Shown: positions 1-55,853 of the stretch, in pieces
Position numbering within the stretch: position 1 is the stretch's first letter
Layout of the letters: every line of letters starts with the position of its first letter
Source of the DNA: a virus
Lineage: Duplodnaviria; Caudoviricetes
Strand: one strand, 5' to 3'
Virus record (IMG/VR): IMGVR_UViG_3300027969_000126
Span: 1 to 55,853 of that record
Length of the DNA: 55,853 bases
The notes under the pieces: generated by a model
The model's database searches: none
Seen by the model: only the letters and a program-made list of their open reading frames with translations
Told to the model about the DNA's origin: nothing
Made by a program: the position numbers and the translations under genes

Positions 1-1360
1 AACGATAAAAGTTCAACATTTCAGGAAATATTGATAACATATCAGTCTCTCTACGTTCGTCCAATTCATTAAACCAATTGTAGAAATCTCTGCGTCCTTC
101 TATTAATTTATCATTGGGATAAACTGTTTCTGCCATATAATCTACTACACGTTTGAATTTTTCATATTCAACCGTCGTAAACTTATTACTAGCATTATCA
201 TCAACGTTATCTAACATAAACTTTAATGCATCATGCATATAGGGCATAAATTCTTCTTTGGGAAGAATATTCATATCATACTGTATTGGGTCACGCAAAT
301 AAGGTGTATCAAAACGAACACGATGACTCTTTGTATCAGCATACCACCCATATCGTTCACGCCATTCTAAGAACTTAGCCAAATACTCTTTAAACGTAGT
401 TACACTAAAGACATTAAATGTAATCATAAACGTAATTGGGCTATCGGTGCGTTGTAAGTATGTATGGAAATTCTTTTCCCATAACTCTAAATCCAATCCT
501 GTACGAATATACTCAGCACGAGGACCCCAAGTGTCTAAACTAGTGAATAACTTAAATGCTTTGATTTTACCATCATCACACAATTGTTTAACTGTGTCGC
601 TTAATTTTTCTATTAATGCTGTTTTGGTGCCTAAATTACTATTGACGTTTAATTCTAACCAAGGCATAGGATCACTATCAATCTCTTTTAGTAGCTTCCA
701 AGTGCTAGTGTGCATCGTCGGTTCTCCGCCCGTAACACGCATAATGTTTAATGTCTTGCGTAGTTCAGGCCACCACTTCCAAAATGCATCAACATAAGGA
801 TTTTCTTCTTCACGTTGATATAATTTCATCCAATCAATATCACACCGATGATTCTTTACCGTAGTAACAGGGCCATTGACTTTGATTTCATTATAGAAAC
901 TTGTACTATACTTTGGATGACAATAACCACACTTAAAATTACATTCATTACCAAAGTTAATCTCTAAGTATTCCGGGTTAATGTTTTGGTCCCAAGCGCC
1001 TTTGGCTGCTTGCTTGTATCGTTCTTCAGTAAAGATAGATGCATTGCGAATGTGCCTATCACTAATGTAATCAGGACCCATTGCTTCAATATTCCAGCAG
1101 TATTGACATCCAGTTGGCTTGCTACCCTCAAGCATTTCTTTACGCTCAAGTTTCTTATGCATTGTATTGTGTAGAGCCGAAGGATTATCGGCTAACTCGC
1201 TTAATGGAATTTTATGTGGTTTAGGATGATAACAACTGTGTGTTTCCCCTGACTGTAAGTACATAGTTACATGATGCCACTTAGCCAAACAAAAGGAGGG
1301 GGTCGTTTCGTTTTCTATCCGTATCTTTATGTCTTGTATTCGTTTGTGTTCACTACTCAT
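1..1360 (-). CDS. Radical SAM enzyme with N-terminal Cys-rich SPASM/twitch-like region (3' end runs off the window)
   Basis: Not in the ORF track; hand translation from ATG 1360 gives MSSEHKRIQD...FCLAKW...HSCYH...GCQYCW...NECNFKCGYCHP (CxxxCxxC)...RVTGGEP. The frame stays open to the window edge, and the start overlaps the upstream stop (TGATG). Confidence 0.9.
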   Translation of the reverse strand, partial: MSSEHKRIQDIKIRIENETTPSFCLAKWHHVTMYLQSGETHSCYHPKPHKIPLSELADNPSALHNTMHKKLERKEMLEGSKPTGCQYCWNIEAMGPDYISDRHIRNASIFTEERYKQAAKGAWDQNINPEYLEINFGNECNFKCGYCHPKYSTSFYNEIKVNGPVTTVKNHRCDIDWMKLYQREEENPYVDAFWKWWPELRKTLNIMRVTGGEPTMHTSTWKLLKEIDSDPMPWLELNVNSNLGTKTALIEKLSDTVKQLCDDGKIKAFKLFTSLDTWGPRAEYIRTGLDLELWEKNFHTYLQRTDSPITFMITFNVFSVTTFKEYLAKFLEWRERYGWYADTKSHRVRFDTPYLRDPIQYDMNILPKEEFMPYMHDALKFMLDNVDDNASNKFTTVEYEKFKRVVDYMAETVYPNDKLIEGRRDFYNWFNELDERRETDMLSIFPEMLNFYR

Positions 1361-2313
1361 CACCATCCTTCGATTCTGCGAATAACATCCATCTCAGTAA
1401 TGAGCGGACCTAGATTATGTTTGTCAGCATTGTAGTGCCGTTTAAAAAACTTACTTTGTTCTTTATTTAAGGTACACATTGGCAATCCTAGTTTATCATG
1501 TAATACTTCGCCCATTAGTGTTGCTTCACGTTCCGGATCTCTATGTTCCTGTTCTTCCCATAATGTAATATAGTTATCAAACCACTGTACATTAGTGTGA
1601 TCCCATTCAGTTAACATAGTCATGTATGTACCTAATCTTGCTCCATATATAGCCCACATACCATTCTCAACATCAGCACCAACGTTGTGCCATATAGTTA
1701 AGTTGTTTAAATTTCTAGTTGCAACTGTTTCTTTTAGTGTGTCAATATCAGGCCTTGAACCTTTATCAAGCACCATTTTTACTCCTTCACGGAATCCAGC
1801 ACGCCACGCTTGGAACGGAGTATAATTAGGATACGTTGTTGAATAACAGTCATACATTGCCCAGTATAAGTTATCTTTACTGTCCATGCAGAAATCAGCA
1901 ATACGTGTCATGTCACCTTCTGTTTGGTATTCATGTGTTTTCATGTTAGCAACATAAGTTTTTGTCCAACTACTCATACCACCATTACCATAACGCAAAC
2001 CGTTGATAGAATTAATTGCTTTCCAACGATATTGTGCTAGTTTGTATTTAGGATCTTTATTATTAAAATCTAATTGCATATTGAAGAAGTTTTCTTCAGG
2101 CATATTATCACCGTCAATTAGAATAAATCGTTCTGTATCACTTGCGTTACCGGCCGCTTTATGTGCAGCATCACTACCTTTAACTCCGTCTACACGTTTA
2201 GCCCACGGAACCATATTTTTAATCTTAAGCCAAAATTCTTCTTTTTGTGGCTCATCGTAACTTAGATAGATACAATCTAAATCAGCTACATCTATTATAT
2301 TTTCATAACTCAT
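1360..2313 (-). CDS. Putative GT-A-fold glycosyltransferase-like protein
   Basis: YLSYDE, AHKAAG and FILIDGDN (DxD) motifs. Probable start is MSYEN at 2313, overlapping the upstream gene's end, rather than 2349. Confidence 0.6.
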   Translation of the reverse strand: MSYENIIDVADLDCIYLSYDEPQKEEFWLKIKNMVPWAKRVDGVKGSDAAHKAAGNASDTERFILIDGDNMPEENFFNMQLDFNNKDPKYKLAQYRWKAINSINGLRYGNGGMSSWTKTYVANMKTHEYQTEGDMTRIADFCMDSKDNLYWAMYDCYSTTYPNYTPFQAWRAGFREGVKMVLDKGSRPDIDTLKETVATRNLNNLTIWHNVGADVENGMWAIYGARLGTYMTMLTEWDHTNVQWFDNYITLWEEQEHRDPEREATLMGEVLHDKLGLPMCTLNKEQSKFFKRHYNADKHNLGPLITEMDVIRRIEGW

Positions 2314-2641
2314 AAATATGCAATTTCCATTTTGTATTTGCAGTATCACTATTTACAATAATACTTATATCTTCCGGATGACAACTAGTTCCTTCACTGT
2401 CAGGCATTAATTTATATACTACTGCATTGGTTTGTGCCCTTGATATTTTACCGTCAATAACTCTAATATCAGGTCTTGCTTCTGCAAAGGTTAGTGCATC
2501 AATAATAATATAATTGCCGATCATTGATTTATCACCAGTGTAACATATTACCTTTCCAGTATCATCATAATACAGTCTAAATTCAGGTGGTTCTATCTTA
2601 GGTGCTTCCCAAATAATAACATAATCTTCTTGATCATTCAT
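2303..2641 (-). CDS. Hypothetical protein (112 aa)
   Basis: Overlaps both neighbours in a tightly packed operon. Confidence 0.75.
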   Translation of the reverse strand: MNDQEDYVIIWEAPKIEPPEFRLYYDDTGKVICYTGDKSMIGNYIIIDALTFAEARPDIRVIDGKISRAQTNAVVYKLMPDSEGTSCHPEDISIIVNSDTANTKWKLHIYEL

Positions 2642-3393
2642 ACTACTATTTTATCACAAAAGTTCTTCACATGATAGTGAAATGGATACTGCTGGGGTAC
2701 AGTCTGTACTCTAATTTGATTAGGTAAACATTCATATACAAAAGTATCTGTCCAATTTTCTGTTGGATTACCATTGATATATTGTTTCATATGTATCATA
2801 CTCATTTCGTTAAAGGTAGGTAACGTAGTTTTTTCTACCCCCATGATGTTACATACTAAAGAATAAACCCAGTCAGTTGTTGCTAATTCATCTGGATTAC
2901 ATTTTAATATCTTTTTATATGCTTCCCAATTAGTAAAAATTTCTTTAACTAAATCAAAAAAATATTTTGAGGTCTCTGATTTTTTAAAATAAGTTATAGC
3001 ATTGTAAACATTCGGTAACTTATTATCGTCAATGAATCTTCGGTAAAATCTCACATCAGAAATTTCTTGTTTAAAGTTTCTAATGGTAGTTGACACTACT
3101 ACATCTCTGTCTTTGAGAACATCCCACCAATGATCAATGTTTCTAGGAATATACATATCTGCTTCTAATTTGATTGTATAGTCATACGGGCTTGCTTCAT
3201 ATACTTGCCAGTCATTGATAAGTTTCCAATCACTGTCTTTTGCCAAATCACCATAAGGTAACATCTCGGTTGTGATGATAGTTACGTTAGCATCTGGCAT
3301 TACTCTTAGTATGCTTTTACGTAATGTTTCCGCACATTTAGTATAACTTGTTTTCTCAGTATCCTGAGCCATTATTACAAAGCCTTTATTCAT
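2638..3393 (-). CDS. Putative nucleotide-diphospho-sugar transferase (GT-A-like)
   Basis: SPYDYTIKLEADM (DxD-like); paralogous to the 3386-4192 gene. Confidence 0.65.
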   Translation of the reverse strand: MNKGFVIMAQDTEKTSYTKCAETLRKSILRVMPDANVTIITTEMLPYGDLAKDSDWKLINDWQVYEASPYDYTIKLEADMYIPRNIDHWWDVLKDRDVVVSTTIRNFKQEISDVRFYRRFIDDNKLPNVYNAITYFKKSETSKYFFDLVKEIFTNWEAYKKILKCNPDELATTDWVYSLVCNIMGVEKTTLPTFNEMSMIHMKQYINGNPTENWTDTFVYECLPNQIRVQTVPQQYPFHYHVKNFCDKIVV

Positions 3394-4192
3394 GTATCAA
3401 CTCCATAAAGTTTTCTTTATTCATAACATGAAAATCCATATCTTTAATAGTAATGTATTCTTTGCGGATTTTACCCCGATTCCAATTATCAAACATCACG
3501 GTGTATTCAGTATTAAATTCATCATCTTTGTTTTTATATACACTTGTATTCTTACCAACGTGCAACAGATTCCACGGTATCACATCTTCAATTGGAGTAG
3601 TATGTCCGTTTACTATTCTAGTAGCCAAAGTTAGTGCGTAGTCATTACGAAAAGTTGCTGCTATAAATCCATGAATACTAGCATAGTGATCAAAATTATT
3701 TTGAATCATTTCCAGTGAATCAAATATTTGTTTTGCTCTTTGTGTTTTTTTGAATGTAACTACCGTAGCCCATAGTGTTTTAAAACTATACACGCTTAAA
3801 ACTTCTTGTGATACATCTGGATGCATAATAAAACTAGTAGTATCATGGCAACAAAAGTCTGTTGGTAAATCAAATGTTGTTAATAACTTGTCTGAGTTAA
3901 CCATATAATCAGTATCTAGTAAGATAGTTTCATCGTATGGACTAAATTGATATGCACGATATCTACCTTTATTATACCATAATCCCCAATCTCTTTTGTT
4001 AGACTTATCAGCAGGAGCCATAACAATGTTATCAAATTGATATGATTGTTTAACTGGCAATGATTCACTATCTGTTACTAATGTAACAGGGATATCTAAA
4101 AAATGATTAATGCGTTTAGCAGTTGCTACTGCCATGTCATAGTAATTATATTTTGGACTGTTGAAAGCGAAAAGTAATGCCCCTCTGTTCAT
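3386..4192 (-). CDS. Putative nucleotide-diphospho-sugar transferase (GT-A-like)
   Basis: RYRAYQFSPYDETILLDTDY (DxD), LWATVVTF and RNDYAL motifs. Confidence 0.7.
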   Translation of the reverse strand: MNRGALLFAFNSPKYNYYDMAVATAKRINHFLDIPVTLVTDSESLPVKQSYQFDNIVMAPADKSNKRDWGLWYNKGRYRAYQFSPYDETILLDTDYMVNSDKLLTTFDLPTDFCCHDTTSFIMHPDVSQEVLSVYSFKTLWATVVTFKKTQRAKQIFDSLEMIQNNFDHYASIHGFIAATFRNDYALTLATRIVNGHTTPIEDVIPWNLLHVGKNTSVYKNKDDEFNTEYTVMFDNWNRGKIRKEYITIKDMDFHVMNKENFMELIHE

Positions 4193-4494
4193 CTTTTCTT
4201 CTCTAATTCAATCCATTCTTTATACCATGATTCCATAACGGTTTTGTAAGTTCCGTTAAGTTTTTCTAGTAATTCAACTCTATTAACTCGTACCGGATTA
4301 TTAAACGTGTCAATTAATATTACCCATTCGTCTGAAGAGGCATTTAAGAAATTTAATGTTTCTAAATTGGCTCTCCAAAGTCCGGTTTGATCTGCTACGA
4401 TAAATTTACTATCGTATTTGTCTTTTAAGTAGGCTTTAGCTGAGTTATGGTTGAAGCGGGCTTTGGCTTCAGCAATTAATGATGTTGTATCCAT
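4189..4494 (-). CDS. Hypothetical protein (101 aa)
   Basis: AGGAG RBS and a late-promoter-like TCTAAATA upstream; ATGA overlap with the next gene. Confidence 0.8.
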   Translation of the reverse strand: MDTTSLIAEAKARFNHNSAKAYLKDKYDSKFIVADQTGLWRANLETLNFLNASSDEWVILIDTFNNPVRVNRVELLEKLNGTYKTVMESWYKEWIELEKKR

Positions 4495-4509
4495 GTGTAC
4501 TCCTACGAG

Positions 4510-4517
4510 TATTTAGA
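4510..4517 (-). promoter_or_regulatory. Late promoter-like TCTAAATA
   Basis: Just upstream of the RBS of the first gene of the GT cluster. Confidence 0.6.
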
Positions 4518-4542
4518 TGGATACAACGAGATTGATAAAAAA

Positions 4543-5502
4543 TTATGCTGCCGATACGGTTCCGGTAATAGAGATAGCACCCCATGTATTAGCGGGTAAA
4601 TAAGTCGTTTCAGGTGCGACCGCAGTTACGGTTGTAGTAGAACCTGAACCTACTGTTAATCCATTCGGGACTTCATCCCAAATTGTATAAAGTGTGACTA
4701 CAGAACCTGCATCACCGTTTGATCCTTGAGTACCATTACTTTTTGCAATTACACGAATGAATGTACTTAGATAACCAGATGGTCCTGTTGAAGCTAACTG
4801 TGTAAATACGTTGGCATTACTTGTAGTTAGTGCATAGTAACCATTATTTGGAAGCAAGGTTGGTGCATTGCCGCCGCCGCCTACTTTAGTTATACCATTA
4901 AATGATACACTTGAAATAGTTACTGCGCCGGAATTTTGAGCACTCATAACTACTGTACCCACGTTACTTGCCAAGTTATTAAATAATAAATTAATACCGG
5001 CTGTAGAATTTGCGTGAGCGCATGTAACTTTTAACTGTCCACCAGAATTAAAAAAGTATCTTGCTGCATCACCGTTTGCAAAAGTTACAGTATGTGTAAA
5101 TGTTGCGGCTGCTGACCATGTAGTAGCAATTGTTGCGGTATTGGCTGTAGTAGAACCTTGCGTTGCGGCATTTAATCTGCTAGTATAGATTGTTGTTAAG
5201 TTAGTAGGTATTGCAGACAGATATGTAACAGTGCCTCCGGCAACAGGAACAGATACTGATGTAATACTAGTACCTTGATGTGATGCCGCACTTGCAGTAT
5301 TAGATACTAATGCTCCCCATTGACTACTAGCAGCAACTTGTGTACCTGCTGCTATATTTGCTACTGCTGTTTGTCCATATCCTGCATTGGTTCCGCCGGT
5401 CGCCCATACTGCATTTAATGTACCGGATGTTGTGGTTGGATTACCGCCTACTAGTGAGTTAAAATCTGTTGCTGCGATTGTTCCGTATTGTGCGTATGTC
5501 AT
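4543..5502 (-). CDS. Virion structural protein, Thr/Ser/Gly/Ala-rich (fibre-associated)
   Basis: Beta-rich composition, ARYFFNSGG motif, and position right after the fibre gene. Confidence 0.6.
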   Translation of the reverse strand: MTYAQYGTIAATDFNSLVGGNPTTTSGTLNAVWATGGTNAGYGQTAVANIAAGTQVAASSQWGALVSNTASAASHQGTSITSVSVPVAGGTVTYLSAIPTNLTTIYTSRLNAATQGSTTANTATIATTWSAAATFTHTVTFANGDAARYFFNSGGQLKVTCAHANSTAGINLLFNNLASNVGTVVMSAQNSGAVTISSVSFNGITKVGGGGNAPTLLPNNGYYALTTSNANVFTQLASTGPSGYLSTFIRVIAKSNGTQGSNGDAGSVVTLYTIWDEVPNGLTVGSGSTTTVTAVAPETTYLPANTWGAISITGTVSAA

Positions 5503-5511
5503 TTTTTATCC

Positions 5512-6756
5512 TTATTTAGAAACAGTAACAATTGCTAAAACTGTTCCAATACTAGTTGTTGTTTTATTTTCTAATGCTCGTCCAACAACATTGAATGCAG
5601 TTGCTTCACCTGTTGTAGCTGCACGGGCTATTCCATTACCTGCGCTAACTAGACGATCACCCTTCTTAACTATACCTTTAACTTTAACTTGAACACGACC
5701 TGTCATAGCGACCGGCGGGTGAGTAGTATCAGTACCTGCACCAGAGTTCATTAAGTAAGCAGCAGTATCAGAGATAACACCAAATATATCTTCACTTAAT
5801 TCGTACTTGACACTAGTAATTTCTTTATCACCGCCTAATTCAACAACTGTACCTGCGTCATAATAAGCATCTGCTTCAAAGCGTTCTGCCAAGTCAGCGT
5901 ATGTTGCTAGTAATCTACTACCACTAGTTAATGTCCAATTACCTGTAATTGAGCCAGCTACTGTGTTACCGCTTGTTGTAATGTTTGCAGTAGTTACACT
6001 AGTAGGAGCAAGTACTCCACTAAATTGTGATACTGAATTTGAACCAGTAAGATAATCATAAACGTTTCCGTTGTTATAAGTACCTGCAAAACTGATAGGA
6101 GTACCGTTTGCATACATATACTTGTCAGTTTTAATACCGTATGTATTACCAGAATTGTTAATTACAATGTTACCTGAGTTCATATAGACTACAGTACCGG
6201 CTACAGAGTTAGCAGTTCCTGTACCATTGAGAGTCCAAGTACCAGTAATTGTGCCTGCTGTTGTTGCACCGCCGGTTGTTATAACTGTAGTGTTTAATGT
6301 TCCAATGTTAGCAGTAGTAATATTTGCATTTGCTATCGTAGCAGTATTTTGAACGGTAGCCAATTGAACTGTTATGTTTGATGCACTTATGTTGTTTGAA
6401 ATAACTGCATTATTTGATGATAAATTTCCAGTAACAGTAACAGCACCGAATGTAGTTGTTCCTCCACTAGCTGTTGAAGTTAGTGCTAACCAGTTACTAC
6501 TAGAAGCCCCGTCTATCGGGCAAACATACATAGTATTAGAGTTTGTATTAAACCATAATTGGCCTGCAAGTGGGTTAGCAGGAGGACTTGCATTTGCAAA
6601 GTTCTCTATAGCATGGACAAAGTTAGTGTCCAAATATTGACCGTAACCAGCATAGTTTCTGCCCGGTAGTGCTAATGAAGTACTACTAGTATTAATAGTA
6701 CCGTCAGCAATGGTTGTAAGCACTTGCCCATTACTTTTTACAATTGTATATGCCAT
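5512..6756 (-). CDS. Tail fibre/spike protein with C-terminal Peptidase_G2-like intramolecular chaperone domain
   Basis: N-terminal GRNYAGYG...ENFA...PLAGQLWFN anchor; C-terminal YADLAE...GTVV..GG..EI...GVIS...PVAMTGRVQVKV..KGDRLVS. Confidence 0.75.
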   Translation of the reverse strand: MAYTIVKSNGQVLTTIADGTINTSSTSLALPGRNYAGYGQYLDTNFVHAIENFANASPPANPLAGQLWFNTNSNTMYVCPIDGASSSNWLALTSTASGGTTTFGAVTVTGNLSSNNAVISNNISASNITVQLATVQNTATIANANITTANIGTLNTTVITTGGATTAGTITGTWTLNGTGTANSVAGTVVYMNSGNIVINNSGNTYGIKTDKYMYANGTPISFAGTYNNGNVYDYLTGSNSVSQFSGVLAPTSVTTANITTSGNTVAGSITGNWTLTSGSRLLATYADLAERFEADAYYDAGTVVELGGDKEITSVKYELSEDIFGVISDTAAYLMNSGAGTDTTHPPVAMTGRVQVKVKGIVKKGDRLVSAGNGIARAATTGEATAFNVVGRALENKTTTSIGTVLAIVTVSK

Positions 6757-6779
6757 TTTAAAATTACTCCGATATCTGT

Positions 6780-6787
6780 TATTTATC
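6780..6787 (-). promoter_or_regulatory. Late promoter-like GATAAATA
   Basis: Intergenic, upstream of the fibre gene. Confidence 0.65.
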
Positions 6788-7408
6788 TTATATTGTCACT
6801 AAATTCGTCAAACTTTGAATTCTAACTGTATAATCAATCTGAATCTGTCTGTTTAAACTCTTTTGTACTGGGTGAAATATTACATGAGTTAGCAATCTTG
6901 TAATAGTCTGCCCCGTGGTATCTGTCCCATAATTAGCAAGTAAACCCAATTCGTCAAAAACATAGGAACTATCTGTTTGGGTGCTGTTATCAAATGCGTC
7001 CTGACCAGCTGGCTCGCCGTAATCCAATAGACATTGTACTAAAATATCACTATAAACTTTGCCCGTAGTGTGGGTCACTGTCATCTTGTTTCTTGTAGGA
7101 TCTAAGTTAAAAACGCTAGTATCATCAACAATTTTTGTATAGGTTTGATTGTACAGTGCTGCATTTTGCCCAGTTACATTTGGGGGCAAATATGTAATAA
7201 CTCCGGTATCTGACACACTTGCACCACCATTACCAAAAGCCATTTCATATATTTCCCCGTACCCGCGACTACTTAATGTATCAGCAATTGCTATAGACAT
7301 GTTTTCGTAGTTAATAGCATTTTTCTTATCCACAAATATTTCCCCATTATTGGGGTCGTAGATTTTCAAAAATCCTTCTATTTTGTATGATAGTGTTATT
7401 ACTGACAT
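6788..7408 (-). CDS. Baseplate / tail-fibre attachment structural protein (206 aa)
   Basis: MAFGNGG, FDELGL and THVIFHPVQKSLNRQIQIDYTVRI resemble tail-collar/fibre-proximal domains; gene context agrees. Confidence 0.6.
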   Translation of the reverse strand: MSVITLSYKIEGFLKIYDPNNGEIFVDKKNAINYENMSIAIADTLSSRGYGEIYEMAFGNGGASVSDTGVITYLPPNVTGQNAALYNQTYTKIVDDTSVFNLDPTRNKMTVTHTTGKVYSDILVQCLLDYGEPAGQDAFDNSTQTDSSYVFDELGLLANYGTDTTGQTITRLLTHVIFHPVQKSLNRQIQIDYTVRIQSLTNLVTI

Positions 7409-7560
7409 TAATTATCGCCTCTTATTTGTACTAATATTTCTTTAGTGTTTGGATCTGTTATTTTAACGCCGGAAGAAAAGTAAAACCCACCCAATTCATT
7501 TGGTTTTGTACTAGGGGTTTCGGGTTGTACTTTCTCTTTTTCTTCCGCTTTTTCGTTCAT
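7408..7560 (-). CDS. Small hypothetical protein (50 aa, MNEKAEEK...KITDPNTKEILVQIRGDN)
   Basis: Below the ORF-track cutoff; fills the gap exactly, has a TAATG overlap with the next gene and GATAAATA upstream. Confidence 0.7.
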   Translation of the reverse strand: MNEKAEEKEKVQPETPSTKPNELGGFYFSSGVKITDPNTKEILVQIRGDN

Positions 7561-7565
7561 ATATT

Positions 7566-7573
7566 TATTTATC
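7566..7573 (-). promoter_or_regulatory. Late promoter-like GATAAATA
   Basis: Between the giant gene's stop and the 50-aa ORF. Confidence 0.6.
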
Positions 7574-7574
7574 T

Positions 7575-10500
7575 TTAATTTATATCCGTTCTTAAGAATA
7601 TTGCGCCCTCAGCATCTGCAATCTGTAACGGATCTCCTTCCGTCTGATTGTAGATTCCTGGGATTGGGTTCCATTCTTCTTCATACAATACATTTGTCAT
7701 TCTGTTGTTAGGCAACAATCCAAACACCTCAGCATATAATGGGGTGTACGTTGGTACTCCGGTTCCATTTGTGCCCCTGCTCAATAAGCTAACAGTGTTA
7801 AGTTCTAAATCACATTCTTGGAAGCCAATTTGCTCCCCGTTAATGTATAGCAATCTACCCTCAACTGACGTTATAGTTAATGAATCATTAACTGAAACTT
7901 GAGAAGAAATTTGTAAAATAGGAGCGCCGACAACTAACGGATTTGGGTGTAACGGCCAAGGGTATCCAACACCTTCTAAAACTATCTTATAATTTGCAGG
8001 ATTTACAGTAACACCGGTTGTATTATTGTACACCGTTACGTGACATATTGCATTCTTATTAGACACTAGGCCAATGTTATATTTTCCATCCAGCACTGCT
8101 GGACAAACATTTTCTTGTACTATGCTGTCAGTAACTCGGGATGCATCATTTAAGTAAATTACGTCATCGGTAAATTTCAAAGGTTCAACTAACCAAGTTC
8201 TAGTTTGAGTATTTGCTCTATACACAGAAGCATTACCTTTTTGTGATACATTTAATAAGTAAACTAACTCATTTGGAGTTGCTGTAGGCATCATACTAGT
8301 AATAATAACTTCATCACCGGTATTAATTGTAGTTAGTACTGATAAATTATTGTAAGGATTTAATCTTAATGAAGAAGATGGTAAACGGTAACCGTTAACT
8401 GTTACCCACAATCTGTCTACATTAAATTGTTCAAATTGTGATACGTTAATTGCTCCAGTATCATCAATCAACAATACTTCTGCTTCATCAGGATAACGAT
8501 CCGCAGTAATTGTAAATTCTTGTAGTCCAGTTGCTAGTCCTGTACCAGTTTGTAAACTAGAATTACATATGAATATAACTCCAACACTATTAGAGGCTGC
8601 ACCTAATGTTGTAAAATCAGTTGTGCCCGGTACAGTAATTTGATATTGATTACCAACAATGAAATTACCGGTAGTAATTTCAGGTCTGACTTCTAATACG
8701 TAATATTCAACTTTTGCCTCTATTCCGCCCATAATGTCATCATTTATTGCTGCGCCAATTTTAGTAAAATAGACAGGGGTACCGGGTACTAACGCATCAG
8801 TATTGGTAACAGTAATTCTATTTCCGTTACTAGTAGTTGTAGTTGCAACTGTATCAGCAACAGTAAATAATTCATCTAACCAAGCATATCCACCTGATAC
8901 ATATGCAGAAGCAAATGTTACAGGATAATTAACTGCATACAATGCCGGATTGTATGGTTCTGTGTATAAATCAAAGACTGTATTAGAAATTATTCTAACA
9001 TAATAAACATTATTTAATAATTGAGTAGAACCAATCATACCGTCAAGACGAACCAATGCACCTTCTGTAAAATTGTTTATAATGCCAGTAGTAACTCTTA
9101 TTGCAGGATTCTCTCCCATAGTTGCTACAATGTTATCAGTAGAGTTAGATAATGTAGGTACTATTCCATTTTGATCCTTAATTGTAAAGTGTGTAGAGTC
9201 TACAACAGAATCAACAAAGTAAACTTGTCCAGTAGTATTAATACCACCTACACTAGTAACTATTGCAGCACCGGTGCCGTAACCTGTGCCAATATTAGCG
9301 CAGGTGAAGTTATCACCCACAGAATATGTTACACCCGATGTTCCTGCAATCGTATTCCATTGAGCATTAGTTGTTGTACCTAAACTATTAATTTGATAAT
9401 CTATTCCCAATGTCAATGATCCAACTGTATATGTAGGAACTTTGAACACAATATCTTGATTTACAATCATTCCAGTAGTGCTGCTACATGTTATATAGTT
9501 TGTTCCAACTGCGGTAGCTGATATATAATATGTTCCTAATGCCGGTGAAATAATATTAGATATACTAGTAATATTAGCAACAGTTAAACCATTAACAGTC
9601 GCAGTCATACTTCCGGCCGCTGAAGCTAATATTGGTGAATCGCCGCCGACCGTAGTTGAAATTGTAAACGTAGTAGAAGTTAATATTGAAGTAACATAAT
9701 ATGTTACACCAGCTACCATGCCGCTACCAGAAATAACAGTACCAAATACTAGCGGATAATTAATTGATAGTATACTAGTATCACTAGTAGTCAACCAGTA
9801 ATTAGCTTCATCAAAATCATTTTGATCATATCCGTTATATACTGTTCCGGTTCCAGTACCCACTCCAGTCGCAGTAAAACTTGCCACAAGCGCAGTTCCT
9901 GTACCTAATCCTACTCCAGTAGCAGTGAACAATACATTTTGTGCGGCAGTTGCAGTAATTGTCGTGCTTGCAACAGTTTGAGTAGCACTTAATGTATAAG
10001 TTCCTATACCACCAGATCCAGTTAAGAAACCAGTAATAGTTGTTCCACCGGTAACACCTGTGCCAGACAATACTTGATTAATTGATAATATATCTTTTGC
10101 AGCAGTACCAGTACCAGCTGCTGTTGCCTGTGCAGTTATTATATTACCTACTGCATAAGTTATACCAGTAGTTCCTGCAACAGTATTCCAATTTGTGGTA
10201 CCCAATGATAGTATTGTATAAGTTTGACCAACGATCAATGCGGTTGACAATACTGAAGGGGTGAGTACGTTGGTTACTGTTAATACCCCAGTTAGTACTC
10301 CATTTAGTGTTTGATTAGCAATACTTCCAGTGACTGTTCCACCGCCACCAATTAATGACCAATTAGTGGTTCCAGTTGAATTTACAATATATTGCGTTCC
10401 TGCTACAAAACTACCGGCAGTTACTGATGTAGTACCTAAACTTGTCCAAGATGTAGTACCAATGGATTTAATTACATACTGATTTCCTGCTACAAAACTA

Positions 10501-13500
10501 CCAGCAGTCAATACACTATCATATGTTACTATACTAGCTGTGGTATTAGTTACTACTACTGACAATAACTCAGAACCAGGTGATCCTGTAATGTTATACT
10601 GTGTATTAAAATACTGACGTTCAGGTAAGTTATATGATGTTACTGCAACAACAGAACCCAATGTCGGCGGCGAATAAAATAATATAGTGTTAGAAACATC
10701 ACTTATAGTATACGCTGAAGATGTTAATCTAATGCCATTTATTTCTACAATAGAACTAGTAGTGTTTGTCTCACCTATATAATTATTTAAATAGAATGAT
10801 GCAGTTGATCCGTCACCGGTGAAACGCTGTACTTGAGGGATACTATACCCATACTGTACAGGGATTGTTTCTCCAAACAACGAATAAACCAAATAATCTA
10901 CAGTAGCATCGTACTCAGCAGCAAATACTAAAGATGCATTTATTCCGTTATCAGCCAAGTCAATTGCAAAATCATTTGTTATTAAAATAGCACTACCAGT
11001 ACTATTACTTAATTCTACTTCAGGACCACCTACAGTTGACGAGATAGTAAATTCATTAGCATCATATATAGCTTTTATATAATATGTTTGTTTAGGTATT
11101 ATCCCACCAAAAATAGTGTTACTGAAAACTATTTTTGTATCAAGTATTAAACTACCAGTAGAAATAGTTGTTATAGTATTAGTACCTGCTTTTGTTCTCA
11201 AAACTTGAGAAGTTACACCGTTAACCAACTGTGTACCATTATGATATACTGCCGGTGGTGTCCATATTGCACCAGTACCAACTTGGATAATTGCTTCCAT
11301 TATACCAGTTGCTGTTGTTAACGGGAAAGTTATCCCTGCTGTACCTGATATTGAATTGTAAATTTCAGAGATAGTAATTCTTTTTGAAGCGCCGCCGATA
11401 GATTTTACATAATAAACTTGATCTTCAACAATGCCACCAATTACATTTCCACTAAAAGTTATTGGACTATTCAATATGAATTCATTAACACTTTGACATA
11501 TAATTGTATTAGTGGTACTATCAGTGCCGGTTGCAATAACGTAGACCGGTGATGTGTCAGGTCTAATTAAACCTGAACCTTTGTATATAGTATTAGTATA
11601 GTTAGCATTTACATATATCTCATTGAACCCGGTAACCGCATTGAGTCTTATTGGATCAGTTTCACTATTAGCCTTCACTAACTGATCACCGTTACCTACT
11701 TCATATACATCAATGCGTAATTTATCAGTTGTAGTAGATGATACAAACGTTATTGGATCAACTAATGTAATTGTTTTTGTAATCCAATCAACTGAATAAT
11801 CAATAGTTTCATATATTGATGTGCTTAGTCCAGTGATATAATCTATTACAAATACACCTAATTGTGCTGGAACTAATGCCATATTAGCAAAACTATATTG
11901 AGTTTGATTTGCTGTAGTTGGTGCTATTTCGGTAGAAACTACATTATATCCAGTATGTTGATATATAGTATCATCCCAATCTGTACCAGGGCGTGTAGCA
12001 ACTGTCATCATAATTGTGTCGGATACAACACCAGCAACCAATTCTTCCGGACCATAACCAGCAGTGAATGCATCACCTTGAACATTGTATACAGAAGGGT
12101 CAATAATAAATGACGAATTACTAGTCCAAGTAATTGCATCTGGACTAGTTATGATAGTATTATTGTAACCAACTGCAACATATTGTTCTGCAATGTTATT
12201 CCATAATACATTTTCTAATGTTGAGTTCACCTCGGAGTTTTCAACAGTCCAATTTATACCAAATATATCAGAAGTTATTATAGTTCCTGCATCTCCTACT
12301 GCGACATACCTACTATTATATTCATCCCATATTATATTATTTAAAGTAGTGGCTACCCCTGATGATTGTACAAACCAAGTAGTTCCATTAGTACTAGTAT
12401 ATAGAACACCGTCATCGCCAAGTATTACAACTTCTTGATTATTAAATGCAATGCCATTAAATCCTAAATGTGTTCCGGCAAAGTTAACTAGAGACCAGTT
12501 ATATGCATCTGGACTAGTATATATTATGCCAAAATTAGTTGCAATGCCGTTGATTAATTGTTGCCCCAAACCTACTGCAATATAACCAGTATATCCAGTA
12601 GTAGAAACATAAGCTACACTCTTAAATGTATTAGTTAATCCATTATTAAACACAAAACGTTGTGTCCAAGAATACAAATCAGTAGATGTAACAATATTAT
12701 CACCAACTGCAACATATACCCCATTATGATAGATTACACTATTCAATGCCAATGATGGTACTGTTACTGATGATACGTCAAAATTACCCATGTCATAAGG
12801 GATACCGTCGAACGGGGTAAATGTTCCGTTACTAATCCATGTATAGCCGTTATCACTTACTAATATCGGGGTTGCATTATTAGTTGTAGTCATAACATAA
12901 CTACCACCCGCATACAACAAATCAGTAATTCCAAGTGCTTGGTTAGATATTTTATCAATTGCCCAATTTGCAGTAGTTTCACTTACATTAATTGATGAAT
13001 ATTCTTCTGCGTCTGCTGCTGCTAGATATAATAAACCATTAAACACTATTGCTTTTAAATCAATTCCATTAGGATAGAATGGTTGATTAGTCAATATAGT
13101 ATCTATTGCAAATTCATCTGCTGGGGCGAATGGATTACCCAAATAAGTACCGTTTGGATATGTTATTCCGTCTACTAATTGAGTTAAATCTACCCCTGGC
13201 ATATTGATTGTAGGTTGATAATAACCTATAATTCTGTCTAATGCATTTAATTTGATTGAGCCTTGATCTAACAATTCCCATTTACCAAATATAAAGTCAG
13301 TGTCATTATTACTAATAATACATTGATATAACTGTTTATTATATTTTACTATAGTAGGATTAAAGAAGAATGGCTCCGGCAACATTGCATAGTCACCTTG
13401 TTTAGCCATACTAAAACTTAGACCACTAGCGGTACCAACAGTAAACGTACTACCATTAACGGTCGTGCTGATAGTAAGCGAAGGTGTTATAGTTTTAATA

Positions 13501-16500
13501 TAATATACTTGTCCCAATACAATATTACCGGCCACACTGCCAGTAAACACAACAGGATCGTATTGATTAAATCCAGTTAAACTATCAACTGTAATTACTG
13601 TAGATGCAAGTGCAGTAACCGTAGTAGATGTAATACCCGTATACGGGAAGTTTTGTCCGCTAACTGCAACAGTTAAATTAGGATTAGAATACACTCCTAC
13701 TTGATTTTCTGAAATAACTTCTAAGTAATATTTGTTAACAGTGCCGGGTGGTGTTCCGTTAGAAATAGCTGATGTAACACCGCCGTCTGCATCGATAGTC
13801 AACACGGTTATAGTTAAATCATTAGTAGGAGTTGTTCCTCCAATAGCCGTTCCTAGAATAGTTATTGTATTATTAACCGCATATCCTGTTCCCGGTGTTG
13901 TAATAATTGTTCTATACCCGCCTAATATATAACTTACGTCAAATACCGGAGTAGTTCCTACATATTGGGTCAATTTTACTGGAACAGCAGTTACTACTAT
14001 AGTTCCAGTACCACCGGTCGTAGTTTTTATAGTTGCACCACCTACTCTATATGCTATATTGAATGTGTTACCCGAACGACCTGTTACATAATAAGTTACT
14101 GTATTGGTCAATGGTACAGGTAAGATGCCAGTTGAAGTAAATGTTATTGCAGTTCCGTCAGTGAATGCGGCGCCATTTGGTACAGTAATTACTGCTGGGT
14201 CTGCAACAGTTATTGATGACACAATTTGACTTGAATTTATCAAGGTAGCTGCAATTTCAATATACGGATCACCTGAACCATACATTTCACCGCTATCAGT
14301 TGTTACATTATAAACACTTGATAAGTTTGGATCAGCAGAAATTTTAAATCTTCCTGTAGTCGCCGGTGGGCTAGTATCTATAGAGTAAACATAATACACC
14401 TCCCCTAACGAGACACCGCCAATTGAAGTGCCACTAAAGAACAACGGCATACCTACATACAATACGCTAGTTGTATCAGTATTAAATTCATCTGTTAATA
14501 CTAACCAATTTAGTGTTCCTATTGTACTTGATACTTGAATGGTTGTTATATCACTATTTGTAATAGTATACGGTCCACCGGCAACTGTTAATCCACCCAT
14601 AGCACTTGCTATATTGAATTTCATATTGTTGTATATGTCTGTTAATCCTGGACCAAATGTTGGTAAACAAATTCTATCAGTAATAGTTGGGCATGACAAC
14701 GTAGCGGACATTTCTCTAGTTAATAGATTACCAACTACTCCGGTTTGTCCAATATATTGACCAGAAGTATTGTATAACGTAAATTGTTGTCCGTTAATTT
14801 GACCAGGGCTAATTGGCAATCCAACATTTAATGTCATTGAACCCGTACCTGTCTCAAGCACGGTTGTATCAGCTTGACTTGTAATTGTACATGATCCAAG
14901 TGCGGTTGTTAATGTTTTTGCAGTTCCATTAAATGTAGTAGAAATAGAAATTTTTGAACCAGATATTATTTGACTTACATAGTAAGTTGTTGTAGTTGCA
15001 ATTCCACCAAAAGTAGCAGTACTAGTAGGGGTGGCAGTTCCTGTGCCTGATCCTACTCCAGTAGCAGTAAACACGGTTCCCACTGTATTAAATGATGCAC
15101 CTATTAAAGTAAAGTCTGTTGTACCAACTGTAGTAATAGTATATTGTTGAGTCGCTACTAGATAGCCAGCTTGTAATACTATGTTACTGAATACAATAGG
15201 TTCATTTACTGTCAATCCAGTAGTAGATTCACATGTAATAGAATTATCACTTGATGATGTTCCAGTAGCATAGATTATTGTAGGATCATTGTTGAGAGAC
15301 ATTGTAAATGTTTCTTTATCCAATACTGATATTACATAGTAGATTTCATTTTCTATAACATTGCCAAATATTTCAGTATTACCAACAAAGAATATTGGCA
15401 GTCCTAAATAAAATCCATTAGTGCCATTTTGACCGGTGCTATTTAATTTTACAGTAATATAATTTGTACCGGCTGTTGTAGCTGTTACATTTCTTAAACC
15501 AGAATAATTTATAGTTAGTACTGCTAAATTAGTTAATTCACCAACATATAATACTAGTCCTGCTGCTGTTATAGTTGCTGTATTTTGTGCTACAACTGCG
15601 CCCGGATTACCATTTGCATCTATTGTATCAGAAATTGTGAAACCGGTATCTTCTAATATACCAGAATCTGGATTTGGCAACTTAACCAATGATTTAACAT
15701 AATATATAGTACTATCAAGTAACGGTGTACCTATAACAGAACCCACAAATTTAACTGGCATACCAACATAGAAACCGATAGTAGAACCAATATTAGCACC
15801 AACTACTGCGCCTCCAGACTCTGGATTAATTCTAATTGCATTTCTATATGCAATAGTAACATAAGACGATCCATATGTTTGTACAGTATTTCTAGTTCTT
15901 GATGAGAAGCTGATTGTTTGTTGATTAGTTGCATCTATTATTTCAAATGTAGCACCCATAGCACTTGCTGCAATGGTGCTGATAGGCGGTGCTGAACTAA
16001 ACAATGTTATACTAGATGCTGAAACTTGACTACTATTTGAGAATGACCCAGCATAAAAAGAACCATAAAAGCCTGAAGGTACCCACGGTATTACTTGTGA
16101 ATTATAACTAGTTCTATCAAATCGCAATGATATATTATTTTCTCTAGTTGGAGTAGATGTGGTAATAGCAGTTGCAACAGCCGATACACTAAAATATTGT
16201 GTTCCGGTACCGGTGCTAGTTAACTGTACTCGGTCATGATCCTCTACTGCCGCTGCATATTCAGTATAGAGTGCAAATTCTGGATAAGGGGTAAGTTCCA
16301 GCATGTTTACATAATATTGTCCGCCCTCTATTAATCCACCGATTGGGGTTGAACCTGCAGGCACTGTGTAAATTACCAAGTCTCCTGTTTGCAATATGGG
16401 TGTACTTATCCCAATAGCACTATCAATTAGTTGAACATTTGTACTATTGACCGTTACTGTAAATGCCGGATCAATTACAATAGAAGGAGCAACTACATAA

Positions 16501-19500
16501 CCTGAGCCTGGATTTAATACTGTTACGCCAATAACACTTCCCAAACTCATTATTGGTTGTAATTGTGCAGGTACTCTTGGTGAAGGGTATATTGATGTAT
16601 CTATATATGCAGTAACTCTTGGTGGGTTAGCGTAATTTCTACCTGAATTAATAACTACCACTGGTGGTAAATCCATAAAAATATACTCGCCAGGGAAATG
16701 CACAGTAGGTGTAGTTCCATTAATTCCACGAGACAATCCTGTTAATACATTGGTAACTAATTCTCTACCTGAATAACTTATTTCTTCTTCACCAATTCTT
16801 ATAATGCCGGTGACCGGAAATCCGTTTACATTATCAACATAACATGAATTAGAATTCAATGTAAGATAAGAATCTAAAGTTGATAATTGAAAATCAAGTT
16901 TACCAATGTAAGATAAACTGTCAGGTGATAATTGACCAATACTCAATCCATAATTATTAAACCATTGGTTGTACGAAGGGCTTTGCCATATTGGGCTAGT
17001 TGGTAAAAATTGACTATTACTACTAACATTGTCGTAAACTAATTCAGGTGTTATAAACTGTTCAATAGAAAAATCATATTGTGCAGGTAAATCAAAATCA
17101 GTTATATCACCTTCAAATATTTCTGTCCTTGTGTACTTAAATATAAACTCTTTAATTACAACATGGTACGGTTTAACTTCATTCAAATATCCCTCTAAAA
17201 ATAATTGATTGTCAGAACGGAATACTTCTAATGGTAGTAATTCACGAATAGTGTGAGAGACATCTACGAACGATGTTTTATTTAACCAAGTTAAATAATT
17301 TTGACTCTCAATTGTTTCACTTTGAATATATTCAAACAATAATATCAAACTCTTATTTCTGAATATAGATAATTCATTTGTATAAATTTGTTCATTCAAT
17401 GCACGAACTATATAACGAGTTTCAGTCGAAGGATAAACATCATATGGGGTAGTGTCAAAAAAGTTATCACCAAATCCCAATTTGCTTTCTGTGTAATCCC
17501 AAAGACGGCTACTAAATTCAATAGTACCGTTTTGCAAACCTATACGTGTCCATGATCCGTCTATTTCATATATATAAGTTTCTGAATTACCGTTGCCGTT
17601 TGTTGCTACTGTTACAATAGTTCCAACAGTAACATTTAAAGTAGATAAATCAGCGTATATAGGAACTTGTAACGATGATTTTGTGTTATCATTGTATCCA
17701 GGTGCCCACCAATTAATTAAATCCCAATATGCTTTAGTATCAAAAAATGGTTGATTTGTAGTTGGGTTAATTTCACCCACTCTATACAAGAACTGTGGAT
17801 TTCTTATTTCTACGATAGGGAATTGTGATAGCACAATATTAGCGTATTTTAAATAATTTTCTAATGCACCAAATCTATTATAGAAAAAGCCTTGTCTTGG
17901 TCTAGCCAATACACCAGTTTGTACTGCTTTAGGTAGTAATGGGTCAGGTACAACACCGCCGGCGTTATCAACTCCGCACATACTATCTAACATTCTATTA
18001 TATAAACTAATTGGTTCACTTATACCAACTGCTGCATGATTTTGATAAGCTGCACCTGATCCAGGCACGCCGGGCAAGAAATCATCAGCATAATTTGCAC
18101 GAATTAAACTATATTGACTGTGTGCAACATCGTCATTTTTTCCAGTAGAAAATCCAATATGTAATACGGTGTCATTTGCGTTTATGTAAGGGAAACAATT
18201 GTATAATCCAAATACATTAGGCAACAATGGCGTAAAATAACTTATACCAGAAAATTGAGGGCGAGTAATATAAGATTCTAACGTAATATCTGCTAATGTT
18301 TTTCCTAATCTAGTAGATACAATGCCTGTATTTCTAGCCCAGAAATAATAAATTGGATTAATTAATCCTTCAGGGTTAACTAAACCTCTAATAGTATATC
18401 TTTCTAAATTATATGGGGTACCCGGACCCGTATATTGACTAGGTGGCACATTACTTACTACCCAAGTATATACCGCTACATCACTTCTTGGAAATACTCT
18501 ACCCCACCATTGGCTATTATAACTTATATCATTTTGATGATAATTCATAAAACGAGTATTACTAGTATCAAACCATAGTTGCCCTAACTTATCAGCACCC
18601 CAAACTAACCCAGGTTGTCCTGATACGGTTGGAGAATTATATCCTGCAGGATCAACATTAGAAACAACATCAATGTTTTCTGTTACTGCACCTAATAATT
18701 TACCTTGTAACGGATCAATGTAATCCAAATTCTCTAGTGTGTTGTTAGTTTCTGCACTAAACAATTGAATGTTATAGACCCCATTAATATCTACAATAGC
18801 TGATGTACTTCTGTATACTGCCCAATCTGGTGTAGCACTGGTGCTTATATAAATTATTACTTGACCGTTTGTATTAACATCTGGGTTAAATTCTGGTGTT
18901 CCAATAAGAACAGTGCCGTTATTAAAGTCTAATGCTTGGCCATACATCGGTTGTGAGCCATATACCAAATCTTGTGAATTAGTACTTTGTGCATATACAT
19001 ACTTGCCTGGATTATTGATATTTTCATTATAAGTAGCCAAATAATCAAACATGTATACTGCGCCGGCGTTAGTGAATGTGTCTACCCACTGTGTCGCATT
19101 GTTGTCAAATATAGTATCATTGTCTAATTCATCATCTACAAAATCAAATGTAGTAGCACTATAACGAGTTCCAGTAGGGGCACTTACTACGATTGAATCG
19201 GTAATTGGATCCATTTTAATTACGGTGCCAAACTGTGTTGTACCCGTTAAATGAGGGCAATTTATCTTTTGTGTTTGCTTGTAAATTGTTATTCCTAATT
19301 CAGCTAAAGTAGCAGTATCTACTACTGATAGTGATAACTTATTACCAGCTACACCCAATTCAAAATCAACTAGTGAAATTATTAGTTTACCGTCAACATC
19401 AGTTGCATAAACATTTGGAATTGAAACTGAGTTAATATTTGCAGCAGCAGAAGTTGCATCACCTGCCGGCAATACAACCATAAACCCATTAATTAAAATG

Positions 19501-22500
19501 GTTCTAGATGTAGTTATAGTACAAGTTTCTGTTCCATATATGGTACCATATCTTTCACCCCCGTTAGTGAATCTATGAACCGCACCTTCGTAATTTTCTG
19601 CACTTAATTCAAATGGTGCACCAATTAGTATTTCATTTGCAAATGTATTAGTTTCTATGCTAGTTCCAAATTGTACGCCAATTCTAGGAGTTTCTTCATT
19701 AGTTAAGGTTTGAGTTAATACAAAATTAGAACTGCTAATATTTAATATATCACCTGCATTCAATGTAGATGTATTATCACTGTATACATACAATGTTGAT
19801 CCAATAACTGCATACTTGTTATCTGTTATTAAAGTGTCATTTACTGAAACATACAACGGTATTGTTTGTACAATAACTGTCATACTACCCGTTGCAGTGG
19901 TTAAATCTATAGTAGAACCAGTTCTAGTTGCAGAAATAGTAAATGTAGTTGCCGTTGGCTTAGCTTTTACATAGTAAACTGTATTGGCTGATATTGCACC
20001 GCCTGAAATTATACCAGATGAATTTGCAACACCTGTACCAGATCCGGCACCTGTTGCAACGAATGTTAATCCAACTGTATTAGATGCTGCCCCAATAGCA
20101 ACAAAATTAGTTGTACCAATTGCAGTGATAACATATGATTGACCTATTACAAAACTACCGGCATTAGTTACTGTAGAGAATATTACAGGATCACCTACGC
20201 TAAAACCAGTACTATCGCTTATTGTAATTCTATCAGTTGATGAATTTGTAGCAGTTGCAATTTGTGTAACTGTAGTTGGTGTCCATGCTAACGGGAATGA
20301 TAATGGTATAAACGCTACACTAGTAGATTGTGCTATAAAGTTTTGAACTGTTCTAGCAAATATATAAGAGTAACCATAATTTTCTGTGTTAGCATCATAA
20401 TTTTCTTGAGGCGCACTGATAATTACAGTATCACCATAATAATCAGTTGAAATTGCTTGTCCAAAATCATCACCGCTAACAGTTAATCCTAAGGTATCCC
20501 CATCGATAATATATGATTGTTGATATGTAGAGTTTGATGCGACACCAGTACCAGTGCCTACTCCAGTAGCAATAAATATAGTTCCTACCTCGTTGCTAGT
20601 AGCACCGATAGTTGTAAAATCAGTAGTTCCTACTGAGATAATAGTATATGTTGTTCCACTAACAAAATTACCTGCATCAACATTGTATGCTGCTCTACGA
20701 TATACATAAACGCTATTGTTATCTATATCTGATACATATAACCAATTTTGATCTCCGGATAAAGCAGTAGAACTACCCCAATTTGTAACTCCAGCCGGAG
20801 CAGAAATAGTTTGACATAATGCCAATGTGTTTAATGCTATAGTAGATATTAATTGATATATATAAACTTTAGATGCAGTGGTTGGTTCTGAGATAACAAA
20901 TAAGTTATCAGAATATGATATAGTAGAACCAAAAGATGTTCCTTGAGTTATTGTTTGAACCAAAATGCATGTATTAGTTTCAGCATCATACGCATAGCGT
21001 TGTACTTTCCCCAAATATGAATCACCAATTAAATATCCCAGCTTACTAGTATAGGCTACTGCACTACCAAATGTCCCGGTTGATAATGGTGCTAGTTCTT
21101 GTTTATATTGATAATTTAAACTTTTACGATATACAGCCCAACTACCGTCATTATTGGTATCTACCCATACTTTTAATTTATTAAATTCATTATCTAATAA
21201 CGGTAAATTAATAATTTCAGGTGCAGTTGCCACACGTTGACTTTGCATTCTAAAGCCAATGCCCAATCCAGTTATGCTTTTTACTTGTGGATTTAATGAT
21301 AAATTTATAATAACTCTAAACGGATCTATAACAGCAGCAACTATATAATAATTGTTAATAGCAACATCAAAATTAGCTATAGCAAAAATTTGATAGCGTG
21401 TTAAATTGTGCGCCTGACTAAAAGTTATAGTTACAGTATTGTTTAAATTATTTGTGGCTGTAGTAATAGAACCCAAACTTGCAGGGGTATATACTTGCCA
21501 TGATGATAAGTAATTTGCTATCCAAACATAATCACGAACATAGAATTGATTTATCGGTACTATAGTTCCAACAGCATTTTGTGCAGTTGATAATCCGGAA
21601 TAATAGTAACTTGCCATTTTAACGTCATCAAAATTAACATACCCTGCTGTAGGATAAAGCATTGACGGTTGTATGTTTGCTACAGTTGGTAATATATTAA
21701 CAGAGTTTATAGGTCTATTATAATTAAACAAATCATATATAGGTACTTCTTGTTGTATCCCTTGAGTATCACCGCCGCTAGTTAATCCAACGATAGATGG
21801 GTTACCCACCAAATCTGGTTGACTTAATCTAAATTCAACAAAATTATTATTTAATATTCCACCAAATTCACCCGATTGTATTGCCCAATTTTCATACAAT
21901 GTATAATCAATTCCACCTTGTGGGAGATTAGCACCTTTAAATGCATTAGCGGCATTTAATGTTCCTTTATCTTTGATTAAATTTTTATAAACATTTACTT
22001 GTGTTACATCAGTTAAATCTACTAATGCTAAATAATCTCTTGGACGATACCCAATCAATGAGAATGATAACAAATCTGCATCATTTTCTAAATTAGCACT
22101 ATTTACATCATAATACAAGGTACTCTCATATGAACGAGTTTGACTGTTAGGTAACAATCCTTTTTGTATTTCGTTATAGTTAGTCTCTACCCATTCACGT
22201 TCTTCAAATAATGGTTTTGCTTCAACAATTCTAATTGCTGACCAATATTTATTTTTATACTTTATGATTGACCCTTGAGTATATTTTGTATTTGCAGACC
22301 ATTCAAGTATGTTATCTTGATTAAGAATAAATCCAAATGCATCAACATTTCCATTCCAATCAGCAGTTTTTACACCACGGACAGTAATACGATTTTGGCG
22401 CAATCCAGTAATTAAATTATATATAACATCATTGAATAATGTAACATTATCAAATACAATACCATGTTCAATATTACTAATATTAAATTGACCATATGAA

Positions 22501-25500
22501 ATAGTATCACCAACATTTAGTGGTTGAACTGAGAATGCAGTATTCAAACGATCTATGCATAAGTTATTAGATTGTATTGGATATAAATCTTGGTTTAATA
22601 CAAAATTAAATTGTCTAAGCGTTAATGGTTGTACAATACAACTTTCTTTATCTATGGTTAAGTTTGATGCAGATGGATTTATAGTAGCAATACTTCCTAC
22701 ATCCCATCCGGTTTGTGCCCAATATAAAAATTCCGCAATCATTTGAGACCAATTAATTGGAATTCCATTTTCTATTTCTTCAAACTGTACACCTTGTGTT
22801 TTTAAATATTCACCGTAATTAATCAAAAATTGTGATACTTGCTGTACATTATAAAATTCAGTACCGTAGGGTATTTCTACTGTTTGATCATAAAACTGAG
22901 TAACAAGGTCAACTGATAACCCTTCTACTGAGATTGTTTCCGTAGCAGTACTAGCTTTAGGTACTAATACCTTAAAATATGCTTTAGTTTGCGAATTTCC
23001 ATATACAGTATAACCATTGGGTGTAACTTGTACTACTACACTGCTGTAAACTATTCTATCAAATGCTTGATTTTCATATAACAACAAACCGTAACTTTCA
23101 TCAGGAATTAATAATGAACTGTTGTTACTATTAGCAGAACTCTTTTCTACATAGAATTGTAACATACTCTTGTCGCTGAATCCTGCTAAACGATATACCA
23201 AACGCACATCTAAGTTATCTAATAATGTAGTTATATTTGTAGTCGCATCGATACCAACTTGCTTTTCATAATCAACAATCCAATTGATGTAGCTAGTTGC
23301 TGGAGTACCTGCACCATATATGGGTACATCACTAATTACCAAATGACTTCTATCATTTACTAAGTATTGATTGAATTCAACATTATATTTGTAATTATCA
23401 ACGTCTACTCCAAGATTAAACAATTTTGCTGGTTTTGTTAATCCCAATATACGCATCAAATCAAATGGCCAAGTGCTACTTCTACGATAACTGAATTCAG
23501 CAGGACCAACATCTCCTGCGATCCAATCACGCTTAAATATTTTATCATCGTAATTTCCTACAATTGCATCTAGCGGAGATAATAAATCACCGTTACTGTC
23601 TACTGGTATTATTTTTAATAAACCGTCACGGACAAATCTAGGCATTACGAACGGATTGCCATCATTCCAATTTAAACCGGCTGCTAAATCACCCCATAAA
23701 ACTAAGTTATCACTAGTATAAGGTGCTGCACCATATCTTGCTGCCCACCAAGTTGGTTGATTTGCAAATCCCAACATTTCCCAAGGAGTTTCATTTGGAG
23801 TAGAGGTATCATAAAAATATAAATATACACCTCTAAAATATCCAGGACCAATTGGTGCTCTATCTATTTTATTTCCGCTGTTTTTATAATTATATGTAAA
23901 TTCATTAGATGAACTGAAGACCTGTGTTTTATAATCAATTCTATTTTGACCAATCCAATTCAAAAATGCTTCACTATAAATTTGTAAGAACTGATCATAT
24001 GAATAATCTGTTTCTCTAAAGAATCCAGGCAATACTTCATATAACTCTACTGGGATTAGATTACTTAATTTTAAATTATTATAAACACGAGTTTCATATT
24101 CTAATAATACTTGATCTCTAAAATCAACTAATGTATTGGTAGTAGGATTGTAACTACCATATAATTTATTAAATGAACCATCATGTCCTAATATAAAATA
24201 TGTTGGTGTAGTATATGCAGTGTCTAATATTACTTCCGGCACAGATGCTGGATATAAACCCAACTTAGTAGGTGTGTTAGGAACATAACTACCGTATGTT
24301 TGATTATATTCATTAATCGTAACTACATCGTTAGGTAACAAATCTAAAGTTATAGTCAATGAAGGCGAATCAGTGCTTACTGTATAGTCAACGTTGGTTA
24401 CCAATTGAGTTTGTGTTCCGTTACGAGTTAAGTATACCAAAACGCCATTGTAATTTGATGTAGCAAAATTATAAACACGACTTAATGGATATATACTAGT
24501 ATCAAGCGAGTTTGCAAAAGAATATGTATTAGAAATGTACGGTGCCTTTGAGGGCAACATGTCACTCCAAAAGAATGGTTGGCTATCAGAATACGGAGCA
24601 TTAATTTGGTCCAATGCATCATCTAGCATTTCAGCCGGTGTTAACATAACACTATAAGCAGAATTGTTTACAGTGTTAACTAGTAAAGATTTAAAGGTTA
24701 TATATTGTCTACTGTTATACAATACCGCATCAAACAAATCATGACTTTGGTTACGCAAAAATGTGCCCGGCAATACTAATGATGCACTATTTTGAATAAT
24801 TCTATTACCCCACGGTACTAAATTACCTAAATCACGATAGTTGTTAGGACCAAACACTTCACCCTTTGTGTTTGGATTATTAAAAAATATACTTTGATAA
24901 TGTCCTCTTATATCACCAACGTTTGCTGTGGTTAAAGTTTCATTTAACGGGTTATTGTTTAAATTGATAGGTGTTTGATAATATGCAGTAGCACTTACCT
25001 GATCACTTAATATTAAAATTTGAATTACAGTATCAACTGAAGGAATTACAGGTATTTGAATTGTTGTTGTAGTGGTAGTTGGATTAGTAGTAGCCGTGTA
25101 TAGGGTGTTAGGCAAGTATACATTATTAACATATACTTGTATCATTGGCCAATTAGTCGGGACAGCAAGACTTGGCCCAATGTCACATACAAAAATATTA
25201 GCTGGATTTACAATAGCGTTGTATTCAAATTCAAAAATTTGATATTGTACGCTAGGTGATACCGCAGTTTGCCAGCCCAGTTCTCTTATTGAGGAAGTAT
25301 TGGGGGTGTAGTTATATACATATCCGGTATTTACCTGTTGATTAACAGATTGAGTTCCATTAACATAATTGAATGTATCTGAATTTAATGTTACGTCAAA
25401 ACTAATATCGTTAACATTATTAACAGAACTATATTTTACCGGAAACCCAAGCACCGGATCATCTACTCCAGAACCCAATGCATATGCAAATAATGAAGTA

Positions 25501-28235
25501 CCCGTAAACGAAGTACCTTGGTATATTACTGGATCACCAAAACTTATACCATTGCTATCAAAAATATCAAACTTAGGCGATTGATTTAGCTGAGTTTTTT
25601 GTTGACCTTCTTTCCATTCATTGCCGTCGAAGTAAAAATCTTTACCTAAATAATTATATCCTCTGTACACAGCAGTTTGTTCATCTGGCAAAACTAAACC
25701 GTCATCGGCTTCTGTTAAAGTAATAACCGGTGTTGTGTTTGCTGCCAACGTAGAAAAACGTGATATATAAATTTTATTTCTAACATCTAAATTAGTATCT
25801 GCTGCAAATACTACCCTAGAACCATCAAACAATGAATAGTTATCCAACGGCGTGTCAGCAGTCACTACGGATGCGGTTGATGTAGCATAGATAATAGATT
25901 GACTATACCAAGTCACCGTAATTACAGTATTAGCGCCAACAACTTCAATAGCAGATATAAATGTTATTGAAGGTAAGAACCCAGTAGAATCTGTTAAATA
26001 TTGATTTAGCGTAAATGATCCAAATACACTATCAGTAGGGACTGTAATAGTTGTACTGTATGGATATATACTAGTAGTCATTGTACCTGAAGCTAAACTT
26101 AATGCAAAGTCAGTTCCTGCCTTAGAAGTAGAAATAGTAATATTATTGTCTGATATACTAGTAATATAGTAAGTTGTTCCGGCAACTATACCCCCAAAAA
26201 CTGTTCCACCAAAAACAATAGTATCGTTTACATATAGTCCGGCGGTACTACTCAATGTTATTTGATTAACCAATGATACCGTATTAGTTGCGACTACAGT
26301 TGTTGTAGGTCCTAATACTGGGTTGATAATTGAATCATAACCGGTCCATCCTGCAACGTCAGGATAATAATTAGTATTTCCGGCAACTAATGTAAAGGCG
26401 TCAGTTGTTCTAGTATCAATAAAATCAATAGGATTTTTGCCTATTATACCTGCATCAAACATTTTGAGGTTGGGATAAAATTCTATAATAGGTCTTTTTG
26501 CTTTATTGTTTAGTTGAGTGTATTCAGTTGCAAGAGCCGGGTTATTGTTATATAATGCGGTTGCATTTATAACATCAATGTGAAACCATCTATTACTTCT
26601 TGACCATGGATTTTTATTAATTGCATTTCTTGCAATAGTAATGTAATCTTGATATATTGGTATATATAAGCCAGAATCATAATTTCCTACATCATATGAG
26701 GTAGTATCATACGGTATATATTCTGCTGATGAAAACAAGCCCGGTGATATAAGAGAACTAACCGGTACCAATTGAATAGCAGTACCTACACCTTCTACAT
26801 AATATTCTATATTATTGTAACTTTCAGGGTAGATTTCACCTTGAAACAATACTTTTAAACCATTAGTAAATACTACCCCATTTGGTGCAGTATATTGTGA
26901 TTTTCCTAAAATTTGTGTATCTATGTTAATTATATCTAATACATTGTTATCTACTAACTTGATTATACCAACTTTAAGTGGATTAATATTATCTTGATAA
27001 TACAATGTATCTAAAATTGCACTATTGTATGGCTCTAATGTTATTTGGCCTATGCTGTTTCTATAAAAATTTCTACCTACCCATTCAACACCATATGCTG
27101 CTGTTATTCTTTGATTTGTGGGTATAGATTCTTCAGGAATAAGTTGGATGATAGGATTGTCAATTTCACCCAATAATTTAACTACATAATAGTTTGCGTT
27201 TACTTGTGAGTAAAATCCACCTTCATAATTGTTATTAAAAATGTCTGTTCCGGGATAATCAGATTCTGCATTATAAATTACACCACCTTCTTCATCATAT
27301 AAGGTTTGATCATAGAATTTATCAACATAAGCAACTTCATTATATACTCCGGTATTATAGAACATTACCCGTAACCCTTCCAATGCGGTTACTCCGTCTA
27401 TACCACCAATTGAATTGACTCTGGCTCCATTCACTTCACTAAATGGTTTTGTTGATATTACATCAACAACATTGTCGCCTGGAAAATAAAATTCATTTAA
27501 TGCATTCTTTTCAGGCACATTAAAAGTTATTACACCGGCACTGGCTCCATTATTAGTAACACCATACACCTCACGAGTTTGAACATTGCGTTGAGTTGGA
27601 CTAAAACCAGTAATACCCGGCTCACCTTGAATCCAAAATTCACTATCTTGATTTACAGTAAAAGTATAAGTACCACCGCGTAGTAAAGTTAATGTAGGGT
27701 TTATTGATGGTGTGCTATCTGTTTCTGATGTAATAATAAATTGATTAGGATCAGACTGCACATGATAATTTGAGGAATTATAAACAATACTAGATGAAAT
27801 TACAACTCTTTCAGGACCGTTAGGTAACCAATAATACTGATTAAAATTTATAATAGGATCTAAATTAGTAAACGAATCCCATGAATAAAATTGACTATTA
27901 AAAAGTCTATTGTTATTGTTAGTTATTCCACCTTTAAGATTTAGTGCATCAATGATTCCCGGATAACTAATAAAATCTTTTGCAGTTGAATCATTTTCTT
28001 TTAAAAATACAACACCCGGATCTAATTGGTAATCAGTTCTGATTTTAGTTGGCTCGGTGACATAATAATCTTTAGCATTAACTCCATAACCAAATTTACT
28101 ACCTATATAACCCTGTATTTTTCTAGTATTGGGTTCTGCTACCAATTGATCTAGCGTTGCTGCTAAAAATTGACTATTGGTTTTGGTTTTAAATATTTCT
28201 GGAAGAAAATCCAATGTTCTAATTCTTGTTGCCAT
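7575..28235 (-). CDS. Giant (6886 aa) baseplate wedge/fibre protein in the gp7-like position, with beta-propellers and repeated inserted modules
   Basis: 20.6-kb uninterrupted ORF directly after gp6. It contains FG-GAP-like repeats, BNR-like repeats, many G.PV.F..GG...YYV...F.IS modules and AGSFV.G..Y.I...GTT modules. Confidence 0.85.
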
Positions 28236-28260
28236 TTTAAAATATCTCTATGTTATATAG

Positions 28261-28268
28261 TACTTATG
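28261..28268 (-). promoter_or_regulatory. Late promoter-like CATAAGTA
   Basis: Overlaps the gp6 stop upstream of the giant gene; the same variant occurs at 54560. Confidence 0.5.
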
Positions 28269-31200
28269 CTATTTGTAATTCAGCGGGAGTGAGGGCGGCA
28301 ATTACAATTACATCACCCGAAGATGCTGCATTTACAAATATTTCATATGGCAAACATTTAATTTCGTATAAATCACCAAACTTCATCGTAGGATCGTTTG
28401 GCACCAGTACACAAGAACTAACAAATTCACCTATCTGAGCATGTATGTACGCACTTAATTCGCTGAAATAAAAGGTGTCTCCAAAATTCCAATTATTAAT
28501 ATTAAAATAATTATTCATTTGAGTTAACACTGCACTACGTATTTCACTATCACTTGCATTTGTATTTGAATTTTTAATAACTTTAATAGTTCCGCGTAAT
28601 GCAGCAGCAGCTTTGGGCCCAAATAATGGTTTAAAAACAACACTATTTAAAATAGCACTATCAGATATCATTTTAAAATCTTGTATTTGACTATATTGAG
28701 TAGTTAACTGAGATATACTAGGCCTAATTGGCATCGGTACTGTGCCGGTAGTATCTTGTATCCAAGTTTGATATGCAGTATAATATGCCTGAGTTACTAC
28801 ATACAAATCAATAATATTTGTTGTCGCAGGATCAATACGTGTAGTATTATTACTGTTATGACGATATTGAAATTGCAATCCTTGACGTCCTGGTTTCATA
28901 CTATATTGTGGTTGCTCAACTAAAGTATAATACGGTGTTGTTATCAATTGATCTTGTACAGTTATATAAAATACATTATCATTGTATGCATAAAATAATT
29001 GTCCAACTGGATAATCATATTTTATAACTTCAATTTGTGATGCAGTCGCATATTGATACATAACGGTACTTGATGCTATCAATTGAGTTCTTGATAAATT
29101 AATAGCATCTTGTACTTCCTCAAAAAATACATATATGCCAGTGTTAGTGTTGCCGGTCACATATCCTGTAATTTCATAAAAGAAATCTGGATTCTTTATT
29201 ATCGTTCTATTATTAACATCAATACTAGCAACTTCCACTTCAAAGTCATCTATATATCCGTCGCTTTGTACAGTTTGTCCAATAATACTTGCTGAGATAG
29301 GTTTACTTAATGAATTTTTAGTTCCGGGTTGGGTGTTAGTTTCCAACACCTTCACAAAATCTTGCAAGATTATTCCAGAAAAAGGATCGTACACTAATTT
29401 ACCTGCTTCATAAGTAAATCTAGTATCTGACACACTACCAAAATAATATGCCAATGAACGATATGTTACAGTATATCTATTGTATCCAATACTTTGAAAA
29501 TTAACAAAATAGTTTGGTTCATTAAACACCCCAACACTCCATCGAAGTTGATTGGTATTTAATGAGTTATTAAATACCAATGAAAAATTTTGTTGTAATT
29601 CTAATCTTACTATGCATTCTTGTATGACTGCGTTTGGTAATGTATTACTGAAGGCAGGTAGTACTGTAGTTACTATAGCACCGGATGGAATATAACTATT
29701 CAATGTTATAGGACCTGTACCATTTGCAAATTGTCCTAATCCATTATTGTACCCGTCACCTATTGTGTTCAAAACCGTAGTCCAAATATATGTTATATCT
29801 GATGCCCCGGCTACTCCACTTACCAATCGATTATTACTATCAAAATAATAACCAGAAGGGGCTTCAAATTTTAGTAATGCACCGGATGTTACATATTTTA
29901 AATTAAAGGTAGAATATGTTCCGGTTGGAACTGGTGTCTCTACCCCGTTAACAAAATCATAAAAATATCCAGTGTTACTGTTAGCATCTACTGTACTATT
30001 ATGCCAATACGTAGTACCGTCACCGGAAGCATTGTTAATATTGTATCTAGTATAATTTTGAATATAATATTGTAAAGACCTGTTATCTTCTAATATAGCA
30101 GCTAATATATCAGTAAGGAAAGTAATAATATCACTGGTACTATTTATAGTCAACAAAGAATAACCTTCTGTATTATCTAACCAAACACCACCGTCATTTG
30201 CATAAGAGTTAGTGCTACTATATTTTCCAGTTGGATCTAATAAATCTAAATTTTTACTTACGCCAACACTACTACGATTAAGAGCCTTACTCTTAATGAT
30301 TGAACTATATAATGTATATGGGAAGTTAGTATAATCTTCCCCATTAACCATACGATTTTGTGTATAGTAACGACTTGGAGCACGTTGTTTAATATTTGCT
30401 AGTGTTTCTCTGGCTTGAGCATTTGTAACTGGAACTTGCAATGCCAATACTAATGTTAGAGTCTCTACTCTATTAACTCTACTAATATAATTTATTGATA
30501 CGCTAACGCCTTGCATATCGTTTGGTTGAATTGTATAGGTTAATGCATTACCTGCACGAACATATGATCTAAAGTTTCCTACTGGTATTTGACTAAACAC
30601 GCCATCACCAAATATATAACTTACTTGGTCATTGAATCGGCTGTTTACTGAATAGATTTGTTTAATACTACTTTCTGTTTGCAAATATGCATCTGCATAA
30701 ATGTTATCAACTTTCTTCCATAATCCATATGAGCCATTGCTTTGACTTATTTGATATAACCAAGTATCAGAATTGTTTACACCTTCAATATTAGCAATAT
30801 CAATTACTTGATTAGAAATTTGATTTTGTAAAGTAAAATCAAAATTTTGCAATGAGCCTTGTTTAAAATACACAAAGAACCCTGTATTTGGGCTACCGTA
30901 ACCTAATTTATCATTGCGATATACCATATTAAATCTATTAGTAGGGGCAGGTGGCAATTCATATACATAATCTTGCCCTACTGTGCTAATACTACATAAT
31001 TCAAAATTCATATTGATACCGGATACATTAGTTGAAAATGGTACCACTGGGGTAGTGTTTGGTGGTATCTGTAATGTATATTCGTCAGTTTTTACACCGA
31101 GGATTTGTGCTGAATTACCAGGTAACCCTACTCTTTGTGTATTAATTAATGCAGCATTTATAATAGTATTATATTGTTCTAACCAATATGGATTTGCAGG

Positions 31201-31638
31201 GTCATTCCATAATATAGGAGTATTTCCTAAATTAAATCCATTTAAATCATTTAAATTTTGAGTAGTTTTAATACTTACAACTTTTAAATAACCTTGTCCG
31301 GCTAAGTTTCTTTTTGGTGTATAGCTAACTAAATTAGCTAATTTGATAACTGAATCTCTACGTTCAGCCGTATCAATGAAATTTTCACGGGCGTTTAAAT
31401 CATTACGAAAAGCAAGACCTTGGCCCATAAACGCCATAACGTCAAGCAATGCAATAAATTCTGAACTTTCAACATAGTCATTAAACGTTTCTGGATAATA
31501 TACACGTAGATAGTCTATAAAGGTTTTGCGTAGAGTTTCATAATCGTAACTCTTAAAATCGGCTTGTTGGAACGTTTGGTAAATGGCTTTCCAGTCATTT
31601 ACCCCGAATATTGCTGATTGTCTTGAACTTGTAGCCAT
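28264..31638 (-). CDS. gp6: Baseplate wedge subunit, T4 gp6-like
   Basis: DYETLRKTFIDYL...FNDY..SS...LLD...ENFIDTA.RRDSV..LA..VSY.P, FGDGVF and TQNRMVNGEDY (compare gp6 Q.R.VT..DY). Confidence 0.85.
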   Translation of the reverse strand: MATSSRQSAIFGVNDWKAIYQTFQQADFKSYDYETLRKTFIDYLRVYYPETFNDYVESSEFIALLDVMAFMGQGLAFRNDLNARENFIDTAERRDSVIKLANLVSYTPKRNLAGQGYLKVVSIKTTQNLNDLNGFNLGNTPILWNDPANPYWLEQYNTIINAALINTQRVGLPGNSAQILGVKTDEYTLQIPPNTTPVVPFSTNVSGINMNFELCSISTVGQDYVYELPPAPTNRFNMVYRNDKLGYGSPNTGFFVYFKQGSLQNFDFTLQNQISNQVIDIANIEGVNNSDTWLYQISQSNGSYGLWKKVDNIYADAYLQTESSIKQIYSVNSRFNDQVSYIFGDGVFSQIPVGNFRSYVRAGNALTYTIQPNDMQGVSVSINYISRVNRVETLTLVLALQVPVTNAQARETLANIKQRAPSRYYTQNRMVNGEDYTNFPYTLYSSIIKSKALNRSSVGVSKNLDLLDPTGKYSSTNSYANDGGVWLDNTEGYSLLTINSTSDIITFLTDILAAILEDNRSLQYYIQNYTRYNINNASGDGTTYWHNSTVDANSNTGYFYDFVNGVETPVPTGTYSTFNLKYVTSGALLKFEAPSGYYFDSNNRLVSGVAGASDITYIWTTVLNTIGDGYNNGLGQFANGTGPITLNSYIPSGAIVTTVLPAFSNTLPNAVIQECIVRLELQQNFSLVFNNSLNTNQLRWSVGVFNEPNYFVNFQSIGYNRYTVTYRSLAYYFGSVSDTRFTYEAGKLVYDPFSGIILQDFVKVLETNTQPGTKNSLSKPISASIIGQTVQSDGYIDDFEVEVASIDVNNRTIIKNPDFFYEITGYVTGNTNTGIYVFFEEVQDAINLSRTQLIASSTVMYQYATASQIEVIKYDYPVGQLFYAYNDNVFYITVQDQLITTPYYTLVEQPQYSMKPGRQGLQFQYRHNSNNTTRIDPATTNIIDLYVVTQAYYTAYQTWIQDTTGTVPMPIRPSISQLTTQYSQIQDFKMISDSAILNSVVFKPLFGPKAAAALRGTIKVIKNSNTNASDSEIRSAVLTQMNNYFNINNWNFGDTFYFSELSAYIHAQIGEFVSSCVLVPNDPTMKFGDLYEIKCLPYEIFVNAASSGDVIVIAALTPAELQIA

Positions 31639-31655
31639 AATTATTCTCTTTTAAG

Positions 31656-31663
31656 TATTTATC
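31656..31663 (-). promoter_or_regulatory. Late promoter-like GATAAATA
   Basis: Upstream of gp6. Confidence 0.65.
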
Positions 31664-31690
31664 ATACCTGAGAACATAGGTTTTTTAGGG

Positions 31691-32380
31691 TTATTGAATA
31701 ATAGTGCCGGGTTTGTAATGTTCAATCGCTTCTATTATACGAGTTGCCAACATGATATGATAAGTAGCAGTCAAGTGATTTACTCTAGTCTCCTTACTAA
31801 GGTCATTATCTTTTGGCCATCCTTCCTTCATACTTAAATACATTAATGCAGGTCGAATTTCAACACCGTTTTTCCAAGTATGATGATACTCTAAGTCTTG
31901 TGTACCTTCCCTATATTGTCTCCATGGATCATTGTATTCTGATTTATTTTTAGCAAAACTCCACATGTGAATAAACTTTGTATTAGAAAATCTAGTAGAC
32001 CATGTATCAAACCATTGATAGAAGGCCATTGCTTCATATTCAATCTTTTGATAATCATATATATATTTGTAGTAAAGATTTGCTGCTTCCCAAACTTCAC
32101 GATTAGGATCATTTTTATCAATCGGTTGACTAGCTGATCCAGGGCAAATTCCCCTAACAACACGATGAAAAAGTCTGCTGGGTTCAGACCAAGCAAATAC
32201 AGCCACATCAACTGGATCGGGGTAATCTTTAAATTGGAAGAAAGCATCCCAAGAACATGTTCCCGGAAATCCATGCCATTTAACATTATCAGTTTTGAAA
32301 TGCCGACCTACTCGATTGAGATATCCTTGCAGGTCGTGATTTTTACTGATAAAACTATCACCAAACCCAACTATATTCAT
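31691..32380 (-). CDS. SGNH/GDSL-like hydrolase (putative esterase/acyltransferase)
   Basis: N-terminal IVGFGDSF block I, a GFPG..S block and C-terminal NHL. Confidence 0.6.
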   Translation of the reverse strand: MNIVGFGDSFISKNHDLQGYLNRVGRHFKTDNVKWHGFPGTCSWDAFFQFKDYPDPVDVAVFAWSEPSRLFHRVVRGICPGSASQPIDKNDPNREVWEAANLYYKYIYDYQKIEYEAMAFYQWFDTWSTRFSNTKFIHMWSFAKNKSEYNDPWRQYREGTQDLEYHHTWKNGVEIRPALMYLSMKEGWPKDNDLSKETRVNHLTATYHIMLATRIIEAIEHYKPGTIIQ

Positions 32381-32395
32381 GCTAAAATATTCCTA

Positions 32396-32845
32396 TTATT
32401 GTAAAATAGCGCGGCCAGTAGCATTGTTAAAAAACACACTTAATTGTGTTGCTTGATTGAAAGGAGTGACCGCCATTTCAACTTCTAATAGTATCCCATT
32501 TTCTTGTGGATAAGCACGAACTGTATTTAATATTAGTCTGGGATCTTGACCGGCTACCCTACGTATTTCATTTTCTAATGCTGTTTGTACATCTCTTGTA
32601 TTTGGTTCAAATACAAATGTCCACAATGTAGTTCCATAACCCGGCTGTCCTACTTTTTGTCCTTGTTGAATGTTAAGTGCGTTAACAAAATCTTGTATAA
32701 CTAACGGGGTGTCAACTACACTAAACCCGTTTGTTTGAACATATGGTTGTACCGGCGAACCAACTCCACCTGCAGGGCCTGTAGGTAGATTGCTTGAACG
32801 CGGGGAACACGAATTAATAGTAGAAAATCCTTTGTATGTTGTCAT
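32396..32845 (-). CDS. gp25: Baseplate wedge / sheath initiator, gp25 family
   Basis: YKGFST, QGQKVGQPGYGTTLWTFVFEP and DPRL (GPW_gp25 pattern). Confidence 0.85.
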   Translation of the reverse strand: MTTYKGFSTINSCSPRSSNLPTGPAGGVGSPVQPYVQTNGFSVVDTPLVIQDFVNALNIQQGQKVGQPGYGTTLWTFVFEPNTRDVQTALENEIRRVAGQDPRLILNTVRAYPQENGILLEVEMAVTPFNQATQLSVFFNNATGRAILQ

Positions 32846-32861
32846 AATTTATCCTATATTA

Positions 32862-32869
32862 TATTTAGC
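32862..32869 (-). promoter_or_regulatory. Late promoter-like GCTAAATA
   Basis: Upstream of gp25. Confidence 0.6.
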
Positions 32870-34379
32870 CTAGTCTAGGATTTCCACTATAATCAAGATT
32901 TAATTCTTGCCTAGATGTTTCTAATCTCTTTTTATTTTCTGTTCTTAATTCTGATTGTGTAATTATTTCTACTTCCCAATCATATTTTGCTTGTCCAATC
33001 TTAGGATCTCCGGCAGGGTATGTATCTCTCGCCTGTACATAAGCTGCTTGAGCCTCATCAATTTTTTTACTTTGGTCACGCTCTGCTTTATTCAACGAGT
33101 ACTTTAACATTGAATATTTTTCTTTATTTTTTACAGATTGGTCTTGTGCTGCAACAGCATCCGGCGCTGGGCCAGTTCCACCAAAGTCAGGAGCGGGTAT
33201 TACTGGATTACCTAATTGACTATTAATTTGAGTAGTAACTTCACTTCTGTCAACTGTGTTTGAGGCAATTGTAGGCATTTTTATTGGCTGGGGTCCCGAA
33301 CTGTTTAAACTGTTTATGTTGGCTTGCAATGCCGCTGCCGCTGATGCAGGTAATCCAGCACTTGCTAACGATGCTAATCCTTGATCACTTTTTGCTATTC
33401 CGGATATGACTGCTTTAGGATCTGTGCTAGTAAATTTATTTAATGCAGCACTTGCACTAGAGTTGCCGGCAGATAAAGAAGTACCGGTGCTTATCTTAGA
33501 AGTAAGACTAGATATATTATTTAATGCCCCGGTTGAAACGTTGTTTAGTGAAGAAGTTATACCTGCAAGTGATGCCGGTGGCGAGGCAAGTGCGCCGGGT
33601 GCATTATTTACCATAGATGAAATTGAACTCATTCCTCCCGGTATACCACTTATACCAGTACCAGTACTGGCAGATGATAAGATTGATGACGCAGAGGGTA
33701 ATAGTGATCCTCCACCTACTTTTGCTAATGGGTTAGAAGCAGAGCCGGTAAAGGCAGCAACACTACTTGATACACTAGGAAGTGCTCCGCCCACTGTGCT
33801 ACCCAAAGAACCAAATGCTGCTGACATATTTCCTGAGTTAGCTGCTGATTGTAACGCAGGAACATCTACCATGCTCCCCATTGATGATTTAAGTTGTTTT
33901 ATTTCTGGGGTCTCTGCTTGTGCTGCTGCAGGAGCCGCTGCTGCTGCTTCACCTGCTGCCTGTGTTGCTGCATTTTTTTGAGCAATTGCTTTTAAGTCTT
34001 GTGGTACTCCTGGAGTAAAAGCCTTGAATGAAGCAGTTACTGCCCCAAATGCCTGTGCAGCCACGCCCTTAACTGAGTCCGGCGGTGGAGCTGGGGCTGC
34101 CGCTGCCGCTTTTGATAGTGCATCTTCACCTGGTTTACCTGTAGGAGAACCCAGCGGTGATGATAGTGATGGTATTGCGGGCATTGATGGCATTGTCGGC
34201 ATTGATGGTAACGATGATGGCAAACCAGATAAGGATGTTGGTAAAGAACTTAGTGCTCCTCCCTTTGATGCCAAACTTGCAGCAAAGTTTCCTGAACTAA
34301 TTAAAGAGGCTACATTACTCCCCCCTCCTTGCAAGGCAGATGCAAATGCTGCGGGTGCGGGCGGTAAACTAGTTGCCAT
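32865..34379 (-). CDS. Low-complexity Ala/Ser/Pro-rich protein with a charged helical C-terminus
   Basis: 504-aa ORF 5 nt downstream of the gp5-like gene; AAGGGA RBS. Confidence 0.65.
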   Translation of the reverse strand: MATSLPPAPAAFASALQGGGSNVASLISSGNFAASLASKGGALSSLPTSLSGLPSSLPSMPTMPSMPAIPSLSSPLGSPTGKPGEDALSKAAAAAPAPPPDSVKGVAAQAFGAVTASFKAFTPGVPQDLKAIAQKNAATQAAGEAAAAAPAAAQAETPEIKQLKSSMGSMVDVPALQSAANSGNMSAAFGSLGSTVGGALPSVSSSVAAFTGSASNPLAKVGGGSLLPSASSILSSASTGTGISGIPGGMSSISSMVNNAPGALASPPASLAGITSSLNNVSTGALNNISSLTSKISTGTSLSAGNSSASAALNKFTSTDPKAVISGIAKSDQGLASLASAGLPASAAAALQANINSLNSSGPQPIKMPTIASNTVDRSEVTTQINSQLGNPVIPAPDFGGTGPAPDAVAAQDQSVKNKEKYSMLKYSLNKAERDQSKKIDEAQAAYVQARDTYPAGDPKIGQAKYDWEVEIITQSELRTENKKRLETSRQELNLDYSGNPRLG

Positions 34380-34384
34380 AAATT

Positions 34385-36445
34385 TTATCCCTTATTAACT
34401 GAATTTTTAACAAAGTCAGTTGTTTCTTTTAGACCTACTTGTGACGCTGCTGTTACTAACCCGGCAATTGCGGTGGGGGCTTCATTTCCTGTTATTACAC
34501 CAGCTTGAGTCAATCCGGATTGTGCCTTTTGAAAGTTTGCAACTTGAGCATTTACTTGTGCCCCTGTATTATTTACAAATGCTGATAAATTTTCAGCACC
34601 CGGTGCACCGGTAAATAAGTTAGTTGTCATGGCCGATTGTACGTTTGAACCTGATTGTACCAACGAGGTAACTAATGCTGATGCTCCTGGCTTTAATACA
34701 CCAGCAGCTTCCATTTGTTGTGGAGTCATTGCTAAAGAACCAACTGCTGCGTTTAAAGATCCTTTTGCGTCATTGACTATTCCTGTACCAGAACTTACCA
34801 CAGATGCTGCATTAGCCGCGGCACCTGCTGCAACACCACTAACCATAGATGCAGTAACTCCCTTATCTAATGCAGCACTAGTAGCAGGTGTGCTACTAGG
34901 TGCAGTTGATGCTACAGCAGGTGTAACTGGATTTGGTGGGGTTGATGCTGTTGTGTTGTTTGTAGATGCTACTGCCGTGCTAGGTGCTGTTGGTAATGCG
35001 GCACTTGCGCTGGTGGTTATTTTAACATCAACACCCTGGTTAGCAGCAGCCCACGGTGCATGTGCAGGTGCTCTACTAACAATAGATGTTAACAACCCAG
35101 GAGCAGCAGCAAAACCTTTAGTTGCATCTCCTAACGTGTCAGTATGTGCAACTTGAGTAAGCAACGGTACTTCTGCTGGGACTAATGATGCGGATCCTGT
35201 ATTAAGATTTATTAGTTTTCCATTAACATACATAGTGCCATCACTATAATATGAACCTTCCCCTGCCGCAGCCATACTCATTGACCCATCTACTTTTATA
35301 GTAAACTTACCTAATGCATATCCAGTAAAACTTCCTCCTGATCTCCAAGCAATATTAGATGATGCATTTATGTTTATATTATTTGCGGCAATATTTAAAT
35401 CTTTTTTTGCATTAATGTTTATATTGTTATCTGCATGTAAATTTAAATCACCCTGTGTTCTGACATTTACGCTGTTGGTTGAGTACATATCAATTGTACC
35501 TTCTTTGCCTAACTCAATCCAACTTTGACCGTTGCTATGAATAATGTGCAAGCATTGCCCATCATCACTCATTAATATTTGATGACCCAATGCAGTTCTA
35601 AGACGTATTAATTGATCTTTACCTATAACGTCCCCGTCATCCATAACAATGCTATGTCCTCCTCTACGAGAAATAACTTCTAATGCAACATTTTGTGCTG
35701 TATTTTTTTTAGCAAGTATATCTTTATCAGTAAATCCACCTTGATATATAGGTCTGCCCGGAGTACTAACTCCCCATCCAACTCTAGAAGGGCTTTCACG
35801 CAATGCGCTACTACTAATAGGACCCCTAACTGTATCTCTAATTAAACCTTGCTGTGCATATATTGCAGCAGAATAACTATGTACAGGTTTAGCCGCAGTT
35901 AAAAATTCAGCACTATTGGTAATTTCTGGATTATTATTATTTAAATTAACAACTGGCAATTTTTGTGAACCACCAAAAGATTTTGCTTCTCCGTCATTCA
36001 TTGTTACTTTGCCACTAAATGATCCGATAGCAGGGATCATTTGCAATAATTCTGGAGGCAATACACTTCCTATATAATATCCGTAATTTGGATCACCGTT
36101 TATAAAAACACAAATAACAGTACTACCTATATCAGGGGGACTAAACCACATGCCATATGAACTTGGATTACCTGTGAAAGTACCAAAGTCTTTTGAGTTA
36201 TTTCCTGATTGTACTGATGTAGTTCCAAAGAAGGGACTCATATATCCCACTGTAATCCAAGCCTTAACATCGTCTGGATCAGGTGCACCAAAGTCTGAAA
36301 TATAAACTTGAATTCTTCCTCCCCTTGTAGGGTCAATATTGTTTTTTACAATAGCCAATACTGGTTCGGACCTAATAACGCCGCCGCCGGCGTCTGGTTT
36401 ACTTGCTTTTAATTGACCTTTTGGTTTGAATACGTCTTGTGCCAT
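34385..36445 (-). CDS. gp5: Baseplate hub / central spike, gp5/VgrG-like
   Basis: OB-fold motifs DPTRGGRIQVYI and SYGMWFSPPDIGSTVICVF; RRGGHSIVMDDG, GHQILMSD; beta-helix repeats. Confidence 0.8.
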   Translation of the reverse strand: MAQDVFKPKGQLKASKPDAGGGVIRSEPVLAIVKNNIDPTRGGRIQVYISDFGAPDPDDVKAWITVGYMSPFFGTTSVQSGNNSKDFGTFTGNPSSYGMWFSPPDIGSTVICVFINGDPNYGYYIGSVLPPELLQMIPAIGSFSGKVTMNDGEAKSFGGSQKLPVVNLNNNNPEITNSAEFLTAAKPVHSYSAAIYAQQGLIRDTVRGPISSSALRESPSRVGWGVSTPGRPIYQGGFTDKDILAKKNTAQNVALEVISRRGGHSIVMDDGDVIGKDQLIRLRTALGHQILMSDDGQCLHIIHSNGQSWIELGKEGTIDMYSTNSVNVRTQGDLNLHADNNININAKKDLNIAANNININASSNIAWRSGGSFTGYALGKFTIKVDGSMSMAAAGEGSYYSDGTMYVNGKLINLNTGSASLVPAEVPLLTQVAHTDTLGDATKGFAAAPGLLTSIVSRAPAHAPWAAANQGVDVKITTSASAALPTAPSTAVASTNNTTASTPPNPVTPAVASTAPSSTPATSAALDKGVTASMVSGVAAGAAANAASVVSSGTGIVNDAKGSLNAAVGSLAMTPQQMEAAGVLKPGASALVTSLVQSGSNVQSAMTTNLFTGAPGAENLSAFVNNTGAQVNAQVANFQKAQSGLTQAGVITGNEAPTAIAGLVTAASQVGLKETTDFVKNSVNKG

Positions 36446-36460
36446 AATTAATTAATTGTG

Positions 36461-39223
36461 TTATCTTCCCATATAATCATCAGATGCTACTGGTGTACCA
36501 CCAATGCCAGCGACAATAGTTCCTTGAGTATTTTGTGATAGTTTTTGCATCGGATCTAATACATTGTTAATACTTCCTACAGAATTTATTGATGCTAATT
36601 GTGCCTGTTGTGCAGGATCTAAGAATGTTGGTGTCGGAAGACCAGCAAAACCAGTTACTCCAGAAGTACTTGCAGAACCATTTGCAGTTGTAGGGACTCC
36701 CGGATTAATACTTCCTCGTCCTCCGCCAGCAGCGCCATTAGTTAAATTAACGCCTGTTCTTGCTTGCGCCCCTGTTGTTTGATCAGTTGCTAAACTGGCA
36801 GCAGCATTACCTTGTCTTGCAAATCTATTGTCAGATCCGTCTACTGGTCTACCGGCTGCTGCCGCATTAGATGCGGTTGCAGTTGCGCCGGCGCCAAACG
36901 TATTTATATTACACTCTAACTCCTGTTCAAACTTACCTTTACTAAAACTACTGTTTACTTTAGTAACCATATAACTTACTCCGCCACCCCTAGCATCTAT
37001 TTGTGCTTGTATTTCATTGGGATAAGCCCAAAATTGAATTGATTTGTTTATACTCATCAACCCAGTGCGATTGTCATAGTCTTGAGGTTCTCTAAAATTT
37101 ATTTCAATAAAAACTTGTCCGCCATTTGGATTAACAGTAAATCCATCTGTTCCGTAAAATTGATTATATAATGAATTTATACTAGATGCAGCCGGTTGCA
37201 TTAAAAAGTCTGGGTCACCTAATATTCTTATTTTAGCTGCTGCATATGCACCTGGATCATATAAACTAGTTACATATGCATTCTGTGCTTGTAATCCTAC
37301 ATCCAATCTACCCGTTTTAACTGCATTTTGTTCTCCTATTTTTGTACCTATATCTTCACCTCCACCAGATGAAGCCGAAGTAGTAGACTTACCGGATACG
37401 GCCACATTAAAAAACGTGTTATCCATTTGTTGATCGTAGCTTAAAATTTCACTATTTTTTCCAGTAAACCAGTATTCATATCTTTTGTGCGGGCCATAAT
37501 ATGGTGCGCCGTTATTTACTCCCGGTGCAGTTATAACCGGTGTTTGATATTCTTGAATGATATAAGTTGTTTTATACGCAAAATCTTTTCGTTTTGTGTC
37601 CCAACCTAATATTTTTATTTCTGCACTAATATTATACCACTTAATGTCAGTTTTCTTATAAGATTGTATTTCTGCCGGCGCATTTGCTAATTGATCAGGT
37701 GTCAATGATGAAACATAAATGGTTTTTAATGCATCTTCTAAATAAGAACTTTGTACAATTATGTCATTAATGCATTGTATAATAGGTCCACCTTTACTAA
37801 ATGAAATTTGTCTTACTGTATTATCCGGTGTAGCATTTTCTGAGGCAGCAATATTAACCTGATCAGTTGTAAATACTAATCCCATTGCCCATTTTCTTTT
37901 ATCTAAATCTGCTTTACTTACAATTGATGCGCTCGGAATAGAGAATAGTGAACTACCCAAAAATGCAATATCCCATTCATTTGCAATATTAATGGATTTG
38001 TTTTCTAGTAGTGTTTGCTCATCTTTATTTAATTTAGCAAGTAACCCAACGTTACCTGATATTCCGCCTGCGCCTCCACCTCTATTACTATTATCACCTC
38101 CACCTGTGCCTATCAAACAATCAATTACTGTTTTGCCTTGAACTACTGCTCCTCTATCAATCATCCCGCGTTTTGTTCCAAACACTGATCCGGTAGCAGG
38201 GTTTGCTGCTTTGATATTATAAACTACAGTGTTACCATCTATCTTGAATTTCATTTCTGTAATGATAATATCATAATATCGTTGATAAAGACCATATGCA
38301 TTACCAGTTGGATCTCCGTCAGCAGCAGAAACTTTAGTTGGATCTATTATATTTCCATCTGCATCATAACCTAAAAATCTTATACCTATTATAAAAAATT
38401 GTTTTGATGGATTTTTAAGATCCTCAATATTTTTAGTTTTAGAAATTTTTGCTAACTCATTTGCTGCATTACGTAATTTAGTAACAAATGAAAACCCATA
38501 TGGTTCAGTTATTGTAAATTGCATGTCAAATGTATTAGTGGCAGACTGTGTATCTTTTCCGTTTATTGCCTGGGTCATTTTTAAATCATCAATATAATAA
38601 TCTAAATCAAAGCCCGGTGCACGTTTTGAGGTATTATTATTGATACCGCCACTCTGAGCAACCAAATACGCTCCATTGGTATATTGTGTTGTAGGTGCAT
38701 TTGCGCTTGACGGAGACGGAGGTGATCCTCCCATTGTTCTTGTTGGTGCGTTATTACTTGTAGTAGCATCTCTCGTTGCTTGGGCCGTTGCTTGGGCTTC
38801 AGCAGCCTCCATGCTTACTGCACCAGGTGCCATATTACTGATAGCATTAATATCACTTCTACCCGATGCAATAAATGCATCATACGCATCGGGTGTTATC
38901 ATATACAAAGATATTTGATATGTATAACTTGGAAAATTACCCAATGGGTTTTGCCAACGTTTATTGGGTATTAATGCTTGCTCAGTCTGAATAGCTTGTG
39001 TTGGTGGCTGATTTGAATTATTTACATTTGCTTGACCGGCTGCTTGTGTAGTAGGTACTTGGTTTGCTACAGTTGCAGGAGAAGGTTGTCCAGATAATCC
39101 ACCAAGTATTTGCTGTGAAAGTTTATTCCATAACGCTGTAGCTTCAGGGGATGCAACAGGATTTGGTTTACCAGAATTAACCGGAAAACCAGAATCATCT
39201 GATTGTAAATTAGGATTTGGCAT
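36461..39223 (-). CDS. Putative baseplate hub protein (gp27-like position)
   Basis: NPL..F.SYTY.ISL, FTITEPYG, IRILGDPDFL and VTKVNSSFSKGKFEQELE; lies between gp53-like and gp5-like genes. Confidence 0.6.
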   Translation of the reverse strand: MPNPNLQSDDSGFPVNSGKPNPVASPEATALWNKLSQQILGGLSGQPSPATVANQVPTTQAAGQANVNNSNQPPTQAIQTEQALIPNKRWQNPLGNFPSYTYQISLYMITPDAYDAFIASGRSDINAISNMAPGAVSMEAAEAQATAQATRDATTSNNAPTRTMGGSPPSPSSANAPTTQYTNGAYLVAQSGGINNNTSKRAPGFDLDYYIDDLKMTQAINGKDTQSATNTFDMQFTITEPYGFSFVTKLRNAANELAKISKTKNIEDLKNPSKQFFIIGIRFLGYDADGNIIDPTKVSAADGDPTGNAYGLYQRYYDIIITEMKFKIDGNTVVYNIKAANPATGSVFGTKRGMIDRGAVVQGKTVIDCLIGTGGGDNSNRGGGAGGISGNVGLLAKLNKDEQTLLENKSINIANEWDIAFLGSSLFSIPSASIVSKADLDKRKWAMGLVFTTDQVNIAASENATPDNTVRQISFSKGGPIIQCINDIIVQSSYLEDALKTIYVSSLTPDQLANAPAEIQSYKKTDIKWYNISAEIKILGWDTKRKDFAYKTTYIIQEYQTPVITAPGVNNGAPYYGPHKRYEYWFTGKNSEILSYDQQMDNTFFNVAVSGKSTTSASSGGGEDIGTKIGEQNAVKTGRLDVGLQAQNAYVTSLYDPGAYAAAKIRILGDPDFLMQPAASSINSLYNQFYGTDGFTVNPNGGQVFIEINFREPQDYDNRTGLMSINKSIQFWAYPNEIQAQIDARGGGVSYMVTKVNSSFSKGKFEQELECNINTFGAGATATASNAAAAGRPVDGSDNRFARQGNAAASLATDQTTGAQARTGVNLTNGAAGGGRGSINPGVPTTANGSASTSGVTGFAGLPTPTFLDPAQQAQLASINSVGSINNVLDPMQKLSQNTQGTIVAGIGGTPVASDDYMGR

Positions 39224-39535
39224 TTATATCCCTAACACCTGCTTTAACACTGTTAGTGTAGGTAAATATATTTGCACTCCTGCTACAAAATCAAAATAAG
39301 GATCTTTTAATCTATTTGGATTTCTACTTGCAAATACCCACCACAATCTACTATCTGTGTACAAATCGTATGCTAGTAAATCAGGTCTATATTCATATAC
39401 GGCAGCAATTGTCCACAATATATCTGACGGTTGCATTGGTATTTGCCTATTTACCATAACATCTAAAAATTGATTATTCACTACACTTGTATTGTAATAT
39501 GGGCTACTTGCCGGATATGTATTATTAATTGCCAT
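39224..39535 (-). CDS. Baseplate wedge gp53-like (LysM-like) protein
   Basis: YEYRPDLLAYDLY.D.RLWWVFA.RN. Probable start 39535 (TAATG overlap). Confidence 0.75.
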   Translation of the reverse strand: MAINNTYPASSPYYNTSVVNNQFLDVMVNRQIPMQPSDILWTIAAVYEYRPDLLAYDLYTDSRLWWVFASRNPNRLKDPYFDFVAGVQIYLPTLTVLKQVLGI

Positions 39536-42054
39536 TACCAAAATCCTCCTCTTCCACCTGTTTTAGACGATCTTAACAATGCGCCTGTTGCATAGTCTTT
39601 TAAACTAAATCTATTACTAACATCATTTCTAGTCACTACTGGCAATGCTGTTATGCTTAATGTTATTTTAGTAGGGACATATGTTGGTTCTCTTGTGCCT
39701 GCATATGCGCCAGAAAAATTTGGGGGCGCGGGTACTGCACCTTGTTGTACTCCGGCTGCAGCCATTCTAGATTCTCCTGGTTTGCCACCATTTGAACTTT
39801 TAGGCACCGCAGGACTTCTATTAACACCTGCTTGAGTAGCAGTACTACCTGCTGCAATATAATCAACATCAGTAGGTAATGAATATGTAAAGTTTTGAAT
39901 TAATAATGGATGTTGATCAAATTGAAATGCACCCAATCCAGTTAGATAACATAATGGTGGAGGTGTACCTGGTACTGGTCCTGGATCTTGTCCATAAAAC
40001 ATTTTTGTAATAGACCTAAAGAAATGTATTACTGCTAATATATAATTAGCCTCATATGCATCTTGTGCAGTAAAATCACAACCAATTGTAATTGCATCAA
40101 CTGCACTGCTTTTATAACTTTGATATCTATAATTAGTATGTGTCAAATCAGTAGAATCATAATTTGCAGCATATGTTACTGATATTGAAGGAGTGTATGG
40201 GAATATTACTCCATTTGTGGCGCTTAACGGAGCAAGTATGCCCGGTGGGTTTGCTGCGTATAGATAATTTGCGCCCGGAGCTAAACTCAATCTTACACGC
40301 CAATCGCCTTGTGCTGCTGCATTGGTTACATCTTGTTGAGTAGCTTGTGATTGAGTATCTGCTTTTGCCGTAGTTAAACCAGATTGAGTATTTTGTGCGT
40401 CTGCTCGTTGTGCGGCTTCATCTGCTGCAATTCTATCTTCTGCTGCTGCATCTTCAACTCGCTTTATTGCCGGATCTGTTACTTCTTTTGGACCAGGATT
40501 TACTGTTTCTGGTTCAGCTTGTTGCCTAATTTGATCATCTATTGCTGCATCCCCTACCGGAACATACAACTCACCAGTTTCTGGATTTACTTTAATATTT
40601 GGATTTACAGTACCATCTTCTGCTACTACAGCTTGACCAGTAGTATTTTCATTAATAATCTTTTGTTCAGCAACTTGTTCATCTATCCCCGCAAATTCAT
40701 CAACTGCCGGATCCCCTGCCGGAACATACAACTCTCCAGTTTCTGGATTTATTTTAATGTTTGGATTTACAGTACCATCTTCAGCTACCACTGCTAGACC
40801 AGTAGTATTTTCATTAATATTCTTTTGTTGGGCAACTTGATCATCTACCCCTGCAAATTCATTATTTAAATCTGCTTGCTTTTTGTCTTGTATAACTTGT
40901 TCTGCTGCTTGCTGTCTTTGTGCAGGGTCCTGCAAGGTGCTAATATTTTGCGCTTTATCTATAGCTATTTGATCTGCTACCTGCGCTCTTTGTGCTGGAT
41001 CTTGTAACGTAGATACTTGTGCGGGTGCAGTAGCATCTGCGTTTTCAATCAAAACTTGATTGGCTTGCGCTCTACTAGCCGGATCAGATACGTTATTAGT
41101 TGCTGCTGCTTGATCTATGGCTACTTGATCTGCTGCCTGCGCTCTCTGTGCCGGATCACTAAATGTTGATACTGGAGTAGGAGAGGTGTTATCTGCATTT
41201 ACTATGGCAATCTGATTGGCTTGTGCCCTACTAGCCGGATCTGATACGTTATTAGTTGAATTAGTATTTGGTTCTGGCAATAACGCTTGCTGTCTTTGTG
41301 CCGGATCACTAAATGTTGATACTGGAGTAGGAGAGGTAGCGTCTGCATTTGTAATAGCAGCTTGTTGTCTCTGTGACGGATCTTGCAACGTGCTTACATT
41401 TTTTGCATTGTCAATTGCTGTTTGGTCTGCTACTTGCGCTCGTTGTGCTGGATCTTGTACATTGTTAGTTGAATTGGTGTTTGGTGTAACAACAGTCGTA
41501 GCAGCTTGTTCTGCTGCTATAGCCCTTTGTGCCGGATCAGAAACGTTATTAGTTGATCCAGTAGAAGGTATTGCTGCTGCTGCTTGCGCTCGTTGAGCCG
41601 GATCTGTTACGTTGGTCGTTGAACTAGGTGGGGTGACTACATTCGAATTATTTACGATAGATTGTGTTAAATTTACACCATTTGATGCTGCTTTAAAAAG
41701 TGCCAATCCGCCAATTGCTAAAGCACCAGCACCTAAAATGTTTTGTGCCGTAAAAATTGAAGAAATTCCGGTATTGGGCTTAGGAGTAGATGATGATACC
41801 GCTTTATTTAATACCGGAGTAGTTGTTGAGCCTTGAACAAACTTTGCACCGGGAACCGGTTGAGAAATACTCGTAGTTGATCCTATTGCAAAAGTATTAG
41901 CAGGTGCCTTTCCAGTAGCCTGTGTAATTGCAGTCTTTGCAGCCGCTAACGTTGCGGCTGAGTTAGCCGTAAGATTAATTGTTGAGGTAGTGGCCGTGGT
42001 CCCGGTAGCGGTTACATTTGCTGTAGTGGGTGCTGCGTTTGGGGTGGTTGCCAT
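39535..42054 (-). CDS. Tail-tube initiator/baseplate (gp48/gp54-like) C-terminal domain with a long repetitive N-terminal extension
   Basis: C-terminal DWRVRL...GVIFPYTPSI...HFFRSITKMFYG...PPP...LPTDVDYI...VPTK. Confidence 0.6.
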   Translation of the reverse strand: MATTPNAAPTTANVTATGTTATTSTINLTANSAATLAAAKTAITQATGKAPANTFAIGSTTSISQPVPGAKFVQGSTTTPVLNKAVSSSTPKPNTGISSIFTAQNILGAGALAIGGLALFKAASNGVNLTQSIVNNSNVVTPPSSTTNVTDPAQRAQAAAAIPSTGSTNNVSDPAQRAIAAEQAATTVVTPNTNSTNNVQDPAQRAQVADQTAIDNAKNVSTLQDPSQRQQAAITNADATSPTPVSTFSDPAQRQQALLPEPNTNSTNNVSDPASRAQANQIAIVNADNTSPTPVSTFSDPAQRAQAADQVAIDQAAATNNVSDPASRAQANQVLIENADATAPAQVSTLQDPAQRAQVADQIAIDKAQNISTLQDPAQRQQAAEQVIQDKKQADLNNEFAGVDDQVAQQKNINENTTGLAVVAEDGTVNPNIKINPETGELYVPAGDPAVDEFAGIDEQVAEQKIINENTTGQAVVAEDGTVNPNIKVNPETGELYVPVGDAAIDDQIRQQAEPETVNPGPKEVTDPAIKRVEDAAAEDRIAADEAAQRADAQNTQSGLTTAKADTQSQATQQDVTNAAAQGDWRVRLSLAPGANYLYAANPPGILAPLSATNGVIFPYTPSISVTYAANYDSTDLTHTNYRYQSYKSSAVDAITIGCDFTAQDAYEANYILAVIHFFRSITKMFYGQDPGPVPGTPPPLCYLTGLGAFQFDQHPLLIQNFTYSLPTDVDYIAAGSTATQAGVNRSPAVPKSSNGGKPGESRMAAAGVQQGAVPAPPNFSGAYAGTREPTYVPTKITLSITALPVVTRNDVSNRFSLKDYATGALLRSSKTGGRGGFW
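40550..40865 (-). repeat. 162-bp (54-aa) tandem duplication EFAG.D.QVA.QK.INENTTG.AVVAEDGTVNPNIK.NPETGELYVP.GD
   Basis: aacatacaactc occurs at 40561 and 40723; the two copies are near-identical. Confidence 0.9.
40900..41615 (-). repeat. Ten imperfect DP(A/S)(Q/S)R coding repeats of about 20-30 aa
   Basis: Counted in the translation; recurring gccggatc in the DNA. Confidence 0.9.
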
Positions 42055-42075
42055 ATTATTCTTGTCCTTATCTTA

Positions 42076-42090
42076 TATTTAGCATAAATA
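42076..42090. promoter_or_regulatory. Back-to-back late promoter-like motifs GCTAAATA (-) and CATAAATA (+)
   Basis: TATTTAGCATAAATA sits at the divergence point of the two blocks. Confidence 0.6.
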
Positions 42091-42126
42091 TAATGCTCTG
42101 TTTTTACCTTTTCTACACAAAATCTG

Positions 42127-42155
42127 TTGCTTTTCTGCAACCATTATGCTATAAT
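42127..42155 (+). promoter_or_regulatory. Sigma70-like early promoter TTGCTT-N17-TATAAT for the gp55-like operon
   Basis: Consensus -10 box, 17-nt spacer, and AAGGAG RBS before ATG 42188. Confidence 0.7.
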
Positions 42156-42187
42156 CACTCAAGCATAACTATAACTCAAGGAGACCT

Positions 42188-43099
42188 ATGTCATTACCCT
42201 CAAGAAAACCCGTCAATTATTTAAATAACAAAGATATCTTAAAAGAGATACATGAAAGTAAAACTGCATACTGTCATTTTGCTAAACCAGAATATCATAG
42301 ATATGATTTCATCGTAGATATGCCCCAATCTCCAATTGATGAAAGTTTAGAATACGCATTTAAACCCGAAACTATTCAACAAGCCAAAGAAACTAGAGCC
42401 ACTAGATTAAGTTTGGAAGCAGGGGCAAAAGACTCAATTAGCCCAGATTCTATAGAAATAACCGATCTAGTTTTCCGTGTAATGAATTGGGATCATGTTC
42501 CAGTAGCACCAAAAGTCCCCCGCAAAACAGTTAAAAAGAAAACAGCAAAAGATATCTTTGAATTTGAAGAAGTTGATCCAGATGAAATCTTTGCTGATTT
42601 AGAAGATGTAACCACTAAAGCTGAAGTAGATGACATGGTTCATGTCAAAGTAAACTTTCCCCCATTCCAACATTATAAAATTGACAAAAATAATACTTTT
42701 TATTGCGTAGGTAAAAGTCATTGGAGAGGTGATCTAGCAACCGGAGAATTCAGCAAGGATCATGGACAAGTAACAAACAAACTCGCCCGTATGTATATTA
42801 TGATGTGTGAAAAATATGCCATGAAATATAATTGGCGTGGATATACATACAATGATGAGATGCGTAACAGTGCCATTCTTCAACTTACCTATGTTGGACT
42901 ACGATTCAATGAAGCCAAAAGTGCTAATCCGTTCGCATACTATACCGCAGCAATTACAAATAGTTTCTGTCGTGTACTGAATACGGAAAAGCGTAATCAA
43001 AACATACGTGATGATATATTAGAGATTAATGGACTTAACCCAAGTTGGACTCGTCAGGGTCTGGGCGCTGGTATGAGTTCTGTGGTTTACGAAGAATAA
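42188..43099 (+). CDS. gp55: Late-transcription sigma factor, T4 gp55-like
   Basis: NYLNNKDIL.EI, NWRGYTYNDEM and F...KS.NPFAYYT..I.NSF; gp55-47-46 synteny. Confidence 0.85.
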   Translation: MSLPSRKPVNYLNNKDILKEIHESKTAYCHFAKPEYHRYDFIVDMPQSPIDESLEYAFKPETIQQAKETRATRLSLEAGAKDSISPDSIEITDLVFRVMNWDHVPVAPKVPRKTVKKKTAKDIFEFEEVDPDEIFADLEDVTTKAEVDDMVHVKVNFPPFQHYKIDKNNTFYCVGKSHWRGDLATGEFSKDHGQVTNKLARMYIMMCEKYAMKYNWRGYTYNDEMRNSAILQLTYVGLRFNEAKSANPFAYYTAAITNSFCRVLNTEKRNQNIRDDILEINGLNPSWTRQGLGAGMSSVVYEE

Positions 43100-43107
43100 T
43101 TTGTCCA

Positions 43108-43143
43108 ATGATGTTGCTACGGCAGCATCATTTATTATACAAT
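43108..43143 (+). promoter_or_regulatory. Hairpin AATGATGTTGC-TACG-GCAGCATCATT overlapping a possible TTGCTA-N18-TACAAT promoter
   Basis: 11-bp stem with one G.U pair followed by a T-rich run, in the gp55/gp47 gap. Confidence 0.5.
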
Positions 43144-43149
43144 ATAAGA

Positions 43150-44163
43150 ATGACTAACCTTTTTAAAAAAGCTGCTTGCCTAACTGACATTCATTTTGGA
43201 TTGAAGTCAAATAGCTTGCAACATAATCAAGACTGTTCCAATTTCATTGATTGGTTCATTTCTAAAGCCAAAGAAGAAAATTGTGAAACTTGTTTCTTTT
43301 TAGGTGACTGGAATCATCACAGAGCAAGTATCAATATCCACACACTACAGTTTGGATTACAAGCATTGGAGAAACTAAATGACAATTTTGATAGGGTATA
43401 TTTTATACCGGGCAATCATGACCTTTATTATCGTGACCGCAGGGACATTCATAGTGTTGAGTGGGCTAAACATCTACCAAACGTACAAATCGTCAACGAC
43501 TTCTACTCCAAAGGAGATGTAGTCATTGCACCCTGGCTTGTACAGGATGACTACAAAAAGGTTCAGAAACTAAGTGGCAAATATATGTTTGGGCATTTTG
43601 AATTGCCACGATTCTATATGAATGCTATGGTTGAAATGCCTGATCATGGCGAAATTAATACCGATCATATGAAAAGTTTTGAGTACGTCTTTAGTGGGCA
43701 TTTTCATAAACGACAAAGCAAAGCAAACGTATGGTATATAGGTAATGCATTCCCCCATAATTACGCCGACGCACAAGATGATGCTCGTGGTATGATGGTA
43801 ATGGAATGGGGGCAAGACCCGATCTTTCATAGCTGGCCTAAACAACCATTGTATCGTGTTCATAAGTTAAGCGATATATTAGAAAATCCAAAGGGATTGC
43901 TATTGCCTGACAGTCATGTTAGAGTTCATCTTGACATTGATATTTCATATGAGGAAGCTAACTTCATACGTGAAACATTAATCCCAGAACATAAACTAAG
44001 AGAGATGGCATTGATACCAATGAAAGTAGACCAAGTTGATCAAGAGGGTAGGGGTGATTTGAAGTTTGAATCAGTAGACCAAATCATTATTGACCAAATC
44101 AATAGCATTGAAAGCAATAGCTTTGACAAACGAATTCTCTTGGAAATTTATAACAATCTATGA
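43150..44163 (+). CDS. gp47: Recombination endonuclease subunit (Mre11/SbcD-like)
   Basis: DIHFG, LGDW, GNHD, GHFE and SGHFH metallophosphoesterase motifs. Probable start MTNLF at 43150. Confidence 0.92.
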   Translation: MTNLFKKAACLTDIHFGLKSNSLQHNQDCSNFIDWFISKAKEENCETCFFLGDWNHHRASINIHTLQFGLQALEKLNDNFDRVYFIPGNHDLYYRDRRDIHSVEWAKHLPNVQIVNDFYSKGDVVIAPWLVQDDYKKVQKLSGKYMFGHFELPRFYMNAMVEMPDHGEINTDHMKSFEYVFSGHFHKRQSKANVWYIGNAFPHNYADAQDDARGMMVMEWGQDPIFHSWPKQPLYRVHKLSDILENPKGLLLPDSHVRVHLDIDISYEEANFIRETLIPEHKLREMALIPMKVDQVDQEGRGDLKFESVDQIIIDQINSIESNSFDKRILLEIYNNL

Positions 44164-45923
44164 TAACACTTAAGAATATTACATTACGAAATTTTTTATC
44201 AATCGGACAAGTAACACAAGCAGTAAACTTTGACAGACAAGAACTAACACTTATTCTAGGTGAAAATCTAGACTTAGGTGGTGATGGTGCTCGTAATGGC
44301 ACGGGCAAAACGTCACTCATTCAAGCATTGAGTTATGCATTGTTTGGTGTCCCCATTAACAGTATCCGCAAAGATAATCTAGTCAATCGTACCAATGCTA
44401 AAAACATGATGGTAACACTAGAGTTTAGTGTTAATGGAATCGATTACAAAATTGAACGTGGGCGTAAACCAAACATTCTACGCTTCTATGTAAATAGTGA
44501 TTTGCAAAAGGGTTTGGATGACGCACAGGGTGAGAACAAAGAAACACAGGTTGCCATTGAAAAGGTGATACACATGAGTTCAGATATGTTTAAGCATATT
44601 GTAGCACTCAACACTTACTCCGAACCATTTCTAGCATTAAAAAACAATGAACAACGTGATATCATTGAACAACTATTGGGTATCACATTGCTTTCAGAAA
44701 AAGCAGAAGTGATTAAAGGATTGGTTAAAGATAGCAAAGATGATATTCAGCAAGAAGAATTCAAAGTCAAAGCAATTGAAGAAGCCAACAAACGTGTGAA
44801 AGAACAAATTGATTCTACTAAACGTAGACAGAAATTGTGGAAGATGAAGCACGATGAGGACTTAGAGAAACTTGCTATTGATTATCAAAGATTAATTACT
44901 ATTGACATAGCAGCGGAATTGCAGGCTCATCAAGATTTAACAGCATATAATGAAAAGCGTAAGTCTATTGATGACCTCAACAAACTAGTTGCTCGGTGTG
45001 TAGCTGATGAAGCCAAAGAAGAAAAATTAGTTACAAAACTTACAAAAGAAATTACCGATTTGCGTGACCACAAATGCTATGCCTGTGGACAAGAATTCCA
45101 TGATCAAAAACACGAAAGTGTATTGGATGAAAAAATAAAAGCATTACATGAAGCAGCATTTCAAGCATTAGTTACTAATAAACAATTCTTAGAACACACC
45201 CAAGCATTAAAAGACTTGGGTATGTTAGGCACAATGCCAGTAACGCATTATGATACTGAAGCACAAGCAATCAAACATAGTAGCCAACTTGATAATCTTA
45301 TTAAAGATATTGAAAGAAAAGGTAATGAGGTTGATCCTTATGGTGAGCAAATTACTGAGATGGAGAACCAAGCACTACAAGAGATTAACTTTGATAAAAT
45401 TAATCAATTGACACGTACAATGGAACATCAGAAGTTCTTGCTTGATATACTAACCAGTAAGGATAGTTTTGTTCGTAAAAAGATTATTGACCAAAATTTA
45501 TCATATTTGAATGGTAGATTGACACATTACTTAGATAAGATTGGATTGCCGCATCAAGTAATATTTAAAAATGATTTACAAGTTGAGATTACAGAATTGG
45601 GTAGAGAACTTGATTTTGACAATTTAAGTCGCGGAGAACGTAATCGATTGATTCTAGGATTGAGTTTTGCGTTCCGTGATGTATGGGAGAACCTATATAG
45701 CCCAATCAATACATTGTTTATTGATGAATTGATTGATAGCGGGTTAGACACTATGGGTGTTGAAAACGCTATTGCTATTCTCAAAGACATGAGCCGTCGT
45801 AGACAAAAATCTATTTGGCTTGTCAGTCATAGAGAAGAATTAGCTGGACGAGTACCAAATGTATTGAAAGTTATCAAAGAAAATGGATTTACACAATACA
45901 GTACTTCCACAGAGACATCATAA
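44160..45923 (+). CDS. gp46: Recombination ATPase subunit (Rad50/SbcC-like)
   Basis: NFLSIG, Walker A NGTGKT, CYACG zinc hook, LSRGE signature and FIDE Walker B. Confidence 0.93.
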   Translation: MITLKNITLRNFLSIGQVTQAVNFDRQELTLILGENLDLGGDGARNGTGKTSLIQALSYALFGVPINSIRKDNLVNRTNAKNMMVTLEFSVNGIDYKIERGRKPNILRFYVNSDLQKGLDDAQGENKETQVAIEKVIHMSSDMFKHIVALNTYSEPFLALKNNEQRDIIEQLLGITLLSEKAEVIKGLVKDSKDDIQQEEFKVKAIEEANKRVKEQIDSTKRRQKLWKMKHDEDLEKLAIDYQRLITIDIAAELQAHQDLTAYNEKRKSIDDLNKLVARCVADEAKEEKLVTKLTKEITDLRDHKCYACGQEFHDQKHESVLDEKIKALHEAAFQALVTNKQFLEHTQALKDLGMLGTMPVTHYDTEAQAIKHSSQLDNLIKDIERKGNEVDPYGEQITEMENQALQEINFDKINQLTRTMEHQKFLLDILTSKDSFVRKKIIDQNLSYLNGRLTHYLDKIGLPHQVIFKNDLQVEITELGRELDFDNLSRGERNRLILGLSFAFRDVWENLYSPINTLFIDELIDSGLDTMGVENAIAILKDMSRRRQKSIWLVSHREELAGRVPNVLKVIKENGFTQYSTSTETS

Positions 45924-45928
45924 TTCTG

Positions 45929-45976
45929 TATAAAACTTACACAAATGATAAATAAATGTATAAGTTTTATAAGGTG
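45929..45976 (+). promoter_or_regulatory. Inverted repeat enclosing late promoter GATAAATA and touching the RBS of the GIY-YIG gene
   Basis: TATAAAACTTA (45929-45939) pairs with TAAGTTTTATA (45961-45971); GATAAATA at 45947-45954; TAAGGTG at 45970-45976. Confidence 0.7.
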
Positions 45977-45980
45977 AATT

Positions 45981-46616
45981 ATGTGGTTTGTTTATATTTT
46001 GTATGATACTAGAAACGGTAACCCATTTTATGTGGGCAAGGGCAATAAAAGACGATTGAAAGCGACATTGAATGTAAATGCCGGGGCTAATGCCTTGAAA
46101 AAGAAATTTTTGAAAGAAATAAGAGCAGTTGGACTTGAACCTGAATTAAAAATAGTAGGAGAGCATCCTACTGAAACTGATGCGTTGAATCAAGAAAAAC
46201 AATTAATTGAACAATATGGAAGAATTATAAAAGGCAATGGATTATTAACAAACTACGCTGACGGGGGAGAAAATGGTAGCACGGGACATATATTTTCTGA
46301 AGATACAAAAAAACTTTGGTCTTCTCAAAGAATCGGAGTTAAACAAACTAAAGAACATATTGAGAGTAGAGTAGATCAACTTAGAGGAAAAATTAGGTCA
46401 ACCGAATCCAAAAGAAAATATGTTTTGGCTAGTATTCGTAGAACTAATCCGGAACTAAAAGTTGAGATTATAAGAGAACTAGAACAAAAAGAATATACCC
46501 GAGGAATGTATACAGAATTATCTAAAAAATTGAATTGCCATCATGAACTGATAAGTAGAATACACAATGAAATTGAACTATACAAGGAAGCATTAAATGA
46601 GTGGATCAAAAAGTAA
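45981..46616 (+). CDS. Free-standing GIY-YIG (Seg-like) homing endonuclease with NUMOD3-like region
   Basis: FVYIL...PFYVGKG..RR, E..A...E..LI, LTN..DGGE and HIFSEDTKK...TKEH. Confidence 0.8.
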   Translation: MWFVYILYDTRNGNPFYVGKGNKRRLKATLNVNAGANALKKKFLKEIRAVGLEPELKIVGEHPTETDALNQEKQLIEQYGRIIKGNGLLTNYADGGENGSTGHIFSEDTKKLWSSQRIGVKQTKEHIESRVDQLRGKIRSTESKRKYVLASIRRTNPELKVEIIRELEQKEYTRGMYTELSKKLNCHHELISRIHNEIELYKEALNEWIKK

Positions 46617-47151
46617 AAATAAAGGTAACTCCTTTGAGCGTGAACTCGCAACTTTTTTGTCAACTACGTATGGTGATTCATTTGTGAGGGCAGCGCATAG
46701 TGGTGCATATATAGGCGGTACTAATACGCACCGAAAAGAGCATCTTACTGAAAATCAAATCAAGTCCTTTAAGGGTGATATAATCCCCCCTGATACTTGG
46801 AATAAATTTAACGCCGAAGCAAAAAGCTATGCAGATTTTCCCTTTCATTTGATACTTACTGGAGAGTGTAAAGTATTAGATGGTTGGCTAGCGCAACTAA
46901 TGGATGTTGCTGATCCAGACGATGTAAACATTCTTTTTCTGAAGTTTAATCGTAAAGGTAGATATGTTTGTGTACAAAGCAAACTAACATGGGTTGCGGA
47001 TAATTTCACTTATTACACCTCTCAAAAACACGGAGACTGGATGATTTTCGAATTTGATAGTTTCTTCTTACATAATATACCAATATTAAAATCATATTGT
47101 TCAACAGACACCAAGTCAAAACAAAATACAATCTTAACTATTGACGTTTAA
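46597..47151 (+). CDS. Putative Holliday junction resolvase (PD-(D/E)XK, Hjc-like)
   Basis: SKNKGNSFERELA, R...SGA, GDI and EAK motifs. Confidence 0.7.
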   Translation: MSGSKSKNKGNSFERELATFLSTTYGDSFVRAAHSGAYIGGTNTHRKEHLTENQIKSFKGDIIPPDTWNKFNAEAKSYADFPFHLILTGECKVLDGWLAQLMDVADPDDVNILFLKFNRKGRYVCVQSKLTWVADNFTYYTSQKHGDWMIFEFDSFFLHNIPILKSYCSTDTKSKQNTILTIDV

Positions 47152-47164
47152 AACGTTTAAAAAT

Positions 47165-47610
47165 TAGTTGGCTCAGTTGTGAGTCCTCCTTGAGTTTGTA
47201 CAGATAGTGCTGTGCTGACGGATCTGGAGTATGCTTATCAGTAATGATAAGGAAAACCGAGAAGGCAATCGTCAAAGCGAACCTTCAATGAGTCTATATC
47301 TAACTCTATCTTGCAGATATAGAACATGCGTTGTCGAAGAATCAATTGAAAGACATTGGTAGCTTCACTACAGTCCCAAAAACACTACAGGACAACCGGT
47401 TGCGTATAATATCAGAAATAGGTAATTATACGGGGAATAGATGGCAAAGGATGACGGGCATGGCAAGTTTCCATTGGTAGTGCAAATTTGCACTACCATG
47501 GCTTCAAAGCGGCAATATATCCCTAATCAAATAAAAGTTTTTAAGACTACAGAATTGTAGAAAAATAAGACCGAACGAAGTGAGGGCTTAGATGAACGAA
47601 GTTCATCTCT
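47165..47610 (+). ncRNA. Candidate large structured non-coding RNA (family not recognised)
   Basis: No substantial ORF; about 12 consecutive stem-loops; G.U pairs and a GTAA (GNRA) tetraloop favour the + strand. Confidence 0.55.
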
Positions 47611-47650
47611 TAATGAACAATCCAATATTAGATAAATGAATAATTACGGA

Positions 47651-47827
47651 TTAGAAGAATGGCAGTTGTGATTTCTTAGTTGTTTCTAAGTTATCTTCTA
47701 TTATCTTACTAATCATAATTCTTTCATCATCGGACATGTTAAGAACATCCTCATAGGATACCCCTCCCCTCATATACCAAGAAAACTTCAAAGCAGTATT
47801 CTTAATTTCTTTTATATCTTTTTCCAT
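47651..47827 (-). CDS. gp51-like baseplate/tail assembly protein (58 aa from ATG; probably the C-terminal part of a -1 frameshift fusion)
   Basis: Hand translation: MEKDIKEIKNTALKFSWYMRGGVSYEDVLNMSDDERIMISKIIEDNLETTKKSQLPFF. The frame is open upstream to 47881. Confidence 0.75.
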   Translation of the reverse strand: MEKDIKEIKNTALKFSWYMRGGVSYEDVLNMSDDERIMISKIIEDNLETTKKSQLPFF

Positions 47828-47874
47828 TTGGTCTAATAGCTTCTGAACCCCTTCAGGGGGTAGGGATAGAAGCC

Positions 47875-48702
47875 TTATCCGAAAAAATCTGATATATTAA
47901 GTGCTAATTCTTGATTGTATTCATGTGAACAATTAACACATTTAATTTGTTGTGGCTTTATTGTTGAATTTGTTCTAATTGTAGATACATGTGTCCTGAT
48001 AGCTTCATATGTATTTCTATCACATTTTTCTATAAATTCTGTTATATGCTCTCTATTTGTTACTACAGTTGACTCTACACTAATTGATTCAACCGTATTG
48101 CAAATTAACTCAGAATTTATTTTTTGTATAGCTTTCATAAGTTCGCTGGATCTTTTATTTCTAGATTCTTCATCTGCATCATCCATAGCTTGCATTTCTC
48201 TAATCTGACGTTGCATTAACAATTGGCCCATGTTGCCGTTATTTACTTCTTTATATGAAAGAGGTTTAAATTTTACTTGTAATTCACCAACATGTAATAT
48301 ATTATTATAATCGTCAGATTTTATCGTAGTTAGTAAATACGATAAATTTACTTTATACTCACCTTCGTTTTCGCATGAAGGGCAAGTTGAAAAAATACCC
48401 AAATCATTGCCATTGGTTGCTGAACGTATGGCAATTAATATAGCATCTAAATCCATGCTAGGAATTGCCCAAGGGTCTTTTATGGCCGGAACACAACTTT
48501 TAATAATATCAACAACTGCACTTCCGTTAAATAATGCATCTGGCGTTTTACCAGTAATTTCATCTATAGCCGTCATCGGGTAAACGGGAAGTTCTCCAGT
48601 TTCGGGCATATCTATTGCTCCTTCAGGATAAAATTGACCTCTGCTAGGTAAGGTTAAATGCAATGCTGCTCTGCGAAAATACTGTCTTAGGGGGTTGTTC
48701 AT
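47875..48702 (-). CDS. Baseplate hub assembly chaperone, T4 gp26-like
   Basis: NPLRQYFR, LPSRG, PMTAIDE, D.DAIL.AIR.AT.G, CPSC and CVNC, terminal DFF. Confidence 0.75.
   Translation of the reverse strand: MNNPLRQYFRRAALHLTLPSRGQFYPEGAIDMPETGELPVYPMTAIDEITGKTPDALFNGSAVVDIIKSCVPAIKDPWAIPSMDLDAILIAIRSATNGNDLGIFSTCPSCENEGEYKVNLSYLLTTIKSDDYNNILHVGELQVKFKPLSYKEVNNGNMGQLLMQRQIREMQAMDDADEESRNKRSSELMKAIQKINSELICNTVESISVESTVVTNREHITEFIEKCDRNTYEAIRTHVSTIRTNSTIKPQQIKCVNCSHEYNQELALNISDFFG
47881..47887 (-). promoter_or_regulatory. Candidate -1 ribosomal frameshift slippery site T TTT TTC
   Basis: X XXY YYZ heptamer in the correct frame, one sense codon before the stop, with a hairpin about 7 nt downstream. 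Confidence 0.7.
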
Positions 48703-48734
48703 TAATAATTCTCCAAAATGTGTATTTTGTAAAC

Positions 48735-48759
48735 ACTAAATACATGTGAACTATTTATA
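48735..48759. promoter_or_regulatory. Opposed pair of late promoters: ACTAAATA (+, 48735-48742) and TATAAATA (-, 48752-48759)
   Basis: Match the T4 late consensus TATAAATA; lie between the divergent gp26-like and tape measure-like genes. Confidence 0.7.
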
Positions 48760-48783
48760 GTTAAAAATATGGATAAAAATTAA

Positions 48784-51700
48784 ATGGCTGGTGAAATCAA
48801 TATTGACGTAGAAAAACTGGAAAAAATGCTTGAAGCATTGGGTGTCAATGCGGGCACAGCCGCGGAAGCATTGGGTAGATTTGGTGATGAGACAGACCTT
48901 GCCACTGAACATGAACAAGATTCACTTAAAATTAGCCGAACGGTTCAACAAGAATTTGATAAGTTGGGGTTAATAGTAAAGAAAACTGTTGGTGTTAAAG
49001 ACGCTGAATATATAACCCTTAAAAAGTCTGAGGAGTTAGCAAAAAAACGTCAAAAATCAGATGAAGAAACTATTAAAATATTAGAAGCAACTCAAGCAGG
49101 CTTCAAATCATTGACCAAAGCGCAACAAGAGGAAGAATTAGCTAGAATGCGCTCCGCTGCTATGTTAGACCAACAACTAGCAAGCATGAATAAGGTTATA
49201 AATGAAAACGGTAAACTTGTAGATTTATCTGTTAAAATGAATCAAGCTGACCAGCTAAAATTAAATATGGCTCAGCGGCAAGAAGCAGCAATGAAAAAAC
49301 ACGAAGAAGCAATACTTGGTTCAGCTAATTCATTACTGGATCTGCCAAAAAAGTTGGGAGGTATGGCATTAAAATTTGCATTTGACAAAATAATTGGTGG
49401 TATCGATGCTACTTATAAGGGCATGATTGCATATGAAGATGCAATGCTTGCAGGCGCAAATGATGAAGTTTCTATGGGTATTTTACGCCGCGAACAGATG
49501 CAGGCTGAAGCAGATGCACATGGCAATTTAGGCGAATCCATGAAAGGTTTAGGTATAGATATGGCTATGCTGGGTGGCGCTGCTGTTGCCGGCTCAGCAG
49601 CTATTTCAATGGCAGGAGGTGCGGCTAGATTATTTTCGATAGTTATGACTGCTGCCTCTGGCCCAATTGGGCTTTTAATTGGTGCAATAACTGCGGCTGC
49701 AGGTATTTTTCTTTGGTTTAAAGGTCGTGAACAAGAACAAATAAAAAAATCAATAGAACTTCAAAAGAAACGTGATGAAGACCTAGGTAAACAAAATAAG
49801 GCTTTGTATGAAGGTTATGAAAAATTAGCTGATGTTTCATTAGTGGGTTCACGTGGCTTACAAGGAGTGTTTGATGACTTGCAAAAAGTAGGTGTTACTG
49901 TAAGTCAATTCGAAAAACTAAACAAAGTATTACAAGAAAATCGTAAAGACATGAAGTTGTTTGGTGCCGGAGCAGTAGACGGAGCCAAACAATTTGCGGA
50001 AAATGCAGGAAAATTAATAAACTCAGAATTGGGCGGTCAGTTGCGAGCAATGGGCATTAATCAAGAAGATCAAATGGCTCATATGGCTCAATTTATGTCT
50101 CAGCAATCTAAAACAGGTATGAAAGCTAGCGGAGACCAAGCAAAAGCAGCAGCAAATTATGTACTAGAACTTGACAAAATGGCAGTGTTAACCGGAGCAT
50201 CAAGAAAAGAACAGGAAGATGCTAGAAAAGCTATATTGTCAATGAATCAATTACGTGCCGCAATGCTTGAAGCTGAAGAGGCAAATGATACTGATAAACT
50301 TGCAGAATTGACTCGTGCGTATGAAACAGCTAGCGCATTAATGGCTGCAGGATTAAAAGCTGAAGGTGGCGCTCTTGCAAAATTATCAGCAGCAGGAGGT
50401 GGTCCAGTTGACGCTGAAACTGCTAGAATATATCAAGCTATGAGTGGTGCCGGCGGCACTCTTGAAATGATAAAGTCTGGTAAAGGAAGTAATGTAGATA
50501 GAACTCAAGCTGCTGTTTCAGGCTTAATGACACAAAATAAACAATATTTAGGTACTACTAAACTTACTGGTGGTATAGCAGGTCAAACGATGGGTGAAGG
50601 TGAATTAGGTACTCTCATTGACCTTAGTAAATCACAAGATAAAATAAAAGAAGCCGCATCAAAAGGTTCAATGACACCTGAAGAATATGCTGCGTCACAA
50701 CGTAAGCCGGCGGCGGACGCCGAAGCAGCTACAAAGGCCCGTATAGCGCAGCAAGAAACAATGTTAAAAACAGACAAAGGGCTTAGAGAAGGTACATTAA
50801 AGTATCCAGGTGCAGACGATCAAGCTAACATTATTTCAAAATTTGGTGAAAGTGTATCTAGTTTTATAAAAGGGGTTGATAAGTGGGTAGGTAATGTTGC
50901 AGATAGTATGTTTGGCGAAGGTTGGTGGGCAAAATATGGGCCCGGCGGAGAACAAGATCAAGAAAATTGGAGAATCACCAAAGAATTGTTTAACAACATG
51001 TGGGATAGTGCTGGGAAAGAATTTGCACCATGGTGGGACAAATATGGCATTGGTGGTGAACAAGATCAGAAAAATTGGGAAATAACTAAAAAAGCCTTTG
51101 ACGATATGTGGACCAATACTAAGAGTATGACTTCTGAAATTAGTGCAACGTTCGATAAAATTGGAAAAGATTTTGGTAAATCACTTCAAGATGTTGTAAA
51201 TGGTATGATTACAGCAATTAAGAATTTAATAAACATGATTCCTAACGCAGGTGCTGCTATAGACAAAGCCAAAGAAGTAGGCGGTAAAGCAGTAGATACA
51301 GTTAAAGGTGCAGCATCATCAGTTGCGGGTGCAGCATCAAGTGCTTGGGGAGGAGTTACTAGTGCGTTTGGCGGAGGAGGCGGCGGCGGTGGTGCCAAAG
51401 CAGCAGCACCTAGCGGTGGCGGCGGGAGTAGCGGTGGCGGTGGAGGCGGCGGCGGCGGTGGTCGAGGAGGACAAGGAGGCGCACCCGCACCAGTAGTACA
51501 AGGTGGTAGTGGTCGGGGTGTTTATGGCGGCGCAATGGAAGCAGGTAATGCTGGTCGAGGAGTTCAAGGAGTAGCAGCCGCTAATGCTGAATTAGAAAAA
51601 TATGCAAACATGAGCGGTGGTGCATTAGCTGCAAATATAACTAAGTTTGAAAGTGGTGCAGCAGGGTATAATGCTTATAACAGAGGAACTGTCGGTAATA

Positions 51701-52431
51701 AAATGATAGGTTCAGATAAACCTATAGATTTTAGTAAAATGACAATTGCTGAATATCTTGAGCATGGTCGTCTAAAATCAGGTGATCCAGACAAAATTTT
51801 TGCTATGGGCAAATATCAAATTATTCCTGATACTATGGCCGGCCTAGTAAAGAAATTAAAATTAGATCCTGAAAAAACATTTTTAGATAGTGCTACTCAA
51901 GATTTATTATTTAATGAAGGTATAATTAAACAAACTAGACGAAATGTTGCTGCTTATCTGTCCGGTCAAAGTAATGATAGAGATGCTGCTATATTAGATA
52001 TGGCTAAGGAATTTGCTAGTGTTGGTGTACCTTATCCGGCTGGTAAAGCACAGGAGCGTGGGCAATCATACTATGCTGGTGTTGGTGGTAACAAAGCACA
52101 CAATCCACCTGAAGCAGTAGGTGCAGCATTAGATGCAGATAGAACAACTAAAATTTCAGCAGCAATGGGTGGTATAACTCAGGGACCAATGTCAGGCTAT
52201 CCAGCTACATTACATGGTAATGAAATAATAACCCCATTGTCACCCAATAGTATATTGGAACAACTAGCAAAAACTTCAGCGGCGCCGGCAGCTTCAACAA
52301 ATCAATCTAATGATAGCGATATATTAATGAGTCTACATGATTTAATGGAAAATAAATTCAATGATATGATTAATACATTGAAAGATGGAAATAATTTAAC
52401 TGATAAATTAATAAAGTATTCTCTGGCTTAA
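48784..52431 (+). CDS. Tape measure-like protein with C-terminal lysozyme-like domain
   Basis: Long helical Ala/Gln/Lys-rich body, hydrophobic segment, Gly linker, FESG..GYNAYN...AMGKYQIIPDT...TQD...KEFAS, and GG...GP.SGYPATLHGNE. Confidence 0.7.
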   Translation: MAGEINIDVEKLEKMLEALGVNAGTAAEALGRFGDETDLATEHEQDSLKISRTVQQEFDKLGLIVKKTVGVKDAEYITLKKSEELAKKRQKSDEETIKILEATQAGFKSLTKAQQEEELARMRSAAMLDQQLASMNKVINENGKLVDLSVKMNQADQLKLNMAQRQEAAMKKHEEAILGSANSLLDLPKKLGGMALKFAFDKIIGGIDATYKGMIAYEDAMLAGANDEVSMGILRREQMQAEADAHGNLGESMKGLGIDMAMLGGAAVAGSAAISMAGGAARLFSIVMTAASGPIGLLIGAITAAAGIFLWFKGREQEQIKKSIELQKKRDEDLGKQNKALYEGYEKLADVSLVGSRGLQGVFDDLQKVGVTVSQFEKLNKVLQENRKDMKLFGAGAVDGAKQFAENAGKLINSELGGQLRAMGINQEDQMAHMAQFMSQQSKTGMKASGDQAKAAANYVLELDKMAVLTGASRKEQEDARKAILSMNQLRAAMLEAEEANDTDKLAELTRAYETASALMAAGLKAEGGALAKLSAAGGGPVDAETARIYQAMSGAGGTLEMIKSGKGSNVDRTQAAVSGLMTQNKQYLGTTKLTGGIAGQTMGEGELGTLIDLSKSQDKIKEAASKGSMTPEEYAASQRKPAADAEAATKARIAQQETMLKTDKGLREGTLKYPGADDQANIISKFGESVSSFIKGVDKWVGNVADSMFGEGWWAKYGPGGEQDQENWRITKELFNNMWDSAGKEFAPWWDKYGIGGEQDQKNWEITKKAFDDMWTNTKSMTSEISATFDKIGKDFGKSLQDVVNGMITAIKNLINMIPNAGAAIDKAKEVGGKAVDTVKGAASSVAGAASSAWGGVTSAFGGGGGGGGAKAAAPSGGGGSSGGGGGGGGGGRGGQGGAPAPVVQGGSGRGVYGGAMEAGNAGRGVQGVAAANAELEKYANMSGGALAANITKFESGAAGYNAYNRGTVGNKMIGSDKPIDFSKMTIAEYLEHGRLKSGDPDKIFAMGKYQIIPDTMAGLVKKLKLDPEKTFLDSATQDLLFNEGIIKQTRRNVAAYLSGQSNDRDAAILDMAKEFASVGVPYPAGKAQERGQSYYAGVGGNKAHNPPEAVGAALDADRTTKISAAMGGITQGPMSGYPATLHGNEIITPLSPNSILEQLAKTSAAPAASTNQSNDSDILMSLHDLMENKFNDMINTLKDGNNLTDKLIKYSLA

Positions 52432-52432
52432 C

Positions 52433-52440
52433 GCTAAATA
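52433..52440 (+). promoter_or_regulatory. Late promoter-like GCTAAATA
   Basis: Upstream of the portal gene. Confidence 0.65.
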
Positions 52441-52452
52441 CTACATAATATT

Positions 52453-54252
52453 ATGACCTACAAAAAACGTTTCACGAATAAAAGTGGTATTTCCAGTCCA
52501 ATTGGTGGCGGAAATAGTAATACCGGCGCATGGAACGGTAGCCCAGGACAAAACGGCTCTGAAACAGGAGGCTGGAATAATACAGAAATGGGTTATAAAA
52601 ACTATATGTCTAGACTTCCAGAAGTCTATACAGGTCATCCAAATCGTATTGAACGATATAATCAATATGAAATGATGGACGTTGATGCTGAAATTAACGC
52701 ATGTTTAGATATCATTAGTGAATTTAGTACACAGAAAAACGAACATAACGATACCCCATTTAATTTACAATTTACTGAGGATCCAACCCCTCACGAAGTA
52801 GAATTGCTTAAAACACAATTACAACAATGGTGTAAATTAAACGAATTTAGTACAAGAACTTTTAAAATCTTCCGTAATACAATCAAGTATGGTGATCAAG
52901 TTTTTGTGCGTGATCCCGAAAACTTCAAACTATACTGGATTGATAATACTAAAGTTATTAAAGTTATTGTTAACGAAAGCGAAGGCAAGAAGCCAGAACA
53001 ATATGTTATCAAAGATATTAACATTAACTTACAGAATCTTACTGTAGCACAGAAAACTAATTCAGACTTTGCTGCTAATCCGGCAACTGGTTTAGGTGGT
53101 ACTGGCGGCGGCTCAGGTGGTGGTGGAGGCGGTGGATATACTGTTCCAAGTATGCCCTACAACACTACAGGTAGCCGTTTCACATTGGGTCAAAGTGAAT
53201 CAGCAATTGATGCTAAACACATTGTTCATTTGAGTTTAACTGAAGGACTAGATCGCTTTTGGCCCTTTGGTCAAAGTATCTTAGAGAACATTTTCAAAGT
53301 TTATAAACAAAAGGAATTACTAGAAGATGCGGTTCTTATCTATCGTGTACAACGTGCGCCAGAACGTAGAATGTTTAAGATTGATGTTGGTAACATGCCA
53401 AGTCATTTGGCTATGGCTTTTGTTGAACGTATTAAGAATGAGATACATCAAAGACGTATTCCATCAGTTCATGGTGGTTCAGCAATAGTTGACGCAACAT
53501 ACAATCCATTATCAATGAACGAAGATTACTTCTTCCCAGTCACTGCTGATGGTAGAGGAAGTAGTGTTGAAGTATTGCCCGGTGGACAAAATCTTGGTGA
53601 AATTGATGACTTGAAGTATTTTAATAATAGATTAGCACGTGGTTTACGTGTTCCAAGTTCATATTTACCCACTGGTCCTGATGACAATACTACACCATTA
53701 AGTGACGGCCGTGTTGGTACAGCAATGATTCAAGAGTTTCGTTTCAATCAATATTGTGAACGTTTACAGAAGTATATGAGCCTTAAATTAGATGAAGAAT
53801 TTAAGTTATTCTTGCGTTGGAGAGGCTTTAACATTGATAGTGGATTGTTTACATTAGAGTTTAATCCACCACAAAACTTTGCTGCTTATCGTCAAAGTGA
53901 GTTAGATACCGCTCGTGTTAGCACATTCCAAGCTATGGAAGCATTTCCATATATGAGTAAACGTTTTGCATTAGAAAGATTCTTGGGCTTAAGTGAAGAA
54001 GAAATCAATAAGAATGAGAAAATGTGGCGTGAAGAAAACGGCAAAGAAGATGATGTCGAACCATCAAGTAGTGATTTACGTAATATTGGCGTTAGTGCAG
54101 GTGACATAGATAGTGACTTAGAGACAGCAGATAGTATTGAAAATGCTCCAGAAGAGGGAGCAGAAGCAGGTGGACCAGAAGTAGCAGGTCCTGTAACCGA
54201 TGCTGGAAACACCCCTGGTGGAATGCCTGCTCCAGCCGGTAATGCAATGTAA
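52453..54252 (+). CDS. gp20: Portal protein, T4 gp20-like
   Basis: LLEDAVLIYRVQRAPERRMFKIDVGNMP, EDYFFP, LPGGQNLGEIDDLKYF and L.VP.S motifs. Confidence 0.95.
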   Translation: MTYKKRFTNKSGISSPIGGGNSNTGAWNGSPGQNGSETGGWNNTEMGYKNYMSRLPEVYTGHPNRIERYNQYEMMDVDAEINACLDIISEFSTQKNEHNDTPFNLQFTEDPTPHEVELLKTQLQQWCKLNEFSTRTFKIFRNTIKYGDQVFVRDPENFKLYWIDNTKVIKVIVNESEGKKPEQYVIKDININLQNLTVAQKTNSDFAANPATGLGGTGGGSGGGGGGGYTVPSMPYNTTGSRFTLGQSESAIDAKHIVHLSLTEGLDRFWPFGQSILENIFKVYKQKELLEDAVLIYRVQRAPERRMFKIDVGNMPSHLAMAFVERIKNEIHQRRIPSVHGGSAIVDATYNPLSMNEDYFFPVTADGRGSSVEVLPGGQNLGEIDDLKYFNNRLARGLRVPSSYLPTGPDDNTTPLSDGRVGTAMIQEFRFNQYCERLQKYMSLKLDEEFKLFLRWRGFNIDSGLFTLEFNPPQNFAAYRQSELDTARVSTFQAMEAFPYMSKRFALERFLGLSEEEINKNEKMWREENGKEDDVEPSSSDLRNIGVSAGDIDSDLETADSIENAPEEGAEAGGPEVAGPVTDAGNTPGGMPAPAGNAM

Positions 54253-54260
54253 GATAAATA
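54253..54260 (+). promoter_or_regulatory. Late promoter-like GATAAATA
   Basis: Directly after the portal stop. Confidence 0.65.
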
Positions 54261-54266
54261 CATACT

Positions 54267-54494
54267 ATGAGACTCATGGAAATGTTTAATCCCGCCGTAG
54301 AAGGTTACCAAGATACCGAAGCGGACAACAGTAAACCAAAGTGGAAAGAAAGTCGTAAGACAAAACTAACTCTAAGACAGATACGCAAACTTAGAAAAAT
54401 GTTAGATGTTCGTAATTTTGAAAAAGCAAAGTATATCAAAAAAGTACACGAACAATATGGTGTTAAGCCCGAAGCCGGCGCACCAACTGTATAA
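54267..54494 (+). CDS. Small basic head-region protein (75 aa)
   Basis: Follows the portal with GATAAATA upstream; RKTKLTLRQIRKLRKM. Confidence 0.75.
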   Translation: MRLMEMFNPAVEGYQDTEADNSKPKWKESRKTKLTLRQIRKLRKMLDVRNFEKAKYIKKVHEQYGVKPEAGAPTV

Positions 54495-54519
54495 AATCTC
54501 TATATCTCTCCTAAAAATG

Positions 54520-54550
54520 TAAAAAATGCTATCTTATTGAGCATTTTTTA
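54520..54550. terminator. Inverted repeat TAAAAAATGCT/AGCATTTTTTA, possible terminator
   Basis: 11-bp arms with A/T tails in an intergenic gap. Confidence 0.45.
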
Positions 54551-54559
54551 GTTATACAG

Positions 54560-54567
54560 CATAAGTA
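54560..54567 (+). promoter_or_regulatory. Late promoter-like CATAAGTA
   Basis: Upstream of the scaffold-like gene. Confidence 0.5.
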
Positions 54568-54601
54568 TAATACAAAGCCATTTCTATATAGGAGAAAAAC
54601 A

Positions 54602-55417
54602 ATGGACCACAAAAAATTTGAAACACTTATTGATTTAATTATTAATGAGAATGAAGAACAAGCCCGTGCATTATTCCATGATATCGTAGTTGAAAAAAGC
54701 CGCGAAATCTATGAAGATATAATGAACGATGAAATGGATGAAGGAATGAATCCAGGCGGTCAAGTAGGCCAGATGATGGACGAAATCAGTGCCGAAGAAG
54801 AAGGCATGACCGAAGAAGAAGATGAAGAAATTGATTTTGATGACGAAGGTGATGACGATATCGTTGATATCGAATCCGACGATGACATGGAAGGTGACGG
54901 AAGTGAAGATCGTTTAGTAAGCATCGAAGATAAATTAGACCAGTTGATGGCTGAATTTGAACAAATCATGGGCAACGCCGATGACGAAGAAGCTATGGGC
55001 GACGAAGAAATGGCTATGGGTGACGAAGAAATGGCTATGGGTGATGAAGAAATGGCAGCAGGCGATGAAGAAGCTGCTATGATGGAAGCAATCACACTAA
55101 AGAAAGTTTCCGTAACTCATGGTGACAATGGTCAAAACACAAAAAGTACAAGTTTACAAAATAGTGGACAAGCTGGAATGGACAGTCGTCCAGTAAAGTT
55201 CAGTGGTGCTAGCGAGTCAGTTCCTACAAGTCCTAAAGGACCTAGTAACTTCTACTCAAAAGGTGAGACAAGTGTAAAGAACGCTAACAACTGGAAGAAT
55301 GCTCCAGCACAAAACAATGCAGATTTAGAATCAGCACCAAAGCCAAAAGCAGGTGATAACGGTTCTAACACTAAAAGCGTTATTGAATCACGTAAGCCAG
55401 TAAAACGTAAACTATAA
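54602..55417 (+). CDS. Acidic prohead core/scaffold-like protein
   Basis: Very D/E-rich, lies between portal and protease, AGGAG RBS, and several (I/L/M/V)xE gp21-type sites. Confidence 0.65.
   Translation: MDHKKFETLIDLIINENEEQARALFHDIVVEKSREIYEDIMNDEMDEGMNPGGQVGQMMDEISAEEEGMTEEEDEEIDFDDEGDDDIVDIESDDDMEGDGSEDRLVSIEDKLDQLMAEFEQIMGNADDEEAMGDEEMAMGDEEMAMGDEEMAAGDEEAAMMEAITLKKVSVTHGDNGQNTKSTSLQNSGQAGMDSRPVKFSGASESVPTSPKGPSNFYSKGETSVKNANNWKNAPAQNNADLESAPKPKAGDNGSNTKSVIESRKPVKRKL
54983..55081 (+). repeat. 21-bp tandem coding repeat (DEEMAMG, about 4-5 copies)
   Basis: gacgaagaaatggctatgggt is exact at 55001 and 55022, with degenerate flanking copies. Confidence 0.9.
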
Positions 55418-55430
55418 GGAATCTGAGAGA

Positions 55431-55853
55431 ATGGCTTTGTATCTCAAGGAGCACTTAACTTTCGACCGCGCAAGCATGGTTGTTGAAAGTGTAAGTGAAG
55501 GCGATAAGAAGAACCTTTATATGAAAGGTATCTTCATTCAGGGCGGGGTAAAAAACGCAAACGAGCGTGTTTACCCCGTTTCCGAAATCGAATCCGCTGT
55601 ACAAACATTAAACGAACAGATTACAGAAGGTCATTCTGTGTTAGGTGAAGTAGATCACCCAGATGACTTAAAGATCAACCTAGACCGTGTATCACATATG
55701 ATAACTACAATGTGGATGGACGGCGCTAACGGGTTCGGCAAGTTAAAGATATTACCAACTCCAATGGGGCAACTAGTTGCTACTATGTTGGAGAGTGGTG
55801 TCAAACTCGGCGTATCAAGTCGTGGTAGCGGTAACGTGGACGACATGAACGGC
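55431..55853 (+). CDS. gp21: Prohead protease, T4 gp21-like (truncated by window end)
   Basis: Hand translation: MALYLKE...GIFIQG..KN.N.RVYP...LGEVDHP...VSH...PTPMG...GVSSRGSG. Confidence 0.93.
   Translation, partial: MALYLKEHLTFDRASMVVESVSEGDKKNLYMKGIFIQGGVKNANERVYPVSEIESAVQTLNEQITEGHSVLGEVDHPDDLKINLDRVSHMITTMWMDGANGFGKLKILPTPMGQLVATMLESGVKLGVSSRGSGNVDDMNG

Follow-up and report, generated by a model that had tools for sequence, protein, structure and literature searches.

Large, highly conserved and elaborate RNAs are rare, and RNase P RNA, group I and group II introns, tmRNA and the IscB-associated HEARO RNA all do, or are expected to do, something sophisticated. The prohead RNA of phi29 is a phage-encoded, structured and multimeric part of the virus machinery which adjoins structural or DNA-handling genes; it is about 170 nt long and multimerises via complementary loops. 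GOLLD and ROOL are large, ornate and often phage-borne RNAs with several pseudoknots and high conservation, and together with OLE they form homo-oligomers, as described in PMC12286853. Polynucleobacter-1 (RF01718) is represented in Rfam by a model of 141 nt; in the literature searched, its sole mention is an entry in a table of Weinberg et al. 2010 (PMC2864571).

The RNA described here resembles the prohead RNA of phi29 in being a phage-encoded structured RNA adjoining structural and DNA-handling genes, but its two coupled sequence boxes are identical and not complementary. Compared with GOLLD and ROOL it is smaller (core of about 350 nt) and shows no match in sequence or structure; its carriers are T4-like jumbo phages from lakes, its place is always the interval that separates a resolvase gene from a tail-chaperone gene, and it has twin boxes. 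With Polynucleobacter-1 it shares the position behind a PDDEXK_15 gene, a pair of hairpins at the 3' end and the freshwater habitat, whereas the order of the helices differs by eye and the bodies of the two RNAs have no detectable likeness.

The locus lies in a 55,853-base IMG/VR record, called the window throughout, whose completeness was estimated by CheckV at 16%, which makes the phage a jumbo phage. In the gene order leading to the RNA, Mre11/Rad50 genes resembling gp47/gp46 are followed by a GIY-YIG gene and a PD-(D/E)XK nuclease gene (Table 1), the latter assigned to Pfam PDDEXK_15 and to PHROG 244, labelled 'RusA-like Holliday junction resolvase'. A sequence search of the PDB with this nuclease returned nothing below E 0.24. 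The genes on the other side are convergent. As the initial annotation had pointed out, the gap between these genes is the only long one: it exceeds every other gene-free stretch of the window in length, and the other gaps inspected measured 28-166 nt. The same annotation placed the RNA downstream of two nucleases, of which only one proved a constant neighbour. Among loci that carry the RNA in full, the PD-(D/E)XK gene precedes it in 149 of 149 with at least 700 nt of flank, and the chaperone gene follows it in 151 of 151 with at least 1100 nt of flank. The GIY-YIG gene is sporadic in these loci, being present upstream in 9 of 143; its copies are 97.6% identical where the adjoining nuclease genes share only 85% identity, indicating that it acts like a mobile homing-endonuclease gene and not like a partner of the RNA. 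At three loci (L089, L092 and L095) a SegE-like GIY-YIG nuclease is the gene immediately 5' of the RNA.

Searching IMG/VR with both flanking proteins yielded 96 loci. By blastn the gap was recovered in 71 of them, with 68-95.5% identity over its whole length and 52 unique sequences, and in 186 of 216 loci of an enlarged set. The alignment consisted of the window and 50 of the 52 unique homologues (51 sequences in total), two having been omitted as they were cut by contig ends; the structure model was later mapped onto 117 unique sequences. The DNA of the RNA is better conserved than both flanking genes: among the 216 loci, blastn could align the core in 171, the chaperone coding sequence in 35 and the nuclease coding sequence in 11, and at locus L024 the nuclease protein is 70% identical while the gap DNA is 95.5% identical. 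A protein-coding gene was considered as a reading of the gap and rejected. Its three ORFs on the + strand are intact in 5, 8 and 1 of the 117 unique sequences and thus broken in nearly all relatives, and changes show no 3-base periodicity (variability by phase 0.209, 0.182 and 0.204 in the 117 sequences). The stretch 47165-47608 has no protein-coding role.

The + strand folds into three multi-helix domains which are tied together by two pseudoknots sharing a purine-rich hub (47433-44). In single-sequence folding, the + strand was more stable than shuffled controls (z -2.99, with 1 of 100 shuffles as good), whereas the - strand was not (z -1.22, 12 of 100 shuffles as good). RNAalifold predicted 96 pairs with a compensatory change in 58 of them. 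The full model comprises 109 pairs in 17 helices, both pseudoknots included. Across the 51 aligned sequences, 98.1% of its cells are paired, versus 33.6-43.1% when the partners are slid, and 69 pairs change on both sides, versus 13-21 in the slid models; none of 500 shuffles reached this value. Mapped onto the 117 unique sequences, the model remains 96.4% paired, with double changes in 80 of 107 pairs. Both pseudoknots were found by a covariation scan and hold in the 117 sequences. We counted 223 G.U cells versus 23 A.C cells, an excess which identifies the + strand as the RNA, as had been proposed from G.U pairs and a GNRA loop; the loop is kept as GNRA in the relatives (GUAA in the window and GCAA, GUGA or GCGA elsewhere). 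Both features of the generic test for a structured ncRNA, compensatory changes above controls and strand-specific G.U pairs, were found. In addition to the GNRA loop, the RNA carries many invariant junction bases and two terminal hairpins. It is a structured, doubly knotted ncRNA kept almost unchanged by many related phages.

Table 1. Features of the RNA and of its neighbourhood (positions refer to the window).
Feature	Position	Strand	Remarks
gp47/gp46-like Mre11/Rad50 genes	43045-45923	+	first in gene order toward the RNA
GIY-YIG gene	45981-46616	+	upstream of the PD-(D/E)XK gene
PD-(D/E)XK nuclease gene	46597-47151	+	upstream neighbour
Gap holding the RNA	47152-47650		between the PD-(D/E)XK gene and the convergent genes
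A/U-rich leader	47158-47169	+	UAAAAAUUAGUU; conserved, fixed distance before the first hairpin
RNA	47165-47608	+	core, linker and two 3' hairpins
Core	47165-47517	+	about 350 nt
5' domain	47170-47251	+	H1, H2, H3
H1	47170-75/47180-85	+	both-side changes in 5 of 6 pairs
H2	47186-89/47226-29	+	encloses hairpin 47198-203/47210-15 and invariant loops CCUCCUUGAG and ACGGAUCUGGAG
H3, GNRA-capped	47234-40/47245-51	+	both-side changes in 8 of 8 pairs
Central multi-branch domain	47255-47401	+	closed by long-range helix 47255-59/47397-401
H5	47261-65/47282-86 and 47269-71/47278-80	+
H6	47288-90/47325-27 and 47293-300/47316-23	+	100% paired; both-side changes in 8 of 11 pairs
H7	47330-35/47391-96	+
H8	47336-39/47363-66	+	basis: single-sequence folds
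Conserved single-stranded words	47367-73 (ACUACAG), 47383-89 (YUACAG)	+	central domain
Pseudoknot A	47306-11 (CUAUCU, H6 loop) with 47439-44 (AGAUGG)	+	both-side changes in 4 of 6 pairs; 98.7% of cells paired
Pseudoknot B	47374-77 (UCCC) with 47433-36 (GGGA)	+	both-side changes in 4 of 4 pairs; 100% of cells paired
H9 hairpin	47403-13/47421-32	+	both-side changes in 10 of 11 pairs
Hub	directly after H9, to 47444	+	GGGGAAUAGAUGG; 3' strands of both pseudoknots (47433-36, 47439-44)
Twin box A	47458-47466	+	K-CAUGGCAA (K = G in the window)
H10	47471-47501	+	CCA-U-UGGUAGUGC(A)-loop-(U)GCACUACCA-UGG; sequence-invariant hairpin
Twin box B	47509-47515	+	K-CGGCAA
A-rich linker	47518-47566	+	variable; sequence and length poorly conserved; blastn-alignable in 7 of 216 loci
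Two 3' hairpins	47567-47608	+	T1 and T2
Tail hairpin T1	47567-89	+	loop GAACGAAGUGA; both-side changes in 6 of 7 pairs
Tail hairpin T2	47590-97/47601-08	+	both-side changes in 7 of 8 pairs
58-codon ORF	47651-47827	-	behind the gp26/gp51-like gene
gp26/gp51-like baseplate-hub or tail assembly chaperone gene	47875-48702	-	convergent neighbour

Eleven pairings had been listed from the single sequence, and nine of these are kept in the relatives. Compensatory changes were detected in GGCTCA/TGAGTC, GTACAG/CTGTGC, CTTATCA/TGATAAG, GAAGG..CCTTC, CTATATCT/AGATATAG, CGTATAAT/ATTATACG and AGATGAAC/GTTCATCT. The pairing GAAG..ATCAAT/ATTGGT..CTTC is likewise kept and appears in single-sequence folds; its outer four pairs are only 78.7% paired because the alignment shifts there. 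The ninth is the 24-nt palindrome, which corresponds to H10 and is near-invariant. Two pairings found no support: in place of GTCC/GGAC, the UCCC pairs with the GGGA of the hub and the GAC belongs to H7, and CTACA/TGTAG sits in the unconserved linker. This linker also holds the third copy of ACTACAG (47547-53); the recurrence of this word, noticed three times in the window, is therefore conserved for the two copies in the central domain and window-specific for the third.

At the 5' end, 99 unique upstream sequences share a conserved leader motif, TAA(A/C)AAT, which lies 3' of the nuclease stop codon and six bases before H1. Candidate roles for it are the -10 element of a promoter, a site of processing and the 5' half of a closing helix. 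The motif matches neither the late-promoter word of the window nor the sigma-70 scan, and a closing helix between the leader and GGCAA (47511-15) was 86.7% compatible without covariation, a value reached by 120 of 500 shuffles. At the 3' end, the loop of T1 presumably resembles a loop E or sarcin-ricin motif. A covariance model of the two tail hairpins (R2) gave one match in the window. On the - strand the tail reads as a hairpin with AUUUUU after it, so that it might alternatively terminate the convergent chaperone mRNA.

An unusual signal was observed in the 3' part of the core, where two single-stranded boxes, KCAUGGCAA and KCGGCAA, on either side of H10 stay identical rather than complementary. 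The two boxes agreed in their base K in 50 of 51 sequences and, in the larger set, in 114 of 117 unique sequences (GG 72, UU 37, CC 3, AA 2). The two K columns share 1.18 of 1.24 bits of mutual information, against 0.27 bits for the runner-up among the columns of the RNA, and no column was complementary to K. When the 269 variable columns were screened for pairs with 93% identity between columns, five pairs passed: four were near-invariant or inside the stem of T2, leaving K/K as the sole passing pair with two common states. The boxes also change jointly at further letters, three sequences having AGCA and several GGCAU(G), and the letters following CA include some discordant cases. No residue of the resolvase tracks K (best 0.40 of 1.21 bits), and the complements of the boxes are not enriched in 1.02 Mb of flanking sequence (55 seen versus 62 expected). 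Identity of K instead of complementarity points to a shared outside partner, to a direct N.N contact or to two alleles behaving as one recombination block. GGCAA/AGCAG was also weighed as a tRNA anticodon loop; this reading was dropped as it leaves K unexplained.

Between the boxes, 7 of the 13 pairs of H10 never vary and only the loop-closing pair switches between A-U and U-A, while the loop is AAAUUU in the window and UGAAUA or another sequence in relatives. H10 is near-invariant, so that covariation is silent on it and neither supports nor refutes the hairpin; its invariance could reflect a site at the DNA level. IMG/VR holds at least 120 contigs with the H10 pattern GGTAGTGC-N6-GCACTACCATGG, which is absent from all of the 185,579 bacterial and archaeal species genomes scanned.

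Searches of catalogued RNAs agreed with the initial annotation in that no known family was found at the locus. Rfam 15 gave no match over the whole window at gathering score and only noise on 46900-47900 at E up to 10, the best being CRISPR-DR25 (20.2 bits, E 0.44). No covariance-model match in the window was obtained for GOLLD, ROOL, OLE, HEARO, raiA and other large Rfam RNAs. ARAGORN reported no tRNA or tmRNA gene in the window, and RNase P RNA and group I and group II introns had no Rfam match at E up to 10, with few similar words by eye, as the earlier comparison with these cores had also concluded. The gap had no blastn match among 50,697 deposited phage records, and the literature search retrieved no report of this RNA. 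The public runs holding the stretch are labelled as freshwater or lake metagenomes, and at least half of the sampled words were found in two runs, both labelled freshwater. The family is uncatalogued and widespread, and it is carried only by uncultured giant T4-like freshwater phages. Well over a hundred of these giant lake phages hold the RNA nearly unchanged.

The RNA may, nevertheless, have catalogued kin: at this locus, sister phages hold Polynucleobacter-1 together with the same pair of 3' hairpins. An Rfam scan of 20 distant loci detected RF01718 in three (L066, L068 and L070) with 93.5-101 bits, directly behind the PD-(D/E)XK gene. In the window, RF01718 had no match at its gathering score of 37 bits, nor on 46900-47900 at E up to 10. 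Conversely, our covariance models of the hub domain (R1) and the central domain (R3) and an nhmmer profile of the core all remained without match at the RF01718 loci. Among 30 loci R1 found two close relatives only and nothing in other branches; the best hit of R3 in 23 loci had E 0.32 at an unrelated place, and that of the nhmmer core profile in 16 loci had E 0.2. The tail model R2 behaved differently and matched L070 and L069 (E 3e-6 each), L068 (9e-5), L094 and L096 (5e-12) and L089 and L095 (1e-3). At L068 and L070 this two-hairpin tail lies about 480 nt beyond the RF01718 motif, which suggests that Polynucleobacter-1, catalogued since 2010 with 141 nt, represents no more than the leading part of a sister RNA measuring about 540 nt. 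Alternatively, the tail common to both branches might serve the shared convergent gene as its terminator.

In four metatranscriptome runs, which belong to three studies, contigs cover the 3' part of the nuclease gene and the RNA. Two RNA-library contigs bridge the end of the nuclease gene and the RNA (47050-47463 and 47053-47318), and among the RNA-library pieces listed none extends beyond 47835. The co-transcription with the nuclease gene proposed in the initial annotation thus receives a weak hint, weak because assembled contigs may include DNA and show no ends, strand or abundance. In run X16 the depth over the RNA looked higher than over its flanks, an observation that we discounted as contig depths cannot rank genes. 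A terminator scan gave no terminator-like site at the ends of the RNA, a scan for sigma-70-type promoters gave no site placed to start at H1, and the late-promoter word of the window, (G/C/T)ATAAATA, is absent upstream of the RNA. Since no promoter or terminator consensus flanks the RNA, we infer where it begins and ends.

We consider it almost certain that a genuine structured RNA, belonging to a new family, is encoded at the locus, and highly likely that 47165-47608 on the + strand is the gene of a stable, independently folding ncRNA of an uncatalogued family. The RNA probably acts in trans as a folded molecule. According to the explanation we prefer, it would be transcribed with, or just behind, the resolvase gene, trimming would take place at the A/U-rich leader, the two hairpins would shield the 3' end, and the folded particle would work in trans, as opposed to regulating in cis or serving as a DNA site. 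H10 and the two identical single-stranded boxes on either side would constitute its working surface, a two-fold platform able to bind two copies (or equivalent sites) of one partner by base pairing or through half-sites. This two-fold binding by the twin boxes is put forward tentatively. A bivalent base-pairing RNA whose boxes capture two copies of an external nucleic acid, or an RNA subunit of a machine that includes the neighbouring nuclease, is rather unlikely. If the boxes were bivalent, the target might be a host or phage RNA (e.g. a tRNA loop) or a repeated DNA word, and both boxes, pairing with one target, would have to change together as the target changes. A somewhat improbable alternative, which overlaps with the preferred explanation, is an RNA-only homo-oligomer in the form of a cage or ring like ROOL and GOLLD, in which some contacts taken as intramolecular would connect different copies. 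Its size, ornate form, carriage by phages and high conservation speak for this reading; covariation is blind to the difference between intra- and intermolecular pairs, two equivalent boxes would suit a symmetric assembly, and GOLLD, ROOL and OLE do form homo-oligomers (PMC12286853). The convergent orientation of the flanking genes also leaves no cis-regulatory logic for the RNA, a point which we count in favour of the oligomer. However, no single-stranded loop was seen to be both conserved and self-complementary, as the AAAUUU of H10 changes in relatives, and covariance models revealed no similarity to ROOL or GOLLD.

Adjacency to the resolvase gene raises the question of a functional pair, in which the RNA would bind a dimeric resolvase-type nuclease or mimic its branched substrate, serving as partner, decoy or regulator that restrains or directs it. 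A same-strand small nuclease gene precedes the RNA in every branch inspected (PD-(D/E)XK in all 149 family loci and at the three Polynucleobacter-1 loci, GIY-YIG at L089, L092 and L095), and its stop codon in the window is only 18 nt from H1. Two equivalent boxes would fit a homodimer, the typical form of junction resolvases. We nevertheless regard this pairing as unlikely: the adjacency is explicable by conserved gene order in T4-like core modules, no resolvase residue follows the variable box base, the cultured phages PA5oct and SCTP-2 have the same nuclease gene with no gap behind it, and the RNA is far better conserved than the protein, as the comparison at L024 illustrates. Quite unlikely, too, is a new large ribozyme, for example one which excises itself from the nuclease transcript or acts on host RNA. 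The cores of RNase P and group I introns are compact, with a GNRA loop and invariant unpaired junction purines, and the present RNA has a compact knotted fold, a GNRA loop and many invariant unpaired junction purines; the leader at its fixed distance from H1 could be a cleavage site. The RNA matches no known ribozyme family, though, its sequence holds no pointer to a reaction, and to our knowledge most large bacterial RNAs of unknown function have not been proved catalytic. Two further alternatives fit the data poorly. The position between convergent genes, the - strand reading of the tail and the contigs bridging the nuclease gene and the RNA would be compatible with a cis-acting 3' element, i.e. 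a stabilising 3' UTR of the nuclease combined with a terminator or insulator between convergent units, which we hold to be very unlikely given that about 350 nt, two covarying pseudoknots and invariant junctions exceed the needs of termination or stabilisation, that the terminator scan was empty and that conservation is higher in the core than in the nuclease gene, which such an element would serve. The replication-origin alternative raised in the initial annotation belongs to the DNA-level readings (origin, recombination site or homing-endonuclease target with the palindrome and direct repeats as its core). H10 as a perfect invariant palindrome flanked by near-identical direct repeats and the sporadic homing-type GIY-YIG gene nearby speak for such a site, but we consider it extremely unlikely because the pairing is strand-specific, as the G.U count shows, and because the long-range helices and both pseudoknots covary.

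The RNA is a well-defined target for cryo-EM, chemical probing and work with cultured phages and hosts. Among the cultured phages 121Q, RaK2, Phosso, XacN1, PA5oct and SCTP-2, a search with R2 with filters off gave a best E of 0.097. An unannotated gap of 836 nt in 121Q contains a partial, non-significant R2 match (E 0.41) on the expected strand. By eye, this gap shows GUUGC...ACAGAGCAACC followed by a hairpin, as in the RNA of the window.

In four related loci representing other branches, a different large RNA body, which carries at its end the same two tail hairpins as the RNA of the window, lies downstream of a gene for a SegE-like GIY-YIG nuclease of 139–149 residues (PF19835, E about 1e-35). 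This nuclease gene is located directly upstream of the RNA body in L089, L092 and L095, and one gene farther off in L096. Another, repeat-rich form of the RNA locus is found in the related locus L069 (3520–4540), where about 1 kb separates the nuclease gene from the match to the tail model (a covariance model built from the two tail hairpins); this interval is full of repeated AGGCUAA-type words and contains two copies of GCAAACAC..GAAGCUCUAGGGUGAC. In the cultured Escherichia phage 121Q, the unannotated gap gave no significant match to the models. Read on the strand that does not encode the chaperone, this gap contains GUUGC...ACAGAGCAACC and a hairpin, as well as the tail-like CUAACGAAUGAAAUGAGUUAG.

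Features of the window and of related loci, with coordinates in the respective sequence
Feature	Location	Strand	Basis or context
SegE-like GIY-YIG nuclease gene	L089 2352-2792	- of locus	PF19835
SegE-like GIY-YIG nuclease gene	L092 5283-5732	- of locus	PF19835
SegE-like GIY-YIG nuclease gene	L095 1606-2040	- of locus	PF19835
SegE-like GIY-YIG nuclease gene	L096 5508-5927	- of locus	PF19835
Unannotated gap, 836 nt	L100 (Escherichia phage 121Q) 3538-4373		between tail-chaperone extension and endonuclease VII gene
GATAAATGAATAATTACGG	window 47631-47650	+	>90% conserved (alignment of window and homologues)
TTTTTTC run	window 47881-47887	-	sequence
GIY-YIG gene, PHROG 314 'homing endonuclease'	window 45981-46616	+	PHROG match
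Single ORF, 6,886 codons	window 7575-28235	-	open reading frame

The conserved word GATAAATGAATAATTACGG is positioned immediately beyond the RNA and immediately outside the stop codon of the minus-strand 58-codon ORF, and differs by one letter from the late-promoter word of the window, GATAAATA. In plus-strand orientation it would be directed into the chaperone gene in the antisense sense. Base pairing between the AUGAAU within this word and the 3' strand of tail hairpin T2 is also possible. On the minus strand, the TTTTTTC run shortly precedes the end of the gp26/gp51-like chaperone gene and is followed by the CCCCUGAAGGGG hairpin. The 58-codon ORF (within 47651–47874) is in a different reading frame from the gp26/gp51-like gene ahead of it.

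The GIY-YIG gene beside the RNA locus of the window was found in only 9 of the 143 related loci, and in some of these carriers it is 97.6% identical while the adjoining nuclease gene is 85% identical. The gene thus resembles a mobile element encoding a homing endonuclease, lodged next to a highly conserved RNA gene. Elsewhere in the window, the 6,886-codon ORF presumably encodes a giant protein of the jumbo phage, either structural or adhesin-like.
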